IMG/VR virus record: IMGVR_UViG_3300045973_000245 | Span: 1-62,755 of that record | Reading direction: 5' to 3' (one strand) | Length of the DNA stretch: 62,755 nt | Source of the DNA: a virus | Lineage: Duplodnaviria; Caudoviricetes | In this document: in pieces, positions 1 through 62,755 of the stretch | Position numbering within the stretch: the stretch's first letter is position 1 | Layout: the number at the start of each line of letters is the position of its first letter | Program-made: the position numbers and the translations under genes | The notes under the pieces: model-generated | Told to the model about the DNA's origin: nothing | The model's input: only the letters and a program-made list of their open reading frames with translations | Database searches by the model: none

Positions 1-183
1 GTGCTATTCTGGCAGGCAAGATAGTTTGAACCGCGAGAGATAGTATGCGGGAATCAATAGTATAGCCGCACGGACTAGAGAGCATAATTAACTCTGGATT
101 GTGTCTTGTTAGTCTTCCTACTATTGAAACTATTTGACGCTATCTCATAATGCTATTTTCTGTCCAATTTGAAAAGGGGGGTA

Positions 184-372
184 ATGAATATAGGAGATAA
201 GGTTCTTATAACTTGCAGACATAAGGATTTTTCCTGTTATTTAGGAAGAATTGGAACAATTATGGGCATTGAACCAGAGAGAGGAACACCATACATCTAT
301 AAGATTAACCGTATTGAAGGTAATCGTCAAGATGTTATTCTTCTCGCGGAAAATGAATTTGAGGTAATTTAA
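184..372 (+). CDS. small KOW/SH3-like phage protein
   Basis: MNIGDKV..G.IGTI..ENEFE pattern shared with several paralogs in the window. Confidence 0.45.
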   Translation: MNIGDKVLITCRHKDFSCYLGRIGTIMGIEPERGTPYIYKINRIEGNRQDVILLAENEFEVI

Positions 373-533
373 TGGACGAAGAAAAGTGTGAATATTGTGT
401 TTGTAGAAATTGTGAAGACATTACCTGCCGCAAAGCCAATTGCTCTGTTTGCTTTAATGAAGAAGATGGAGTAGATTACTGCGAACATCGAATTGTTGCA
501 ATGGAAGCAGATGATGATTTATGGGAGAGCTAA
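372..533 (+). CDS. small Cys-rich acidic protein (below ORF-track cutoff)
   Basis: ATG at 372 after GAGG; MDEEKCEYCVCRNCEDITCRKANCSVC... Confidence 0.5.
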   Translation: MDEEKCEYCVCRNCEDITCRKANCSVCFNEEDGVDYCEHRIVAMEADDDLWES

Positions 534-795
534 TACCTTTTCCTGAAAAGCAAGAACGTGAAGTTAGAAAGTTGATGAAACTTGGCTTTACTCAAGAACA
601 AGCAATTGAGATTCGATATTGGGATGCGTTTTTTGAATACTGGTATGGCGATGAGTAATCTTATACTATCCTCAAGAGAACGTAGAGCATTCTTTGACCG
701 AATCGAAAGAGGTAGAGAAAGACATATCTACACCGAAGCAGTGTTTCGGAAATCTGCTCTTGAAAAAGTGATAGAAGATAAAAAGGAAAGGGAAA

Positions 796-978
796 ATGAC
801 CGAACAGGACGAACGCCTTCTCAGTAACTTTGAAGCTGCTCGTAAAGAGTTGCACAATCACGGCGCTCAAGATGGAAAGCAGTTTCACCGATATGAAACT
901 CTATACGGTGAAGCCTATTCGCTTTTGGTTACTGCTGGTTTGAAGCCTAAACTTCGGACTAAGTATCGCCCAAAATGA
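796..978 (+). CDS. hypothetical protein
   Basis: ORF with RBS-like GGAAAGGG, stop overlaps next start. Confidence 0.5.
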   Translation: MTEQDERLLSNFEAARKELHNHGAQDGKQFHRYETLYGEAYSLLVTAGLKPKLRTKYRPK

Positions 979-1265
979 AAAGGGCAGACAAAATTGCTGC
1001 TGGTATCTTGATTATAATGATAATCTTTGATACATTGTTCACGTACATCTTCTGGAAATCAGGAATGATTAAAGAAGAAAATGGAGTAATGCTTTGGGCT
1101 TTGCAGCATGGTTCAATGTATTGGGCGATTAAAACTGCTCAATTAATTCTTGCTGGAATATTAGTAGTTTTTGCTAAGACTAGTAGACTAGCACGAATAA
1201 GTGTGTGGATAATTGCTCTTGCATTAATTGTGATTTATGCTAGAGTAGCTTTTCAAGTGTTCTAA
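975..1265 (+). CDS. membrane protein (DUF5658-like)
   Basis: Three hydrophobic segments; D..T....EENG motif. Confidence 0.5.
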   Translation: MKRADKIAAGILIIMIIFDTLFTYIFWKSGMIKEENGVMLWALQHGSMYWAIKTAQLILAGILVVFAKTSRLARISVWIIALALIVIYARVAFQVF

Positions 1266-1318
1266 CCTCTGCAAAGTTTGCTAGTTTGATAGCAGAGGAT
1301 AACGAAAACTAGTATCAT

Positions 1319-1405
1319 GCTGAGTTCGCATAATGGTAGTGCCCCGGACTGTAAATCCGTAGGATGTATTTAGACATTGGTGGTTCAAGTCCATCACTCA
1401 GCACC
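1319..1405 (+). tRNA. tRNA-Tyr(GTA)
   Basis: Acceptor GCTGAGT/ACTCAGC, anticodon loop CT-GTA-AA (GTA 1351-1353), long variable arm, GGTTCAAGTCC T-arm; ends A-CC then T. Confidence 0.9.
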
Positions 1406-1411
1406 TAATTT

Positions 1412-1487
1412 CGTAGGGAAGCTTAAACGGGATAAGCATCTGTCTGATACACAGAAGATAGTTGGTTCAAATCCAACTCCTACGACC
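1412..1487 (+). tRNA. tRNA-Ile(GAT)
   Basis: Acceptor CGTAGGG/TCCTACG, anticodon arm TCTGT-CT-GAT-AC-ACAGA, T-arm GTTGG-TTCAAAT-CCAAC; ends A-CC then T. Confidence 0.9.
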
Positions 1488-1561
1488 TGAACGCTAGTAC
1501 AATGATAGTGCAAAGGTCTTATATGCCTAGAATCGAGGTTTGATTCCTCGGCGTTCTACCA
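1488..1561 (+). tRNA. tRNA-Ile(TAT)
   Basis: Acceptor (T)GAACGC/GCGTTC(T), anticodon loop CT-TAT-AT (TAT 1520-1522), T-arm CGAGG-TTTGATT-CCTCG, encoded CCA. Confidence 0.75.
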
Positions 1562-1580
1562 AACAAATAAAGGAGAAATA

Positions 1581-1850
1581 GTGGCAATGTTCGGTCCTAG
1601 AAAATATGGTCCTGGTGGAAGAGAATTTGACCCTGAATTTCTGGATGAATTGCTTGGAAAAGGAAATTGGAAAGCTACATATCCAGAAGAGAAAAAGGAA
1701 ACTACATCAATGACAGACGACGAATTAACTACCCACATAGCAGAAATGTGGGTAGCAAACGGTGGCGATGATGTAGGCTGGTATTTTTGTGCAGATTCTA
1801 TTGCTAATAAAATAGAAACTCTCGTTTATGCAGAGGATGATGAGGAATGA
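1581..1850 (+). CDS. hypothetical protein
   Basis: AAGGAG RBS before GTG start. Confidence 0.55.
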   Translation: MAMFGPRKYGPGGREFDPEFLDELLGKGNWKATYPEEKKETTSMTDDELTTHIAEMWVANGGDDVGWYFCADSIANKIETLVYAEDDEE

Positions 1851-2218
1851 ACCAAGAAACGTTTGAATTCTGGTTTGCTGGGCTGTTCTTTCTAACGTAT
1901 ACTAGTCTGTACTGCATTTGGTGGTATAAAGCAATAGTTAAGGGAGAGTTTGACTGATGTTTTGGACTGGTGTTTGTATGGGTTTTCTAGTAGGAGTTTT
2001 TTGTGGAACAGCCACTTTTTACTTTGGAATCCTTTGGGGAATGAGGAAAAGAAAATGAAAACATGGGGATTTAACATCGGACTGTTTGTGTTTGTGCTGA
2101 TTGTGATATTAATACAACGTAGCCTTCATGCTTCTTATGGAGTAATGTTGCTAACAGTTGGTGCTTTTTATGCAGCTAATGTTCTAGGCTTTTTAGAAGG
2201 GTTGATGAAGAAGTACAA

Positions 2219-2452
2219 ATGAAACTTTTCATTCAAGACAGTCTTGCACACACTATCTATCGCGTAGAGAATCGTGATGCAAGAGCCGAGGAATTGTGGG
2301 AAGTGTTCAAAGAAGAACAAGGTATGGAGACTAATGAGTATAAGTATCCCTACCTTCACGGTCTTTGTCAAGGTCTATTAGGTGAGTGTCTTTATGATTT
2401 GAAAGCAGCTTTAGAACAAATCAATAAAGACCACCCTGAAAAGGAAGAATGA
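2219..2452 (+). CDS. hypothetical protein
   Basis: ATGA overlaps with both neighbouring ORFs. Confidence 0.5.
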   Translation: MKLFIQDSLAHTIYRVENRDARAEELWEVFKEEQGMETNEYKYPYLHGLCQGLLGECLYDLKAALEQINKDHPEKEE

Positions 2453-2700
2453 TGTTGTCTAAGAAGGACAAGTCAAAGAAAGAGCCTATTACTAATTGTC
2501 TACCAAATAGCTGTTTAGAATGGGGAGACACTGGTTTTACAGGCGACCATAAATGGGGCAAATGGATGGAATTTTCTCGTGGAGATAGGGGCAGAACCAA
2601 TCTCTATACGGGTGCTTTCTATAGAGAGGGTATTTTTGTTCTTCAAGAGAGAAAATGTTCTGTCTGCGGTGAAATCGAAATGCAGAAGATAACTGTATGA
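2449..2700 (+). CDS. small Zn-ribbon protein (HxWxKW...CxxCG)
   Basis: DHKWGKW and RKCSVCG motifs; relatives at 28178 and 28521. Confidence 0.45.
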   Translation: MMLSKKDKSKKEPITNCLPNSCLEWGDTGFTGDHKWGKWMEFSRGDRGRTNLYTGAFYREGIFVLQERKCSVCGEIEMQKITV

Positions 2701-3014
2701 GAACTCACTACTTTGTATGGCAAGATGATGATACTATGAAGTTGTATCCCTATACAGTTTTCAAACTAGATGGTATCATGATAACTAAGATTGCTTGCTT
2801 CAAAAATCTTTGGGAAGCAGGAGATTATGCAGATTTTCTAGAAAGAAAAGAGTTTCCAAAATGAACATTTTGCTTTGGGTTTCAATTGTAATAATGGTAC
2901 TTCAATATCTAGTAATGGCAATAGATACGAAGATATCGGGTGGTGTAAAAATTCTGGCCTATGCTTTGACAATGCCGATTTTCATTTACTTGATTCTGTC
3001 TATCTAGTTTTCTC

Positions 3015-3089
3015 GCAGGTGTAACTCAATTGGCTAGAGTAGCTGACTTTTAATCAGCAAGTTGGGGGTTCAAATCCCCCCGCCTGTAC
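3015..3089 (+). tRNA. tRNA-Lys(TTT)
   Basis: Acceptor GCAGGTG/CGCCTGT, anticodon arm GCTGA-CT-TTT-AA-TCAGC, T-arm GGGGG-TTCAAAT-CCCCC; only C of CCA encoded. Confidence 0.92.
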
Positions 3090-3117
3090 TTGTATTATAA
3101 TGAAAAAGGAAGGGTAA

Positions 3118-4035
3118 ATGGCATTTCATATACATGACTACGGCAAAGTCTACAACAATGGCGTTAAATACGTTATGGAAGTGTTTAATGGTCCTGTTAC
3201 TGTGCAAGAAAAAGTAGATGGAAGTCAGATTTCTTTCGGCTTTATTGAAGGCGAACTTTGCTTTCGTAGCCATAACCAGCAGATAATGTGCTATGCCCCT
3301 AATGATATGTTTGCGGCAGGTGTTAAAGCTATCGAAGAAATCAAAGATATGCTTATCCCTAATGTAATCTATCGTGGTGAGTATCTACAGAAACCAAAGC
3401 ACAATGCTTTAAAGTATGAACGAGTGCCAGCCCGACATATCATTCTATTTGATATGGAAGATGCAACCCATCCAGATAACTATTTTCCATCTGATATAGT
3501 AGCCGAAGAAGCCGAACGTTTAGGCTTGGAATGTGTACCAACCTACTTTGTGGGTAAAGTAGATAGTGTAGAGAGTTTGCTACCGTTCTTGACTGAGAAG
3601 AAGCCAATTTTAGGCGGAGATTTCATAGAAGGAATAGTAATCAAGAACTACAATTTGTCCGATGGTATGGGTAAATTCCTGAAGGCTAAAATTGTGGCAG
3701 ATGATTTCCGAGAAGTACACAAACAAGCGTGGGGTGAAGCTAACCCTAGCCGCCAGGACGTTGTTAAAGAGCTTGTGGGGTATCTTAGGACAGAAGCAAG
3801 GTGGAACAAGGCTATTGCCCACCTGAAAGAGAACGGGGAATTACAAGAGGCTCCACAGGATATCGGCCCGCTATTAAAAGCGGTGAATCAGGATATCCTT
3901 GACGAAGAAATAGAATACATCAAAGAGATTCTATTTAAGCACTTTTGGAAGGATATATCTCGCGGAGTAACTAATGGACTTCCAGAGTGGTATAAGCGAA
4001 AACTAGTTGGTGTCGATATGGGCATTGACTTGTAA
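3118..4035 (+). CDS. ATP-dependent RNA ligase, Rnl2 family
   Basis: Motif I QEKVDGS, RGE, LFD, motif IV EGIVIK, motif V KAKI, plus an Rnl2-like C-terminal domain. Confidence 0.85.
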   Translation: MAFHIHDYGKVYNNGVKYVMEVFNGPVTVQEKVDGSQISFGFIEGELCFRSHNQQIMCYAPNDMFAAGVKAIEEIKDMLIPNVIYRGEYLQKPKHNALKYERVPARHIILFDMEDATHPDNYFPSDIVAEEAERLGLECVPTYFVGKVDSVESLLPFLTEKKPILGGDFIEGIVIKNYNLSDGMGKFLKAKIVADDFREVHKQAWGEANPSRQDVVKELVGYLRTEARWNKAIAHLKENGELQEAPQDIGPLLKAVNQDILDEEIEYIKEILFKHFWKDISRGVTNGLPEWYKRKLVGVDMGIDL

Positions 4036-4043
4036 TAGTTTGC

Positions 4044-4116
4044 AGAGAGTTGGTGTAAAGGTAGCACAAAAGCTTCCAAACCTTTTAGTACGGGTTCAAG
4101 TCCTGTACTCTCTGCC
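4044..4116 (+). tRNA. tRNA-Trp(CCA)
   Basis: Acceptor AGAGAGT/ACTCTCT with G discriminator, loop TT-CCA-AA (CCA 4076-4078), T-arm ACGGG-TTCAAGT-CCTGT; ends CC then T. Confidence 0.8.
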
Positions 4117-4264
4117 TAAGCCTAGCGTGTAACGAGTTAGATTATAGAGGGTCTAACCACCGCCATGACGCTAGGCTTTTCTCACGGCAATAACCCAAAA
4201 AGGTCGTTAACCCGTCTATCCTCTTATAGTGTAGGGGGTAGTGCGTCAATTATCGGGGTCTAAT

Positions 4265-4340
4265 GGGGGCGGGTTGGTTTCGACAAACAATAAACCGAAA
4301 GGCATTGTTTGGACCTCGGTTCAATTCCGAGCGCCTCCAC
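4265..4340 (+). ncRNA. ssrA: mini-tmRNA: tRNA-like domain only, no mRNA-like domain
   Basis: 5' GGGGGCG...GGTTTCGAC and 3' GGAC-CTCGG-TTCAATT-CCGAG-CGCCTCC-A-C with G3.U70, joined by helix AAACAAT/ATTGTTT capped with CC-GAAA-GG. Confidence 0.8.
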
Positions 4341-4365
4341 TAACTTAATGAAAGGGGGTGTATAA

Positions 4366-4596
4366 ATGACTAAGAAGAGAAAGAAACAGCAAGAAGGAGT
4401 AAAAGCTTTCTCTCATATTGATGAGTATATCTATGAGATTCTCTTGCGCGAAGATATGTTTGATGATGTTGCATCATCGACTGAGCGTTGGAGTAAATTC
4501 GATAGAATCATTGAACAAGTGAGGGACAGTGTTAAGGAATCTTTGCAAAAATCGTTTGACGAAATCTTTGGTGAAGACACCATCGTCGTCATGTGA
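4366..4596 (+). CDS. hypothetical protein
   Basis: GGGGGTG RBS upstream of ATG. Confidence 0.5.
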   Translation: MTKKRKKQQEGVKAFSHIDEYIYEILLREDMFDDVASSTERWSKFDRIIEQVRDSVKESLQKSFDEIFGEDTIVVM

Positions 4597-4764
4597 AGGA
4601 AAAAGAATGTGTAAGTATTTCATAACATACAAAACTCAAGGTGGAGAAATTCGTACTCTAGTAGGACAAGTAGAGTCGGATAAAATTGCTGATGTGTGGG
4701 TAAAAAGTTTGCCCAATCGAGCAACTGTGTTGACTATTTTCATTAGTATGGTCTAGGTGATTAA

Positions 4765-5829
4765 ATGATTGAAGAAGTGATGGAAGTGGTCACTGAAATC
4801 ATGGACCCAATTCCGGTTTATGGTGTTGGTGGCATGGTAAGGGATTGGCTAATGGATAGGGAGTCTGATGATATAGACCTAACTACTCCTGCCACTCCAG
4901 ATGAAATCATTGCACAACTGGAAATAAAAAATCCAGGGCGCAAGATATGGGAAACTGGTAAGCGGTTTGGTACGGTAGCAACTAAAATATACCTGCCTAC
5001 AAGTGACCGCTATGAGAAAGTTGAAATTACCACTTTCCGCACAGAAGAATATGATGGTAAAAGTAGAAAACCTAAAGTGGAATTTGTTAGGAATCTACAT
5101 GAAGACCTAATGCGTCGAGATTTTACCATTAATGCTATTGCGGTACGACTGAAAAAAGGTCGTATTCATATTATTGACCCGTTCAATGGTATGGGTGATA
5201 TCGAAAGTGGTATTATTCGCGCGGTAGGTAGTGCAAAACAGCGTTTTAGGGAAGACCCACAACGTATGCTTAGAGCAGCAAGGTTTAATTCTGCTCTTGG
5301 TTTCCCAATTGAAGAAATTACTATGAAAAGAATGAGGGATGCAAGTCCTGCAATTCTTAAAGTGAGCAAAGAACGTTGGATGCAAGAACTTGATAAACTA
5401 CTTGTAGGTCCAAATGTAATGCAAGCACTCTATATTCTTATGGAAACTAGGCTGCTAAATTACATGATTCCCGAACTTGCTCTGCAATACAATTATGACC
5501 AACAGACTCCATATCATGATTTCACTCTTTGGGAACATACTTGCCGAGTTGTTCAGGCAGTACCTAAAGATGATGTTGAACTGGCATGGATTGGTCTATT
5601 TCACGATGTAGGTAAACCTTATGCTGCATTTCAGAAGAATGAAGAGCAGAAGATTTACGTTGGTCATGAGCTAATCGGTAAAGAACTTACCGAACAAATT
5701 GGTAGGCATCTGAAATGGTCTGCTGATAGAATCAAAACTGTCTCTGAAGGTGTAGGTAATCACCTTGATGAGAAAAGTCGTATCAAAGGCTACGACTCTG
5801 GCGCACAGAAAAGGGTAGATAATGAATGA
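4765..5829 (+). CDS. cca: class II tRNA nucleotidyltransferase (CCA-adding enzyme) with HD domain
   Basis: VGG.VRD..DDIDL, RTEEY..SRKP loop, RRDFTINA, EDPQRMLR, LFHDVGKP. Confidence 0.9.
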   Translation: MIEEVMEVVTEIMDPIPVYGVGGMVRDWLMDRESDDIDLTTPATPDEIIAQLEIKNPGRKIWETGKRFGTVATKIYLPTSDRYEKVEITTFRTEEYDGKSRKPKVEFVRNLHEDLMRRDFTINAIAVRLKKGRIHIIDPFNGMGDIESGIIRAVGSAKQRFREDPQRMLRAARFNSALGFPIEEITMKRMRDASPAILKVSKERWMQELDKLLVGPNVMQALYILMETRLLNYMIPELALQYNYDQQTPYHDFTLWEHTCRVVQAVPKDDVELAWIGLFHDVGKPYAAFQKNEEQKIYVGHELIGKELTEQIGRHLKWSADRIKTVSEGVGNHLDEKSRIKGYDSGAQKRVDNE

Positions 5830-5998
5830 GTTATCTACCCTTTTTGTGTTGCGTCTAGAAGTTATCCATAGTACTCTAACGAATTATATTGATACGATGG
5901 ATGAAAAAGACCTTCCGTATGAAGCAATAAATGAATTAGAAAATGCTAGGGGACACATCAACGCAGCTATATTATACATTGAAGAAGGAGAAGTTTAA

Positions 5999-6214
5999 AT
6001 GAGTAGTACAAGTAATGCAGGTACAAGTAGCGTAGCATCGTTTCCTATTGCCTGGATTCTAACGATTGTGTTTGTTGTGTTGAAACTAACACACACTATT
6101 GATTGGAGTTGGTGGTGGGTACTTAGTCCTCTTTGGATTAGTGCAGCTTTTGTAATTGCAATTTTGCTACTCGTTGCAATTATAATTGTTATTGCTGCTC
6201 TTCTTAAGGATTAA
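5999..6214 (+). CDS. small membrane protein
   Basis: LTIVFVVLKLT..IDWSWWWVLSPLW, two TM segments. Confidence 0.65.
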   Translation: MSSTSNAGTSSVASFPIAWILTIVFVVLKLTHTIDWSWWWVLSPLWISAAFVIAILLLVAIIIVIAALLKD

Positions 6215-6216
6215 CA

Positions 6217-6405
6217 ATGATTGAAGCTGGTGACAAAGTAAAATGGAATGGTAAAGTTTCAGGTGAACCTATGCCTTCTTGGTTGACTCAAGATATGATA
6301 GGTGAAGTCGCTGAAATACAGCCATATGACCAACTTGATGTTGGTGTTTGGTTTGGGGACTTGTATGAAGTCTTCAATCAAAATGAGTTGGAGAGAGTCA
6401 AGTGA
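6217..6405 (+). CDS. small KOW/SH3-like protein
   Basis: GDKVKWNGK...MIGEV...NELE; close paralog of 24053..24250. Confidence 0.5.
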   Translation: MIEAGDKVKWNGKVSGEPMPSWLTQDMIGEVAEIQPYDQLDVGVWFGDLYEVFNQNELERVK

Positions 6406-6755
6406 TTAAAAGTTTTGTCCGGTTCTATTATCCTGGTATTTTCTTCACAGAAGATTCAAGCCGAGAACTAGAATCAAACGAGCCACCTATTACATTTCCT
6501 AAAAACAGTTTTGCATACATATTGTATACTAAGGAAGTTATTGAAGGTGCAACTGGCGACCTTGTAGGAAGAGAATTTGGACATACGGGTATGCATTTCA
6601 ATGGTGGTCAAGTATACACTACGGCAGAGCTAGAAAAGTCTTTTCCAACAGAAAAGATTCTCATTAGTAACTCTCGAAGTGGGGGTTACGTAATAAAAAC
6701 TTCAATGGGTAATTGGCAATCTTTTAACCCAAAGAAGGATAAAGTTATCTACTAG
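6402..6755 (+). CDS. hypothetical protein
   Basis: 117-aa ORF with GTGA overlap. Confidence 0.55.
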   Translation: MIKSFVRFYYPGIFFTEDSSRELESNEPPITFPKNSFAYILYTKEVIEGATGDLVGREFGHTGMHFNGGQVYTTAELEKSFPTEKILISNSRSGGYVIKTSMGNWQSFNPKKDKVIY

Positions 6756-6881
6756 CTAGTAGAAGGGAGAACATCTAATGACGGGAAGAAGCCCGCCCAT
6801 TAGAAAAATGGGTTCGTAAGTGCATCGCGTTTCTCAATTATGTTCATAAATGCTTCTCATATTCTCAAAAGGAGAATTCAA

Positions 6882-7121
6882 ATGGAAACTGGAACTGTTA
6901 ACGTTCGTCTTGCTGTCCAGGGTTCTGGATGCGTTTTGGAATTCGAAGTTGATGAAGGTACTACGATTGGTGAACTGCGTGCAATGCAGACTACCCTTCG
7001 CGGTCTTGATATCAAAATCGGTGCCAACAAAGTTAGCGACGAAGATGAAATCGAAGCTAATGAAGACGGCACTCCCACTACTATCATTGGCACAAAAGAT
7101 GTCAAGGGTGGTATCGCCTAG
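6882..7121 (+). CDS. ubiquitin-like (beta-grasp) protein precursor ending KGG-IA
   Basis: AAGGAG RBS before ATG 6882; 79 aa; VNVRL..LEFEVDEGTTIGELR..IIGTKDVKGG beta-grasp pattern; upstream of E2, JAB and E1 genes. Confidence 0.8.
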   Translation: METGTVNVRLAVQGSGCVLEFEVDEGTTIGELRAMQTTLRGLDIKIGANKVSDEDEIEANEDGTPTTIIGTKDVKGGIA

Positions 7122-7145
7122 TCAATAGGTGAAAGACTAATTGAT

Positions 7146-7182
7146 GGGAATGGGGGTAGCAATATCCCCATTCCCTATTTTA
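7146..7182 (+). terminator. intrinsic terminator after the Ubl gene
   Basis: GGGAATGGGGGTA-GCAA-TATCCCCATTCCC stem-loop followed by TATTTT. Confidence 0.75.
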
Positions 7183-7210
7183 GTGTTATCCCTAGCTGAA
7201 AGGAGACTAA

Positions 7211-9127
7211 ATGAACATCATTCTTCCTAAGTCTGATGCTAACAAATTCGTTAATGAAATTAATGAGTTTGCCCTAGATATACGCGCACCACATAGTAGC
7301 TATTACTATGAAGATTTAACGTCGCGCGGAGTCTATTCATGGGTACATTATTCAGAGTACCCGCCGCTCACAAAAGAATTTGTGGACGAATATCTAGCCA
7401 CAAAATTCCCTCACCTTACAGTACTTCATACCATAAAAGAAGAGCAAGATAGCTACTTCGCGTATGAACAAAAAGTGCTGGTAAATGCTGGGGATTCAAC
7501 TAACACAAGCGTAACACAAGAAATAGCGTGGAGAAATAAAGTAAATGAAACTGTAAATCAGTTTGATTTTCTTCTACCGTTTGTGTTAGAATTCAATCCG
7601 AAGGACTGCAATTTTGCTCGATATACTCCTACAGTTATGCTCACTCCGTATGGGATATGGTATAATCAAGGGAAACCGCATATTAGTGCTGGTCCTCAAA
7701 TTCTGGCTTTTAACAAAGCCGCAGTATTGGCGTATAACCAATCTCAGTATAATCCTGCATTCTTATACGAAGCACAGGACCATTCCGGGGATTATCTTAC
7801 GCTTCCATTTGCTTTGGTTTATGAGAATAAACGAGGCTTAGGGAATACTGTGCAGATGTGTTCTAATAAATTCTATCCGACTCAAACTATTTCAAAACAG
7901 AAGACTATCTTTGATTTACTTGCTGAGCCGACTATATGGAAGAGAATTATATTTCATTTGCTTTGGACTCCGCTTGCTCAACTAAAGATTGAATCTGAGC
8001 AAGTAGTAATTCCGCTCTCTTTGCAGGTAAAAATGTTTTCTTTCCAGAATCAATCTGCAATTAGGCAGGAGATAGAATCATTAGAGAACAATAAGGGCGA
8101 AATGCGACGTAATATCGACGCATATATCAAGGAAATCACTAACTACAAGGTAAAAGAGAGCCTGTTAGAAGAGCAGATTATTGTGAAGCATAAAGAGCTT
8201 GCTCGTAGAGCTTCCAGTAAAAACTTTGAGAGAGAACTGAAGAATCTCAAGACTCTTCCCTACATAAAAGACTTTGAGTTTAAAGGTGGTGGAATCTGCT
8301 TTTATACAGAACCTATACAGATTGATAGTGGGCCTACTCTTGGTGGGTACGAAATCAAGTACTCAATGGTTGATAAGAGCCTCAAGATTAGAAACGTAGA
8401 CAATCCTCATGAGAGTCTTGCACACCCGCATATTTATCAGGATGGAGATATCTGTTTTGGTAACTACACTGATGTATTCTTCCGGTTTGAAACAGGAGAA
8501 TTCTACATTGGTATGCAATTGTTGCATGAATTCTTGTCTAGCTATAACCCGGAAGATGAATGGGGACGTAGGCTAATCTATTGGGATGCCAAATTTGTCT
8601 TTGAAGATATGAAGATGCGTGGACTTCTTCATAAACTAGAAGGCAAATGGGATTCGTACTATTACGATATCTATCACGAACACATGAGTAGCAACAACTA
8701 TTGTTCTAGTTGTGAGTTGCCATTGGACGAATGTGAATGTGACCGTTGCCAGTATTGCCAGGAATTCACAGATAACTGTGAGTGTTGGATTTGCTATTCC
8801 TGCGGTGAATTGGTAGAAGATGGTTGTGGGTGTGAACGATGTGCTTCTTGTCAAGAATTGATTAGGGATTGTGGTTGTGAGCGGTGTGAAAACTGCGAAG
8901 AATTGACAAACACTAACTACAGCCCATGCTGTGAGTGTGAACGTTGTCCTGATGATGATTCACTTCTTGATGAAGATGATGAACGTTGTCTCACTTGCCA
9001 AAATACAGACTGTGGACATAACATGAACGAAGACCCTATTCCTACTCAAGAGGAAGAATTGCCACTGCATGAAGCAATGGAACCTGACATATATGAACTA
9101 CTTAGAACAGTATTGGAAGGACGATGA
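7211..9127 (+). CDS. multidomain prokaryotic E2 (UBC-fold)-like protein with coiled coil and C-terminal Cys-rich repeats
   Basis: HPHIYQDGDICFGN (H405..C415) matches the UBC HPN-x7-C active site; coiled-coil-like stretch ~aa 280-345; five CxxC-x-CxC repeats. Confidence 0.75.
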   Translation: MNIILPKSDANKFVNEINEFALDIRAPHSSYYYEDLTSRGVYSWVHYSEYPPLTKEFVDEYLATKFPHLTVLHTIKEEQDSYFAYEQKVLVNAGDSTNTSVTQEIAWRNKVNETVNQFDFLLPFVLEFNPKDCNFARYTPTVMLTPYGIWYNQGKPHISAGPQILAFNKAAVLAYNQSQYNPAFLYEAQDHSGDYLTLPFALVYENKRGLGNTVQMCSNKFYPTQTISKQKTIFDLLAEPTIWKRIIFHLLWTPLAQLKIESEQVVIPLSLQVKMFSFQNQSAIRQEIESLENNKGEMRRNIDAYIKEITNYKVKESLLEEQIIVKHKELARRASSKNFERELKNLKTLPYIKDFEFKGGGICFYTEPIQIDSGPTLGGYEIKYSMVDKSLKIRNVDNPHESLAHPHIYQDGDICFGNYTDVFFRFETGEFYIGMQLLHEFLSSYNPEDEWGRRLIYWDAKFVFEDMKMRGLLHKLEGKWDSYYYDIYHEHMSSNNYCSSCELPLDECECDRCQYCQEFTDNCECWICYSCGELVEDGCGCERCASCQELIRDCGCERCENCEELTNTNYSPCCECERCPDDDSLLDEDDERCLTCQNTDCGHNMNEDPIPTQEEELPLHEAMEPDIYELLRTVLEGR

Positions 9128-9933
9128 TAATGACAGCTATTGCCCAAACAACTTTGTGGATTCCTCCTAAGATTTATGCAGAGCTAATGTTTTATGCATG
9201 GACAGTTGATGCAGAAGTTGGTGGTGTAGGTACTCTGGAATTCAATTGTCCAGAGCCTAATGATATCTATGTGACCGAAGTATTTCTTGAAAAGCAGAAA
9301 GTGCATGGCACCGAATGCCTGCTTTCTAAAGACGATTCTACCTATGAAAAATTGATTCTCAGTAATGAGATTGAAAAAGCGTGTAAGCTGCAACTTTGGT
9401 GGCATTCTCATCACACAATGGGTGCAGGACACTCTACGACTGATGATACAACGATGCGAGAGTGGTCCGGGGAATATGTCGTGGCTTTAGTAATCAACCG
9501 CAAGGGAGATTTGAAAGCTAAACTTATGACCAAAATTCCTGTAATGGTTGTCGGAGATATTGAGGTAAGAATCAATTGGCTCGACATTGAAGCAGGAGAA
9601 GAAATGGGTGCAGAAGTAGCAGCTAAAGTTACTAAAGAAGCCCCTCAAGCAGTAGTAACGTATTGTGGCAATTATGCTCAGCAGCAATGGCAGCAAGTAA
9701 GTGGTGAATATGAGCATGATAAACAGACAGGCTTATGGGGCAAAAAGAAAAAGGATGATGAAGCTACCCCTTTACACAGTATGACCGAGGCAGAGTGGGT
9801 AGAAATGGAAGAAGAGTATTACGAACTGCTGGACGACAAAGACATAAAAACTCTAGGTTTTCCAGTAGGTGAAATGGACGCAGATGAAAAGAGAGCGTTG
9901 AAACAGATTTGGGATGCTAAGGAATGTGACTGA
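9124..9933 (+). CDS. JAB/MPN+ (JAMM) metalloprotease, deubiquitinase-like
   Basis: EVGG glutamate and WWHSH-x7-S-x2-D JAMM motif; acidic tail. Confidence 0.88.
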   Translation: MIMTAIAQTTLWIPPKIYAELMFYAWTVDAEVGGVGTLEFNCPEPNDIYVTEVFLEKQKVHGTECLLSKDDSTYEKLILSNEIEKACKLQLWWHSHHTMGAGHSTTDDTTMREWSGEYVVALVINRKGDLKAKLMTKIPVMVVGDIEVRINWLDIEAGEEMGAEVAAKVTKEAPQAVVTYCGNYAQQQWQQVSGEYEHDKQTGLWGKKKKDDEATPLHSMTEAEWVEMEEEYYELLDDKDIKTLGFPVGEMDADEKRALKQIWDAKECD

Positions 9934-10124
9934 TGCAAAAGACTGATGTAGGAGAAGTCTGGATTATCTGGCGTAAAATACCAGGAACTCATCATAACTC
10001 AATATGGGAAGTGTGTGATGATGAATATTCTGGCCAGAAAATTCTGAATACACTGATGAATAAATCAGAATTCACTATGTATAAGTATGCAATCACGCAT
10101 GTTGTGACGGAGAGAGTAATATGA
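9933..10124 (+). CDS. hypothetical protein inside the Ubl cassette
   Basis: Overlaps the stop of JAB and the start of E1. Confidence 0.5.
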   Translation: MQKTDVGEVWIIWRKIPGTHHNSIWEVCDDEYSGQKILNTLMNKSEFTMYKYAITHVVTERVI

Positions 10125-10786
10125 CAGACGTAAATGAGGCGTATCTTCGTAGCATTGATATCTTTGACCCCAATAAAGCTAGGCCAGTATCTATTATTGG
10201 TTGTGGGTCTATTGGTAGCTTTGCTGCTAAGACTCTAGCTAAGATGGGTGTACAGAAGTTTAATCTGTATGATGGTGATATTGTCACTCAGGTTAACATT
10301 GGTTGTCAGGATTTTGGCTGGAAAGACCTAGGAAAACCCAAAGTTGAGGCTGTTAGGGACTTGATTTTAGAAAACTCTCCTGTAAAGCCAGAGGATATCA
10401 ACATCCATTTTGGCTATATAGATGATAAGTCTAAGTTGCCGTTTATTCCTACGATTGTAGGAGTGGACAGTATGACAGCAAGACATTTGATTTGGGGCAA
10501 ACTAAAGAATAAGGCACCTATTATAATTGACGGGCGCATTGGTGGACAGATTGTAAGAGTATTCAGCGTCACTAATGATTATGCAAGCATGGAATACTAC
10601 GAACAATATCTGAAAACTGATGAAGAAGCTGAAGAGCTACCGTGTACACAACGTAATGTGTGCTATGTGGCTAACATTACTCAAGGCATCATAGGACAAA
10701 TGATGCGGAGCTATATCGAGAAAGGGGTAGCTGCTAAAGAAATCGGTATTGATGTGGAGACGTTTATAAACTACGTTAAGGAGTAG
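10121..10786 (+). CDS. ThiF/E1-family Ubl-activating adenylyltransferase
   Basis: IIGCGSIGS, YDGDIV..VNIGCQ, GKPKV, VGVDS..AR, DGRIGG, LPCTQ candidate catalytic Cys. Confidence 0.9.
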   Translation: MTDVNEAYLRSIDIFDPNKARPVSIIGCGSIGSFAAKTLAKMGVQKFNLYDGDIVTQVNIGCQDFGWKDLGKPKVEAVRDLILENSPVKPEDINIHFGYIDDKSKLPFIPTIVGVDSMTARHLIWGKLKNKAPIIIDGRIGGQIVRVFSVTNDYASMEYYEQYLKTDEEAEELPCTQRNVCYVANITQGIIGQMMRSYIEKGVAAKEIGIDVETFINYVKE

Positions 10787-10788
10787 AA

Positions 10789-11031
10789 GTGACAGAACAT
10801 GATAAGGGATTTGTCCTTATCCCAACAGAAGTCCCTCAAAGAATTAGGGGCAGTAAGTATACTGAAGCAGTGGAGTCTTTTGTTAGCTCTAATGAACCTT
10901 CAGGCAAAATCAATCTAGGTGATACTGCAATTGAAACAGCCTATCAAGGTTTCCATAAGGTACTAAAGAAGAGTGCCTATCCTGTAGAACTAACGAGAGT
11001 TAACGGCTCTCTTTATATTAAGAGGGTGTAG
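10789..11031 (+). CDS. small putative DNA-binding protein
   Basis: Similar to 18148..18444 (R...Y.EA...FV.S....KI). Confidence 0.45.
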   Translation: MTEHDKGFVLIPTEVPQRIRGSKYTEAVESFVSSNEPSGKINLGDTAIETAYQGFHKVLKKSAYPVELTRVNGSLYIKRV

Positions 11032-11090
11032 ATATGAGCTATCTGGCAAAACTATTACAAAGGATACTATTTGGCAAGTGAGGTTAACAG

Positions 11091-11363
11091 ATGAATCTTG
11101 ACCTAATGCAAATTTTTAGGGATTTTCGTCTGTTAACCAAGGATGTAACAAATACAACAGAAGCTTCCGAGCTTCTGATGAAAGAGTTTCAAGTGGATGT
11201 ACCAGAGATAGTGGATTTGTGGCAAGTTTTCCATGAATTTATTGTCGAAAAGTTTGAAATCAAGAAACTCAACAAGAAACAAGCTGAACAGATGGATGCC
11301 TTTATAGCGTTACTATATGATGCGTTCTTCTTTGGAATGTATGTAGATAAGCTCTACGCATAG
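11091..11363 (+). CDS. hypothetical protein
   Basis: GAGG RBS, 90-aa ORF. Confidence 0.55.
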   Translation: MNLDLMQIFRDFRLLTKDVTNTTEASELLMKEFQVDVPEIVDLWQVFHEFIVEKFEIKKLNKKQAEQMDAFIALLYDAFFFGMYVDKLYA

Positions 11364-11364
11364 T

Positions 11365-11535
11365 GTAGCGCAAAGCGCGAGGGTAGGGGTATTTATTGCC
11401 CCTACCCTCCAGGTGAGGAATAAAAGAAAGGGCATATAGATAAGTGCCTTTTCTTATATTCTCTTTTCTGTATTCTATAATTCTATTATCTCTATTAGTG
11501 CTATTAGTTTTGAACGCGCGTGTGCGCGTAACACA
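11365..11535. other. candidate replication origin
   Basis: Non-coding; two strong hairpins, pyrimidine-rich AT tract, four CTAT(T/A)A repeats; just upstream of the replication genes. Confidence 0.4.
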
Positions 11536-11747
11536 CAATGAAAGGATTGTCAAGTGGATTTTGTAACTCTTTTAGGGGCCGAAGATGTAAAGCAGGCTGG
11601 CTATGATATTAAAGCAGCAGCCAGTGAGATAAAACTTGCTATGGGCTTCTTTGAAGAGGCTTTACAGATGCATGAAAGGTTTCTCACTGATTGGTTGGAA
11701 CAGTTAGAAGCTGCCTTGACGGAAAAGAAAGAGTTTGGGTTAAAAAG

Positions 11748-12131
11748 ATGGTAGACACATTCTTTCCTATTATGCCTGTGGCCGAAGTACCAAAGCCAGC
11801 AGGAAATTACAAAGGCAAAGGTATTGAGGACTGGACCTGGAAGGATTTCCAGAACTACTTTGATGATAAGTATGCTCAGAAGTTTGGCTTAAAGCCCCCG
11901 ACTTATAAAGCAGCTTTGCGTCGAGCGCAGATAGCATATGCTGTTGAATTGCGGGGAAAAGAGCTATTTAAGGCCATGATAGACTACCTCTTAGAGCGTC
12001 CTAAACGGGTTGAATGGAGTTCTATCAGTATGAGTTTGATACTTGGCAATCATGGTTGGGCTATAGATATCTCGCAAAAAGCGAAGAAAAAGATTGACGC
12101 AGAGCTTGACTTGACCGATGAAGAGTTGTAA
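11748..12131 (+). CDS. putative replication initiator / helicase-loader partner
   Basis: Helical ORF between the candidate origin and the loader-like gene; call rests on position. Confidence 0.35.
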   Translation: MVDTFFPIMPVAEVPKPAGNYKGKGIEDWTWKDFQNYFDDKYAQKFGLKPPTYKAALRRAQIAYAVELRGKELFKAMIDYLLERPKRVEWSSISMSLILGNHGWAIDISQKAKKKIDAELDLTDEEL

Positions 12132-12161
12132 ACTATACCATCTAACACGAAAGGGGACTGA

Positions 12162-12722
12162 ATGACCCGAAAAGAGCTTTATAACTTACTCTATGCTAAC
12201 GGCGTTCCTAAGCAGATAGTTGATTGGACATTTACAGAGGAATTAGACAATCCTTTTTTGAAGGATAAGCTAACTCCAATGCTGGAAGAGATTGACAAGT
12301 TTCTTAACAATAGGACTTCGTTCCTTATTTACTTCCCAAACAACCCGCTATTAGCCGCGCGAATTGCAACGACTTATATGAAGGCTGCTTTCCTTGCTGG
12401 ATTCTACAAGGTCAAGTATGCCACTCCAGGGGTCATTGTAGGCTATAAAAAGGAGTCGTGGGATAATGGTGAGGCATACAACGAGCTATTGGCTGCTGAC
12501 CTCCTGGTAATTGACAAAGTGTTAGAGCATCAAAAAGAAAAGAGTTGGCCGCGAGAAGTGTTCGAGGAATTCGTAGAAGATAGATTAATGAGACGGAGAA
12601 GTACACTATTTGTTTGTGGTGATAACCCTAATGAAGTGTTCTCTGATAGGTTGAAGTTATTGTTTGACTCGACTCCTGTTAAAATTCTCGCAGAGAATGG
12701 GAAAGTTTCTCATGTTAAATAA
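12162..12722 (+). CDS. degenerate DnaC/IstB-like helicase loader
   Basis: LLAADLLVID Walker-B-like segment and R....RSTLF; no GxxxxGKT; upstream of DnaB. Confidence 0.55.
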   Translation: MTRKELYNLLYANGVPKQIVDWTFTEELDNPFLKDKLTPMLEEIDKFLNNRTSFLIYFPNNPLLAARIATTYMKAAFLAGFYKVKYATPGVIVGYKKESWDNGEAYNELLAADLLVIDKVLEHQKEKSWPREVFEEFVEDRLMRRRSTLFVCGDNPNEVFSDRLKLLFDSTPVKILAENGKVSHVK

Positions 12723-13122
12723 TGACCTATCAAATAGAGCAGCACCAATCTTACTTTTCAACTTTGAGCGAGTAATTTGTGAAGAGTTTGATAAGAAAAC
12801 GTGGCGAACACCAGAATACAAAGTAAATCAACAAAACATTCATGCAATAAATCAGTTATTCTTGAAAGATTTCCGCATCTTGTACCTAACATTTGAGTGG
12901 CCTGATAAAAAGTTAGACAAATTGGAAGACGAATTAGACCTTGATGGTTGTCTATTTAATGGAATGATTAAAACCAAGGACACACATTCTTTGCAAGAGT
13001 TTCTCAAGCACAATTTGGGGTCACACTATTTCGATACTGATATAACATTAGTAAAAAGTCTAGGTCAATATGCTAGTCAATGGCAAGGATATCTCATAAG
13101 TCTATGGGGCGGTAATCTATGA
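12712..13122 (+). CDS. hypothetical protein (possible degenerate HAD-like fold)
   Basis: ILLFNFERVI resembles hhhhDhDG; overlaps both neighbours. Confidence 0.4.
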   Translation: MLNNDLSNRAAPILLFNFERVICEEFDKKTWRTPEYKVNQQNIHAINQLFLKDFRILYLTFEWPDKKLDKLEDELDLDGCLFNGMIKTKDTHSLQEFLKHNLGSHYFDTDITLVKSLGQYASQWQGYLISLWGGNL

Positions 13123-14402
13123 ATATAGAGACTGGCCTAATTTCTAAGATTGAGAGCAAGGAAGATTTACTATATGTTCTTGACGAGAGAATTAATGAGA
13201 AATTCTTTGAAGAGCATGGTGAAATATTTCAGTCGATGCTTGATTATTACAAGAAATATTTGACCGTACCTGGGAAAGAAGTCATTAGTAGTTACTTTCC
13301 TAACTTTGTATTCTCAGATATAGACGAGCCTCTTGCATTCTTTGTAGACGAAATAAAGAAGAAGCACAAAAAGAATATTTACAATACGGGGCTTATTGAA
13401 GTAGTCGAGTTGATGAAGGATGATATTGATGTAGCTGAACAAAAGTTGCAACAATTGTTATCGACTTCTAAGACTGAAATCAAGACAACAGTAGATTTAG
13501 ATGTGCGTTCCAATGCAGCCTTAACAAAGCTAGAATATGAAGAGAAGAAGGGGCATCTAGGCATAGATGGGTATGAGTTGCCGTGGGAATATCTGAACAA
13601 TCTAACTGGCGGGGCACATAAAGGTGAGCTAATTGTATGGTCTGCTCGTCCTAAAATTGGCAAGACTTGGTTAGCAACCTGGATAGCAAAACATATTTGG
13701 CGCGAATGCAATGTGCCAATTGTCTTTATAACTAAGGAAATGCGCCCAAAAGCAATTAAAGATAGGGTATCAGCGATTGAAACAGGTCTACCATATGATG
13801 CTTTGAAACGAGGCTTTCTTACTGATGCTCAACAGAGATTCTATTATGAATATCTTGATAGGCTTGAAGAAGAAAAGGAAGAAGGATATCCAGATTTTAT
13901 TATACCAGGATATTCACTATCAGATACTATTGGTGGAGTATCAAGCATTATTCCTAAAGTAGAACAGCATCTAATGCATGGTGGTGTTTTAATTGTGGAC
14001 GGAATGTATTTGTTGCCTGATGATAGAGGCGAGAAAGATTGGAAAGCTATTGTTAACATTTCGATGGATTTGAAGAATCTTGCCTTAGCCTATAACATTC
14101 CTGTGATAGCAACAACTCAGCAGAATATGTCGGACAAGAATCCAACACCTACATTTGACGGAGCAGCTTATGGCAAATATCTTGTACAGTTTGTAGATGC
14201 GTTTCTTGGTATTGGTAGAAATGCTACGGACTACACTTTAGGTAGAGGTAGAATTTATATGCTTGGACAACGAGAAGGTGATGTTGGTGACTTTCCAATT
14301 GATATGAAATTCTCACCAGTAGATTTCTCACAAGCATATGAGAAAACTGTAGAAGACACAAATATGGATGAAGACGACGATGATGAAAGTATGAGGTATT
14401 AA
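13119..14402 (+). CDS. dnaB: replicative helicase, DnaB family
   Basis: ARPKIGKT Walker A, TKEM, LIVDG Walker B, IPVIATTQ. Confidence 0.9.
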   Translation: MNIETGLISKIESKEDLLYVLDERINEKFFEEHGEIFQSMLDYYKKYLTVPGKEVISSYFPNFVFSDIDEPLAFFVDEIKKKHKKNIYNTGLIEVVELMKDDIDVAEQKLQQLLSTSKTEIKTTVDLDVRSNAALTKLEYEEKKGHLGIDGYELPWEYLNNLTGGAHKGELIVWSARPKIGKTWLATWIAKHIWRECNVPIVFITKEMRPKAIKDRVSAIETGLPYDALKRGFLTDAQQRFYYEYLDRLEEEKEEGYPDFIIPGYSLSDTIGGVSSIIPKVEQHLMHGGVLIVDGMYLLPDDRGEKDWKAIVNISMDLKNLALAYNIPVIATTQQNMSDKNPTPTFDGAAYGKYLVQFVDAFLGIGRNATDYTLGRGRIYMLGQREGDVGDFPIDMKFSPVDFSQAYEKTVEDTNMDEDDDDESMRY

Positions 14403-14403
14403 A

Positions 14404-14616
14404 ATGATATATTCAATAGAAGAAAGCAAACCTTTTCATTGTACTGAAATGAAGTGCTTCTGTTTTTCTTGTGATAGAAATGATGTTTGTCTTGATGGTT
14501 GTTTGGTTTGTAATAGTAACCATGAGCCAATGCCTTCAAATGAATGTGTAACTAGTGACTATGATAGCTACGACGAAGAAGACGACTATTATGAAGAAGA
14601 CAGTGTAGATTGGTAA
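14404..14616 (+). CDS. small Cys-rich acidic protein
   Basis: CFCFSC..C..GCLVC followed by an acidic tail. Confidence 0.45.
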   Translation: MIYSIEESKPFHCTEMKCFCFSCDRNDVCLDGCLVCNSNHEPMPSNECVTSDYDSYDEEDDYYEEDSVDW

Positions 14617-15513
14617 ATGGACCTACAAGAGCTAGCTAATTTTCTTGGCTTACAAAAGGTCAAGATTAGAGGGGATGAAATACATGCATCCTGTCCATTT
14701 CCTGAAGCACACCTTACAGGAAAAGATACACATCCAAGTTTCTTTCTTAATCCTGAAAAGGGGGTATACAATTGCTTCTCTTGCGGGAACAGAGGAACTA
14801 TTGAAGAACTCGTTGCCAGGATTAAGCATACGACAATTAGTGAGGCTTTATCTCAACTTGACAACATAGGATTCAACCGAATAGCACTAAAGTTACGAGA
14901 GAAGGTAAAGAATGAGTATCCAGAAATTCTACCCGAAGGAATCCTCTACTACTTCGACAAAGTGGATGATGAAGTTGCTGAAACTTATCGGGGTGAAGTG
15001 GATGGACAGGATTGCTTAGTCTATCCTGTTCGTAATCGTGAAGGACACTTGGTTGGTGCATTAGCTAGAAGTGTTGAGGGTCGTTGGCACAAAATCATGT
15101 GGAATATGACGAAGAAGTATCTTTATGGCGAGAATTGTGTTAAACTAGAAGTTCCATTAATAGTGGTTGAAGGCCCAGGTGATGCCATCGCAATACGGCG
15201 TTCAGGTATGAAGAATGTAGTGGCATTAATGGGTAGCAATCTGTCTAATGAGCAAGCTGAGCGCCTTTTGTGGTTGTCAAGTAAACTGGTTATTTGGGCA
15301 GACAAAGACAAGGCTGGTGCTAAGTGTATCAACCAATGTATTAGGAAGCTGGATAAACGCGCGACTGTTAGATACATTGACCCCTGGAAACTCTTACCAG
15401 AAGGCTGTAAAGACGCAAAAGAGGTCTATGAGAAATTCGGTTACGAAGCAGTACAGTATATAGTTGAGGAAGCAAAGACATTCTTAGAACAAGTATTGGA
15501 GAATAAGAAATGA
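14617..15513 (+). CDS. dnaG: DNA primase (CHC2 Zn finger + TOPRIM)
   Basis: CPF..H....D.HPSF..YNCFSCG; VVEGPGD; WADKDKAG. Confidence 0.9.
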   Translation: MDLQELANFLGLQKVKIRGDEIHASCPFPEAHLTGKDTHPSFFLNPEKGVYNCFSCGNRGTIEELVARIKHTTISEALSQLDNIGFNRIALKLREKVKNEYPEILPEGILYYFDKVDDEVAETYRGEVDGQDCLVYPVRNREGHLVGALARSVEGRWHKIMWNMTKKYLYGENCVKLEVPLIVVEGPGDAIAIRRSGMKNVVALMGSNLSNEQAERLLWLSSKLVIWADKDKAGAKCINQCIRKLDKRATVRYIDPWKLLPEGCKDAKEVYEKFGYEAVQYIVEEAKTFLEQVLENKK

Positions 15514-15746
15514 GTTTTGAATCAGAGGCGATGCTAACTGGTCAAAGGATAGTTGAACTTTTGTGTGACTATAAAAAGGAATTTTCTTCTTATATGGAAG
15601 ACAATTTTGATGGTGGGGATAAGTATGATGTAGCAAGCCAATTTGTTGATAATGAAGTTATGGATAGTATTATAGATGAGGTACATGACTTGTTTGATAA
15701 GTTGGCAGACAAAATCAAAATCAAAGTAATAGTAGAAGAAGTCTAG
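15510..15746 (+). CDS. hypothetical protein
   Basis: ATGA overlap with primase. Confidence 0.5.
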   Translation: MSFESEAMLTGQRIVELLCDYKKEFSSYMEDNFDGGDKYDVASQFVDNEVMDSIIDEVHDLFDKLADKIKIKVIVEEV

Positions 15747-16062
15747 CAATGTTCTTTATCATTGCGCGGCTACCTATTTTGTTCAATTGGTGTAGAAAAC
15801 TCAGATAAGGCGAAAATCGAGTCGGCCTGGGGAAAAATAGTATGCGATACCAAAAAGTATTGATTGCAGAATGCAACGAAGTAGATTGGGTGCAGTACAC
15901 TACATATATTCCTGATGTTTTTGCTGTTGCTGGAAATAAATTAAAACTAAAGCCAGATACATCTGGTTGGCTAGTAGAGCTAGTTTATGATGAATACATG
16001 ATAGCTCCTAATGATTTCTATGAGTTTGTACGAAAGCATGATTTAAATCCAGTGTAATAATT

Positions 16063-16146
16063 GGGGGAATGGCGGAATGGCAGACGCGCGGGACTTAAAA
16101 TCCTGTGCCGAAAGGCGTGAGGGTTCAACTCCCTCTTCCCCCACCA
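16063..16146 (+). tRNA. tRNA-Leu(TAA)
   Basis: Acceptor GGGGGAA/TTCCCCC, loop CT-TAA-AA, variable arm GCC-GAAA-GGC, encoded CCA. Confidence 0.95.
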
Positions 16147-16274
16147 ATAAACTAAAGGAGTAGGAAATGAAGAAGCCTATTTGTGGTAATTGTGTTCTCT
16201 ATAATGAAAAAGGCTGTATAGGTGTGAATCCTAATAACGGTGCATGTTGTGTGTACCAGGAAAGGAAGGACTAA

Positions 16275-16520
16275 TTGTTCTGGAATATCCGCATTGTACA
16301 TACCAAGAATGGTTATGGCGTTTATGAGGTTTTCTACAACAAAGAGACTGGTATTCCGTGGGGCAGGGATATGGATGCCATGATGTTTGGAGAAACTCTT
16401 GAAGAATTGCACGAATACATTGCAATGGTGTTGAGGGATATCGAAAAACCTGTTCTTGAGGATAAAGATATCCGTCCTGAGTGTGAGGGCAATACAAATG
16501 AAGACGGTATATCTGATTGA
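16275..16520 (+). CDS. hypothetical protein
   Basis: AGGAAGG RBS; WNIRIV..EVFYN..GETLEEL pattern. Confidence 0.55.
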   Translation: MFWNIRIVHTKNGYGVYEVFYNKETGIPWGRDMDAMMFGETLEELHEYIAMVLRDIEKPVLEDKDIRPECEGNTNEDGISD

Positions 16521-16749
16521 AGGCCCATATCCGGGCAAGGGAAACAGAAAGTATGTAATAGCAGAAGTAGATGGTAAGCGGAGAAAGATTAATTTCGCAA
16601 AGTATGTCCTGTTAAAAGCAGGAGTTGATGTAAAAGACTACGAGCAAGTTCATCATGAGAATGGCAACAAAGATGATGATAGAAAAGAAAATCTCAAGAA
16701 CATGAGAGAATACAAACATAAGGAAGCGGATAGGAGAATCAAGAAATGA
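16498..16749 (+). CDS. small HNH-type nuclease-like protein
   Basis: VHHENGNKDDDRKENL. Confidence 0.6.
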   Translation: MKTVYLIEGPYPGKGNRKYVIAEVDGKRRKINFAKYVLLKAGVDVKDYEQVHHENGNKDDDRKENLKNMREYKHKEADRRIKK

Positions 16750-17165
16750 GTAAGAAGTTTGTTGGAGTGCAATTTATTGAAACTGTGCGTGAAGGTGACA
16801 AGACTTTCGCGTTTGGTATCTACGCCGACCACGTAATAGGTCGTATACCGTTCTGTGGGCTTGCTGAGCGCAATCCTACGGATAAAGAGAACCATAAGCG
16901 GGGCCGAAATTTTGCTATTGGCAGGGCGCTTGAGAACGCTGGCAAAGAGGTTCAAAAAGCTGAGTGGAAGAAGATAAAGAGCAAGAGTAAGGCAACGATT
17001 AAGCATAAACTCTCAGAAGAAGCAATTGATGAGCTAAGGAAAGAGGCTAATAAGAATCGTGCAAAAGCCAGTAAACAAGCGAATCAAGAAAATTCTGAAA
17101 TCAGCCCGAGAACTGGCAAACCAAAACGACAGTACACTCGAAAAGCACAGTCTACTGAGGTTTAG
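16746..17165 (+). CDS. hypothetical protein with basic tail (SPRTGKPKRQYTRK)
   Basis: G.AERNPTD....RGRNFA..RA pattern. Confidence 0.5.
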   Translation: MSKKFVGVQFIETVREGDKTFAFGIYADHVIGRIPFCGLAERNPTDKENHKRGRNFAIGRALENAGKEVQKAEWKKIKSKSKATIKHKLSEEAIDELRKEANKNRAKASKQANQENSEISPRTGKPKRQYTRKAQSTEV

Positions 17166-17177
17166 AAAGGTTAAAAA

Positions 17178-17576
17178 GTGAAAGTAGTTGCAGCAGTACT
17201 TGGTGCGATTGTTGGTCTGTTTCTCATTTGTAATCTAATTCTTTGGGGAGCAGGGATATCCAACATCTTTTACCAGGAACATCTAGGTGTTAAGACACAG
17301 AATGTTCAAACACATATCTTTCATGGCTCACAGGCATGGCAAGATGGACAATTACAGCAGGCGCAGCAAATGTGGACAGAATGGAATACAGCAAAGGATG
17401 GTGGCAAGACTAATACAATGGTAGCACTTGAAAGCGAAGCAAGAACTTTAATTTCTGTTTGGCCTCAAGAAGTATGGGATAGATGTTCTCCCGAATTGTT
17501 TAACTGGCTAAAAAGTACAATGCCAGGAAATATGATGAAACCAGTTGATACAACTACGACAACACTCTTTAAGTAG
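17178..17576 (+). CDS. membrane-anchored protein
   Basis: N-terminal TM helix. Confidence 0.6.
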   Translation: MKVVAAVLGAIVGLFLICNLILWGAGISNIFYQEHLGVKTQNVQTHIFHGSQAWQDGQLQQAQQMWTEWNTAKDGGKTNTMVALESEARTLISVWPQEVWDRCSPELFNWLKSTMPGNMMKPVDTTTTTLFK

Positions 17577-17585
17577 GAGATACAA

Positions 17586-18146
17586 ATGAAACGTCGATAC
17601 GGATTTATTGCTACAATGTTCGCGCTAACTGTCATGTTACTCATGATATTTAGCTTCGCAGGTTCTTGTTCAAATCAATCTCCATCAGATATCCAACAGG
17701 CATCACAACAGGAGCAGATTGCACAACAATCTAATCAGGTTGTGGGTATGCCAAACATCACGAATTTTCGTGAGAAGGCTACTCTAAAGCAGATTTATGA
17801 ACTGCGTGACCAAGCGAATCTTGTAACCTACAGCTATATCTTTTCAATTATGACTGGTAAATTCACCTTTATTGGTCAGACAATCGGATATCCTATTCCT
17901 TATGCAACACAGTTTACAAATCCTGATAAGATAGTATACGCAACTAATGGAAATATAATTGTACCACAACAAGACCCTAACGCTTTATTTTCACCCTCAT
18001 CGGCTGCTGCAACGTGGGTGCTATTGAAAGAACCTGCCCCGTCTGTTAAAGTATCTCCGTTCTACTGTGAAGAGAACATTGAGACTTTCCAGAGTAAGTT
18101 GCCTGATAGTCTAGTAAGTAACCCTGAATTGCAGGCACAGTACTAA
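17586..18146 (+). CDS. predicted lipoprotein
   Basis: Signal peptide ending in lipobox-like FAGSC; GYPIPYATQFTNP motif. Confidence 0.65.
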   Translation: MKRRYGFIATMFALTVMLLMIFSFAGSCSNQSPSDIQQASQQEQIAQQSNQVVGMPNITNFREKATLKQIYELRDQANLVTYSYIFSIMTGKFTFIGQTIGYPIPYATQFTNPDKIVYATNGNIIVPQQDPNALFSPSSAAATWVLLKEPAPSVKVSPFYCEENIETFQSKLPDSLVSNPELQAQY

Positions 18147-18147
18147 A

Positions 18148-18444
18148 ATGGAATTCAAATATATTGAGCCAGTAACAGATTTAAGTAGTCTTTCTCGTCT
18201 TGGACCGAGAAGGAATACTTTTTATGAAGAGGCTATTAATGAATTTGTTAATAGTGGTGTAACTGCTGCAAAAATTAAATTTGATGACTCTAGAATAGTT
18301 CATATAAAATGGTATACTGTTGTTCAGCAGTTAAGAACAAAACTTAAAAATCGGAATCTAGGTAATCAATTTAAAGTTTTAGTCAGGTCAGATAAGGATA
18401 CTAATCTTGTAAGCATTTACTTTTTTAAGCTGTCCTTTGAATAG
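18148..18444 (+). CDS. small putative DNA-binding protein
   Basis: Paralog of 10789..11031. Confidence 0.45.
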   Translation: MEFKYIEPVTDLSSLSRLGPRRNTFYEEAINEFVNSGVTAAKIKFDDSRIVHIKWYTVVQQLRTKLKNRNLGNQFKVLVRSDKDTNLVSIYFFKLSFE

Positions 18445-18454
18445 GTAGGTAAAA

Positions 18455-19903
18455 ATGTATCTCGGTACTCTCAAAGAATTTCAATTAGAAGGGGCGAAGT
18501 TTCTTGCGAATAAACGCAGGGCTATCTGCGCCTTCGATGTAGGCTTAGGCAAGACTCATATTGCTATGGCTTGCAATGAAAAACTGCGAGAGTACCGAGG
18601 TATAGAACGTACACTTATTGTCTGCCCCAACTATTTGAAATGGAAATGGGCATATGAACTGGATACTTGGACTGATAATTGTAATGTTGTTATTGACGGT
18701 ACTCCGAAACATCGTCAAGCACAAATAGGCTCCTTTTCTGAAGGATACTTGATAGTGAATTATGAGCTATTACTACAGGATTTTCAGGAGCTACTGAGCT
18801 ACAATTTCAATGTGATAATAGCTGATGAAGTGACTAGGATTAAGAACTTCAAGAGCAAGACCAAAGCAGCATTGAATAGATTTCGTCCCGATTATAGATG
18901 GGGCTTAACAGGTACTCCGGTATCAAATTACCCCGATGAACTATATTCGATAATGGGTTGGGTGGATGGGAATCTATTTGGCAAGTGGTACGACTTCGAC
19001 CAACAATATATTATTCGTAACAGATTCGGTGGAGTGGATAGGTATGTCAACCTACAGAAACTAGCTGGTGTATCATCTAAACGTATGATTAGTATGACAC
19101 AGGAAGAAGTAGGCGAAGGACTACCAGAAGTTATTATAGAGAATCTACCACTTAGCTTTACACCTAAACAAGAAAAGCTATATAATGAGGTAGCTTTGTC
19201 GCTGGAAGGCTACCTTGATGTGATGGTATCTAAACTTCTCAGCGACGAGGAATTGACTGGTGAAGAGGCCAAAATTAGGGAAAGAATCAATGCTCTAAGG
19301 ATGGTCTGTATTTGTCCTCGGTTGTTACAGGGTTCTGGTTCAAAATATATCAAGAAAACCCTAGAAGACTTCAATGATGATGGTGGTAAAGTAACTGCCT
19401 TGTTCAAGATTATTGAGGACAAGGTATGGAAGACTAATGACAAGATGGTTATCTTCTCGTTCTATCGAGGACTCATACCAATCATAGAAGAGTATCTTAA
19501 AGAAAAGAAAATCGGATACCTAACTTTAATGGGAGGAATGGATGCGAGAGATACTCAGAACAATATTGAATTATTTCATAATGACCCTAACAAACAAATC
19601 TTTCTCACCACCGAAGCAGGGGACAAAGGAATTGATTTACAGGCGGCTAAGTATCTGGTTAACATGGATATTCCTCCGTCTTGGGAAAAATATGAACAAC
19701 GATTAGGTAGAGTAAAAAGACTCTATGGTAAGCACAAGTCTGTTATTGTTTACAACCTAATGATGAAAGGAAGCTTTGAAGAGAGACAGCTTCAAAGAAC
19801 CCTTCGCAAAGGTGAACTATCAGAAGTTATTAGGGGCAAGTCTAATATTGACACGTTGAAACCAGTTGACCAGTCATTGAGACAATTCCTGAAAGGGGAA
19901 TAA
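18455..19903 (+). CDS. SNF2-family helicase/ATPase
   Basis: DVGLGKT, IADEV, LTGTP..N, GIDLQ.A, QRLGRVKR. Confidence 0.9.
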   Translation: MYLGTLKEFQLEGAKFLANKRRAICAFDVGLGKTHIAMACNEKLREYRGIERTLIVCPNYLKWKWAYELDTWTDNCNVVIDGTPKHRQAQIGSFSEGYLIVNYELLLQDFQELLSYNFNVIIADEVTRIKNFKSKTKAALNRFRPDYRWGLTGTPVSNYPDELYSIMGWVDGNLFGKWYDFDQQYIIRNRFGGVDRYVNLQKLAGVSSKRMISMTQEEVGEGLPEVIIENLPLSFTPKQEKLYNEVALSLEGYLDVMVSKLLSDEELTGEEAKIRERINALRMVCICPRLLQGSGSKYIKKTLEDFNDDGGKVTALFKIIEDKVWKTNDKMVIFSFYRGLIPIIEEYLKEKKIGYLTLMGGMDARDTQNNIELFHNDPNKQIFLTTEAGDKGIDLQAAKYLVNMDIPPSWEKYEQRLGRVKRLYGKHKSVIVYNLMMKGSFEERQLQRTLRKGELSEVIRGKSNIDTLKPVDQSLRQFLKGE

Positions 19904-20067
19904 GATGTTCATGTGTAAAGAATGCCACAAGACAGATGAAGACAAAGGAATTTGTGGCCCAAGCCATTTTGATTTTGACTTAAACCTTTCTATGGGTAAA
20001 TGTGAAATCTGTGGAAAGTATGGGGCTTGTGTGGATTGCAAGGCATATAAATATGTGCAGGTGAAAA

Positions 20068-20424
20068 ATGATAACTAGAAGTGACGCGGTTAGCCAGTTA
20101 GAGAGAGTAGTTGAATTACAGCAGATTGCTAGAAATTCAGAATGTAAGGCTACAGCAGTAACAATGCTGGCTAAGATTTTTGGTGGTTCAATTGCTAAGA
20201 GTGATGTTGACTATCTTTCCATCATTTATTGGAAAGAATACTATGAGTATGAGTTTTCATTTAAGTATGATGGTTTCTACTTTAGGATAGAGCATGGAAA
20301 AACGTGTGACCATGATGGATATAGCATAACTGAACTATTTGTTCTTACTAAGAAAAAGAGTAAGTGGAAATCAATAGATGATGCAGAGACTCTTTTAGGA
20401 ATGGTAAATAGGGGTGAAGTATGA
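20068..20424 (+). CDS. hypothetical protein
   Basis: AGGTG RBS, 118-aa ORF. Confidence 0.55.
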   Translation: MITRSDAVSQLERVVELQQIARNSECKATAVTMLAKIFGGSIAKSDVDYLSIIYWKEYYEYEFSFKYDGFYFRIEHGKTCDHDGYSITELFVLTKKKSKWKSIDDAETLLGMVNRGEV

Positions 20425-20587
20425 AAACTAAGTCACAGATGATTCTTGACCTAGTTCAAGAGTTTGACTATTGGGAACTTGATGCTATCATGAGCTACAT
20501 TAAAGAGCTAGAGAGGCATAGACTACGCGCTTTAACTGAAGAAGAAGTGCGGGATGAGTACATTGGTATCTTTGGAGACGATGAATA

Positions 20588-21031
20588 ATGAATGTAGGAT
20601 TCACTGGTACTCGTAAGGGTATGTCAGAAAGACAGAAGAAAGAACTAGAAGATTGGTTTGAAGAACACTATGATAGTTATGAGGATAGTCCTAACTATCT
20701 AGCTGAATTTCATCATGGTGATTGTGAAGGTGCAGACGAAGCTGCACATGAATTAGCAGGATACTATTTCAAAAAGCGAGTAGTTCATCCTCCACTTGAC
20801 CCAAAATATCGTGCCTATACGATTAGTGATATGACTCCTTTGTATTTGCCGAAGGAATATGGTTACAGACAACCAAAAGAGTACTTAGCTAGGAACCATG
20901 ATATTGTCGATGAGTGCGCTATACTTATTGCAGCCCCGCAATTTGCATTTGAAGAGTTGCGTTCAGGAACATGGGCGACAGTAAGATATGCTAGACAACA
21001 GGGTAAACCAGTTGTAATATTGGAGCCATAA
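20588..21031 (+). CDS. SLOG-superfamily (DprA/YspA/LOG-like) protein
   Basis: VGFTGTR, HHGDCEGAD, RNHDIVD, SGTWATVRYARQQGKPV. Confidence 0.75.
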   Translation: MNVGFTGTRKGMSERQKKELEDWFEEHYDSYEDSPNYLAEFHHGDCEGADEAAHELAGYYFKKRVVHPPLDPKYRAYTISDMTPLYLPKEYGYRQPKEYLARNHDIVDECAILIAAPQFAFEELRSGTWATVRYARQQGKPVVILEP

Positions 21032-21552
21032 TGAGAAACTTTGTAATAGCGGATACACATTTTAATCACACAAACATCATCAAGTATTGTGAACGTCCAT
21101 TTGCTGATGCAGAAGAAATGGATGAAACTATGATTCGTAACTGGAATCAAGTTGTTTCTCCTAATGATACTGTATACCATCTTGGTGATTTTGCTTTTGG
21201 TCCTGGGGCTAAACAAATGGTTGAAGGATACGTTCGTAGGCTTAATGGTAAAATCATTCTGGTCAAAGGAAATCATGACCATGAATCAGCTACTTGGTAT
21301 GAGAATCGAGGGTTCTGGAGTGTACATGGTGGAGAAGCAACGCACTATGATGGGGATAAAGATGTTCTCTTATCACATTGGCCTTGCCCACGAAAAGAAC
21401 CTGTGATAAATATCTACGGGCATGTGCATAATCTAGTAAAGATTTGTAGTTGGAACTATCGTTGTGTATCCGTGGAGCAAATTAACTATACCCCTGTGGA
21501 CTTAGACGAGTTAATAAAGGAGATTAGACAGCATGAGTTACGAAGGGTATGA
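21031..21552 (+). CDS. calcineurin-like metallophosphoesterase
   Basis: DTHF.H, HLGDF, GNHD, SH, GHVH. Confidence 0.9.
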   Translation: MRNFVIADTHFNHTNIIKYCERPFADAEEMDETMIRNWNQVVSPNDTVYHLGDFAFGPGAKQMVEGYVRRLNGKIILVKGNHDHESATWYENRGFWSVHGGEATHYDGDKDVLLSHWPCPRKEPVINIYGHVHNLVKICSWNYRCVSVEQINYTPVDLDELIKEIRQHELRRV

Positions 21553-21859
21553 CCAAGTTCTTTGTGAGAATGGACACTATTGGATGTATGATTGCTATGA
21601 TTTCTGGTCGGCAGAGGATTGGAAATGCCCTACTTGTCAAGCTAAATTTGCATGGTCTAATATGGTAGATGTTACAAATGGTTCGTGGGAAGAAGGCGGT
21701 CCATTTGATGCTGAGCATAGAATAGATGGGCATGTAGTGATGGAAATAGTGGACGAGTGTAAGTGTGCATACTGTGGGCATATAAAGGAATTAAAATACA
21801 AGATTCCTACAGAGGCCGACATGAGAAAAGCAAAACCTTGGAGATACAGTAATGAATGA
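21533..21859 (+). CDS. Zn-ribbon protein
   Basis: CENGH, CPTC, CAYC. Confidence 0.5.
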   Translation: MSYEGYDQVLCENGHYWMYDCYDFWSAEDWKCPTCQAKFAWSNMVDVTNGSWEEGGPFDAEHRIDGHVVMEIVDECKCAYCGHIKELKYKIPTEADMRKAKPWRYSNE

Positions 21860-22259
21860 CAAACAGATACGAGTAAGATATTCTGATGGAAAAGATGTTA
21901 CTTTCTATCGTGTGACTTATATTTCTTATTCGGAGCCAGGATTTGTAGTCATTACAGAGCCAGATGATGAGAAAATTAATGAGTATCGTATTCCACTTTC
22001 AAATGTTCAGTTTGTTGTAGATGAAACGAGGGACTAATGATTCTTAGGATTAGAAAAATAATTGAAGCCACATGCCCTATTTGTGGTTGGGCAAAAGATT
22101 ATGACCCTCTTGAGTTTGAAGTAGAGTATCTTATTCCTAAGATATGCCCTGCATGTGGTGATGGGAAAAGCCAGACTTGGAAAACTCAAGAATGGTCTAG
22201 AAAAGCAATGAAGAGGATTAATGATGCCCATGATAGGTATCTTAATATGGTAGAGGACT

Positions 22260-22580
22260 ATGACAAGTGTAGAGATAACTAATCTGGCAATAAAGAAAGC
22301 TAAGCAATCTACTTGCACTTATAGAGTCTCCGCTATTGGAATGAATAAGAGGGGAGAAGTGATATATTCTTCCTTCAACAAAAGTAGATTCATGCGTCCA
22401 GGTGGAGCAATCCACGCGGAAATGGAAGTAATGTTGAAAGGTGGTCCTGGTGTTAAAACTATTGTCATTTGTCGCGTTGGTAGGAGTGGTGATATACTTC
22501 CTATTGAACCATGTGAAGTTTGCCAACGTAAAGCCGACGAACTCGGAATCAAGATACTATCCGTCAGGATGGAAATTTAA
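22260..22580 (+). CDS. cytidine-deaminase-fold protein
   Basis: HAE...PCEVC zinc motif. Confidence 0.75.
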   Translation: MTSVEITNLAIKKAKQSTCTYRVSAIGMNKRGEVIYSSFNKSRFMRPGGAIHAEMEVMLKGGPGVKTIVICRVGRSGDILPIEPCEVCQRKADELGIKILSVRMEI

Positions 22581-22906
22581 TATGTGGGATTACAATGAAT
22601 AAAAAGCAGTTTGAAAAAATGAAACAAGAATTTGTAACTTATCCTTCTACAGTTACATATATGACATTTATTGTAAACCTTAATCGAGAAGTAGAAGACC
22701 TTAAAAAAAGAGTAGCAAAGCTAGAGGTAGAGAGTAATGAAGCTTAGCACAATACAAGGAATATTTCTATTTTTAGCAGGTGTTTCTTTTCTTGTAGAAA
22801 TGGGATTTTGGGCGTTCGGTACTTTTCGTGGAACAGGAATGGCTATAGGAACAGCCGCATGGTTCTGTTTTATACTAGCATTTTGGCTTACTAAGTTGGT
22901 GAAACA

Positions 22907-23335
22907 ATGAAAGCTAAAGCAGTATGTGTAATGCGTACTGACCTAAGAAATAGTGATGGGCACAAAGTACCCAAAGGTAAGCTCATTGCTCAAGGCGGTC
23001 ATGCTTTTGTAGGGATGTTGACTAAACTTATGGGTACGGTGTTAACCTTTGACCCCGATGAATACTATGATGAAAAGACTTTATATTGTCGGCATGGTGG
23101 GGCATTATATGAGTGGCTTCGTGGTTCTTTTACTAAGGTAGTTCTTGGTGTAGATTCTGAAGAAGAACTTTTGAGTATTTATGCAGCAGTGAAAAAAGCT
23201 GGCTTTAATGCAGTTCTTATCACTGATAATGGTTTGACTGAATTTCATGAGCCAACTAATACTTGCATTGGTATCGGTCCTGATTGGGAAGACAAGATAG
23301 ATGCAATCACTGGACACTTGAAAGGATTTCAATGA
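22907..23335 (+). CDS. pth2: peptidyl-tRNA hydrolase, PTH2 family
   Basis: MRTDL..KGKLIAQGGHA, TKVVL, ITDNGLTEF..PTNTCIGIGP. Confidence 0.9.
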   Translation: MKAKAVCVMRTDLRNSDGHKVPKGKLIAQGGHAFVGMLTKLMGTVLTFDPDEYYDEKTLYCRHGGALYEWLRGSFTKVVLGVDSEEELLSIYAAVKKAGFNAVLITDNGLTEFHEPTNTCIGIGPDWEDKIDAITGHLKGFQ

Positions 23336-23670
23336 AAGCTACAGACCCTAAACGTATCAATGAAGTAGTTGATAAAGATATTAAGTATGATTTAGAAGGC
23401 GACCTTGCTTCAGCAATAAACAAACTTCAAAATCTTTATGAGGAACACTCGGCTAAGTACGAACACCTTGAAATAGAAATCTCAATGGAATCTGATTATG
23501 GTTATGAGTATGTTGCTGTTAAACTTCTTGGTTTTCGTCATGAAACCCCTGAAGAAGTTGCTTCTCGTATGGAAGCTGATGCAAAATACAAACAGAGGCA
23601 GAAGGATAAAGACCTTAAAGAGTTAGAAAGGTTGCAGAAAAAATATGAGAAGACTATCCACAAATGTTAA
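23332..23670 (+). CDS. hypothetical protein
   Basis: R.ETPEE...ELERLQKKYE tail; ATGA overlap with pth2. Confidence 0.55.
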   Translation: MKATDPKRINEVVDKDIKYDLEGDLASAINKLQNLYEEHSAKYEHLEIEISMESDYGYEYVAVKLLGFRHETPEEVASRMEADAKYKQRQKDKDLKELERLQKKYEKTIHKC

Positions 23671-23908
23671 TTACTATATATGGGTTAAGTTAACAAAAGA
23701 AGGACGAGAAATTTATTACGAGCATCACAAGGATATCTATCCTATGCTTCTAAGAGCAGGTTATGGTATTCCTGCGATAGTGGAAGAGGATGGTTGGTCG
23801 AAGTTTCAAATGTGGGATTTCATGCAGATATTTGGTTCTCATATCCATATGGGAATATGTGGTCCAATGGAAACACAGATAGAAATAGAGGTAGAAGATG
23901 AAAAATGA
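23645..23908 (+). CDS. hypothetical protein
   Basis: N.N...VKLT..G...FQMWDFMQIFG pattern. Confidence 0.55.
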   Translation: MRRLSTNVNYYIWVKLTKEGREIYYEHHKDIYPMLLRAGYGIPAIVEEDGWSKFQMWDFMQIFGSHIHMGICGPMETQIEIEVEDEK

Positions 23909-24052
23909 TGAGTATTGCCAGCAATGTCGGTGTTATTCATGCTTCCATGACCCAGCAGTGTGTGATGTAGAAGAGAATGAAGCATTTGCTCCTTGCACAG
24001 ATTGCGAAGAAGAGGGTTTTGTAGTGTCATGTAATGCGTGGATGGAAGTAAA

Positions 24053-24250
24053 ATGAAAGTTGGAGATACGGTTCGTTGGAATGGTAAGACTGTAGGCGAT
24101 GAAGAAATGTCCTACGGCATTGATACTACAATGGTGGGAACTGTAGACGCTACCTTTTTGCAGGGGTTCTATAATATCGCAGTGTCCTTTGATGATGAAG
24201 ATTTTCCGATGGAGACTTTTAATGAAGAAGAATTGGAGATTGTAGAATGA
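24053..24250 (+). CDS. small KOW/SH3-like protein
   Basis: MKVGDTVRWNGK...EEELE. Confidence 0.5.
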   Translation: MKVGDTVRWNGKTVGDEEMSYGIDTTMVGTVDATFLQGFYNIAVSFDDEDFPMETFNEEELEIVE

Positions 24251-24516
24251 AACTGTGGGAACTATACCCAAAAGCAGATGCTCCTGGTTATTGGGGATAT
24301 GATTGTTATCATGGCGCGGTAATTCGTGCCAAGACAGAAAAAGATGCTAGAGAAATGATGCCTACTGCTGATGAAGCACCGTATCATTGGGATTTAAAAG
24401 CTGGTGAGAAGATTGTAGATGATAATCCCTGGCTTGACCCACAAAGAACTGCGTGTGTTCAGCTTACTGTAGCAGGAGAAGCGGAAGTAATTATTACAGA
24501 TTTTCATGCGGGGTAG
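24247..24516 (+). CDS. hypothetical protein
   Basis: YDCY.GAVIRA..E.DAR pattern. Confidence 0.55.
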   Translation: MKLWELYPKADAPGYWGYDCYHGAVIRAKTEKDAREMMPTADEAPYHWDLKAGEKIVDDNPWLDPQRTACVQLTVAGEAEVIITDFHAG

Positions 24517-24704
24517 AGAATGAAAGCACATTTGCACATCACAATGGAGTTACCAGAAGAAACTCGTTTAAAAGTTCCACAAGATATTAACATTATCTTT
24601 GGAACTGATTGTTATGCTTATAAGGGAATTCTTGTAGGAGCGTTGTTTGCAGAATATGATATGTGTTTAGAATGTGCTGAGTATGAAAAGGGAGATTACG
24701 GAGA

Positions 24705-25370
24705 TTGAAAGTAATACTTAAAGCGCGTGTAGGGTCACATCTGTATGGGCTAGACACGCCTGAATCAGATGAAGATTTTCTCGGTGTTTATGTTGCAAGA
24801 ACTTGGGAAGTTCTTAGTCTACATCACAAACCGCAGGAAACAGGTGTAACTAAAGACCCTGACTGTACTATTCATGAAGTAGAAAAGTATATGAAGTTAG
24901 CTGCACAGGGAAATCCGACTGTATTGGAGCTTCTATTTTGCCCCGAATATCTTGAACAAACTTTTGAAGGTGAACAGCTACTTTATTATAGGGATGCATT
25001 TCTAAGTAATCGTGTTAGAGACAGCTATGGTGGGTACGCCTATCAGCAATCTAAGAAACTAGAGACACGTATTAAGCAGGGACTAGAGGGATTTGAACCC
25101 GCAGTAAAGAAGCGTTACGAGAAACACGCACGACATATCTTTAGATTGATGCTACAGGGTGAAGAGTTAATGACAACGGGAACTATAACTCCGCGCGTTA
25201 AAGACCCTGAATCTTTGTTTGCGATTGGGAAATTGCCGCCAGAGAAATTGATTCCTAGATTTGAAGAGGCATATGCAAGGTATAAAGAACTGCCTAGCAT
25301 ACTCCCTGAACAACCAAAGTGGGAAATCTTGGATATTTTGCTGAATGATATAAGGAGAAGAAACTTATGA
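24705..25370 (+). CDS. Pol-beta-superfamily nucleotidyltransferase (RlaP/Nuc-transf-like)
   Basis: GSHLYGLDTPESDEDFLGV, GNPTVLELL, K.ARH..RL. Confidence 0.85.
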   Translation: MKVILKARVGSHLYGLDTPESDEDFLGVYVARTWEVLSLHHKPQETGVTKDPDCTIHEVEKYMKLAAQGNPTVLELLFCPEYLEQTFEGEQLLYYRDAFLSNRVRDSYGGYAYQQSKKLETRIKQGLEGFEPAVKKRYEKHARHIFRLMLQGEELMTTGTITPRVKDPESLFAIGKLPPEKLIPRFEEAYARYKELPSILPEQPKWEILDILLNDIRRRNL

Positions 25371-26182
25371 TTCTTTTCAATGGCGTTGAACCAGTTAAAA
25401 AGTTTCCTAATGGGGAGACTCATATTGATACTGATTTGATTATCAATAGAATGAGTCTGAAAGTCAATATTATCTCTTGCAAGTACGAGTCAGATGCAGA
25501 CCTGTTTCAACTAATGTTACTCAAGAGATATACTGACACTCTTTCTTGTGTTTGTCAACTTTTTATTCCATATCTGCCATACAGCAGAATGGATAGAACT
25601 GAAGCCGGTAGTGCTTTCACCTTGAAATATGTGTGTGAGTTTATCAATAGCCTGAACTTCTATGAAGTGCATGTAGTTGAGCCACATTCTGATGTATCAG
25701 TAGCATTGCTAGATAAAGTCAAGGTGCATTTTGTTACAGATAAGTTATTTGAGTATGCCTCTAATTATTGGGGCTTTAACGAGAATGACTACATCTTTTT
25801 TCCAGATGCAGGTGCTAAGAAAAGATACAAAACGTTTAACAGTGAGAATATTATCTTTGGTGATAAGGCTAGAGATTTTTCCACTGGCAAGATTACTGGT
25901 CTTAATGTGATTGGTGACTTCAAGCCGGGTGGGTTAGTTTACATTATTGACGACCTGTGTTCTTATGGTGGAACATTTGTGCTGGCAACAGAGAAACTAA
26001 TGGAAATGGGTGCAAGAGCAGTAATACTTATTGTGGCCCATTGCGAAGATTCTTATCTACAAGGGAAAATCCCTGCTAATAACGATATTATCAAGGTACT
26101 ATCTACTGATAGTATTTACACAAAAGGTTCTGAGGGAAAGCTGACCATCTATAAAGCCAATAAATTTTTGGGGGATAAATGA
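25367..26182 (+). CDS. ribose-phosphate pyrophosphokinase-like protein (candidate Adps of NARP1)
   Basis: KFPNGE, PYLPYSRMDR, EPHS, FPDAGAKKRY, IIDDLCSYGGTF. Confidence 0.85.
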   Translation: MILFNGVEPVKKFPNGETHIDTDLIINRMSLKVNIISCKYESDADLFQLMLLKRYTDTLSCVCQLFIPYLPYSRMDRTEAGSAFTLKYVCEFINSLNFYEVHVVEPHSDVSVALLDKVKVHFVTDKLFEYASNYWGFNENDYIFFPDAGAKKRYKTFNSENIIFGDKARDFSTGKITGLNVIGDFKPGGLVYIIDDLCSYGGTFVLATEKLMEMGARAVILIVAHCEDSYLQGKIPANNDIIKVLSTDSIYTKGSEGKLTIYKANKFLGDK

Positions 26183-27651
26183 TTAACCCGACGCTGCTCT
26201 GTGACTTTTACAAGATTTCTCATAGGGAACAGTACCCTACAAATACTGAAATGATTTACTCTACTTGGACCCCAAGAATGAGTAGACTCAAAAATGTGGA
26301 TAAGGTAGTTGCCTTTGGATTCCAAGCGTTTGTTAAGAAGTATCTCATTGACTATTTCAATGAGCAGTTCTTTGATAGACCAGTAGAAGCAGTTGTTTAT
26401 GACTATAAGAGGATGATTGGTTTTACTCTTGGGCAGAAAGATGTTAAAGCTGACCATCTAATTGCACTACATAAACTAGGCTATCTTCCTATTAGGATTA
26501 AAGCAGTACCAGAAGGTACAAGGGTTCCACTAAGAGTACCGATGCTTACAATTGAGAATACTCTTCCTGAATTCTTTTGGGTAACGAACTATCTTGAAAC
26601 TCTTATGAGTTGTGAGCTATGGCAGGCAACTACTAGTGCCACAATTGCATATGAATACAAGAAACTTCTAACTTCATGGGCAGATAAGACTAGTGACCAA
26701 CCTGAATTTGTTCAGTTCCAGGCTCATGATTTTTCTATGAGAGGTATGGGCAGTATTGAAGCCGCACAATTAAGTGGTGCAGGGCACTTGTTATCATTTG
26801 TGGGAACAGATACTATTCCAGCAGTTATATTTCTAGAAGAGTATTACAATGCTGACATAGAGAAAGAACTTGTAGGTACTTCTATTCCTGCCACTGAGCA
26901 TAGCGTAATGGAAGCCTACGGTACGGATGAAATGATATCCTACAAACGATTCATTACTGAAGTATACCCAACTGGCTTTGTATCCATTGTGTCTGATACT
27001 TGGAATCTATGGGCAGTGTTAACGAAAGTTATTGCAGGACTCAAGAAAGAAATCATGGCGCGTGATGGTAGAATTGTTATTCGACCTGATTCTGGCGACC
27101 CGGTAGATATTCTTTGTGGAAAAGCTGATGGAGATTCTGTTGAAGAATGCAAAGGTGTAATTGAAATCCTTTGGGAAATCTTTGGTGGAACAACTAATAG
27201 TAAGGGGTTTAAACAACTTGATTCTCATATTGGTGCTATTTATGGGGATGCTATTACTCTGGACCGCGCTAACCTTATTTGTGAAAAGCTTGCGGAGAAA
27301 GGTTTCTCAAGTACCAACGTGGTATTTGGTGTTGGGTCTTATACTTATCAGTACAACACTAGGGATACTTTTGGATTCGCTTTGAAGTCTACCTTTGGTG
27401 TTTTTGGTGGAGAAGAGAAACTCTTATTCAAAGACCCGGTAACTGATACGGCCAATTTCAAGAAGTCTGCAACAGGGCTTGTTACTGTATTGATGAACAA
27501 CAAGACTCATGAGATTGTCTTGCAGGATGGATTAGACCTTCAAGGTCGGGAGTATGCACACAATATGGACATACTACAGGATATCTTTGTGGATGGAAAA
27601 CTAATTGTTGATGATACCCTAGCGAACATTAGGGCAAGATTGGTGGTATAA
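26179..27651 (+). CDS. nicotinamide phosphoribosyltransferase-like protein (candidate Namat of NARP1)
   Basis: DFYK.SH..QYP, HDFSMRG, PATEHS, SIVSDT, IRPDSGDP, YGDAIT, GVGS. Confidence 0.9.
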   Translation: MINPTLLCDFYKISHREQYPTNTEMIYSTWTPRMSRLKNVDKVVAFGFQAFVKKYLIDYFNEQFFDRPVEAVVYDYKRMIGFTLGQKDVKADHLIALHKLGYLPIRIKAVPEGTRVPLRVPMLTIENTLPEFFWVTNYLETLMSCELWQATTSATIAYEYKKLLTSWADKTSDQPEFVQFQAHDFSMRGMGSIEAAQLSGAGHLLSFVGTDTIPAVIFLEEYYNADIEKELVGTSIPATEHSVMEAYGTDEMISYKRFITEVYPTGFVSIVSDTWNLWAVLTKVIAGLKKEIMARDGRIVIRPDSGDPVDILCGKADGDSVEECKGVIEILWEIFGGTTNSKGFKQLDSHIGAIYGDAITLDRANLICEKLAEKGFSSTNVVFGVGSYTYQYNTRDTFGFALKSTFGVFGGEEKLLFKDPVTDTANFKKSATGLVTVLMNNKTHEIVLQDGLDLQGREYAHNMDILQDIFVDGKLIVDDTLANIRARLVV

Positions 27652-27865
27652 TGTATCATCCTCATGTTGACGATAATGTGTGGGTTACTGTTGAAGAAGA
27701 AGATTATGATAGAATCTTTGGCAGTGATAATGGGTTCCCAAATCCATACCAAATAACTATTCCTGGAGTAGTAGTTCATGTATCTGAGAGAGATACTCGT
27801 AGGTATATTGTAAGCACAGTATTTGGAAAACATGGTTTTGAATTTGAAGCTCTAAAGGAGAGAAA

Positions 27866-28168
27866 ATGAGCACGAATGCGTCCGTAGAAGTTTTTGATGA
27901 GTATGATTCATTGCTTATAACAATCTATAAGCATTGGGACGGTGATTCGCTTGGTGAAAAACTAGAAAAGATTGCTGGTAAGTATACTCTTGTTGATGGT
28001 CTTAGAGGTAATCCAGGTGAGGCTAATGGTATGGGTTGTTTTGCAGCTTCTCTTATCAAAGAATTAAAACAAGAACCTGGAGATATCTACATAGTTACTG
28101 CTGGTGATTATCAGCAGTATAACTACAAGATTAAACCCGATGGGGACAAAATTAAAGTAAGTTCGTAA
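27866..28168 (+). CDS. hypothetical protein
   Basis: MST...IYKHWDG...NGMGCFAASLI pattern. Confidence 0.6.
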   Translation: MSTNASVEVFDEYDSLLITIYKHWDGDSLGEKLEKIAGKYTLVDGLRGNPGEANGMGCFAASLIKELKQEPGDIYIVTAGDYQQYNYKIKPDGDKIKVSS

Positions 28169-28177
28169 GGAGCTATT

Positions 28178-28324
28178 ATGTGCTGGCATAAGTGGACAAA
28201 ATGGAGTACTCCTGTTGCTGTTAAATACTATGATGGTTGGATGGATGCTTATGGTTACGACTACGACCAACATAAAACTTGTTTAAAATGTGGCAAAGTA
28301 AAGGTAAGGACGGTGGAAAGATGA
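28178..28324 (+). CDS. small CxHxWxKW...CxKCG protein
   Basis: AAGGAG RBS; MCWHKWTKW...CLKCG. Confidence 0.5.
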   Translation: MCWHKWTKWSTPVAVKYYDGWMDAYGYDYDQHKTCLKCGKVKVRTVER

Positions 28325-28671
28325 AAGTTTATCAGCTTATAGCAGAGTTACAGAAGTATGACCTGGATACAGAAGTATTCATGTCAATTGACGAAGAAGG
28401 AAACGGTTTTGCTCAATTAGACGTTGCTCAGGAGAATGCTATGGAAGATATGGAAAATGGAGAAATTGTAGATGGTGTTATTCTTTGGCCGGGTGGAGCA
28501 GAATATTGGGAAGCTGTAGAATGAAAACTAGATGTAAACATGACTGGCCTAAATGGGGAGAACCCTACTTTGTTGATGCAGAGTGGGGTGGTAAACTTCT
28601 TAAGAAGGAATATCAAAGACGAGCCTGTAATAAATGTGGGCTAATAGAGAAAAATTTTATAGGAGATTACT

Positions 28672-29886
28672 ATGCCTTTGAATGTAGATAGCACACAAAA
28701 ACTGCCGATTAAGATTTGGCTACCTTTGGTAGAGATTCCTATGCCAGAAGATTACATTCTTACTCCGCAGTACAAGATAGATATTGAAGAGGGAGCATTA
28801 GCGCAGGCACATAACCTTGCTAATCTTCCGTTCCTCTATAAGCACGTTGCGCTTATGCCTGATACCCATCAGGGTTATGGTATGCCTATTGGTGGTGTGA
28901 TAGCTGCTAAAGGTGTGGTCATTCCGAATGCTGTAGGGGTGGACATTGGTTGTGGAATGTGTGCATGTGAGACGAGTTTAACTCTTGGGGATATCAACGT
29001 AGAGGATATCAAGTTTATTATGGGTCAGATTCGTGAAGCGATTCCGGTAGGATTTGAACACCATAAAGAACGTCAAGCAGGGCTTCCGTTATTCAACGGT
29101 AATGAAACTGTCATTACTAGGCAAGCAGATTCCGCAGCGTATCAGTTAGGAACTCTTGGTGGTGGAAATCATTTTATTGAAATTCAAGCTGATAGCTGGG
29201 ATAACATTTGGGTGATGATTCATTCTGGCTCTCGTAATCTAGGTCTGAAAGTAGCTGATTACTACAACAAATTAGCAGTTCAGTTGAATGAACGTTGGTT
29301 CTCTGAAGTGCCTAAGAAATGGGAATTAGCTTACCTTCCGATTGAAACCCAGGAAGCAAAAGACTACATGCAGGAAATGCAGTATTGTGTGGAATTTGCA
29401 TTCGCCAACCGTATGCATATGATGAGAGCAATAGAGAAAATCTTTGCTCAGGTTACTGGTGCAACGTTTGAGGATGCAATCAACATTGTACATAACTATG
29501 CTGCATGGGAAAACCACTTTGGACAGAATGTATTGGTACATAGGAAAGGTGCAACTCGCGCTCGTAAAGGTGAGGTAGGTATTATTCCTGGTAGCATGGG
29601 TACTGCATCATACATTGTGGAAGGCTTAGGAAACGCTGAATCGTTTAACTCTTGCTCTCATGGAGCAGGGCGTAAAATGGGCCGCAAAGATGCAACTAGA
29701 AGGTTAGACCTTGATGCAGAGGTTGCAGCTTTAGATGCGCGGGGAATCATTCATGGTGTTAGACATAAAGAAGATTTAGATGAAGCACCTGGGGCATACA
29801 AAAACATAACTGAAGTAATGGATAATCAGGCAGACCTTGTTCAAATCAATGTTCCACTAAGACCATTGGCAGTAATTAAAGGATGA
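28672..29886 (+). CDS. rtcB: RNA-splicing/repair ligase RtcB
   Basis: MPDTHQGYGMPIG, VGVDIGCG, GTLGGGNHFIE, HSGSR, HRKGA, SHGAGR. Confidence 0.95.
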   Translation: MPLNVDSTQKLPIKIWLPLVEIPMPEDYILTPQYKIDIEEGALAQAHNLANLPFLYKHVALMPDTHQGYGMPIGGVIAAKGVVIPNAVGVDIGCGMCACETSLTLGDINVEDIKFIMGQIREAIPVGFEHHKERQAGLPLFNGNETVITRQADSAAYQLGTLGGGNHFIEIQADSWDNIWVMIHSGSRNLGLKVADYYNKLAVQLNERWFSEVPKKWELAYLPIETQEAKDYMQEMQYCVEFAFANRMHMMRAIEKIFAQVTGATFEDAINIVHNYAAWENHFGQNVLVHRKGATRARKGEVGIIPGSMGTASYIVEGLGNAESFNSCSHGAGRKMGRKDATRRLDLDAEVAALDARGIIHGVRHKEDLDEAPGAYKNITEVMDNQADLVQINVPLRPLAVIKG

Positions 29887-30086
29887 AAGTAGGTAATGTA
29901 GTACAGATTCCATTTGTTCATAAAAAAGGAAAAATAAAAGCTGGTGGAGCAAAAGGAATAGTTGTTGAAACAAGAGGTCATTGGCCCCACAAAGAAGTAT
30001 TAGTAGAGTGGTGGAATCTCTATGATAACACCCCGACTTGGGAATCAACTAAAAGATTAACTACTTGGATAGAAGGGATTACTTAA
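29883..30086 (+). CDS. small KOW/SH3-like protein
   Basis: MKVGNVVQ...GIVVE. Confidence 0.45.
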   Translation: MKVGNVVQIPFVHKKGKIKAGGAKGIVVETRGHWPHKEVLVEWWNLYDNTPTWESTKRLTTWIEGIT

Positions 30087-30511
30087 CATGGGTACTTTTG
30101 TTATCGAAGGAATCCTTCAAGCTAACTTTCGTAAGGAAATAGAAGCCGATTCTCTTGAAGATGCAGACTATATTGCTGACGAATTACTTGAAGAGGAAAT
30201 TGAAGACGAGGATATCGTGTGGCCTCCTTATTCGATTGAAATCATAGATGTATCGGAGTCAGAATGATTAAGGATATTGCTGGACATGAGGTTAAAGTAG
30301 GAGATACGATTGCTCTTGCTGTAAGACTAGGCAATTCAGCATATCTGTCTACCTATGAAATACTTTCGATTGAAGAAGCTAAAGATAAGTATATGTATAA
30401 TAGGATTCCTGTTAGAGCGAAACAGCTTTCAGCACATTGGGCTAACTATACTGACAGGGATTCTATACTATACGGAGAACTATTTGAAGAAAGAGCATTG
30501 GTGATTTATCC

Positions 30512-30787
30512 ATGAAAATTTGGAAGTATGAACTTCTTATGGGTACAACTGTGCTGTCTATGCCAAAGTACAGTAGAGTTATGCATGTGGAAAAACAGGG
30601 TGAGACTCCTTGTATGTGGGTAGAAATAGAAAACCAGTACAATGAACCTGTAGAATATGAAGAACGAACTTTTGTGGTTATTGGTACTGGATGGGAGTTT
30701 GGTGAGCGAGAGATTGGTAGATATGGCTATCATGTTGATACTTGGCTAGACGGTTCTTATGTGTGGCATCTATATGAGAGGTTATAA
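30512..30787 (+). CDS. hypothetical protein
   Basis: IWKYEL...GTG...YVWHLYE pattern. Confidence 0.6.
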   Translation: MKIWKYELLMGTTVLSMPKYSRVMHVEKQGETPCMWVEIENQYNEPVEYEERTFVVIGTGWEFGEREIGRYGYHVDTWLDGSYVWHLYERL

Positions 30788-31101
30788 TGATAATTGAAGC
30801 ACTACAAAGAGAGTTAGAAGATTACGAGCTAGAGATTTTAAATGCTCGTCTTGATGCTGAAATATTTGTTTACTATTACGACTATGAATCTTATGAAGGA
30901 TATGGAATTGGTATCTGGAAAAAAGGAAATCTTTATGGATATCATTCTATGGGTCATTGCTCCTGCTATGGGCCGGTGGAAGATAATTTTAATCCAGTGA
31001 CTCCTTATACTGAGAGTGAAATGGACAAGATTATAGCTAACGATGATTATAGCTATGACCATGCTCCCGAAGTTTGGGCTAGATTAAAGGAGATTGCATG
31101 A
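30787..31101 (+). CDS. hypothetical protein
   Basis: YEGYG...GHCSCYGP motif. Confidence 0.6.
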   Translation: MIIEALQRELEDYELEILNARLDAEIFVYYYDYESYEGYGIGIWKKGNLYGYHSMGHCSCYGPVEDNFNPVTPYTESEMDKIIANDDYSYDHAPEVWARLKEIA

Positions 31102-31254
31102 AGTTTGATTTTGATACCTGTAAAGGGCTTGCTCTTGAGGCTAAAGCACTCATGGCTGAAGTAGATTTTCTCTGCCATGTGGAAGATAGTGAAGGTCTTA
31201 AAGACCTTTTTATCAGGCTTGGATATGTAGCAAATGATGCTAAAGGATTGTTTA

Positions 31255-31806
31255 ATGAGTAAAGATTTGACAAAAGAGTTTGCTAAGTTACCGATTGAGA
31301 AGAAAGACATTATCTTTGGCGCGGCTTATGACTATGACCTGTTGAATCAGCAGGAGAAGTTGCTTGAAGAACGGCGTAACAAACAATGCCGTGGCGTAGT
31401 TGAAGTGGCTGCTGATACATGGGGAATTGCTGATGCTGATGGACATATACATCTGAATTTTTCTGGTAAGATGGGTGAAGAAGTAGTAGAGATTGAGATT
31501 ACTCGGCAGAAGAAAATTAGTCGTACTCTTAATACGATTGCAGCAGAAGAGTTGCTCCGTGAAAAAGGTATCTACGACTCTTGCATTGAAGAGGTAGTTA
31601 CCTATGAGTTTGACGAAGAGAAAATTATTGAGGCATACGAAGCAGGGAAAATTACTGCCCGAGAACTTGACAACATCTTTACAGAGAAGGTAAGTTATGC
31701 TACAATAGTAAAGACAGACGCGGAAGAAATCAGGGCTTTGGAATCTGCTCGTAAGGCTATAGCCAAGGCAGCTAAGAAGGGAGAAATGGTAGAAATTGGC
31801 AACTGA
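31255..31806 (+). CDS. hypothetical protein
   Basis: Long ORF at the start of the second replication/recombination block. Confidence 0.6.
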   Translation: MSKDLTKEFAKLPIEKKDIIFGAAYDYDLLNQQEKLLEERRNKQCRGVVEVAADTWGIADADGHIHLNFSGKMGEEVVEIEITRQKKISRTLNTIAAEELLREKGIYDSCIEEVVTYEFDEEKIIEAYEAGKITARELDNIFTEKVSYATIVKTDAEEIRALESARKAIAKAAKKGEMVEIGN

Positions 31807-32063
31807 TGTGACTAGGGATGAGGAACCAGAATTCGTATCCGGGCAGAAGTATAAGGTAGCATATAGACCTACAAGGTATGCTGCGTATCATAATACCTTT
31901 GACACGGTATTAGATTGTCCTAACTGTAAGTGTATCCTCTGGATATATTATGACAGGACTGGTACTAAGAAACTTGGCAAAGACCAGATGAAACTAAAAT
32001 GCTCCAGTTGTGGGCAGTGGTTTATTGCCAACAAAAATGAGATATCAAGAACGTTGGGTTAGT

Positions 32064-32522
32064 ATGCCTGTTCACTACTATGAAATAAAAGGTCATGAAG
32101 TGCCTCTCTTTCCACTACGCTATGTAAAGTATGTTTTTCATTGTTCACGCGCTGGTATTCTGCGTAAAGAAGAGCGAGGACAGCTTAGCCCTGCTAATTG
32201 GAAGACACCTGCTGGCAATAGACTCTATTCTATTGAAGACCTTGCACTTATAGACTACATCTATAAGGAAGTTTTTCCCCATAAACAAGGGGTAAAAGTG
32301 CCAGATTGGGTCAAAGGTCTTGTGGCTGCGGCACTTGCACAAAGCAAGCAAGTTGTGATACAATATGGTAAGTCCGAAAGCGAGGAAGACTGGAAAGAAC
32401 TACACAAAGAATTCATGCAGTTTAATAAGTATAGAGCACAGCTTTATATTGAAAGTTGGAGACGCAGACTGTTAGACATTAACAAATTCTTTCCTGAATT
32501 AGTAGACGATGATGATGAGTAA
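32064..32522 (+). CDS. MerR-like HTH protein
   Basis: ILRKEERGQL.P...TPAGNRLYS.EDL. Confidence 0.55.
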   Translation: MPVHYYEIKGHEVPLFPLRYVKYVFHCSRAGILRKEERGQLSPANWKTPAGNRLYSIEDLALIDYIYKEVFPHKQGVKVPDWVKGLVAAALAQSKQVVIQYGKSESEEDWKELHKEFMQFNKYRAQLYIESWRRRLLDINKFFPELVDDDDE

Positions 32523-32552
32523 TGGTAATACCATAAGTCCAAAGGAAGTAAA

Positions 32553-32735
32553 ATGAAATTTACAGTTGGAGATAGAGTAGAAGTTGTTCGTGCAGAAGAA
32601 AAAGATATGCGTAAGTATATCGGTGAAGTTGGTATGGTAGTTTTTGCTCCAAGGGACTACGATGATTTTTATAACGTGGCTCTTGATGGTGATGATGAAA
32701 TAGAATTCTATGAGTCGGAGTTAGAACTAGAGTGA
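32553..32735 (+). CDS. small KOW/SH3-like protein
   Basis: KFTVGDRVEV...IGEVG.V...ESELE. Confidence 0.55.
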   Translation: MKFTVGDRVEVVRAEEKDMRKYIGEVGMVVFAPRDYDDFYNVALDGDDEIEFYESELELE

Positions 32736-32917
32736 GCATTAAAGTAGGAGACAGAGTACGGATAGCTAAGTTAGATAATTGGCTTCCTATTGAAGACCCT
32801 AGTCAATGGCTTGGTAAAGAAGGTACTGTAACAAAAATAGCCACCTACATAGAGGTAGATATCCTTTTGGATGGAGATAATACTCTTTGGTGGGAAGAGG
32901 AATTGGAGAAAATATGA
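32732..32917 (+). CDS. small KOW/SH3-like protein
   Basis: IKVGDRVRI...GKEGTV...EEELE. Confidence 0.55.
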   Translation: MSIKVGDRVRIAKLDNWLPIEDPSQWLGKEGTVTKIATYIEVDILLDGDNTLWWEEELEKI

Positions 32918-33318
32918 AGGTAGGATTTAGTGCGGGTTGTTCGTTAGAAGTTACTCTCAAGTTCGCAGATTATGAGAACATGAAGCCCTCTTATTGGGCA
33001 GGGATTAAAAAAGAGTATGAAACTTCAGAGGGAGACACTGTTCTTACTGATGAAGAATTACGTACAGGTATTAGTGAGGCCCAAGATGTTTGCAGAAAGA
33101 TTTGTGAAGACAAAATTGATGCAGATATTTATGATGTAAAGCAAGTCAAGGTATTTGAACAAATTCTATACAAGAAAGGAAAGAAATAGGTGCCTTGGTG
33201 GGGATGGGTTATTGTAGGTGTTGTAGGGTTCTCTGCGTTTTGGTATACTGTAATAGCTGTAATAGCTTTTACAGCGTTCAGGGACGTACACAAAAAAATT
33301 AGGAAAGGCTGGTAATTT

Positions 33319-33954
33319 ATGGGTTGGTATGGCAAAGGGTTTGACGAAGCGGAAGCACAGGTTGCTGCCAATAGTCAGTCATTTACAAGAGAGTTCTTCT
33401 TTAAGGCTGGCGAAGACGTTACATTTAGAATGATTGATGATGAACCTATCAACATTCGTGACCATTTTATTATGGGTAAAGGTTGGTTCACTTGTATTCA
33501 GGGCATTAATGATGAGCAGTGTCCTTTATGCGAAGCTGGAAATAAAGCTACAAATCACTTTGTATTCAATGTGTTTGACCCTCGGGAATACACAAAGAAA
33601 ACTGGTGAAAAAGTTACTGGTGGGCAAGCTAAACTATGGCGTATCGGCATTACACTTCTTCGTATGCTCGATAAGAAACGTGCGAAATACGGGCCTCTAT
33701 CTTCTCTCGCAATTGAGATTAGTAAAATGGGCCAAGGCCAGAGTACAGCTTATAACATCGAAGTAGAAAAAGCAGCTAAGGCTGTTAAGCTACCTGAAGG
33801 TCAAGAAGTATATGACCGTTTAGAAGTCCTTGCTCCTAAGAGTCGTAAAGAGTTAATCGCTATTATGAATGGCGCTAATACTCCCGCGACAGCACCAGAT
33901 GAAGATGAAGACGATGATGATGGTGAAGATGATATCGACTGGAAAAAGTCGTAG
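33319..33954 (+). CDS. single-stranded DNA-binding protein (gp32-like, Zn-binding)
   Basis: H..C....CPLC zinc site, strongly acidic C-terminus, adjacent to the DNA polymerase. Confidence 0.75.
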   Translation: MGWYGKGFDEAEAQVAANSQSFTREFFFKAGEDVTFRMIDDEPINIRDHFIMGKGWFTCIQGINDEQCPLCEAGNKATNHFVFNVFDPREYTKKTGEKVTGGQAKLWRIGITLLRMLDKKRAKYGPLSSLAIEISKMGQGQSTAYNIEVEKAAKAVKLPEGQEVYDRLEVLAPKSRKELIAIMNGANTPATAPDEDEDDDDGEDDIDWKKS

Positions 33955-33964
33955 TTAAAAGATT

Positions 33965-34004
33965 GGGGGAAGGGCAGCATTAGTTGTCCTTCTCCCTCTT
34001 TTTT
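33965..34004 (+). terminator. intrinsic terminator
   Basis: GGGGGAAGGGCAGC/GTTGTCCTTCTCCC stem followed by TCTTTTTT. Confidence 0.7.
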
Positions 34005-34022
34005 CATACCTAAAGGAAAATT

Positions 34023-35891
34023 ATGATACATACGATTGACGAATTTGAAAGCATTTTAGGCGTTCTCAAGACGGAGCCTTTGATAGCTTTTGACTTTGAG
34101 ACTATGCCTAATGGTAAATACCCTGCGGTTGAAAACGCTAAAGACGGAAATAAGAACGCCTCTCTTCATCATAAAATGTGCGATGTAGAGGGCTTATCTT
34201 TACGGAGTGAGAATTTACCTGCCTGTTATGTCCCCTTCAAAGACACTAACATTTCCCGCGTAGTATTGAATGAAGGAATAGCAGAACTCTTTAAGCAGGA
34301 CTCACTCTTTGTTGCACACAACATGGCATTTGATGCTAAGATATCGGATTACTTTTTTCATTCCCGCCCTAAAAACAAGTTTTGTACAATGGTGGGGTAC
34401 TGGTATCTAAATGAGAACAGTAAGAAAAGCAAGGTAGCATTAGCCAAAGATGTTTTTGGCCTCAATCTAATTGACTATTCTACGGCCAAGGGATTAACAG
34501 ACGACGATTTTGTGGCATATGCTGAGCGAGACGCAGAGTTTGCCTGGAATCTCTATCATTACCTGAAGGATAAATTACCTTCAAGATTATACGGACTTGC
34601 CTCTACACTTGAAATGGATTTTGTTGATGTGCTTATTGATATGTGCTTACATGGAATGAACATTGATATTGAGAATCTTAAACTAGGTGAGCATGTTCTT
34701 ACTGATAAGGTTCTTGAACTAGAAGCTAAAATCTATAATGAGTTAGGCGAGTTTAATATTGGCTCTCCGCAACAGCTATGTGAGAAGATTTATGGAATCA
34801 AAATCACACGAAAAAAAGGACAGCCAATTAAGCTAACAAAACTCCCCGGTGAGTTTGCTCCTGTTAAGAAGTGGAATCATGGGGACAACCTAGCAAAGAA
34901 AGCACCAAGTACAGATGTAAAAGCATTAGAGTTTCTTGATACTCCTGCGGCCCTTATGGTCAAAGAGTATCGCGGAGTAGCAAAGCTTCTTGAAACATAT
35001 GCTACAGGCTACCAGAAATGGATTGTTGGTGGTAAAATCTATCCAGCTTTCAACCATGTTGGAACTGTATCCGGTAGGTTGTCAAGTGACAAGCCTAATA
35101 TGCAGAACATTCCGAGAGAGCGTTCTCATTATCTAACTAATCCAGATGATGAAAAATCTGGTTGGTGGCTAAGGGATGCTCTATTTGCACCGCCAGGATA
35201 CAAGCTGATTGTGGCTGATGAATCACAGCTAGAAATCCGTATCCTTGCACACTTTTGTATGGACCCAAGCTTAATGGCAGCTATTCTTTCTGGAGAAGAT
35301 ATCCATTTAGCCACAGCTAAACTTATCTTTGAAAAAGAAGACATAAGTAGCGTTGAAAGAGTTTTTGCAAAGACAACTAACTTTGGGGTTATCTACGGAA
35401 TGTCTGTACCAGCTATTGCTGAGCGTTTAAAGATAGACAAAAAAGAAGCTGTTCGATTCTACAATAGGTACTTTGAAACCTTTCCAGGTATCGGTGTTTA
35501 TATGGATGAATGCGCTCAAACAATGGCTGATAAAGGTTTTGTTAAGACTATCATTGGAAGGCGCAGAAGGATTCCAGAGATTTATTCTCCGCAACAAAGT
35601 ATATTTCAACGGGCTAAACGACAGACGGTTAATTCAATTATCCAAGGGTCTGCTTCAGATATCTTGAAGGTAGCTATGGTGAATATCAATCAGGAACTAC
35701 AAGAAAAAAGGCTAGATGCGAATATTCTTAGCCAGATTCATGATGAGTTAGTGATTGAAGTACTAGAACCGTATGCTGAAGAGGTAGTAGAGATTACTAA
35801 AAGACATATGGAACACCCATTTGCAGAAGATTTGAAGGTTCCATTAGTTGTGAACCCTATTATATGCAATATTTGGAGCGAGGGAAAGTAG
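34023..35891 (+). CDS. polA: DNA polymerase, family A, with 3'-5' exonuclease
   Basis: AFDFET, HN..FD, SGRLSS..PNMQNIP, ADESQLEIR, KTTNFGVIYG, QIHDEL. Confidence 0.95.
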   Translation: MIHTIDEFESILGVLKTEPLIAFDFETMPNGKYPAVENAKDGNKNASLHHKMCDVEGLSLRSENLPACYVPFKDTNISRVVLNEGIAELFKQDSLFVAHNMAFDAKISDYFFHSRPKNKFCTMVGYWYLNENSKKSKVALAKDVFGLNLIDYSTAKGLTDDDFVAYAERDAEFAWNLYHYLKDKLPSRLYGLASTLEMDFVDVLIDMCLHGMNIDIENLKLGEHVLTDKVLELEAKIYNELGEFNIGSPQQLCEKIYGIKITRKKGQPIKLTKLPGEFAPVKKWNHGDNLAKKAPSTDVKALEFLDTPAALMVKEYRGVAKLLETYATGYQKWIVGGKIYPAFNHVGTVSGRLSSDKPNMQNIPRERSHYLTNPDDEKSGWWLRDALFAPPGYKLIVADESQLEIRILAHFCMDPSLMAAILSGEDIHLATAKLIFEKEDISSVERVFAKTTNFGVIYGMSVPAIAERLKIDKKEAVRFYNRYFETFPGIGVYMDECAQTMADKGFVKTIIGRRRRIPEIYSPQQSIFQRAKRQTVNSIIQGSASDILKVAMVNINQELQEKRLDANILSQIHDELVIEVLEPYAEEVVEITKRHMEHPFAEDLKVPLVVNPIICNIWSEGK

Positions 35892-36012
35892 GCCGGGAAC
35901 CTGCCGAGCGCATAGGGCTAGGACGCGCTATAAGGCCCCTACGCCGTGACGGTTTCGCGCTGGTAGTATCGGGTGGTGGTTTCGCAGCGCGGCCCTTAGC
36001 GTGTGAGGGCTT
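35892..36012. other. GC-rich structured intergenic element
   Basis: Abrupt GC-rich island with stems CGCGCTG/CAGCGCG and GCCCTTA/TGAGGGC. Confidence 0.4.
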
Positions 36013-36034
36013 AAACTAAAAACGAAAGGATAAA

Positions 36035-36586
36035 ATGAAGACAAACATAAACAAGATATGGTTTACTGGTTCTCATGGTACTGGTAAAACTACTCAGATG
36101 GAGTATTTTCATCAGATACACCCGGAGTTTGGGAAGATGAAAATGGAGCGTCGAGACTTACATAAGCAAGGCATTATTAAGCTGAATAAAGATGCGGCTC
36201 CGTGGGATGAAGTGGTAATTGCAGGGTCAGTTATGCTAGCGATTCTTGCCACCGCTTCACCATTTATTTCAGATAGAAGTTGGGTGTGTAAATGTGCTTA
36301 TTCTCAAGCATTACCCTTTCGTCAAGAAATACTAGACGCATTCCATACATTGTACACAGATGCATTTCCTGGTATGAATGAGGCTACAGAAAAATACTTC
36401 TACTTTCCTCCCACAATAGGGCTAGAGAATGATGGTGTTAGAAGTACAGACGTAGAGTATCAAAAAGAGATTGATTTGAACGTGCAGTTCTATCTTAATT
36501 TCTTTGGCATCCCTTATCACACTATCACAGCCAGCACGATTCAAGATAGAAACTTTGAAATAGAGCGTGAGGTATTTAAAAAGTGA
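36035..36586 (+). CDS. P-loop nucleoside/nucleotide kinase (AAA_28/NadR-like)
   Basis: TGSHGTGKTT, ISDRS, ENDGVRS. Confidence 0.75.
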   Translation: MKTNINKIWFTGSHGTGKTTQMEYFHQIHPEFGKMKMERRDLHKQGIIKLNKDAAPWDEVVIAGSVMLAILATASPFISDRSWVCKCAYSQALPFRQEILDAFHTLYTDAFPGMNEATEKYFYFPPTIGLENDGVRSTDVEYQKEIDLNVQFYLNFFGIPYHTITASTIQDRNFEIEREVFKK

Positions 36587-36831
36587 AGTACAAAGATTAC
36601 GAATCAGCCTACATTAAGTGCCCGGATTGTGGGTCTTTAGTAGATAAAGATTCAATGATGTGCAAGAAATGTGGCTATGACTGTGAGGTAAAAAATGACA
36701 GCAGCAAAAAAACCAAACCCCCAGCTAGGAATCGTTAGAACTTTCTATGAAGTTTGCGAAGGCATAACAATTCTGACAATTTATGCTATACTATGGATGC
36801 TAGTTGGCCTAGCTGGGTATAAGATTTTCAC

Positions 36832-37884
36832 ATGGATAATGTAGATGGGAGGGAAATGGCTCTTAAACAGGTAATGGATGAGATTAACAAGAAGTATGGA
36901 GAAGGCGCTATAGTAAAAGGTGCTGACGCTAAAGGACTTGTTATTCAACGTCTAAGAACAGGCTCGTTAGCACTAGATTTTGCTACTGGTGGTGGCTGGG
37001 CTATGGGGCATATGAATGAAGTGTATGGTCCGTGGTCTGGTGGTAAGACCTATATTTCTTTGACAACTTTAGCCGAAACTCAGAGGGCATATCCCGACGC
37101 TAAATGTGCGTGGATAGATTTTGAAGGTTGCTTTGATGAAGATTGGGCAGAAAAGGTCGGAGTTAATACGACGGAGTTGCTGATTTCTTCCCCTGAAACA
37201 ATGGAAGATGGTTTGCAAATTGCTTCAATGCTGATTCAAAGTGGTGATGTAGCTCTGCTAATTATTGACTCATTGGCTGCGGCTTCTCCTAAAGCAGAAC
37301 TTGAAGGAGAAATGGGTGACTCAACTATAGGTCTTAGAGCTAGAGTTGGTAACAAATTTGTGCGTAAGTATAGCCCTAAAACTAACATACTTAGTGATGA
37401 GGTTGATTTAGGCCGTACAACGTTGTTGATAATCAATCAAGAATATCAACAGATTGGTGCATATGCTGGTCCACCTATAACTCCATGCGGGGACCAAGTA
37501 AAATTTGGCTCACTAGTTAGAGTAAGGGTTAGAAGAGGCGAGCTATTGCAGGATAAAGATGGTTCTATACTGATGCAAGAGAGCAAGTTTGTTGTTGAGA
37601 AGAATAAGACTCACTCAGCAAAACAAGCAGGTAGTTTCAGCTTTTCTACTAAGGATAACCCTAAAGGGAAAGCTGGGGAACTGTACCGCGCAGGAGAGAT
37701 TATTACTTTCGGCACATTAACAGGAGTTATTCGTAAGTCTGGTGCTTGGCTATATCTTCCTGACATATTTGGTGAATTGAAATTCCAGGGTGCCCCAGCA
37801 TTAGCGGATTGGATTGCTGATAATTCGGAAGAATATAGAAAACTAGAGTCTTTAGTTGTCAATGAAATGCCTAATCTTCGCTAA
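36832..37884 (+). CDS. recA: RecA recombinase
   Basis: TGSLALD.A.GGG, GPWSGGKT, IDFE, IIDSLAA, IINQ, KNK. Confidence 0.92.
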   Translation: MDNVDGREMALKQVMDEINKKYGEGAIVKGADAKGLVIQRLRTGSLALDFATGGGWAMGHMNEVYGPWSGGKTYISLTTLAETQRAYPDAKCAWIDFEGCFDEDWAEKVGVNTTELLISSPETMEDGLQIASMLIQSGDVALLIIDSLAAASPKAELEGEMGDSTIGLRARVGNKFVRKYSPKTNILSDEVDLGRTTLLIINQEYQQIGAYAGPPITPCGDQVKFGSLVRVRVRRGELLQDKDGSILMQESKFVVEKNKTHSAKQAGSFSFSTKDNPKGKAGELYRAGEIITFGTLTGVIRKSGAWLYLPDIFGELKFQGAPALADWIADNSEEYRKLESLVVNEMPNLR

Positions 37885-38219
37885 TGTCTGACAAGCGTTC
37901 AAAGAAATATGAAACTAAGGTAGCTAAAGATATCTCTGGTGGGTTTGTTCAGCCTGCTTCTGGTGCGTTACCTTATTGGAAGCACGATGTTAGGGGAGAC
38001 TATTGGCTTGTTGAACATAAGTATACAGAAGCTAAGAGTTTCTCTATCAAGAAGAATTATTTTGAAGAGGTCTTGAAAAATGCTTTCAAAGACGATAAAC
38101 TACCTGTTATGATTGTTGAGTTTCCCAACAAGCCAGAGTTAAAGCTGGCTGTGATACGATATGCTGATTTTCTAGAATTTGATAAATACTTGGCAAGGGA
38201 GGACAATGACAGCAAATAA
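37884..38219 (+). CDS. Holliday-junction-resolvase-like PD-(D/E)xK nuclease
   Basis: YE..VAK..G..QPASGA..K.DV...LVEHK. Confidence 0.7.
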   Translation: MSDKRSKKYETKVAKDISGGFVQPASGALPYWKHDVRGDYWLVEHKYTEAKSFSIKKNYFEEVLKNAFKDDKLPVMIVEFPNKPELKLAVIRYADFLEFDKYLAREDNDSK

Positions 38220-39165
38220 TCTCAAAGACCTAGTGAAGAAGAACAAAAAGTATGTTAAGGAAGAACTAAATCTTAATGAGCTTATTGACAAATTCCTTGC
38301 TAGTCAGCAAGTAGAGTCTAATGATAGACACTCTTCATTCTTTCATCCATCCCTTATCTCAAAAGGGGTAGAATGTCAGCTTTGGTGGTGGCATTTTTTG
38401 CGTGGAGAAGTATCCGCACCTAATAAATTTTCAGATGAAACGCTGACAGCTATGCTCGTTGGTAAAGGTATTCATAATCAGGTTCAAGAGACTCTGTATT
38501 ACATGGGAATACTTGAGGGTGTATGGAAATGTATGTCTTGTGGAGCCGAATTTTGGGCACTTTCTCCTAGAGGACAATGCCCACAATGCACACAGGTATT
38601 CAAGTCCTGGAATTATTTACGCTTCAAAGAAGTGCCTATTCAGACTAGTCTTATGCGAGGACACGCTGATGGAATTATATTTACTGGTGGAAATAGATTC
38701 TTGCTTGAGTTGAAGTCCATCAAGAATGTTGATAGACCAGGAGCTAAATATGGTTATGAAAAACTTGGTACAAAACCAATGGACGACCATCTAATCCAAG
38801 CGCAATTGTATATGTATGGTTGGGCAGAGATTGCAAAGCAAGCTGTTCTTGAAGAAGAGTATGTGATAGATGAGACTGGTAAGCTTTCGGTAGAAAAACT
38901 CGTTGGTCCTGTGTACGATGGTGCAAAGGTAATAGGCCCTGTTAATAATGGGGTTATTGAGTATGTGGCTAAGAACACTTCTCAGAAAAGTTCGTATATG
39001 ATTAAGCGTAACACAGCTTCTATTCAATTTTTGCTAGATGAAATGCAATTGATTTGGAAAGCTTATTTAGAGGATACGCCAGAAATTCTTGTTGGTGTTT
39101 CCCCGACATTTAAGAGCAGTTGTACTAAATGTCCGTATAAAAAAGTTTGCTCATGGAACAGTTAG
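38206..39165 (+). CDS. Cas4/RecB-like PD-(D/E)xK exonuclease
   Basis: HPS...C, G..IH, GHADG...ELKS, QAQLYM, C-terminal C..CPY...C. Confidence 0.8.
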   Translation: MTANNLKDLVKKNKKYVKEELNLNELIDKFLASQQVESNDRHSSFFHPSLISKGVECQLWWWHFLRGEVSAPNKFSDETLTAMLVGKGIHNQVQETLYYMGILEGVWKCMSCGAEFWALSPRGQCPQCTQVFKSWNYLRFKEVPIQTSLMRGHADGIIFTGGNRFLLELKSIKNVDRPGAKYGYEKLGTKPMDDHLIQAQLYMYGWAEIAKQAVLEEEYVIDETGKLSVEKLVGPVYDGAKVIGPVNNGVIEYVAKNTSQKSSYMIKRNTASIQFLLDEMQLIWKAYLEDTPEILVGVSPTFKSSCTKCPYKKVCSWNS

Positions 39166-39174
39166 GAGTATAGA

Positions 39175-39657
39175 ATGGTTAAAGTACCTAGAAATTGGGA
39201 TGATTTGGAAGCCGTAGTAGAAGAACGAGTGACTCAGCAAGGGTATATCTATCCATCTGCGGAAGCAATTACTGGTATTTCAGATGAAGATAAGGCTCTT
39301 GATTTACGAATCTCAGAACTTCCTCAGACCGTACTGTTGGATAAATTGGCTGTATATACTGCGCTTTTTTCTTCAGCTTCTATTGATGAAGCCAGATACA
39401 TTTCTAAGAAAGCTGCATTAGAAAAAGACCTCGATATTGCTGAATCAGAAGCCTTTCAAGGAAGCCTAGCTACTACTGTAGCAGGCCGGGACCGTGAAGT
39501 TGCTTTGCATCCGAAAGTAATAGAGGTACAGCAAGCGATTGCTCTTGCCGATTATTACCTACAGAGGTATTCAGCTTTTAGAAAAGACTACGATAAAATC
39601 TGTATGCTTTATTCTAGGGCCATCACTGTGCAGTCGGAGGAAAAGAAACTTCAATAA
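39175..39657 (+). CDS. helical protein, possible recombination mediator
   Basis: Coiled-coil character within the recombination block. Confidence 0.4.
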   Translation: MVKVPRNWDDLEAVVEERVTQQGYIYPSAEAITGISDEDKALDLRISELPQTVLLDKLAVYTALFSSASIDEARYISKKAALEKDLDIAESEAFQGSLATTVAGRDREVALHPKVIEVQQAIALADYYLQRYSAFRKDYDKICMLYSRAITVQSEEKKLQ

Positions 39658-40013
39658 TGAGTAAAGTGTCACAACAATGGAAAGCACTAGAGAAACTCGT
39701 TGCTCAAAAACTAGGCGGGGTACGCTTAGTTAGAGGCGAGGATTTTGGCGTCTCTATGCTAGATGTTGAATGTGACCAATGGGCGGTAGATTGTAAATGG
39801 CGCTCTTCTTTAGCGACTGTAACGTGGTATAAGAAGTTGATTAAAGACAATGACAAAATCTACGGACGAGGAAAGAAGGTGCCAATACTAGTAATAAAAG
39901 AAAAGGGAATGCGCGGTGAATTAGTTGTGATATCGCTTGACGATTTCATTAACGTAGTAAATGACGAACGATATAAAATTGAATCAAAGGAGACAGAAAA
40001 TGACAAAGAATGA
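39657..40013 (+). CDS. resolvase-like PD-(D/E)xK nuclease
   Basis: WK.LE..VA..LGG.R...DV.....VDCK.R. Confidence 0.65.
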   Translation: MSKVSQQWKALEKLVAQKLGGVRLVRGEDFGVSMLDVECDQWAVDCKWRSSLATVTWYKKLIKDNDKIYGRGKKVPILVIKEKGMRGELVVISLDDFINVVNDERYKIESKETENDKE

Positions 40014-40314
40014 ACCACTTCTAGAGACTCTTAAAGTATCTAAAACAACCAACCCAAGTAAACTAGCTGGGGCAGTTGTAAAAATTACTCAGAAGGGTGC
40101 TGACTGTGAAATTATCGCCATTGGAGCAGGACCGATTAACCAGGCTATTAAGTCTATTGCCATTGCTAACAGGTTACTTGGTTCCAGTGGTGTTTCTCTT
40201 TCTGTTAAACCATGCTTTACAACTCTTGACCTTTCTACTGAGAAGCGCGAAGGGCAAGAAGAAGGTAAATCAGAAGTAACAGCTATTCTATTCAAAGTTA
40301 TTGTAGACAAGTAA
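40000..40314 (+). CDS. spoVS: stage V sporulation protein S
   Basis: LKVS..TNP.KLAGA, AIGAG.INQAIKSIAIA, P.F...TAI.F. Confidence 0.88.
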   Translation: MTKNEPLLETLKVSKTTNPSKLAGAVVKITQKGADCEIIAIGAGPINQAIKSIAIANRLLGSSGVSLSVKPCFTTLDLSTEKREGQEEGKSEVTAILFKVIVDK

Positions 40315-40623
40315 CAATGAATGAGTTAATTCTGAATTTAGAACCAGGCTTTGTTAATTGCTCTAGTGTAGTTGTGACCTATGATGGTAACAATATTGGA
40401 CGATTTTTTAAAGATAGATACTTTAGTAAAGTTGTGCTTGATGCAGCTAAGGGCATAAACAGCGATAATGACTTGTATGATTTTGCGTGTCTAGTTTATT
40501 CAAGCGTTGACTCAGCCATTAAGCACCGAATACTAGGACAAGAATTAATGCTAAAAAGTGTGGAAGCCCGTAATGAAGATGGAACCCTCTCAGTAAAGAT
40601 ATGTCGATAAAGGAGAATAAAGA

Positions 40624-41064
40624 ATGTCAAAGTTGACTCAAGAAGACCTTCTCAAAGATTTAGATTTTAAGTGTGAAAGATGCCAAGCAGAGTGTACAAA
40701 GATTAATGCTGCTGAAGCAGACTTAGGGTATATCTCTAAAGTTGATGGGGCATTTACACACATCTGTCAGAACTGCTATAACGACCTTCCTGAACTAGAT
40801 AAACGAGTAAGAACTTTACCGGATACAGCATTCCTTGTGATTGTTAAGGCTAATGGTGAGGGAGTTTATATGACAGTTGAAGGTGTTGATATCGCTTTTA
40901 TGCGTGACCCAACTCCTTATGATGTAATAGCAGCTTGTGAAACAGTTGCTACAGATGTTAAAACTGCCTTGACAAATCAGAAACTTCTTGGTAGACTAGT
41001 ACCTGTAATGCAGCAGATGATTCAGCAAATGTTGAAACCATCTAAACTAGTAATACCAAAATAA
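40624..41064 (+). CDS. hypothetical protein with Zn ribbon
   Basis: CERC...ICQNC; TAFLVIV; AAGGAG RBS. Confidence 0.55.
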   Translation: MSKLTQEDLLKDLDFKCERCQAECTKINAAEADLGYISKVDGAFTHICQNCYNDLPELDKRVRTLPDTAFLVIVKANGEGVYMTVEGVDIAFMRDPTPYDVIAACETVATDVKTALTNQKLLGRLVPVMQQMIQQMLKPSKLVIPK

Positions 41065-41073
41065 GGAGGTAGT

Positions 41074-41379
41074 TTGAATATACCCGAGAAGTTAGTTGTT
41101 TTTGGTAGGGAGTATTCAGTTGTAAGAGACTCACATACTGCTGATAGGTCTGAGTGTTGGGGATTTTTAGATTTACTTACTGATGAAATACTTCTGAAAG
41201 CAAGGTCTAGTGATGCATTCTCTATGACTAGAGAAAAGCAAGTTTTCATGCATGAATTGATTCATATCATTGACGATAATTTAAGAATTGGCCTTGGTGA
41301 TGATGATGCTCAAAGACTTGCTGTAGGGCTTGTAACCTTGATTGTGGATAATAAGTTGGACTTCAATGACCAAACTTAA
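41074..41379 (+). CDS. HExxH metallopeptidase-like protein
   Basis: FMHELIH motif; AAGGAGG RBS. Confidence 0.6.
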   Translation: MNIPEKLVVFGREYSVVRDSHTADRSECWGFLDLLTDEILLKARSSDAFSMTREKQVFMHELIHIIDDNLRIGLGDDDAQRLAVGLVTLIVDNKLDFNDQT

Positions 41380-41558
41380 CGAAATAATTGACATTCTCAA
41401 GAAGCATTTTGCGTTTGCATATGCTCTTGATATTGGTAATGAGGACACGCTATTCATCTTTGGTGACGATGTGCTGCTGTATGCTGTAGTAATAGATGGG
41501 TATTCTCTGTACACTGAGCAGCCGTATATTATAGCAAACGCTATTTGGGATGGGATTT

Positions 41559-42212
41559 ATGAAGATTTTCTTGGACGGGATGGAGTATCGAGCATACAGG
41601 GAGATTCTTGAAAAGGCTGGAGCTAAGTATGGGTGCTTAAACTATGAGTACTTGTGGAGACGAATGCCGAAATTTGATATCTCTGAGTGTGACTTTTTAG
41701 AAGAGCTAATGGTTCATCCAGGCCAATTATGGGGCTATGCCCTTGAAGACTACGAAAGATTTTTAGATGATAATGCAGAGTATATCTCATTTGCATTGGC
41801 TGCAAAACCTATGGATTGTGCAGTAAAAGTACTCCCCTTCAATCATGGACGGGAGTACTACATTTCTTACGAAGAATCTATGAGGCCGTTTGCTAGACAG
41901 AAGTTTAAGCGCGCGAGTGAAGCAGGAGATAGTATACACGGCTTTGGCTTTGATTTACCTTTCTTTGAGTCTACAAATAATGGGTTGTGGATGAAAGGTA
42001 GAGCCGGGATAGCTTCAGATTTTAGAAATGGTAAGATGCGAACTTACTTTGAAAATTCAATGGCATATACCATATCCTCTGCTCGACGTTTGATTTTAGA
42101 AGGGTACAAAATAGATTTGATGAAGATAAAGAAGAGAGATTGGAAAGAGATAGCCAAAGTTAATGGAATAAATTGGATGAAATATCAGGAGGTTATGGAT
42201 GAAAAAATCTGA
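41559..42212 (+). CDS. hypothetical protein, possible degenerate TGT-like TIM barrel
   Basis: IHGFG...FESTNNGLW resembles the IHGLG..DS.DS..W pattern. Confidence 0.35.
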   Translation: MKIFLDGMEYRAYREILEKAGAKYGCLNYEYLWRRMPKFDISECDFLEELMVHPGQLWGYALEDYERFLDDNAEYISFALAAKPMDCAVKVLPFNHGREYYISYEESMRPFARQKFKRASEAGDSIHGFGFDLPFFESTNNGLWMKGRAGIASDFRNGKMRTYFENSMAYTISSARRLILEGYKIDLMKIKKRDWKEIAKVNGINWMKYQEVMDEKI

Positions 42213-42714
42213 CTTTATTACACCGAGTCCACCAGGGGTTATAGATATGGAAGATGTTATTAAGGTTGACCCAGCAGACCTACAGATACTAGACCCTGAA
42301 GATACGTCTGAAGAAGTCGAATTATGGCGACCTGGGAAGATGCCTATTAGTTTTCTTCGTTGTACAACATGCTACCTAAGAAAAGAATGCCCATATTGCG
42401 ACTTTTCTAGTAACGTCTGTGCGCTGAAAGAGATAGAAACAGTTGACGTTTCGACAGGAGAAGGTATAATATCTCTTGTACAAACGATGCTAGCTATCCA
42501 AGCGCAGCGTGTTCTTCGTTTTGTGAAGATAGAAGAAATGGAATCAGGTTTTCCAGACCCGTCAGTAACTAATGAGTTGCTGATATTTGTTTCTCTAGTA
42601 GAGAAATTGAAAAAGATTCTTAGTGATGATGATTTCTTAGTTATTAGAGCGAAAGGAAAATCCGCTCAGGGCGTACTTGATAGATTGTTCGGAGATATAG
42701 GTAAGGACGAATAA
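42199..42714 (+). CDS. Cys-motif hypothetical protein
   Basis: RCTTCYL..ECPY......C; QAQRV..E..SG.PDP. Confidence 0.5.
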   Translation: MKKSDFITPSPPGVIDMEDVIKVDPADLQILDPEDTSEEVELWRPGKMPISFLRCTTCYLRKECPYCDFSSNVCALKEIETVDVSTGEGIISLVQTMLAIQAQRVLRFVKIEEMESGFPDPSVTNELLIFVSLVEKLKKILSDDDFLVIRAKGKSAQGVLDRLFGDIGKDE

Positions 42715-43369
42715 TGAGGCTACCATTTTTAGATGGCAATGAGTTTGTAAGACTTCCTGGTACCAAGCCTGCTTGTTACGGTGTGTTTAAAGCTGAAGAA
42801 TTAAACTCTCTCCTAGAAAAGAAGGAGCAAAAAGTTCTTGGTACAGCAGCAAGATTCTTGCAAGTACAGCACACACAAATTATTCAAGTGATACCTATGT
42901 CTGCTTATTCAGTTAGTGTTTTCTTTGGTGAGAAAGAAGCAGATATGTATGACTATGGTGATGAGGACTAATAATGTACTTTAGAAAAGAGTGCGAAGTA
43001 GTTCCTGTATATCAGGACATAACTGTTGATGGTAGTAACATGGTTGAGCTAACAGTAACGGGGTTTGAACCTGGAACTATCCATTACTACATCAACGGTG
43101 AAGAAGTGCCAGAAGATGAGTATGAATATTTTTGGAATGAGCAATATAAAGATGGTTATAAGGAGCAAACTAATGAACCCATTAGAAGATGAAAAACTCC
43201 TTGATGTAATAGATAATTTAGATTCAGTATTAAGACAACTTCTTTATTGGAGAAATAGTGAGGTAAATGTTCGTGCTAGGCTACCCTTAGCGAAACATCT
43301 TTGTGGTAAGCTATCTCAAAAGATTTATGAATTAGACTGTAAAGAACATTACAAGGAGGATGAGTACTT

Positions 43370-43567
43370 TTGAAAGTCAATGATAAAGTTATTTTAGTTA
43401 AGACAAGCAACTTTTACACTCAGGAATTTGAGGGGAAGTTAGGAGTTATTAAGTCTGTAGCAGAGAAAACTCCGGCCCCATATCAAGTTAAGTTTATCAA
43501 ATCCCCCCATGCTCCGGTAAGATGGTGCAAAGAAGATGAACTTAAACTAGCAGAGGAACAAGTTTGA
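43370..43567 (+). CDS. small KOW/SH3-like protein
   Basis: KVNDKV...GKLGVI...EDELKL. Confidence 0.45.
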   Translation: MKVNDKVILVKTSNFYTQEFEGKLGVIKSVAEKTPAPYQVKFIKSPHAPVRWCKEDELKLAEEQV

Positions 43568-44241
43568 ACATTGCAATAGGCTGTCCGATTTATGAGCGAG
43601 AATGGTCACTACCAAGGTGGTTTCAATGTATTTTCGACCAGAAGATGAATCCGAAAAATATAGACCTTATCTTTGCTTATACAAAAGGTACAGACGGTAC
43701 AGAAGCTATCTTAGAGAAGTATGGACAGAAATTCTCTTCTATATCTATCTTAGATTGCAATGACCTTCCTGCATTTGGTAGTAGAGATTCGGCACGATTC
43801 TATCCACTAGTTATTCTTCGTAATAGAATCTTTGCGAAACTTCGTGAGTTACAGCCTGACTATTACTTCAGCTATGATTCAGATATCTTGATTCCTGAAG
43901 GTACTCTTAAAGGTCTTATTAAAGACAAGAAAGATATTGTTGGGCCGTGGCTAGATTTAGTTCCCCCCGATGGAATTCCTAACTGTGCTACAGTAAGAGA
44001 TACGGGTGGGTTCAAGAGGTATAAACCATATGAAAAATTCTACCCAAAGGCAGGACTGTATGAAGTCTCTACTGTATTTGCTGTATCACTCATGGCAAAC
44101 GAGGTATTTAATACCTGCACTTACAAATGGCACCAAGGCGGCGAAGACTTCGGATTCGCAGAAGAAGTAATCAAAGCAGGATTTCATAGTTGGGTGGACG
44201 CTAATTTCATTGCGGAACATCTGTACAAAAAGGATATGTAA
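43564..44241 (+). CDS. glycosyltransferase, GT-A fold
   Basis: IGCPIY.R, LRN, SYDSD (DxD), GGEDFGF. Confidence 0.75.
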   Translation: MNIAIGCPIYEREWSLPRWFQCIFDQKMNPKNIDLIFAYTKGTDGTEAILEKYGQKFSSISILDCNDLPAFGSRDSARFYPLVILRNRIFAKLRELQPDYYFSYDSDILIPEGTLKGLIKDKKDIVGPWLDLVPPDGIPNCATVRDTGGFKRYKPYEKFYPKAGLYEVSTVFAVSLMANEVFNTCTYKWHQGGEDFGFAEEVIKAGFHSWVDANFIAEHLYKKDM

Positions 44242-44621
44242 TGCCACAAGTTAAAGTCATATTAGTAGAAAACATATACTCTTATGGTAACAATAAACAT
44301 AATTGGAGAGAGTTTAAGGATTCTATAACTGATTGGGAAGAGATTAGTAATGAAGAGGTTACTCTGCTACGTACTAATCTTCAGTATCTTCCTCCTAATG
44401 ATTACTACACAAAATATCAGTTAATTGTAAAAGATGATGTTCCAGTACTTAAAAGATTAGCAGAGTTAATGCCTGCTATTGAAGCAAAAGCACAGGCAGA
44501 AGAAGCAAAAAGACTCAAGAAATCTGAAACTGCTAAAAAAGCAGCGGAGACTAGAAAAAGAAAAGAAGAAGCGGCGGATAAAAAACTACTCAAAGAATTG
44601 CAGGCGAAATATGGGGCATAA
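44241..44621 (+). CDS. hypothetical protein
   Basis: ITDWEEI...LKELQAKYG; basic helical tail. Confidence 0.55.
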   Translation: MPQVKVILVENIYSYGNNKHNWREFKDSITDWEEISNEEVTLLRTNLQYLPPNDYYTKYQLIVKDDVPVLKRLAELMPAIEAKAQAEEAKRLKKSETAKKAAETRKRKEEAADKKLLKELQAKYGA

Positions 44622-46986
44622 AAACGAAGCGATACAGAAACTACTAGAGGATAGGTACTATCGTCGTGATGAAAATGGAAAGCTTTTAGAAAATGACCCG
44701 TATGAAATGTACGACAGGGTAGCCGCCACTGTAGCAGGCGCAGAAGAGATAGAAAATAATATTTGGGAGTCTAAATTCTATGCTCTAATGGCAGAGAATA
44801 AGTTTCTTCCCAATACTCCTACTCTAATTAATGCTGGCAAAGGTAAAGGCACTCTTAGTGGTTGTTTCGTACTTCCTGTACCGGATTCTATGGATGGAAT
44901 CTTTGAAGCTGTAAAACAATCTGCGATGATTATGAAATCAGGCGGGGGGATAGGTTATAATTTTGGACACCTGAGAGAAGAAGGCGCAGTAGTTAAATCT
45001 ACCGGACAGAAGTCCGGTGGTCCTATTTCTTTCATGAAATCGTTCGATGCAATGTGTGACACTGTTAAACAGGGCGGTTCTAGACGCGGTGCTATGATGG
45101 CCGTATTACCAGTGTGGCACCCTGACATTGAAAAGTTTATTGAAATGAAAGCTGATGGTAAGTCTTTCAGTAATTTTAATATTTCTGTTGGTATTACAGA
45201 TGAGTTTATGGCAGCAGTTGAAGAAGATAAGGATTGGTTTTTGTACTCTCCTAATTTTCATGATGTTGATAACATTAAAAAAATCTCAGCCATAGAATTG
45301 TGGGAAAAGATAGTTGAGCAAGCGTGGAAAACTGGCGACCCTGGACTAATCTTTCTTGACACTATAAATGCAGTACACCCATTAGATGAAGAGATTGAAT
45401 CTACTAATCCGTGTGGAGAAATCCCTCTTCGACCATATGAAAGCTGTAATCTTGGTAGTATTAATCTTATGTCTTATCTTAAAGATACTGGATATGGAAG
45501 AATTGATGGCTCAAAAGAATTATATGAATTTGATTGGGATGCTTTAGCAGAAGATATTCCTACTATGGTTCGTTTTCTTGATGATATTATTGAGGTTAAT
45601 CCTTTCCCACTTCCTGAAATTGAATTGGCTACTAAGGATGCTAGAAAGATTGGCCTCGGTATTATGGGGTGGGCCGATTGTCTTATTAAGATGAAGATTC
45701 CTTATGATAGCCAAGAAGCTATAGATTTAGCAGAAAAACTTATGTGTTTTATTCTTGAAAATGCTACAAGTGCAAGTGAAATATTAGCACATGAAAAAGG
45801 GCAGTATCCACTGTATATTCATAATGGTTATTTGCCCCCAAGAAGAAATGCTACTCTTCTTTGTGTAGCTCCTACAGGTACTCTCTCTAGAATCGCGGGA
45901 GTTAGTAGTGGGATTGAACCTGTGTTTGCCTATGAGATTCATCATAACCTAGATGGGCATGAGTATGATGAAACGCATTGGGCTTGGGATGAAGTCATGG
46001 AAGATAGACAGGTTAGACCCAACTACATGAAAACTGCTAATGAGATTCCTTGGGAATGGCACCTTAAAACACAAGCAGCGTTTCAGAAGTACATAGACAA
46101 CTCTGTTAGTAAGACCATAAATCTTTCTAGCTCAGCATCAGCATATGAGGTTGCAGACATTTATATGTATGCTTGGAAGAATGGACTTAAAGGAATTACT
46201 ATATATCGTGATGGCAGTAAAGACAACCAGCCGCTCAATAACATAGCAACCACCAATATTCCTATCACTGGAAGATTTGATTCTCAGCATAAAAATGCGT
46301 CGAATATTCCTCAAGAGATTCCAATGCTAACTACTGAGGAAGAGAAAGAGATTATTAAGAACTCTTGTGACAGTTATCTTCCTGGTGCTTATGACACAAT
46401 GGGTAATGCTGGAATAGCTGCCGCTAAATTTAAGGAAAAAATAGCCGCAAATATTATCAATGGCAATCGTAGGCGTGGTTCTGTAGCAGTAGGTCCAACT
46501 CATAAAGTGGATACTACTAAGGGTAAAGCTTATATCACAGTGAACTATAGTGAGTATCATCAAGAACCAGTAGAAATATTTATCCGACTAGGACATATGG
46601 CTACTCCACAAGAGCAATCATATGCCGATTACATTGGTAGACTTGTGAGTGTTTGCTTGAAATATAATGTTCCTCTTGATAGAATTGTCAAGCAAGGAAA
46701 CAAGGTGTACAGTGATTGCGTGTTCTGGTATGACCAGCGTTCTTTCCAGAGTATCCCCATGTTGATTTCATATCTCATTGGGTTTACTTTTGAAGATGCA
46801 TTAAAGATGGCAGAGATAGATATTGAGTCTATGCTTGATAATTGCTATGATGAAGATGATACTTTCTTTGAGGCTGCTCGATTGTTTGAAACAGAGCCTT
46901 GTCGCCATTGCGGGAAATACTCTGTTGTTCGTGAAGGTGGTTGTTTAGTTTGTACAAATTGTTATGATGAGAAGTGCGGAGGCTAA
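44611..46986 (+). CDS. nrdJ: class II (B12-dependent) ribonucleotide reductase with C-terminal TSCPD-like and Zn-ribbon domains
   Basis: PNTPTLINAG, SGCF, QGG.RRGA, TNPCGE, ESCNLGSIN, APTGT, SKTIN, EGGC..C..C..KC; no small-subunit gene seen. Confidence 0.92.
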   Translation: MGHKNEAIQKLLEDRYYRRDENGKLLENDPYEMYDRVAATVAGAEEIENNIWESKFYALMAENKFLPNTPTLINAGKGKGTLSGCFVLPVPDSMDGIFEAVKQSAMIMKSGGGIGYNFGHLREEGAVVKSTGQKSGGPISFMKSFDAMCDTVKQGGSRRGAMMAVLPVWHPDIEKFIEMKADGKSFSNFNISVGITDEFMAAVEEDKDWFLYSPNFHDVDNIKKISAIELWEKIVEQAWKTGDPGLIFLDTINAVHPLDEEIESTNPCGEIPLRPYESCNLGSINLMSYLKDTGYGRIDGSKELYEFDWDALAEDIPTMVRFLDDIIEVNPFPLPEIELATKDARKIGLGIMGWADCLIKMKIPYDSQEAIDLAEKLMCFILENATSASEILAHEKGQYPLYIHNGYLPPRRNATLLCVAPTGTLSRIAGVSSGIEPVFAYEIHHNLDGHEYDETHWAWDEVMEDRQVRPNYMKTANEIPWEWHLKTQAAFQKYIDNSVSKTINLSSSASAYEVADIYMYAWKNGLKGITIYRDGSKDNQPLNNIATTNIPITGRFDSQHKNASNIPQEIPMLTTEEEKEIIKNSCDSYLPGAYDTMGNAGIAAAKFKEKIAANIINGNRRRGSVAVGPTHKVDTTKGKAYITVNYSEYHQEPVEIFIRLGHMATPQEQSYADYIGRLVSVCLKYNVPLDRIVKQGNKVYSDCVFWYDQRSFQSIPMLISYLIGFTFEDALKMAEIDIESMLDNCYDEDDTFFEAARLFETEPCRHCGKYSVVREGGCLVCTNCYDEKCGG

Positions 46987-47411
46987 GATGGTTACAGTAA
47001 GAATTAATGTAGAAACAGGTGCAAAAGTTGAGTTTGTTAGGGGTTCTTATTGGGTTGTTAACGATAGGAATGATGAGTTATCTGTTTACTCTGAGACAGA
47101 ATCCAAACCTTTAGGCACATTTAAACGATGGGAATATGTGATAAAGACATGAAAAAACCTTATGTAATATGCCCAGCATGTAAAGAAGTGAGAATGCAAG
47201 AGACTACTGGCAAGTGGGTAGTTCTTTGCTCAATTGTATATGACGAGTATGTATCAGGTCAAAGTAATTATGAAAACTTCATCATTGTGCCGTCTAATTG
47301 TGAAGAAGAGCATTACCTTCAATGTCCTGTTTGGCGTAAAGAGAAAGATGAAAATTGGGCGAGGGACCATAGCTACTCTAGCCTAAGACAAAAAGAATCA
47401 ATTAGACTCTA

Positions 47412-47810
47412 ATGGAAGATGCGTATATAGTAGCTACTCAAACGCCTCATTATCTGAATGGTGTTAGATGGGATTCTTATACTTTTGAATGGAAAGGTTC
47501 TAAGTATGCTACTGCGTATATTTCGTATGACCTTTATTATAAAGCAAAAGACACTGTGTTAAAACAACTTCCTTGGCCTGTAAAGATAATGGATGAAGTA
47601 GATTTTGGCCGAGGCATGATGATGGTTCGTAAAGATGTGGGCTGGCATTTATGGTGGATTCTTGTTTTCATAAAACGTTATGCGTTTAACAACAGGTTGT
47701 ATCAGCACTTTAAATGGCGTATCATAATGACTTTTGAAATTTGGGGACTAGCTTATCAACCTGAAGCAGAGATTACTAGTTGGCGAAATATTGGAAGAAA
47801 GAGGAAATAA
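47412..47810 (+). CDS. hypothetical protein
   Basis: 132-aa ORF abutting both neighbours. Confidence 0.5.
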   Translation: MEDAYIVATQTPHYLNGVRWDSYTFEWKGSKYATAYISYDLYYKAKDTVLKQLPWPVKIMDEVDFGRGMMMVRKDVGWHLWWILVFIKRYAFNNRLYQHFKWRIIMTFEIWGLAYQPEAEITSWRNIGRKRK

Positions 47811-48308
47811 ATGATAGAAATCCAACTTACACAAAATATGGTTGCCTTCATAGATGATGAAGATTATGACTTAGTTAAAGACTATAAATGGCATACTCAT
47901 GCTCATAGAAATACTTATTATGCTCAAACATTTCCATATATAAAAGGAACAGGTAGAAAAGGTAAGAAGCATTATCTTTCTATGCACCGATTGATAATAG
48001 GCGCTACACAACCCACCCAACTTGTAGACCATGTAAATGGTAATGGCTTAGACAACCAGAAAGAAAATCTAAGGTTCTGCACCAATAGTCAAAATGCTAT
48101 GAACAGAAAACAGGGTTGGGGAAGTTCGCTATATAAAGGTGTATCCTATAAAAAAGCTACAGATAGGTGGGTTTCTAGAATTATGCTGGATTATAAGTAT
48201 ACTTATCTAGGAAGTTTTCTTTCTGAGGAAGCTGCTGCAAAAGCTTATGATAAGGCTGCTATTGAAACATATGGAGAGTTTGCTAATTTAAATTTTAAGG
48301 AGATATAG
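47811..48308 (+). CDS. HNH-AP2 homing endonuclease
   Basis: MHRLI..VDHVNGNGLDNQKENLR..N..N; AP2 motif YKGV..W...YLGSF..E.AA.AYD.AA. Confidence 0.9.
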   Translation: MIEIQLTQNMVAFIDDEDYDLVKDYKWHTHAHRNTYYAQTFPYIKGTGRKGKKHYLSMHRLIIGATQPTQLVDHVNGNGLDNQKENLRFCTNSQNAMNRKQGWGSSLYKGVSYKKATDRWVSRIMLDYKYTYLGSFLSEEAAAKAYDKAAIETYGEFANLNFKEI

Positions 48309-48310
48309 TT

Positions 48311-48679
48311 ATGCTACTAGGCTACACGGCGGGGCCATATCGGGCTAAAACTGAGTGGGAATTAATAATGAACATTAGGCTTGCCGAAGAGTGGGCAGCC
48401 TATGGTTGGGCACAGAATTGTGCTATGATTTGTCCTCATAAGAATACAGCACATTATGGTGGTATCTTAGGACTTGATGATAGTGTGTGGCTTATTGGTG
48501 ATTTAGAAATGATTAAGCGTTGTGACTTTCTTTTGATTGTTCCGGGTTGGGAAAAAAGTTCAGGGACAAGGGGAGAGATTGCATTAGCAGATGAGTTAGG
48601 AATTCCTGTCTTCTATATGCCGTATGATGTTGGAAAATTTCAAGATTATTTGGAGGCAAATTATGGTGAAGAGGAATAA
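48311..48679 (+). CDS. DUF4406/nucleoside 2-deoxyribosyltransferase-like protein
   Basis: YTAGPY, RCD.L..PGWEKSSG..GE..LA..LGIPV. Confidence 0.7.
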   Translation: MLLGYTAGPYRAKTEWELIMNIRLAEEWAAYGWAQNCAMICPHKNTAHYGGILGLDDSVWLIGDLEMIKRCDFLLIVPGWEKSSGTRGEIALADELGIPVFYMPYDVGKFQDYLEANYGEEE

Positions 48680-48811
48680 AAAAGAAATTATTACAGTTTG
48701 TCCTGAGTGTGGCTGTAAATCGTGGATTGCTACAACAAAAGGACAAATGTGCAAGCAGTGTGGCTTTACTCAAGGTGCAGCACCTTTTTACGCACTAGAA
48801 GATAAAGAAGA

Positions 48812-49840
48812 ATGAAAATAAAAATCACAGGAGCACTAGATGTGCGCGATGGCTATGGGTATATTACTCATAGCCTCGCTCTAGCCTTAGATGAATTAGG
48901 TCATGATGTTTGGGTTAATCCTGTGAGTATTTGGTATTCTAAAGAGCAGCTTAGTCCACGAATACACGAATTAATGGTTCCGTTTGAACCTGATTTTGAG
49001 TTGATTATCATGTATCCAGTTCATAACTTTGGTGAGTTACATGAGAAAGCAGCAATTCTTACGATGTATGAGGCGCATAAATGCCCTGCTGAATGGACAA
49101 AGAAACTTAATCGTATGAAGATTCCTGTAATTTGCCCAAGTATCTTTGTAAGAGATATGTTTAAGAACAGTGGAGTAACAACCAAGCTAGAAGTTCTAAA
49201 TCTTGGAATAGACTCTGAATTGTACCAAAAGAAGCACAGGTATGCATCTGATAAGACGTTTCGCTTTCTTACAATGGGCAAGATGGAACCCCGCAAGAAT
49301 CTAAACGTGACCGTAAAATGCTTTCAAGAAGCACTTCCAACGGAAGATGTAGAGTTAGTCATAAAAACTCGGGAAAGATTTTTGTCAACCGAAGTAAAAG
49401 TTGCGGCTTGTAAAGATACACGAATCAAGATAATTGAGAAGACACTTACAGAAGCAGAACTAGTCAAGTTGTATAATTACTGTGATGCGTTTGTTTATCC
49501 ATCGCGCGGGGAAGGTTTTGCTTTTCCCCCACGAAATGCTGTAGCCAATGGTATGCCAACAATGGTAACTGATTGGTCGGCACTTGCTGAAATTCCTGGA
49601 GCAATAAAGATACCTATAAAGAATCTTTCCCCAATGTTTCCTTGTGGTTTTTCATACGGCGACCATGATAAAATGTATATGGCGAATATATGTGAAGCTG
49701 ATTTAGTTGCTGAAATGAGAAGTTTTGTAAAAGACCATTACTATTATAATGCCATAGCCGATATGACGTACAATACTGACCAGGATACTTGGGAAGAGTG
49801 TGCTCTTAACTTAGTAAGGATGATTAAAAATGGACTCTAA
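48812..49840 (+). CDS. glycosyltransferase, GT4/GT-B
   Basis: GYG, RKN, YN.CDAFVYPSRGEGF..P...A.ANGMP. Confidence 0.85.
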   Translation: MKIKITGALDVRDGYGYITHSLALALDELGHDVWVNPVSIWYSKEQLSPRIHELMVPFEPDFELIIMYPVHNFGELHEKAAILTMYEAHKCPAEWTKKLNRMKIPVICPSIFVRDMFKNSGVTTKLEVLNLGIDSELYQKKHRYASDKTFRFLTMGKMEPRKNLNVTVKCFQEALPTEDVELVIKTRERFLSTEVKVAACKDTRIKIIEKTLTEAELVKLYNYCDAFVYPSRGEGFAFPPRNAVANGMPTMVTDWSALAEIPGAIKIPIKNLSPMFPCGFSYGDHDKMYMANICEADLVAEMRSFVKDHYYYNAIADMTYNTDQDTWEECALNLVRMIKNGL

Positions 49841-50012
49841 AGAAGAAAAGAAACCAAAATATTGGTATATGATTTACGAAGACGAGTGTGTTCTTTGTGG
49901 CCGTCACGATATTTGGCGTGAAAGACAAGACACTCCAAAACCTGAAAAATGGGAAGACCGTCATGAGCGTACTGAGTATGCTTGTGATTGGCATTTTTTA
50001 TAAAGGAGACAA

Positions 50013-51449
50013 ATGACTATCGCATTAAACATGATAGTGGGTCCATACGAAGAACCTTTCTTAGCAGCAGCCTTAGCTTCGGTGCTAGACTTATGTGATG
50101 AGATAGTTTTTGTAGACACTTCTCCAGGTAATAACCCAAATATTGGCATTATGAGAATGTTTGGTAGGGTAATAGAAATGCCAAGGGGAGAAGATAAAGA
50201 CTTTTCTTTTGCTGCTGCTAGAGAGTTGGCTAGAGTTAACACTAAGAGTGAGTGGGTTCTTCGTCTTGATGCTGATGAAGTCTTGCATGAGTCTACGATA
50301 GCTATTTTAAAAAAAGCTACTGAAGACATAAGATATAGCACCGTAGAGATTGCATTTTATCATTTCATGGTGTACCCTTGGTTGTATCAATATATAGAAC
50401 CAAAACGTATTCTGTTTAGGAAAGACAACTTTTCGTGGATAAATGGTGTTCATGAGATACCAATAACTGTAGGAAGAACTCTAAAGAGACACGATATTCT
50501 GTTCTACCATTATGGATATTGCCGAGGACAAGAAGAAGTATTCAAACGTTGGCAACTGTATGTAGAGATTGACGGTAGACCTACATGGTACTCTGGTACA
50601 AATCCTGCTACAATATTAAGTGACCGAATTTCTGTCTGTCAAAATTTTACCGGAGAACACCCTAAAGTAGTACAGGGTGTGTTGGCAGATTTGTTCAAAG
50701 ATGTTATCCCTTTTCAAATACGAGCGATACCGAGGTATAGTATGACAGATAGATATGTTGGACTTCTTTTACTTACTCACAATGATGAGTGGAATTTGAA
50801 GCCTATGCTTTCTTCTCTTGAAGAAACGCTAGACTATCCTACTGTTATTCTTCATATTGATATGGATTCTACAGATACATCAGCAGCCTTAGTAGAGAAT
50901 TGGTCTGCATTATGCAAGAATAACAATTTAAAAGAGTGTATTACCTTACGTTGGGATAAGCTTTATTCATTATCCTCAACTCAAAACTATGGTTTTAAGC
51001 ATTTAATGTCTAGACAAGAGTGTGACTTAATTGGGTGGATTCATCCTGATATGCTTTATGCTCCAGGTTGGTTATCAGAGTTGGTAGCTACTCTTCAAAC
51101 ACATTCTGAGATTGGAAAGATTTGTGCATATAATACCCGCGAGGGAAGCCCTAATGTCACTGAAATTTTTGAAGGACACGAGCAGGCATATCTAATTAAA
51201 CGCGGAATTCTCCTACAAATAGGGCTGTTTGATGAAAAGTTTATAGGTATTGGTGGCTATGAAGATTGGGATATGAATAATCGTATCCGTAGAGAGGGTT
51301 TAAAAGTAGCCATTACTCCTAAGTCTCTAGTGTGGCACAAAGGAATGGCAACCCGAGAGAGAAGAGATACTACTGCTGAACAAATTCATAATCGAGGATT
51401 GTATGTCCAAAAATGGGGAACAGCTAGTGAGTGGATAGACTTTGCATAA
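50013..51449 (+). CDS. tandem GT2 glycosyltransferase (two GT-A domains)
   Basis: N-domain FAAARE..WVLRLDADE..VHE; C-domain DMDSTD..IGLFDEKF...GYEDWD...VWH. Confidence 0.85.
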   Translation: MTIALNMIVGPYEEPFLAAALASVLDLCDEIVFVDTSPGNNPNIGIMRMFGRVIEMPRGEDKDFSFAAARELARVNTKSEWVLRLDADEVLHESTIAILKKATEDIRYSTVEIAFYHFMVYPWLYQYIEPKRILFRKDNFSWINGVHEIPITVGRTLKRHDILFYHYGYCRGQEEVFKRWQLYVEIDGRPTWYSGTNPATILSDRISVCQNFTGEHPKVVQGVLADLFKDVIPFQIRAIPRYSMTDRYVGLLLLTHNDEWNLKPMLSSLEETLDYPTVILHIDMDSTDTSAALVENWSALCKNNNLKECITLRWDKLYSLSSTQNYGFKHLMSRQECDLIGWIHPDMLYAPGWLSELVATLQTHSEIGKICAYNTREGSPNVTEIFEGHEQAYLIKRGILLQIGLFDEKFIGIGGYEDWDMNNRIRREGLKVAITPKSLVWHKGMATRERRDTTAEQIHNRGLYVQKWGTASEWIDFA

Positions 51450-51999
51450 AATACACATAATAGGAGACAGTCATGCCCTTACTTTTATTGATGCGGATAA
51501 TGTAATTACGCATTGGATAGGAGCAGCTACAGCACATAATCTATCCAATAAATATGAAACTGTTAAACACTTTTTCAGTGGATTTAGTGACGATTATTGG
51601 TTTTGTTTGGGAGAAATTGATTGTCGTTTGCATATTTATAGGCAACATAAAATTACAGGTCGTACACAGTTTAGCTTGATACAGTATACAGTTGAGAATT
51701 ATCTTGAGGCAGTAAACGTTTTTGATGGTTGGAATCTAGGTGTAATGGCAGTTCCTCCACAAGGATACCAAGATAACTTTTTTGAATATGACTACTATGC
51801 ATCAAGAGAGCATAGACAACAAATAACTGATGTGTTTAACTTCTGTTTAGAGAACAGATGTTTAGAATTAGAGATACCTTTTATTGACATATGGAAGCAA
51901 GAATCATTGTGGCCTGAAGAAAACTTCAAAGAAGACAAATGTCATATTAAAAATGAGATAGCTACTAAATTTTTGGAGGAATACCTTGATAACAATTGA
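51442..51999 (+). CDS. SGNH-hydrolase-like protein
   Basis: IGDSH, GEIDCR.H, D.CH. Confidence 0.7.
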   Translation: MHKIHIIGDSHALTFIDADNVITHWIGAATAHNLSNKYETVKHFFSGFSDDYWFCLGEIDCRLHIYRQHKITGRTQFSLIQYTVENYLEAVNVFDGWNLGVMAVPPQGYQDNFFEYDYYASREHRQQITDVFNFCLENRCLELEIPFIDIWKQESLWPEENFKEDKCHIKNEIATKFLEEYLDNN

Positions 52000-52636
52000 A
52001 GATGAACCAATCGTTAAGTACAATGGGTTAGAGTTTTTCTACCGTCCAGAGACTACCGACTGGAATATTATTAGAGAGGCTTGTGGTGGGCTTAACACCC
52101 TACACTTTGACGTAGAAGATGATGAGCTATGGTTTGATATCGGCGCTCACATAGGTTCATTCTCTTGCTACGCCGCAAATAAAGGCGCACAAGTATTTGC
52201 TTTTGAACCTATGCCTGATAACTTTGCTTTTCTAGATGATAATGTTGCACTCAATAACTTTGAAAGCAACATTGAGTGCTTTCAAATGGGTGTATCCAAA
52301 GACGGTGCTAGTATCCCACTCTACATTGACAGACAGAATTATGGAAACTGTAGCTCTTTCAGGGGTGACATACTCGGAGAAGTGATTAGTGTACAAACAA
52401 TGCCCGCTAAGAACATGAATAATCAATCAAGCTATTGTTTAAAAATAGATACTGAAGGTTATGAATACGATATTCTAACAGAGGTAGATTTCCGTAAGAT
52501 TAGCAAGCTAGTGTTTGAATGGCATTACTGGTTGATTGAATTTCCCCATGAAAAATTAGATTGGGTGCTAGAGAAAATGAATGAGAACTTTGACCATGTA
52601 GCAAATCATGGAGATTACATATACTATGGCTGGTAG
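51986..52636 (+). CDS. FkbM-family SAM methyltransferase
   Basis: DIGAHIGSFS, AFEP, LKIDTEGYEY. Confidence 0.88.
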   Translation: MITIEDEPIVKYNGLEFFYRPETTDWNIIREACGGLNTLHFDVEDDELWFDIGAHIGSFSCYAANKGAQVFAFEPMPDNFAFLDDNVALNNFESNIECFQMGVSKDGASIPLYIDRQNYGNCSSFRGDILGEVISVQTMPAKNMNNQSSYCLKIDTEGYEYDILTEVDFRKISKLVFEWHYWLIEFPHEKLDWVLEKMNENFDHVANHGDYIYYGW

Positions 52637-53096
52637 AAAGCTAGACATAGGAAGACCTTCACGCAGACATGATGGTTGGGAAACCTGTGATATTAGGCAA
52701 GGAGCAGACTATCTTTGTAGTGCAACCAACGTTTCATCATTAGGAAAATTTGACGAATTAGAGTGTACTATGGTGCTAGAGCATTTACGCCCTTGGGAAA
52801 TTTCTATCGCCCTTTACGATTGGCATGAAGCATTGAATGTTGGAGGAATTGTTGATATAATAGTTCCTGACTTAGACGATATAATCCAGCTTCTAAAGAA
52901 AAACTCTACTGAGGCTTTACGAAGATTGTTTGGTGGGAGTCTTTTTGAAGATGGGCCTGATGATTCCCCTGAAATGGAACACAGGTGGGCTTTTACTGAA
53001 AGTACTTTAAGCAATGAGCTATTTGAAGCTGGTTATAGTGATGCTAAACGTATGGAATCCCCAATAGGGATACTAAGAATGAGGGCATGGAAATGA
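52626..53096 (+). CDS. class I SAM methyltransferase-like protein
   Basis: KLDIG, MVLEHL, W..AL..GG.....VPD. Confidence 0.7.
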   Translation: MAGRKLDIGRPSRRHDGWETCDIRQGADYLCSATNVSSLGKFDELECTMVLEHLRPWEISIALYDWHEALNVGGIVDIIVPDLDDIIQLLKKNSTEALRRLFGGSLFEDGPDDSPEMEHRWAFTESTLSNELFEAGYSDAKRMESPIGILRMRAWK

Positions 53097-53749
53097 GAGC
53101 TATAATAATGGCAGATGGATTAGGTGAAAGATGGTTGTCTTCTGTTGTAGGAACAGAGTATGAAAGAACGCCTAAACAACTGATAACAGTTGAAAGACAG
53201 ACTCTTCTAGCAAGAACTGTAAGTTTGCTCTATGGTTTTGGTATGCGTGATGTTTGGATTACTTCTCATGACCCACGAATGGAAGTGGGCGGAGCTATAA
53301 GATATGAGCCAGAAAACAATACACATTGTTTAGATAAGTTACAAGCCTGTAAACCTATATGGGATACCAAGTATGGAACACTATTTCTCTATGGTGATGT
53401 ATACTATTCTGCTGATGCAATATCTAAAATAAGAAATATACCTGTAAAAGATAGGTTTTTATTCTTTGGTAGGATGAATGTTTCTTATTATAGTGGTTGT
53501 GGGCATGAAATCTTCTGTAAGAAGATAGAAGACTTTGATTACCTAGAAGAATGTATTAGCTGGGTTAAATTTCATTTGCCTGATTATGGGGGTGGTTGGG
53601 AACTCTACAGAAGAATGTGTCTTGGTGTTACTGAGGTCGATAGATTAAAAATCCATATTCCATATGACCACTTTATCAGTATTGATGATTTAACAGAAGA
53701 TTTTGATGAGTATAGTCATTATAAGAATTGGAAGGAAGCACAAGAATGA
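53093..53749 (+). CDS. NTP-transferase (sugar/choline-phosphate nucleotidyltransferase-like)
   Basis: IIMADGLGERW...PKQL, LYGDVYY, DD.TEDFD. Confidence 0.75.
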   Translation: MRAIIMADGLGERWLSSVVGTEYERTPKQLITVERQTLLARTVSLLYGFGMRDVWITSHDPRMEVGGAIRYEPENNTHCLDKLQACKPIWDTKYGTLFLYGDVYYSADAISKIRNIPVKDRFLFFGRMNVSYYSGCGHEIFCKKIEDFDYLEECISWVKFHLPDYGGGWELYRRMCLGVTEVDRLKIHIPYDHFISIDDLTEDFDEYSHYKNWKEAQE

Positions 53750-53924
53750 GTACAACCTCAGTTACCATGTGTGATTCATGTGATAAGATAATCGAGTATA
53801 TTGACCTTAATGTTGTTGAGATAAATGGAAAGAGTCTAGTGTACAAGCCATACTATTACTTTGATTTGTGCCCGGAGTGTCTTCAAAAAATGATAAAAAA
53901 GTTTGGTGTGGAGGATAGAGGCGA

Positions 53925-54827
53925 ATGAATATAGCAATGTTGACAACTTGGAATTCAGCGTGTGGGATTGCTGAGTATTCCAGAAATTTAGTAGATGAGT
54001 TTCTTGCCACAAAAGAAGTAAACAACATTATCTTGTTTACAAATCAACCTGAGACAAGTCTTGAGGCTCGTCCGAGATTAGAGGTTGTTCCTATTTTTGG
54101 TGTGCATTGGTGGGGAGAAGAACCAAAGATTGATATAAAGAAGTTTGCTAAGGCATGGTACTTCTTTGTTAAAGACCACGGTGATATTGACGTTCTCTTT
54201 ATTCAGTACCAGTCAAGTCTCTATGAATCCGAGGGATTTAACTGGCTTCTTCAGAATGTAAAATGCCCAATCGTAATTACATACCATGACTCGACTGTTA
54301 ACTCAAAGCATATCTTTCCTGAAAAAGTTTCTAGCATTGTTCACAACGAAGACATTCAAGCTGAACATTACATTCCTTTTCCTACAATAGAGACAATACC
54401 GTTGGTGTTCAGTTTTGGAATGGGAAGAAATGATTACAATTTCATAGAGCAAGTTTGCATTAAACTAGGTGTGTCTTTTGTAGGTCACGACTCTAGAAAA
54501 TCTGGATGGCTCAATGAAAATCAGCTATTCATGGCTATGAAACAGGCAGATGCAATCGTTCTTTGGTACAACGATGTTCCCTTAAAAGGACAATCAGCCG
54601 CACTAAGAACAGCTATCTCTAGCCATAGACCCGTAATAGTGAACGATATTGGTTGGTTTGCAAATGCGCCACGTTTTGTTCATAAGTGTGGCTTTGACAA
54701 CAACCCAAAACTAGATAGTATTTATTTACAAGTCTTATTGGAAGCTGTCTTGCATCTAGATTATATACGAGAGAATTCTTTTGAGAAATGTGCTGAACGA
54801 TACTTGGAGATAGCAAATGGAAACTAG
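53925..54827 (+). CDS. glycosyltransferase, GT-B-like
   Basis: TTWNSACGIAEYS; QSAALRTAISS.RPVIV. Confidence 0.7.
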   Translation: MNIAMLTTWNSACGIAEYSRNLVDEFLATKEVNNIILFTNQPETSLEARPRLEVVPIFGVHWWGEEPKIDIKKFAKAWYFFVKDHGDIDVLFIQYQSSLYESEGFNWLLQNVKCPIVITYHDSTVNSKHIFPEKVSSIVHNEDIQAEHYIPFPTIETIPLVFSFGMGRNDYNFIEQVCIKLGVSFVGHDSRKSGWLNENQLFMAMKQADAIVLWYNDVPLKGQSAALRTAISSHRPVIVNDIGWFANAPRFVHKCGFDNNPKLDSIYLQVLLEAVLHLDYIRENSFEKCAERYLEIANGN

Positions 54828-55587
54828 GCAACAGTCAAGACTATGTGTAGAGCAAGTGTATACAAATGAAATGGCAAGATTTTTCAATCCAATGATGGTA
54901 GTAGCAACAGTTCTAGCTAAGGTTGATATCAATCCTTATGCTATTCGACGTTTGGATATCAATTTTACGCAGGGAGAACAGGATTTCTATTACAACAAAG
55001 TACGTCTTTGTATTGAAATGGATTACTCTGTGCCTGATTCGTGGATTGAGTACATGAAACAAAAAATTGAAAGGTTAATGAAGGATGCCTTTACCACTTC
55101 TTACGGAAAGAAGAAGGGTGATGATTGGTACTCTATGATTGATAAAGACCCACCGTTCTTCAATAAGGAGTTTTAGTGAAATTAGACCTTCTTAACGAGG
55201 CTACTGCAATTGACAAGAAAGGAATAGTATGGTTTAGAACCGTACTAAAAAATGCACATATGTACTGGCCTACTTGTACTGAATGCAAGAAGAGAGCTAA
55301 TATATATTGGACAAGTTATCCAGACTGTGATAAAGTAGTATGCGACAACTGTAGGGAGGATTTATAATGCTTAAACCCATGAAACCAGGACGTAGATACA
55401 TTCAAATCAATGTAGATGAACCATATGCAAAAGCTATCTATGAAGTTTTAAAAGCTGGACAGATAGCAAAAGATGATTGGCCTGAAGGGGATATTACTTA
55501 CGAAGAATGGATTGAAGAAACATTTGGTGGTAACTTAATAAACAACACATGGCATCAAGATGATTTTGACTATAGATAGGAGATAGT

Positions 55588-56034
55588 ATGAGCCGAGTAG
55601 AGTGGGATGAATATTTTATAGACTTAGCTGTGCTGGTAGCCAGCCGTTCAACTTGTCTTCGTAAGCAACACGGAGCTATCGTTGTTAAAGACAAGCAAAT
55701 TCTTAGTACAGGATACAACGGTACGCCTGTTAAGATATCGCATTGTGAAACTTGTTTCCGTCAAGAAAACAATATTCCTCACGGAACTATGTATGAGTTA
55801 TGTCGCTCGGTTCATGCAGAAATGAATGCGATTGCTTTAGCAGCCAAACATGGCATTGCTATCAATGGTGCAGATATGTACATCACTGGCTTTCCATGCT
55901 TAATGTGTACTCGTCTTATTATCAACGCGGGGATTAAATCGCTTTGTGTTCTTACAACAGAAGCCGAGCAAGATTATGCCTCACTTTCAATGGAATTACT
56001 TAAAGAAGCTAAAATGTCAATTAGGAGAGTTTAG
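55588..56034 (+). CDS. dCMP deaminase
   Basis: WDEYF..A..RSTC, STGYNG, VHAEMNA, PCLMC. Confidence 0.9.
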   Translation: MSRVEWDEYFIDLAVLVASRSTCLRKQHGAIVVKDKQILSTGYNGTPVKISHCETCFRQENNIPHGTMYELCRSVHAEMNAIALAAKHGIAINGADMYITGFPCLMCTRLIINAGIKSLCVLTTEAEQDYASLSMELLKEAKMSIRRV

Positions 56035-56507
56035 TGAAGCACCTGCGTTACATCAAGTATATAACGCGGCACAGATGGTTTGTATTTATTGCCTGCTGCA
56101 AGCTAGGTATTCCGTGGCTTGGTCTAATACATGACCTAAGTAAGTATCGTCCGTCTGAATGGCTACCCTATGCTAATTATTTCTACGGAAACAATTCAGC
56201 AAAGAACCAAGCAGCTAACAAGAATAAGCGGCCAGAAATTGTAGATGATGCTGCATTTGATTACGCTTGGCTGTTACACCAAAAAAGAAACAAACACCAC
56301 TGGCAATTCTGGATGCTGCCTAAAGACGATGGCTCTAATAGATTTTTACCTATGCCTGAGAAATATGTAAAGGAAATGATAGCTGATTGGACAGGTGCAG
56401 GTATGGCAATAGTAGGAAGAAAAGACTGGCGACCTTGGTATGAGAGTAATAAAAACGTAATCCAGCTACACCCTGATACTAGGGCTAGAATAGAAAGAGA
56501 GCTTTAA
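56034..56507 (+). CDS. DUF5662-like His-rich protein
   Basis: HDLSKY, AWLLH..RN.HHWQ.W, EMIADW. Confidence 0.7.
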   Translation: MKHLRYIKYITRHRWFVFIACCKLGIPWLGLIHDLSKYRPSEWLPYANYFYGNNSAKNQAANKNKRPEIVDDAAFDYAWLLHQKRNKHHWQFWMLPKDDGSNRFLPMPEKYVKEMIADWTGAGMAIVGRKDWRPWYESNKNVIQLHPDTRARIEREL

Positions 56508-56706
56508 ATGGTAGTATGCCCACGTTGTAAAAGAAGTCATTTTAATACCTTCACAGTTACCCGCTCCAAGTTTCATGACAAAATGCCGATAAATAAGTGT
56601 ATGATTTGTGGATTTCTATGGTTAAATGATGAAGATATAATTAGTCTTAGTAAGAGTGAAGCTAAAAAAGCATTCATAGATGCTCTTCTAAAGCTAGGAA
56701 AAGAAG

Positions 56707-57207
56707 ATGGAGCTTAAACTTTCTCAAGGTAAAATTGCTGTAGTCGATGATGAAGATTTTGATTTGATTAGCTCTTATAAGTTCAAGTTGCGTGAGTCTA
56801 AGTCAAGCGGTTTTTATGTGGATTGCTACTTTAGAGATAGCAATAACAAACGAAAATATGTTCCTATGCATAGAATAATTATGGAAGCAGAAAAGGAACA
56901 GAACGTAGACCATAAAAACGGTAACGGCCTTGATAACCGCCGAGAGAATTTAAGATTTTGTACAGATAGCCAGAACGCTATGAATCGAACTAGGATAGTA
57001 GGAAAGTCCTCGTATAAAGGAATCTACTGGAATACTGCCAGTAAAGGTTGGTATTCTAGAATTTATGTAAACAAGAAAAGAATTAACTTAGGAACTTATA
57101 AAGATGAAGTAGAAGCTGCTAAAGCATATGATAAGGCTGCTATTAAGCATTTCGGAGAATTTGCAAAAACTAATTTTAAGGATAAGAATGGAGACGACTC
57201 TAGTTAA
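56707..57207 (+). CDS. HNH-AP2 homing endonuclease
   Basis: MHRII..VDHKNGNGLDNRRENLR plus AP2 domain; paralog of 47811..48308. Confidence 0.9.
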   Translation: MELKLSQGKIAVVDDEDFDLISSYKFKLRESKSSGFYVDCYFRDSNNKRKYVPMHRIIMEAEKEQNVDHKNGNGLDNRRENLRFCTDSQNAMNRTRIVGKSSYKGIYWNTASKGWYSRIYVNKKRINLGTYKDEVEAAKAYDKAAIKHFGEFAKTNFKDKNGDDSS

Positions 57208-59698
57208 ACTTTCGCACCGTAGCGAAGAAAAGATAGTGGACAGTATTGTTAAACTCTCTCAGATTATGGGGGAGGTTACTTACTATCCTTATCAACTTTC
57301 GTTCGCTCGTAGATTAACTCAGAGTATTGTCACAAATGAAGGCGCAACTCTTACCGCTCTATTTAGTCGGCAATGTATTGCTGAAAATTCCCTTATTATG
57401 GACCGTAATGGCAACATCTTGCCTATTCAAAAACATCCGAATGCATGGCTCACTGAAGCTGCTGCTCCTATTTGGGAGATAAAAACCTTCGGTGGGCATA
57501 CGATTAACTGTACAGAAGAACATCCTATTGCTACTCCTAGCGGATATGTGTCTGCTTTTTGTTTGAAACCATACGATAAAGTTATTGTTTTAGACAGATG
57601 GGATAAGTTTGGGGATGGACGTATCCCTGTAAAAGAGGGATACATTTCTATTAATAGTGATTTAGCTGAACTTGTTGGCTGGTTTACAGCCTATATCAAA
57701 ACAGATGATGAAGTAAAAATCATCGACGGGAAAGATAGAGTAGTCGAACTACTTACTAAATACTTTCCCGCTACCCCTCTCCGTACAACACGGAATCAAG
57801 CCATCATAAAGATTGATGGTCCTTTCAAAGCCTTTCTCAGAACCATGAAGTTTAACGCTTCTGGTTTCCCTGAGAACGTCAATTACTTCACCCGTTCCCA
57901 AACCATCAGTTTCTTTGCGCCCATTTTTAGATTAAAAGGCAAATCGTATAAGAAACCCACGACAGTTAAGACTATCATAAAGGGAGATAAGACTTTCTTG
58001 CTTTATGCAAAAGAGCATCTTAACAAGTTGGGGCTGCATGGTAATCTAGAAGTGTGGATAGGTGATTGTTTAATCTTTCAGTGTAATGATAACTACTTCC
58101 GCATGAAAGAACTTTTTGGAGATTTTCTTCCAAACAACTTTTTCCCACCACTTTATGTGTCTCGTAAGAGAACTAAAAAGATAACTCTTGGTGAAGATGG
58201 GGAAGAGTTAATGGAAACTAAAGTTTACTCTGTAAAAAAACTTGACAAACTAATGCCAGTGTGGGATACTACAATAGAAGATAAGGGTTGGTTCTTATGT
58301 TCTGGAGCTAAAGTACATAACTCAGGCAAGACTCAGGTAGTAGCTATGGTTACTGCTGCTTGTATGGTTATGCTTCCAAAATTAGCTGAAAAGTTTCCCC
58401 ACAATTTTGGGCTATTTATCAAAGGCTTTTGGGCGGGCTGCTTCGGACCCGTTGGAGAGCAAGCGGTGACGATGTTCGATAGAATTTACTCCGTTTTTAC
58501 GACAGAAACGACTAAGAAAATGTTCATCGAGGAATTGAAAATGCCAGTACCCGCGCAAGGTGGAGCAAGGGGTAACTTAATCAAGCTACAGAACAAGTCT
58601 TTTGTTCGTTATATGTCTTCAAGTAAACGCGCGAGGATTGAATCTAAGACCTATCACTTGATTATCTTAGATGAATGTCAGGACATGGAATCCTTCAAAG
58701 TGAAGAAATCTATTCTTCCAATGGGGGCTGCTGTAAACGCTACAGTTGTAGCAACAGGTACTCCTGATATTTATATTGGATTCTTCTATGATATGATTGA
58801 GAAGAATAAGCAACAAGATTTAGAAGGTGGTAAACAAGCTCATTTTGAGACAGATTATCTTGTTGCACAACGATACAATCCAATGTATAAAACTTTCGTA
58901 GCTAAGCAGAAGAAAGATTTACTAGAAGACTCCGATGAATTCAAGATGGCATATCGTCTTATCTGGCCTATCACAAAAGGTATGGTGTTTACTAAAGCCC
59001 AACTTGAGGAAAAAAGCTATGATAAGTCTCTAAGAATAGTTAAGAAATACAAAGAATCTTTATGTATTGCTGGTTTAGATTTAGGAAAAAGTCAAGACTC
59101 TACGATAGTTACAGTCATTAGACCATTTTGGGCAGATGCAGACGAAGAAGGAAACATGCCTAAACAGCTTCTAGATTGGCTAGAACTGGAGGGTGATGAG
59201 TGGGAAGTACAGTATCCAAAAGTAGTTGATTTTCTTGACAACTTTAACATTGATACTCTTGTCTGTGATAGCACAGGAGTAGGCGACCCGATTAGAGAGC
59301 ATTATACCGTTTTATTGCCGAAGGTGAATGTTGTTCCTTTTGTATTCAGCCCAACAACTAAAGATATAGGCTATAAATACTTGATGCAGGAGATTAATCA
59401 AAAACGAATGTTGATTCCTGCCCACACAACTACCAGAAACACAAACAGGTTTAAGAAGTTTGAGCTACAAATGACCACAATCAAGAAACATTATAGTGGT
59501 AAGTTCTTAAATCCATGTCCGGTAGACGCTGAAAAAGGGCATGATGATTATCCTGATTCACTAATGTTAGCTACTTTTGGAACGTACTTTGATACGATGC
59601 CAGAAATGGAAACTTCGGCTAACGATATCTTCTCCACATACAGAGACGGCTACGACCTTGGAAAGCTGTATTCGTCACACATTAGGAGAAATCAATAA
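57188..59698 (+). CDS. terL: terminase large subunit, interrupted by an intein
   Basis: Walker A SRQ^SGKT split by the intein, ILDECQ Walker B, ATGTP, GLDLGK..D, DSTGVGD, HDDYPDS. Confidence 0.92.
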   Translation: METTLVKLSHRSEEKIVDSIVKLSQIMGEVTYYPYQLSFARRLTQSIVTNEGATLTALFSRQCIAENSLIMDRNGNILPIQKHPNAWLTEAAAPIWEIKTFGGHTINCTEEHPIATPSGYVSAFCLKPYDKVIVLDRWDKFGDGRIPVKEGYISINSDLAELVGWFTAYIKTDDEVKIIDGKDRVVELLTKYFPATPLRTTRNQAIIKIDGPFKAFLRTMKFNASGFPENVNYFTRSQTISFFAPIFRLKGKSYKKPTTVKTIIKGDKTFLLYAKEHLNKLGLHGNLEVWIGDCLIFQCNDNYFRMKELFGDFLPNNFFPPLYVSRKRTKKITLGEDGEELMETKVYSVKKLDKLMPVWDTTIEDKGWFLCSGAKVHNSGKTQVVAMVTAACMVMLPKLAEKFPHNFGLFIKGFWAGCFGPVGEQAVTMFDRIYSVFTTETTKKMFIEELKMPVPAQGGARGNLIKLQNKSFVRYMSSSKRARIESKTYHLIILDECQDMESFKVKKSILPMGAAVNATVVATGTPDIYIGFFYDMIEKNKQQDLEGGKQAHFETDYLVAQRYNPMYKTFVAKQKKDLLEDSDEFKMAYRLIWPITKGMVFTKAQLEEKSYDKSLRIVKKYKESLCIAGLDLGKSQDSTIVTVIRPFWADADEEGNMPKQLLDWLELEGDEWEVQYPKVVDFLDNFNIDTLVCDSTGVGDPIREHYTVLLPKVNVVPFVFSPTTKDIGYKYLMQEINQKRMLIPAHTTTRNTNRFKKFELQMTTIKKHYSGKFLNPCPVDAEKGHDDYPDSLMLATFGTYFDTMPEMETSANDIFSTYRDGYDLGKLYSSHIRRNQ
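57374..58321 (+). mobile_element. intein (316 aa) with degenerate LAGLIDADG region
   Basis: Starts CIAENS, block B CTEEHP, ends KVHN followed by Ser+1. Confidence 0.9.
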
Positions 59699-59717
59699 TT
59701 AGCCGATATAAAGGTTA

Positions 59718-61328
59718 ATGAAGAAAACTAGTTTAGGTAAGGGGGTGATTAAAATAACATACGCAATGCCAGGAAATTTTGACTCGCAAGTTTTTGCTAG
59801 CACTTTCTTTGCTAATGCATATAACTTCGGGCCTGAACATACACATCGACTAGCAAAGTATCAAAATTGCTGGGATTTTTATGATGGTAAACATTGGAGT
59901 ATGGCTACCCCTGAAGGATATAAACAGGTTACAGTTAACTATACTAAAGTCTTTGTCAAAAAACTAAGACGATTTGCATTTCGTAATGGTTGGACAATGG
60001 ACTTTTCTCCAGAACAAGAAGCAGATAAGATAGATAAGTGGGTTAATGACGTTTGGGATGCTAATGATAGGTTTGATTTAACCAGTAAAATTGTTGAATT
60101 TGGTTCCATTTTCGGGGACTGGTATATCTATCCACAATGGTTGCCAGATGTAGAAATGGATTCTAAACTTCCAAAAAGTTCACAAGTAAAATTAACTGTT
60201 CTAGACCCAAGATATGTATTTCCTCAGTACAATAACAAGACAGGGGAAATGGAATTCTGTGTAATTCTTATTCCTTACGAGAATATTGAGCTTCAACCAG
60301 ACGGTAATTTTGAGTATGTCGCACGATTATATCGTGAAGTTCATACTAAAGACAAGATATTTATTCAAGATTTAGACGACCAAAATACTGTTGTCGAGGA
60401 AAGAGTAGTAGAAAACCCGCTAAAGAAAATTCTTGTTATACACGGAGTTCATCAAATACAAGCAGGAAGTAATTACGGAGCAGGTTTAGTGGAAGACCTT
60501 ATAGGACCACAAAAACTCTTCAACGAAAAGGTATCTAATATCTCGGAAATTCTAGACTACCATGCTGCACCGATTACTATTATCTACGGCGCTAAAGCTA
60601 GACAACTAGAAAAAGGTGCAAACAAGCTTTGGTCTGGTCTTCCAGCTAATGCTAAAGTTGAGAACTTATCAAGTGAAGGTAATATTCCTACTGCTAGAGA
60701 GTTCGTTCAAGACACAAAAACATGGATGCATGAACTAGCTAATATTCCAGAAGATGCTTTAGGAGCAAATAGAAAGATTAGCAACACATCTGCTGTTGCT
60801 TTATCCATTGACTTTGAGCCATTAATTGAACTTTCAGATGATGTTAGATTCTATTTCAATCAGGGAATAAAGGCTGTTAATGAGTTGGTAATTGATATTG
60901 GTCTTTATCTAGATGAGATTAAAACCAATCTTGAACCTCCAGCTAAATATGCAATGGGCATCGAACATGGTGCATTACTTCCAAGAGATAGGTCACTAGA
61001 CTTAGCCGATATGAACATGGAAATAACTATGGGTATTGAATCTAAAGCTGGTGCTTTGAAAAGACTAGGGAATACAAACCCACAAGAAAAACTTGATGAG
61101 ATTGATAAAGAAGTTGAAGCTGAGAAAAAACGAGCTATGGAATTAGCAACTAAATACATGGACCCAGCGATGGTTGCCCAAATTGGGAATCCAAATAACT
61201 TACCAGGGAAACCGCCTGTAGCTCCAGCGACTACAGTTCAAAAAGGTAAAGCAGGAAAAGCTGTGAACAATAGTGATGTAGTACACGGTCAACAAGTGGC
61301 AGACACAGCTAAGGCTAAAAAAGCTTAG
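59718..61328 (+). CDS. portal protein
   Basis: Follows TerL; FYDGKHW, NY, GD, NTSAVAL...PL motifs. Confidence 0.85.
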   Translation: MKKTSLGKGVIKITYAMPGNFDSQVFASTFFANAYNFGPEHTHRLAKYQNCWDFYDGKHWSMATPEGYKQVTVNYTKVFVKKLRRFAFRNGWTMDFSPEQEADKIDKWVNDVWDANDRFDLTSKIVEFGSIFGDWYIYPQWLPDVEMDSKLPKSSQVKLTVLDPRYVFPQYNNKTGEMEFCVILIPYENIELQPDGNFEYVARLYREVHTKDKIFIQDLDDQNTVVEERVVENPLKKILVIHGVHQIQAGSNYGAGLVEDLIGPQKLFNEKVSNISEILDYHAAPITIIYGAKARQLEKGANKLWSGLPANAKVENLSSEGNIPTAREFVQDTKTWMHELANIPEDALGANRKISNTSAVALSIDFEPLIELSDDVRFYFNQGIKAVNELVIDIGLYLDEIKTNLEPPAKYAMGIEHGALLPRDRSLDLADMNMEITMGIESKAGALKRLGNTNPQEKLDEIDKEVEAEKKRAMELATKYMDPAMVAQIGNPNNLPGKPPVAPATTVQKGKAGKAVNNSDVVHGQQVADTAKAKKA

Positions 61329-61333
61329 CTTTA

Positions 61334-61360
61334 TAAAGTAAATTAGTTATTTACCGATAC
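61334..61360 (+). promoter_or_regulatory. candidate late promoter, sigma28-like TAAA-N15-(A)CCGATA
   Basis: Intergenic between portal and the 61396 ORF; GCCGATAT also precedes the portal (59702) and capsid (62236) genes. Confidence 0.35.
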
Positions 61361-61395
61361 CTATTAGTAGTAAATTTAAACGAAAGGTGGTGAAA

Positions 61396-61599
61396 ATGGC
61401 TACTAAGAACTTTCAACCGGATAAGGGAGCGAAGGTAACAGGCAGTTTAGCCAGTACGTTTACTGGTCACATTACCGAGCTTAGAAGTAAAGGTGAAGTC
61501 TCAAGTTCAGCGAACGCTAGTGCTTGGGCAAAAACCCTGAATGAAAGAGATTGGGAAAGTCCAATTGCAAAAACGGACAATCCTAACGACGATAGATAA
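61396..61599 (+). CDS. small head-module protein
   Basis: AAGGTGGTG RBS; lies between portal and scaffold. Confidence 0.55.
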   Translation: MATKNFQPDKGAKVTGSLASTFTGHITELRSKGEVSSSANASAWAKTLNERDWESPIAKTDNPNDDR

Positions 61600-61620
61600 A
61601 TCGTAAGAAAGGAGACAGAA

Positions 61621-62316
61621 ATGTCTGACGAACAAGACAAGGAACTTGAGTTGAAGAAAGAAGATGAGCAAGAAGATAAGATAGAGGAACCTAAAGTAGA
61701 TGTAAAGGCTCTAGATGTAGAGGCTCTTAGAAAAGCATTGCGCGAAGAAATCGCTGAAAGTATTCGCACCGAAGAAAAAGCAAAACTTTATCCTTCTATG
61801 GAGAAGTATAAAACTGATGCTAAAACAGCCTCAGATGCTAAAGATGCTGCTGAAGCCAAGCTAAAAGAGTATGAAACTAAGAATCTTTCTGCTGAAGAGC
61901 AAGTTGCTCAAAGGTATAAAGAACTGCAAGAATCGAATGAAATGTTAACCGAGAGATTTAACAAAGTAGTGGAAGAAGCCAATGGTCGAATTAATTCACT
62001 ACAAGTTGAATTAGCCAAGAAAGAAATACTCGCGGCTTATAAAGACGAGATTATTACTGGTATGGTTACAGGGGACACTATTGAGGAATTGCAACAAAGT
62101 GCCGAAAATGCACATAGAGAGTATAAAGCGATTGAAGAAAAGGCTCAGGCTAAGATAGCCGCAGTAGGAAAAGCACCTATTGGTTCAGGGTTAGCCCAAC
62201 CAAATAGCGATAAATTAAATGTTAGTCCTACATTAGCCGATATTAAGAAGGTAACGAATCTTAAAGAGTGGGATAAAGTAAAAACCAAACTCTTAGAGGA
62301 TGCTTTAAAACAATAA
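61621..62316 (+). CDS. capsid scaffolding protein
   Basis: Acidic coiled coil, R.EEK.KLYP motif, directly upstream of the capsid gene. Confidence 0.75.
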   Translation: MSDEQDKELELKKEDEQEDKIEEPKVDVKALDVEALRKALREEIAESIRTEEKAKLYPSMEKYKTDAKTASDAKDAAEAKLKEYETKNLSAEEQVAQRYKELQESNEMLTERFNKVVEEANGRINSLQVELAKKEILAAYKDEIITGMVTGDTIEELQQSAENAHREYKAIEEKAQAKIAAVGKAPIGSGLAQPNSDKLNVSPTLADIKKVTNLKEWDKVKTKLLEDALKQ

Positions 62317-62347
62317 CGAAATTGTGAGAGGGGGTGAATAACTTAAA

Positions 62348-62755
62348 ATGACAAATTATCTAACTACTGCTCTTGCAGCTACGGGTACAGGTGCTAACCC
62401 CCCTCTAAACGTAAGGCTTTCAGAACTAGTTCTTACTATTTATAGTAAGGAGATTATGTTCCAAGCTATGCCTGCATTCAAATTTGACCAGTTTGCCACA
62501 GTTAAGACGGACCTATCCGCCACTCCCGGTAAAGCAATTACTTTCTTCAAATACAACAACCTGACTCCAGGTGGTCCATTAGTTGAAGGTTATCCGATGC
62601 AGACTCAAGCTCTAGCAGGTTCTCAGATTAGCATAACAGTAGGTGAATACGGTAACGCTGTTGCTGTATCTAACTTACTTTTAGCTACATCGTTCATTGA
62701 TGTTATGGCTGGTGCTGCAAAACTACTAGGTGATGATTACGTTCGTGTTGTTGAC
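62348..62755 (+). CDS. major capsid protein (N4-gp56-like), runs off the window end
   Basis: Manual translation MTNYLTT...YSKEIMFQAMP.FKFDQFA.VKTDL..PG..I.F.KY..L...L.EG...GEYGNAVAVS; open to the end. Confidence 0.85.
   Translation, partial: MTNYLTTALAATGTGANPPLNVRLSELVLTIYSKEIMFQAMPAFKFDQFATVKTDLSATPGKAITFFKYNNLTPGGPLVEGYPMQTQALAGSQISITVGEYGNAVAVSNLLLATSFIDVMAGAAKLLGDDYVRVVD

Follow-up and report, generated by a model that had tools for sequence, protein, structure and literature searches.

The window examined here is a 62,755-nucleotide stretch of phage DNA that makes up a complete, linear IMG/VR virus record, with a CheckV completeness of 54%, a G+C content of about 39%, and 119 of its 124 selected ORFs on the + strand. 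At the locus of interest, an RNA ligase gene (3118–4035, +; phrog_548, E = 5e-26; PF09414, E = 5.6e-12) is followed by a tRNA-Trp(CCA) gene (4044–4116, +; called by ARAGORN and matched by the Rfam tRNA model at 56.3 bits), by the element that is the subject of this report (4265–4342, +), by a 76-residue ORF (4366–4596) whose ribosome-binding site lies 23 nt past the element, and by a gene for a CCA-adding tRNA nucleotidyltransferase with an HD domain (4765–5829, +; phrog_2244, E = 1.4e-66; PF01743, PF12627 and PF01966), which begins 423 nt downstream of the element. The phage also carries genes for RlaP, RtcB and a PTH2 peptidyl-tRNA hydrolase (22907–23332; E = 2.6e-28). The element lies on the same strand as all six phage tRNAs. 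A search of the + strand between it and the tRNA-Trp gene turned up no sigma-70-like promoter.

The Rfam tmRNA model RF00023 matches positions 4265–4342 (+) with a score of 65.7 bits (cut-off 47; E = 2.2e-23), and searching the whole IMG/VR record gave an identical match. The alignment runs from model position 1 to 374, skips 308 model positions and carries an insertion of 12 nt. At this position the tRNA model scores lower than the tmRNA model, which is the best of clan CL00001 there; this win, together with a score of 65.7 bits against a cut-off of 47, places the match far beyond chance. The element measures 75 nt up to the discriminator base A4339 and 78 nt when its CTA tail is included. 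Positions 4265–4342 are thus the tRNA-like domain (TLD) of a tmRNA together with helix P2a, with the mRNA-like domain absent. We call the element a mini-tmRNA.

The mini-tmRNA can be divided into an acceptor stem, a D-loop analogue, the P2a helix with its inner element, and a T arm, all on the + strand. The 7-bp acceptor stem is formed by GGGGGCG (4265–4271; assigned from sequence, fold and Rfam alignment) and CGCCTCC (4332–4338; assigned from sequence and Rfam), the latter followed by the discriminator A (4339). Within this stem G3 (4267) stands opposite U70 (4336) in a G3·U70 wobble pair; G3·U70 and A73 are the determinants of alanyl-tRNA synthetase (AlaRS). The D-loop analogue GGTTGGTTTC (4272–4281) lies within the conserved GGNUUCGAC motif and agrees with the tmRNA consensus at high posterior probability, as do GGTTTCGAC at 4276–4284 and GGAC at 4311–4314. 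The P2a strands, identified by the Rfam alignment and the fold, are GAC (4282–4284) then AAACAAT on the 5' side (4282–4291) and ATTGTTT then GGA on the 3' side (4304–4313), and they pair through non-Watson-Crick G·A and A·G appositions, a C-G pair and then seven Watson-Crick pairs. The T arm (CTCGG/TTCAATT/CCGAG, 4315–4331; Rfam alignment and fold) comprises 5 bp and a 7-nt loop of the GGUUCNANUCC type. Enclosed by P2a is an inner element of 12 nt (4292–4303), which in the fold consists of an AAA bulge (4292–4294), a CC-GAAA-GG mini-hairpin with a 2-bp CC/GG stem and a GAAA loop, and a single C (4303); the bulge and the C separate the small stem from P2a. These 12 nt stand in for the entire mRNA-like and pseudoknot domain of a tmRNA. 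The 3' tail after the discriminator reads CTA, and CCA is not encoded.

The minimum-free-energy fold contains the expected three helices at -27.8 kcal/mol (z = -2.32), and 5 of 200 shuffled sequences fold equally well. The single-sequence fold is therefore moderately better than shuffles, and it is the covariance model and the homologues that support the structure strongly. No tag frame, resume codon or pseudoknot is present in 4265–4342, where just 12 nt lie between the P2a strands. ARAGORN made no call at the element, in line with the lack there of an anticodon arm or canonical tRNA (RF00005); over the whole window it called six tRNAs, missed the element, and reported neither a tmRNA nor a tag peptide. 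A permuted or two-piece tmRNA, or a hidden tag frame, was considered and rejected: the permuted-tmRNA model RF04321 matches the 3' half with no more than 31 bits, below its cut-off of 47, and a 5'-truncated 27-bit alignment obtained on searching 4100–4400 alone was read as an artefact of the cut.

The first-pass annotation of this DNA had described a tmRNA TLD retaining both conserved ends and G3·U70, with neither a reading frame nor a pseudoknot, and the sequence, the RF00023 score, the deleted model positions and the missing ARAGORN tag peptide all bear it out. It had named two programs that could check the assignment; Infernal-type searching with the tmRNA model returned the match above cut-off described here, and ARAGORN failed to call the element. 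Its length of 76 nt is replaced by 75 nt to the discriminator or 78 nt with the CTA tail. Its picture of a 7-bp helix capped by CC-GAAA-GG is right as to the seven Watson-Crick pairs of P2a, but an internal loop lies between that helix and the cap.

The full CCA is encoded in only two of the six phage tRNAs, so the phage CCA-adding enzyme has evident substrates, the mini-tmRNA among them, and it could complete the CCA of the mini-tmRNA. SmpB (PF01668) is absent from the window, both among 119 ORFs and in a six-frame search, and neither approach found an integrase in this sequence, which covers 54% of the phage genome. Together with a SpoVS-like gene, the low G+C content would fit a Gram-positive host of low GC. 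Megablast of positions 3000–6000 against phages and tblastn of a 638-residue ORF each returned no match, and the phage has no close cultured relative; searching through the CCA-adding enzyme yielded no confirmed relative in IMG/VR. Searches with PolA and RecA gave only matches of at most 40% identity, spread over many hosts. Just 10 phage records have a portal protein matching that of the window phage, none with more than about 30% identity; they consist of 113–116-kb BRock-like Streptomyces phages, Bacillus phage BCD7, a Bacteroides phage and an unverified faecal-sample scaffold. Because a close relative was not found, selection on the window copy has to be judged from the wider family.

We defined that family by a strict motif scan for the TLD landmarks separated by a gap of 10–40 nt. 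The scan identified 93 loci in IMG/VR, which with the window make 94 matches and 64 distinct sequences of 61–87 nt; 54 of the 64 fall between 75 and 80 nt. The same scan of 185,579 prokaryote species genomes (one per species) gave 10 loci, mostly on short MAG contigs. This count rests on an exact motif and so misses divergent members, such as those of DS6A, BRock and pSt2308 described below. The pattern itself imposed the GGGG/CTCCA ends, the GGNTTCGAC and GGAC motifs and the T-loop core; since it fixed these positions, their invariance proves nothing, and the evidence lies in the positions left free.

The free positions show a conserved structure. In a MAFFT alignment of the 64 sequences, 92.9% of the cells at paired positions form standard pairs, compared with 66.7% in shuffled alignments, none of which out of 500 comes up to the observed figure, and with 42–55% when the register is slid. 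The covariation score is 0.653, compared with 0.139 for shuffled alignments and 0.08–0.13 for slid registers. Changes on both sides of a pair occur in seven of the eight P2a pairs and three of the five T-arm pairs, and the T arm is 100% paired throughout the family. RNAalifold, run with no structure given, recovered the same helices, with compensatory changes in 9 of 16 pairs. The acceptor-stem count is depressed in the MAFFT alignment because an extra D-loop base is misplaced in some rows; once the start is set by pairing, all seven acceptor pairs form in 59 of the 64 sequences, and pairs 5 and 6 covary. The structure is thus selected across a large phage family. The family is phage-specific, as seen from the 93 loci in IMG/VR against 10 in species genomes and from neighbours that are phage genes of different modules. 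Covariation among homologues had been put forward in the first-pass annotation as a check, and P2a and the T arm do covary strongly among the 64 distinct sequences. Selection rather than decay, which the same annotation had read from the clean GNRA cap, holds on the strength of the RF00023 score and the family covariation, but the cap is not a conserved sign of it: the loop sequence varies across the family, so the GNRA loop of the window is not a conserved feature.

Detection of these genes depends on the tool. The Rfam tmRNA model scored 18 of 18 family loci over its cut-off, at 56–81 bits. ARAGORN, run on 60 family loci, identified none correctly and made three miscalls overlapping the element. 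At one locus (L024) ARAGORN proposed a 324-nt tmRNA with a tag, which we rejected, as Rfam recognizes there only an 83-nt mini-tmRNA and an upstream pistol ribozyme. ARAGORN-based annotation systematically misses mini-tmRNAs, and the kind is common in phages. CCA is encoded in 34 of the 64 family sequences and absent from 30.

The inner element falls into several classes. By regex classification, 42 of the 64 distinct sequences, the window included, contain an A-rich bulge followed by a CC..GG/UG hairpin; the others have an AU-rich 12-nt loop (8/64), a plain short hairpin (7/64) or some other arrangement (7/64). In 47 of the 64 sequences the 5' strand of P2a has a stop triplet close to its end. 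We considered a role for this triplet as a 'resume and stop' signal and set it aside: the triplet belongs to the A-rich motif, 17 sequences lack it, and the inner loop sits on P2a, away from the decoding centre.

The genomic contexts of the family are diverse. Clustering of the ORFs within 4 kb of 104 loci revealed no universal neighbour family. The largest cluster, DnaB helicase, accompanies nine distinct mini-tmRNAs, and other clusters comprise YqaJ exonuclease, ERF, prohead protease, capsid protein, portal and lysin. A non-overlapping tRNA call lies nearby at just 14 of 60 loci. Five other large mini-bearing contigs (78–194 kb, one rated 100% complete) each carry a mini-tmRNA over the Rfam cut-off (5/5), and in none of the five did we find a full-length tmRNA, SmpB, PTH2 or a CCA-adding enzyme (each 0/5). 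A conserved module with PTH2 or the CCA-adding enzyme is thereby rejected, and the RNA-repair neighbourhood is a property of the window phage, not of the family. Because mini-bearing contigs are found without SmpB, PTH2 or the CCA-adding enzyme, the mini-tmRNA appears to work with host proteins.

An element of this kind is already on record. Mycobacterium phage DS6A is listed as 'TLD only' in a passage of PMC4131195 (citing Mao et al. 2009), and passages there and in PMC11915505 state that a DS6A-like molecule, chargeable or not, strongly inhibits Escherichia coli tmRNA, perhaps by titrating SmpB. We located the DS6A element at 28478–28560 of JN698994, where it is unannotated in GenBank and scores 43.2 bits; it corresponds to tmID 11587 (Phage__Mycobacterium.9) of the tmRNA Website. 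Like the window element, it is phage-borne and about 80 nt long, has G3·U70, A73, a D-loop analogue, P2a and a T arm, lacks a tag frame and pseudoknots, ends in a CTA tail, and contains an A-rich bulge with a CC..GG inner hairpin. It differs in scoring 43.2 bits, under the Rfam cut-off, as against 65.7 bits for the window element, and in having a longer inner hairpin (CCGC/GCGG), a GGTCGAC/GCAC motif variant and a G+C content of 69%. Its context differs as well: it belongs to a 60.6-kb actinophage and adjoins a DNA polymerase III gene, unlike the tRNA and RNA-repair region of the window.

Comparison of the window element with cultured phages by blastn returned only T-arm pieces, which pointed to pSt2308, Cronus and LR756511. 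By way of these pieces and then of the portal relatives, unannotated 81-nt mini-tmRNAs were found in the Streptomyces phages pSt2308 (61 bits), BRock (64.5 bits), GiJojo (57.4 bits) and LuckySocke (57.1 bits), and all four sit in tRNA clusters, beside tRNA-Val where this was checked. The BRock genome announcement, in the part available to us, gives 29 tRNAs and reports no tmRNA. BRock-like phages are among the distant portal relatives of the window phage (about 30% identity; 113–116-kb genomes) and share with it the architecture of the element, with scores of 57–64.5 bits, and its placement among tRNA genes; in BRock there is also an RNA ligase close by. They differ in their high-GC actinomycete hosts, in an inner motif, GAAAGCCGCACGCGG, that is longer and nearly invariant among them, and in acceptor stems unlike that of the window, such as GGGTTTG in BRock. 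An inner motif resembling GAAAGCCGCACGCGG is also nearly invariant between DS6A and the BRock-like phages, and their P2a strands differ with compensation. No mini-tmRNA was found in Bacillus phage BCD7 or in the faecal phage with the same portal type.

Other systems share part of this anatomy. tmRNAs without a coding sequence are known from mitochondria (RF02544) and from plastids (~65 bp, Mallomonadaceae), according to passages of PMC11915505, and resemble the window element in consisting of the tRNA-like part alone, with no tag frame and a presumed dependence on SmpB. They differ in being cellular or organellar, vertically inherited and mostly permuted or two-piece, and each is the sole tmRNA of its compartment rather than a competitor beside a full-length host tmRNA. 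Full-length phage tmRNAs are described for cluster C mycobacteriophages (Bxz1, for example) and Bacillus phage G in the list of PMC4131195, and a two-piece form for Melnitz in PMC9004378. These too are phage-borne ssrA homologues, often beside tRNA genes, but they keep a resume codon, a tag frame and pseudoknots and are called by ARAGORN, and the window element is without all of these.

The closest counterparts in content are engineered TLD fragments, which likewise contain the TLD and P2a closed by a loop but were made in the laboratory from bacterial tmRNA and are not natural genes. The tmRNA TLD is described as being charged by AlaRS and as binding EF-Tu and SmpB. In structure 4V8Q, as cited in PMC8012679, the ribosomal A site holds a TLD-only RNA together with SmpB and EF-Tu, and peptidyl transfer to a TLD-only tmRNA in vitro is among the measurements given in PMC3895274. 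The kind has thus been in print since 2009–2014, and the window element, itself unannotated, is a further member of it. A full-text literature search returned no paper on a broad phage mini-tmRNA family.

We think it moderately probable that the locus is a functional gene for a tag-less mini-tmRNA that is processed, completed with CCA and alanylated, and that blunts tagging by competition for the SmpB and EF-Tu of the host. Host tRNA-processing enzymes would excise the RNA from a rightward transcript, a host or phage CCA-adding enzyme would supply the CCA, and host AlaRS would alanylate the RNA through G3·U70 and A73. Since CCA is unencoded and the tail reads CTA, activity would depend on 3' trimming and CCA addition. 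The mini-tmRNA would then bind host SmpB and EF-Tu, host SmpB being the expected partner because the phage has none of its own, and would compete with full-length host tmRNA for SmpB and stalled ribosomes. During infection this would weaken host trans-translation, in tagging as well as in the later steps, and with neither a resume codon nor a tag frame in the RNA, the products of stalled ribosomes would carry no degradation tag. Host tmRNA is needed by some phages, and for that reason the advantage of blocking it is not obvious.

Competition for SmpB shares its early steps with a productive, tag-free form of rescue, from which it differs in outcome and benefit. In such rescue, alanyl-mini-tmRNA with SmpB would enter the stalled ribosome and accept the nascent chain, and peptidyl-mini-tmRNA would be released; peptidyl-tRNA hydrolase would then cut it, or another release factor would resolve the complex, freeing ribosomes at work for the phage and yielding products with one extra alanine and no degron. 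We consider this possible but doubtful. The window phage encodes a translation-maintenance toolkit (PTH2, RtcB, RlaP, RNA ligase, the CCA-adding enzyme and six tRNAs), which would suit it, but the absence of PTH2 and the CCA-adding enzyme from all five other large contigs argues against a conserved module, and we know of no release step for peptidyl-TLD. The in vitro peptidyl transfer cited above (PMC3895274) is in its favour, as is the co-occurrence of mitochondrial tmRNAs lacking a tag frame with SmpB, where, in passages of PMC11915505, they are thought to aid incomplete mRNAs; the passages that discuss the DS6A-like molecule, however, report inhibition of tmRNA and no rescue activity. The first-pass annotation had proposed an SmpB/EF-Tu decoy and rescue without a tag, and the literature considers this same pair of functions for DS6A and for organellar tmRNAs without a coding sequence; as proposals both are reasonable.

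Three further explanations place the function of the element elsewhere or deny it one. By analogy, the RNA might act as a decoy or shield against host defences that sense, bind or cut tmRNA or tRNA-like RNAs, with no action on translation. CoCoNuT Type IV restriction systems have SmpB-like domains for which tmRNA binding is predicted (passages of PMC11090510), fragments of tRNA and tmRNA are found in association with a phage anti-CRISPR (passages of PMC11662646), and the window phage has the RNA repair genes RtcB and RNA ligase. The alanine identity set and a chargeable acceptor end are conserved in all members, however, which argues that aminoacylation matters, and a passive decoy needs none; we judge this explanation improbable. 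Alternatively, the fold might serve as t-element punctuation, directing RNase P and RNase Z cuts between tRNA-Trp and the downstream genes, with the released RNA having no role. The location in a co-oriented region of tRNAs and small ORFs, 23 nt upstream of the ribosome-binding site of the 4366–4596 ORF, would fit such punctuation, but RNase P and RNase Z require just an acceptor/T-arm minihelix, and the window element, DS6A and the BRock-like phages keep the D-loop analogue, GAC/GGA, G3·U70 and A73, the scores ranging from 43 to 81 bits. Moreover, other lineages place the element among structural or replication genes with no tRNAs, tRNA calls being found at only 14 of 60 loci, so that punctuation seems quite improbable. 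Lastly, the element could be a remnant without function, left by a full-length phage ssrA that is decaying after an internal deletion, or by a host ssrA as an attP-type fragment. Full-length tmRNAs do occur in some phages (LR756511, an uncultured phage of 595 kb, has one that scores 122 bits, and others are in the list of PMC4131195), and mini-tmRNAs probably do arise by deletion. Against decay stand the two intact, complementary halves, the family-wide compensatory changes, which show that the structure is maintained, and the narrow length classes (54 of 64 at 75–80 nt). The first-pass annotation had already argued against an att remnant, and its argument stands: both halves are present, no integrase family was found among the 119 ORFs of the 54% of the genome covered, and none of 185,579 species genomes contains an exact copy of the 29-nt 3' half. 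We regard a remnant of either sort as highly improbable.

A more elaborate possibility is that mini-tmRNAs are a dedicated anti-tagging or tag-free rescue device in which the inner element forms a second functional site, beyond a passive SmpB sponge. It starts from the inner element being of one class in 42 of the 64 distinct sequences and nearly invariant between DS6A and the BRock-like phages, inside a P2a helix that covaries freely. Under this proposal, which we consider rather unlikely, the inner element might be a contact site for SmpB, the ribosome or some factor associated with tmRNA; ribosomes stalled on phage messages would be released with one added alanine and no degron; and in the window phage the CCA-adding enzyme and peptidyl-tRNA hydrolase would support the function.

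The window element did not open the question of what such RNAs do, because DS6A and the inhibition experiment in E. coli came earlier. What is added here is that the kind is common in phages, that it is present in cultured, tractable Streptomyces phages, and that it contains a conserved inner motif. For annotation, the Rfam tmRNA model can pick up mini-tmRNA genes. Trans-translation is the main bacterial pathway of ribosome rescue and quality control. If SmpB competition by the mini-tmRNA is borne out, a phage RNA that takes over the protein partner of this pathway would amount to a compact, RNA-only reprogramming of host translation control.

The inner motif of the mini-tmRNA, an A-rich bulge plus CCGC-loop-GCGG, is nearly invariant between the minis of DS6A and those of the BRock-like Streptomyces phages (loci L117, L132, L133 and L097, considered with the family alignment A1), whereas P2a, the helix that links the tRNA-like domain to this inner element, covaries. 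This combination of a nearly fixed motif and a covarying helix suggests a sequence-specific contact by the inner motif. The motif also loosely resembles the A-rich stretch and Ala codon that precede the tag frame in one full-length phage tmRNA, the only one consulted with an annotated tag peptide.

Erwinia phage Cronus (subfamily Tevenvirinae) carries an unannotated 70-nt tRNA-like element within its tRNA cluster (MH059636.2, ~65785–65854, − strand; positions 1462–1531 of the compared locus L116). This element has a G3.U70 acceptor stem and a T arm nearly identical to that of the window's mini-tmRNA; its score with the tmRNA model is only 28 bits, and the UUCGAC motif is missing. The uncultured 595-kb phage LR756511 encodes a full-length tmRNA (122 bits; positions 1177–1531 of locus L118) that has the same acceptor stem (GGGGGCG/CGCCTCC) and T-loop as the window's mini-tmRNA and, like it, does not encode CCA. 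Among genome contigs, two matches to the mini-tmRNA pattern lie on separate contigs of a cultured alphaproteobacterium, Microvirga lenta (L098 and L101); the remaining eight come from MAG contigs, including one that carries an archaeal label.

In the window, tRNA-Trp is separated from the mini-tmRNA by a 148-nt spacer (4117–4264) that folds well (−45.7 kcal/mol, z −2.24) and contains, directly 3' of tRNA-Trp, an 11-bp stem followed by TTTTCT. An Rfam search of this spacer gave no matches at E ≤ 1. At three of the 18 mini-tmRNA loci scanned, the strand that bears the mini-tmRNA also carries a pistol self-cleaving ribozyme (RF02679) ~105–205 nt upstream of the mini, with scores of 51–52 bits against a cut-off of 34.5 (L024 6093–6154, − strand; L070 11838–11899, − strand; L051 706–767, + strand); two of these three loci, L024 and L070, have identical mini sequences. 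The ribozyme may be a processing device for the mini-tmRNA.

Elsewhere in the window, a three-gene run (7211–10786) encodes a 638-aa protein with no family match, a 269-aa protein with a weak, below-cut-off match to a JAB domain (E 6.4e-4), and a ThiF/E1-like protein (E 5e-15), and may represent a phage ubiquitin-like conjugation or deconjugation set. Phage NAD salvage may be encoded by a NAMPT-like nicotinamide/nicotinate phosphoribosyltransferase (E 2.3e-41) and an AAA_28 protein (26179–27648 and 36035–36583). Upstream of the portal gene, an 856-aa ORF (57128–59695) has a weak intein-splicing match that falls below the cut-off (E 5.7e-5), and is possibly an intein-containing large terminase subunit. 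A SpoVS-like protein (39961–40311, E 2.1e-19) is a possible hint of a Gram-positive host.

The window also encodes an RNA ligase (3118–4035), an HD-domain CCA-adding enzyme (4765–5829), a PTH2 peptidyl-tRNA hydrolase (22907–23332), and RlaP and RtcB (24705–25367 and 28672–29883). A fully encoded CCA is absent from four of the six phage tRNAs in the window. Together, the ligase, CCA-adding enzyme, PTH2, RlaP and RtcB constitute an RNA-repair and translation-maintenance set that is unusually full.
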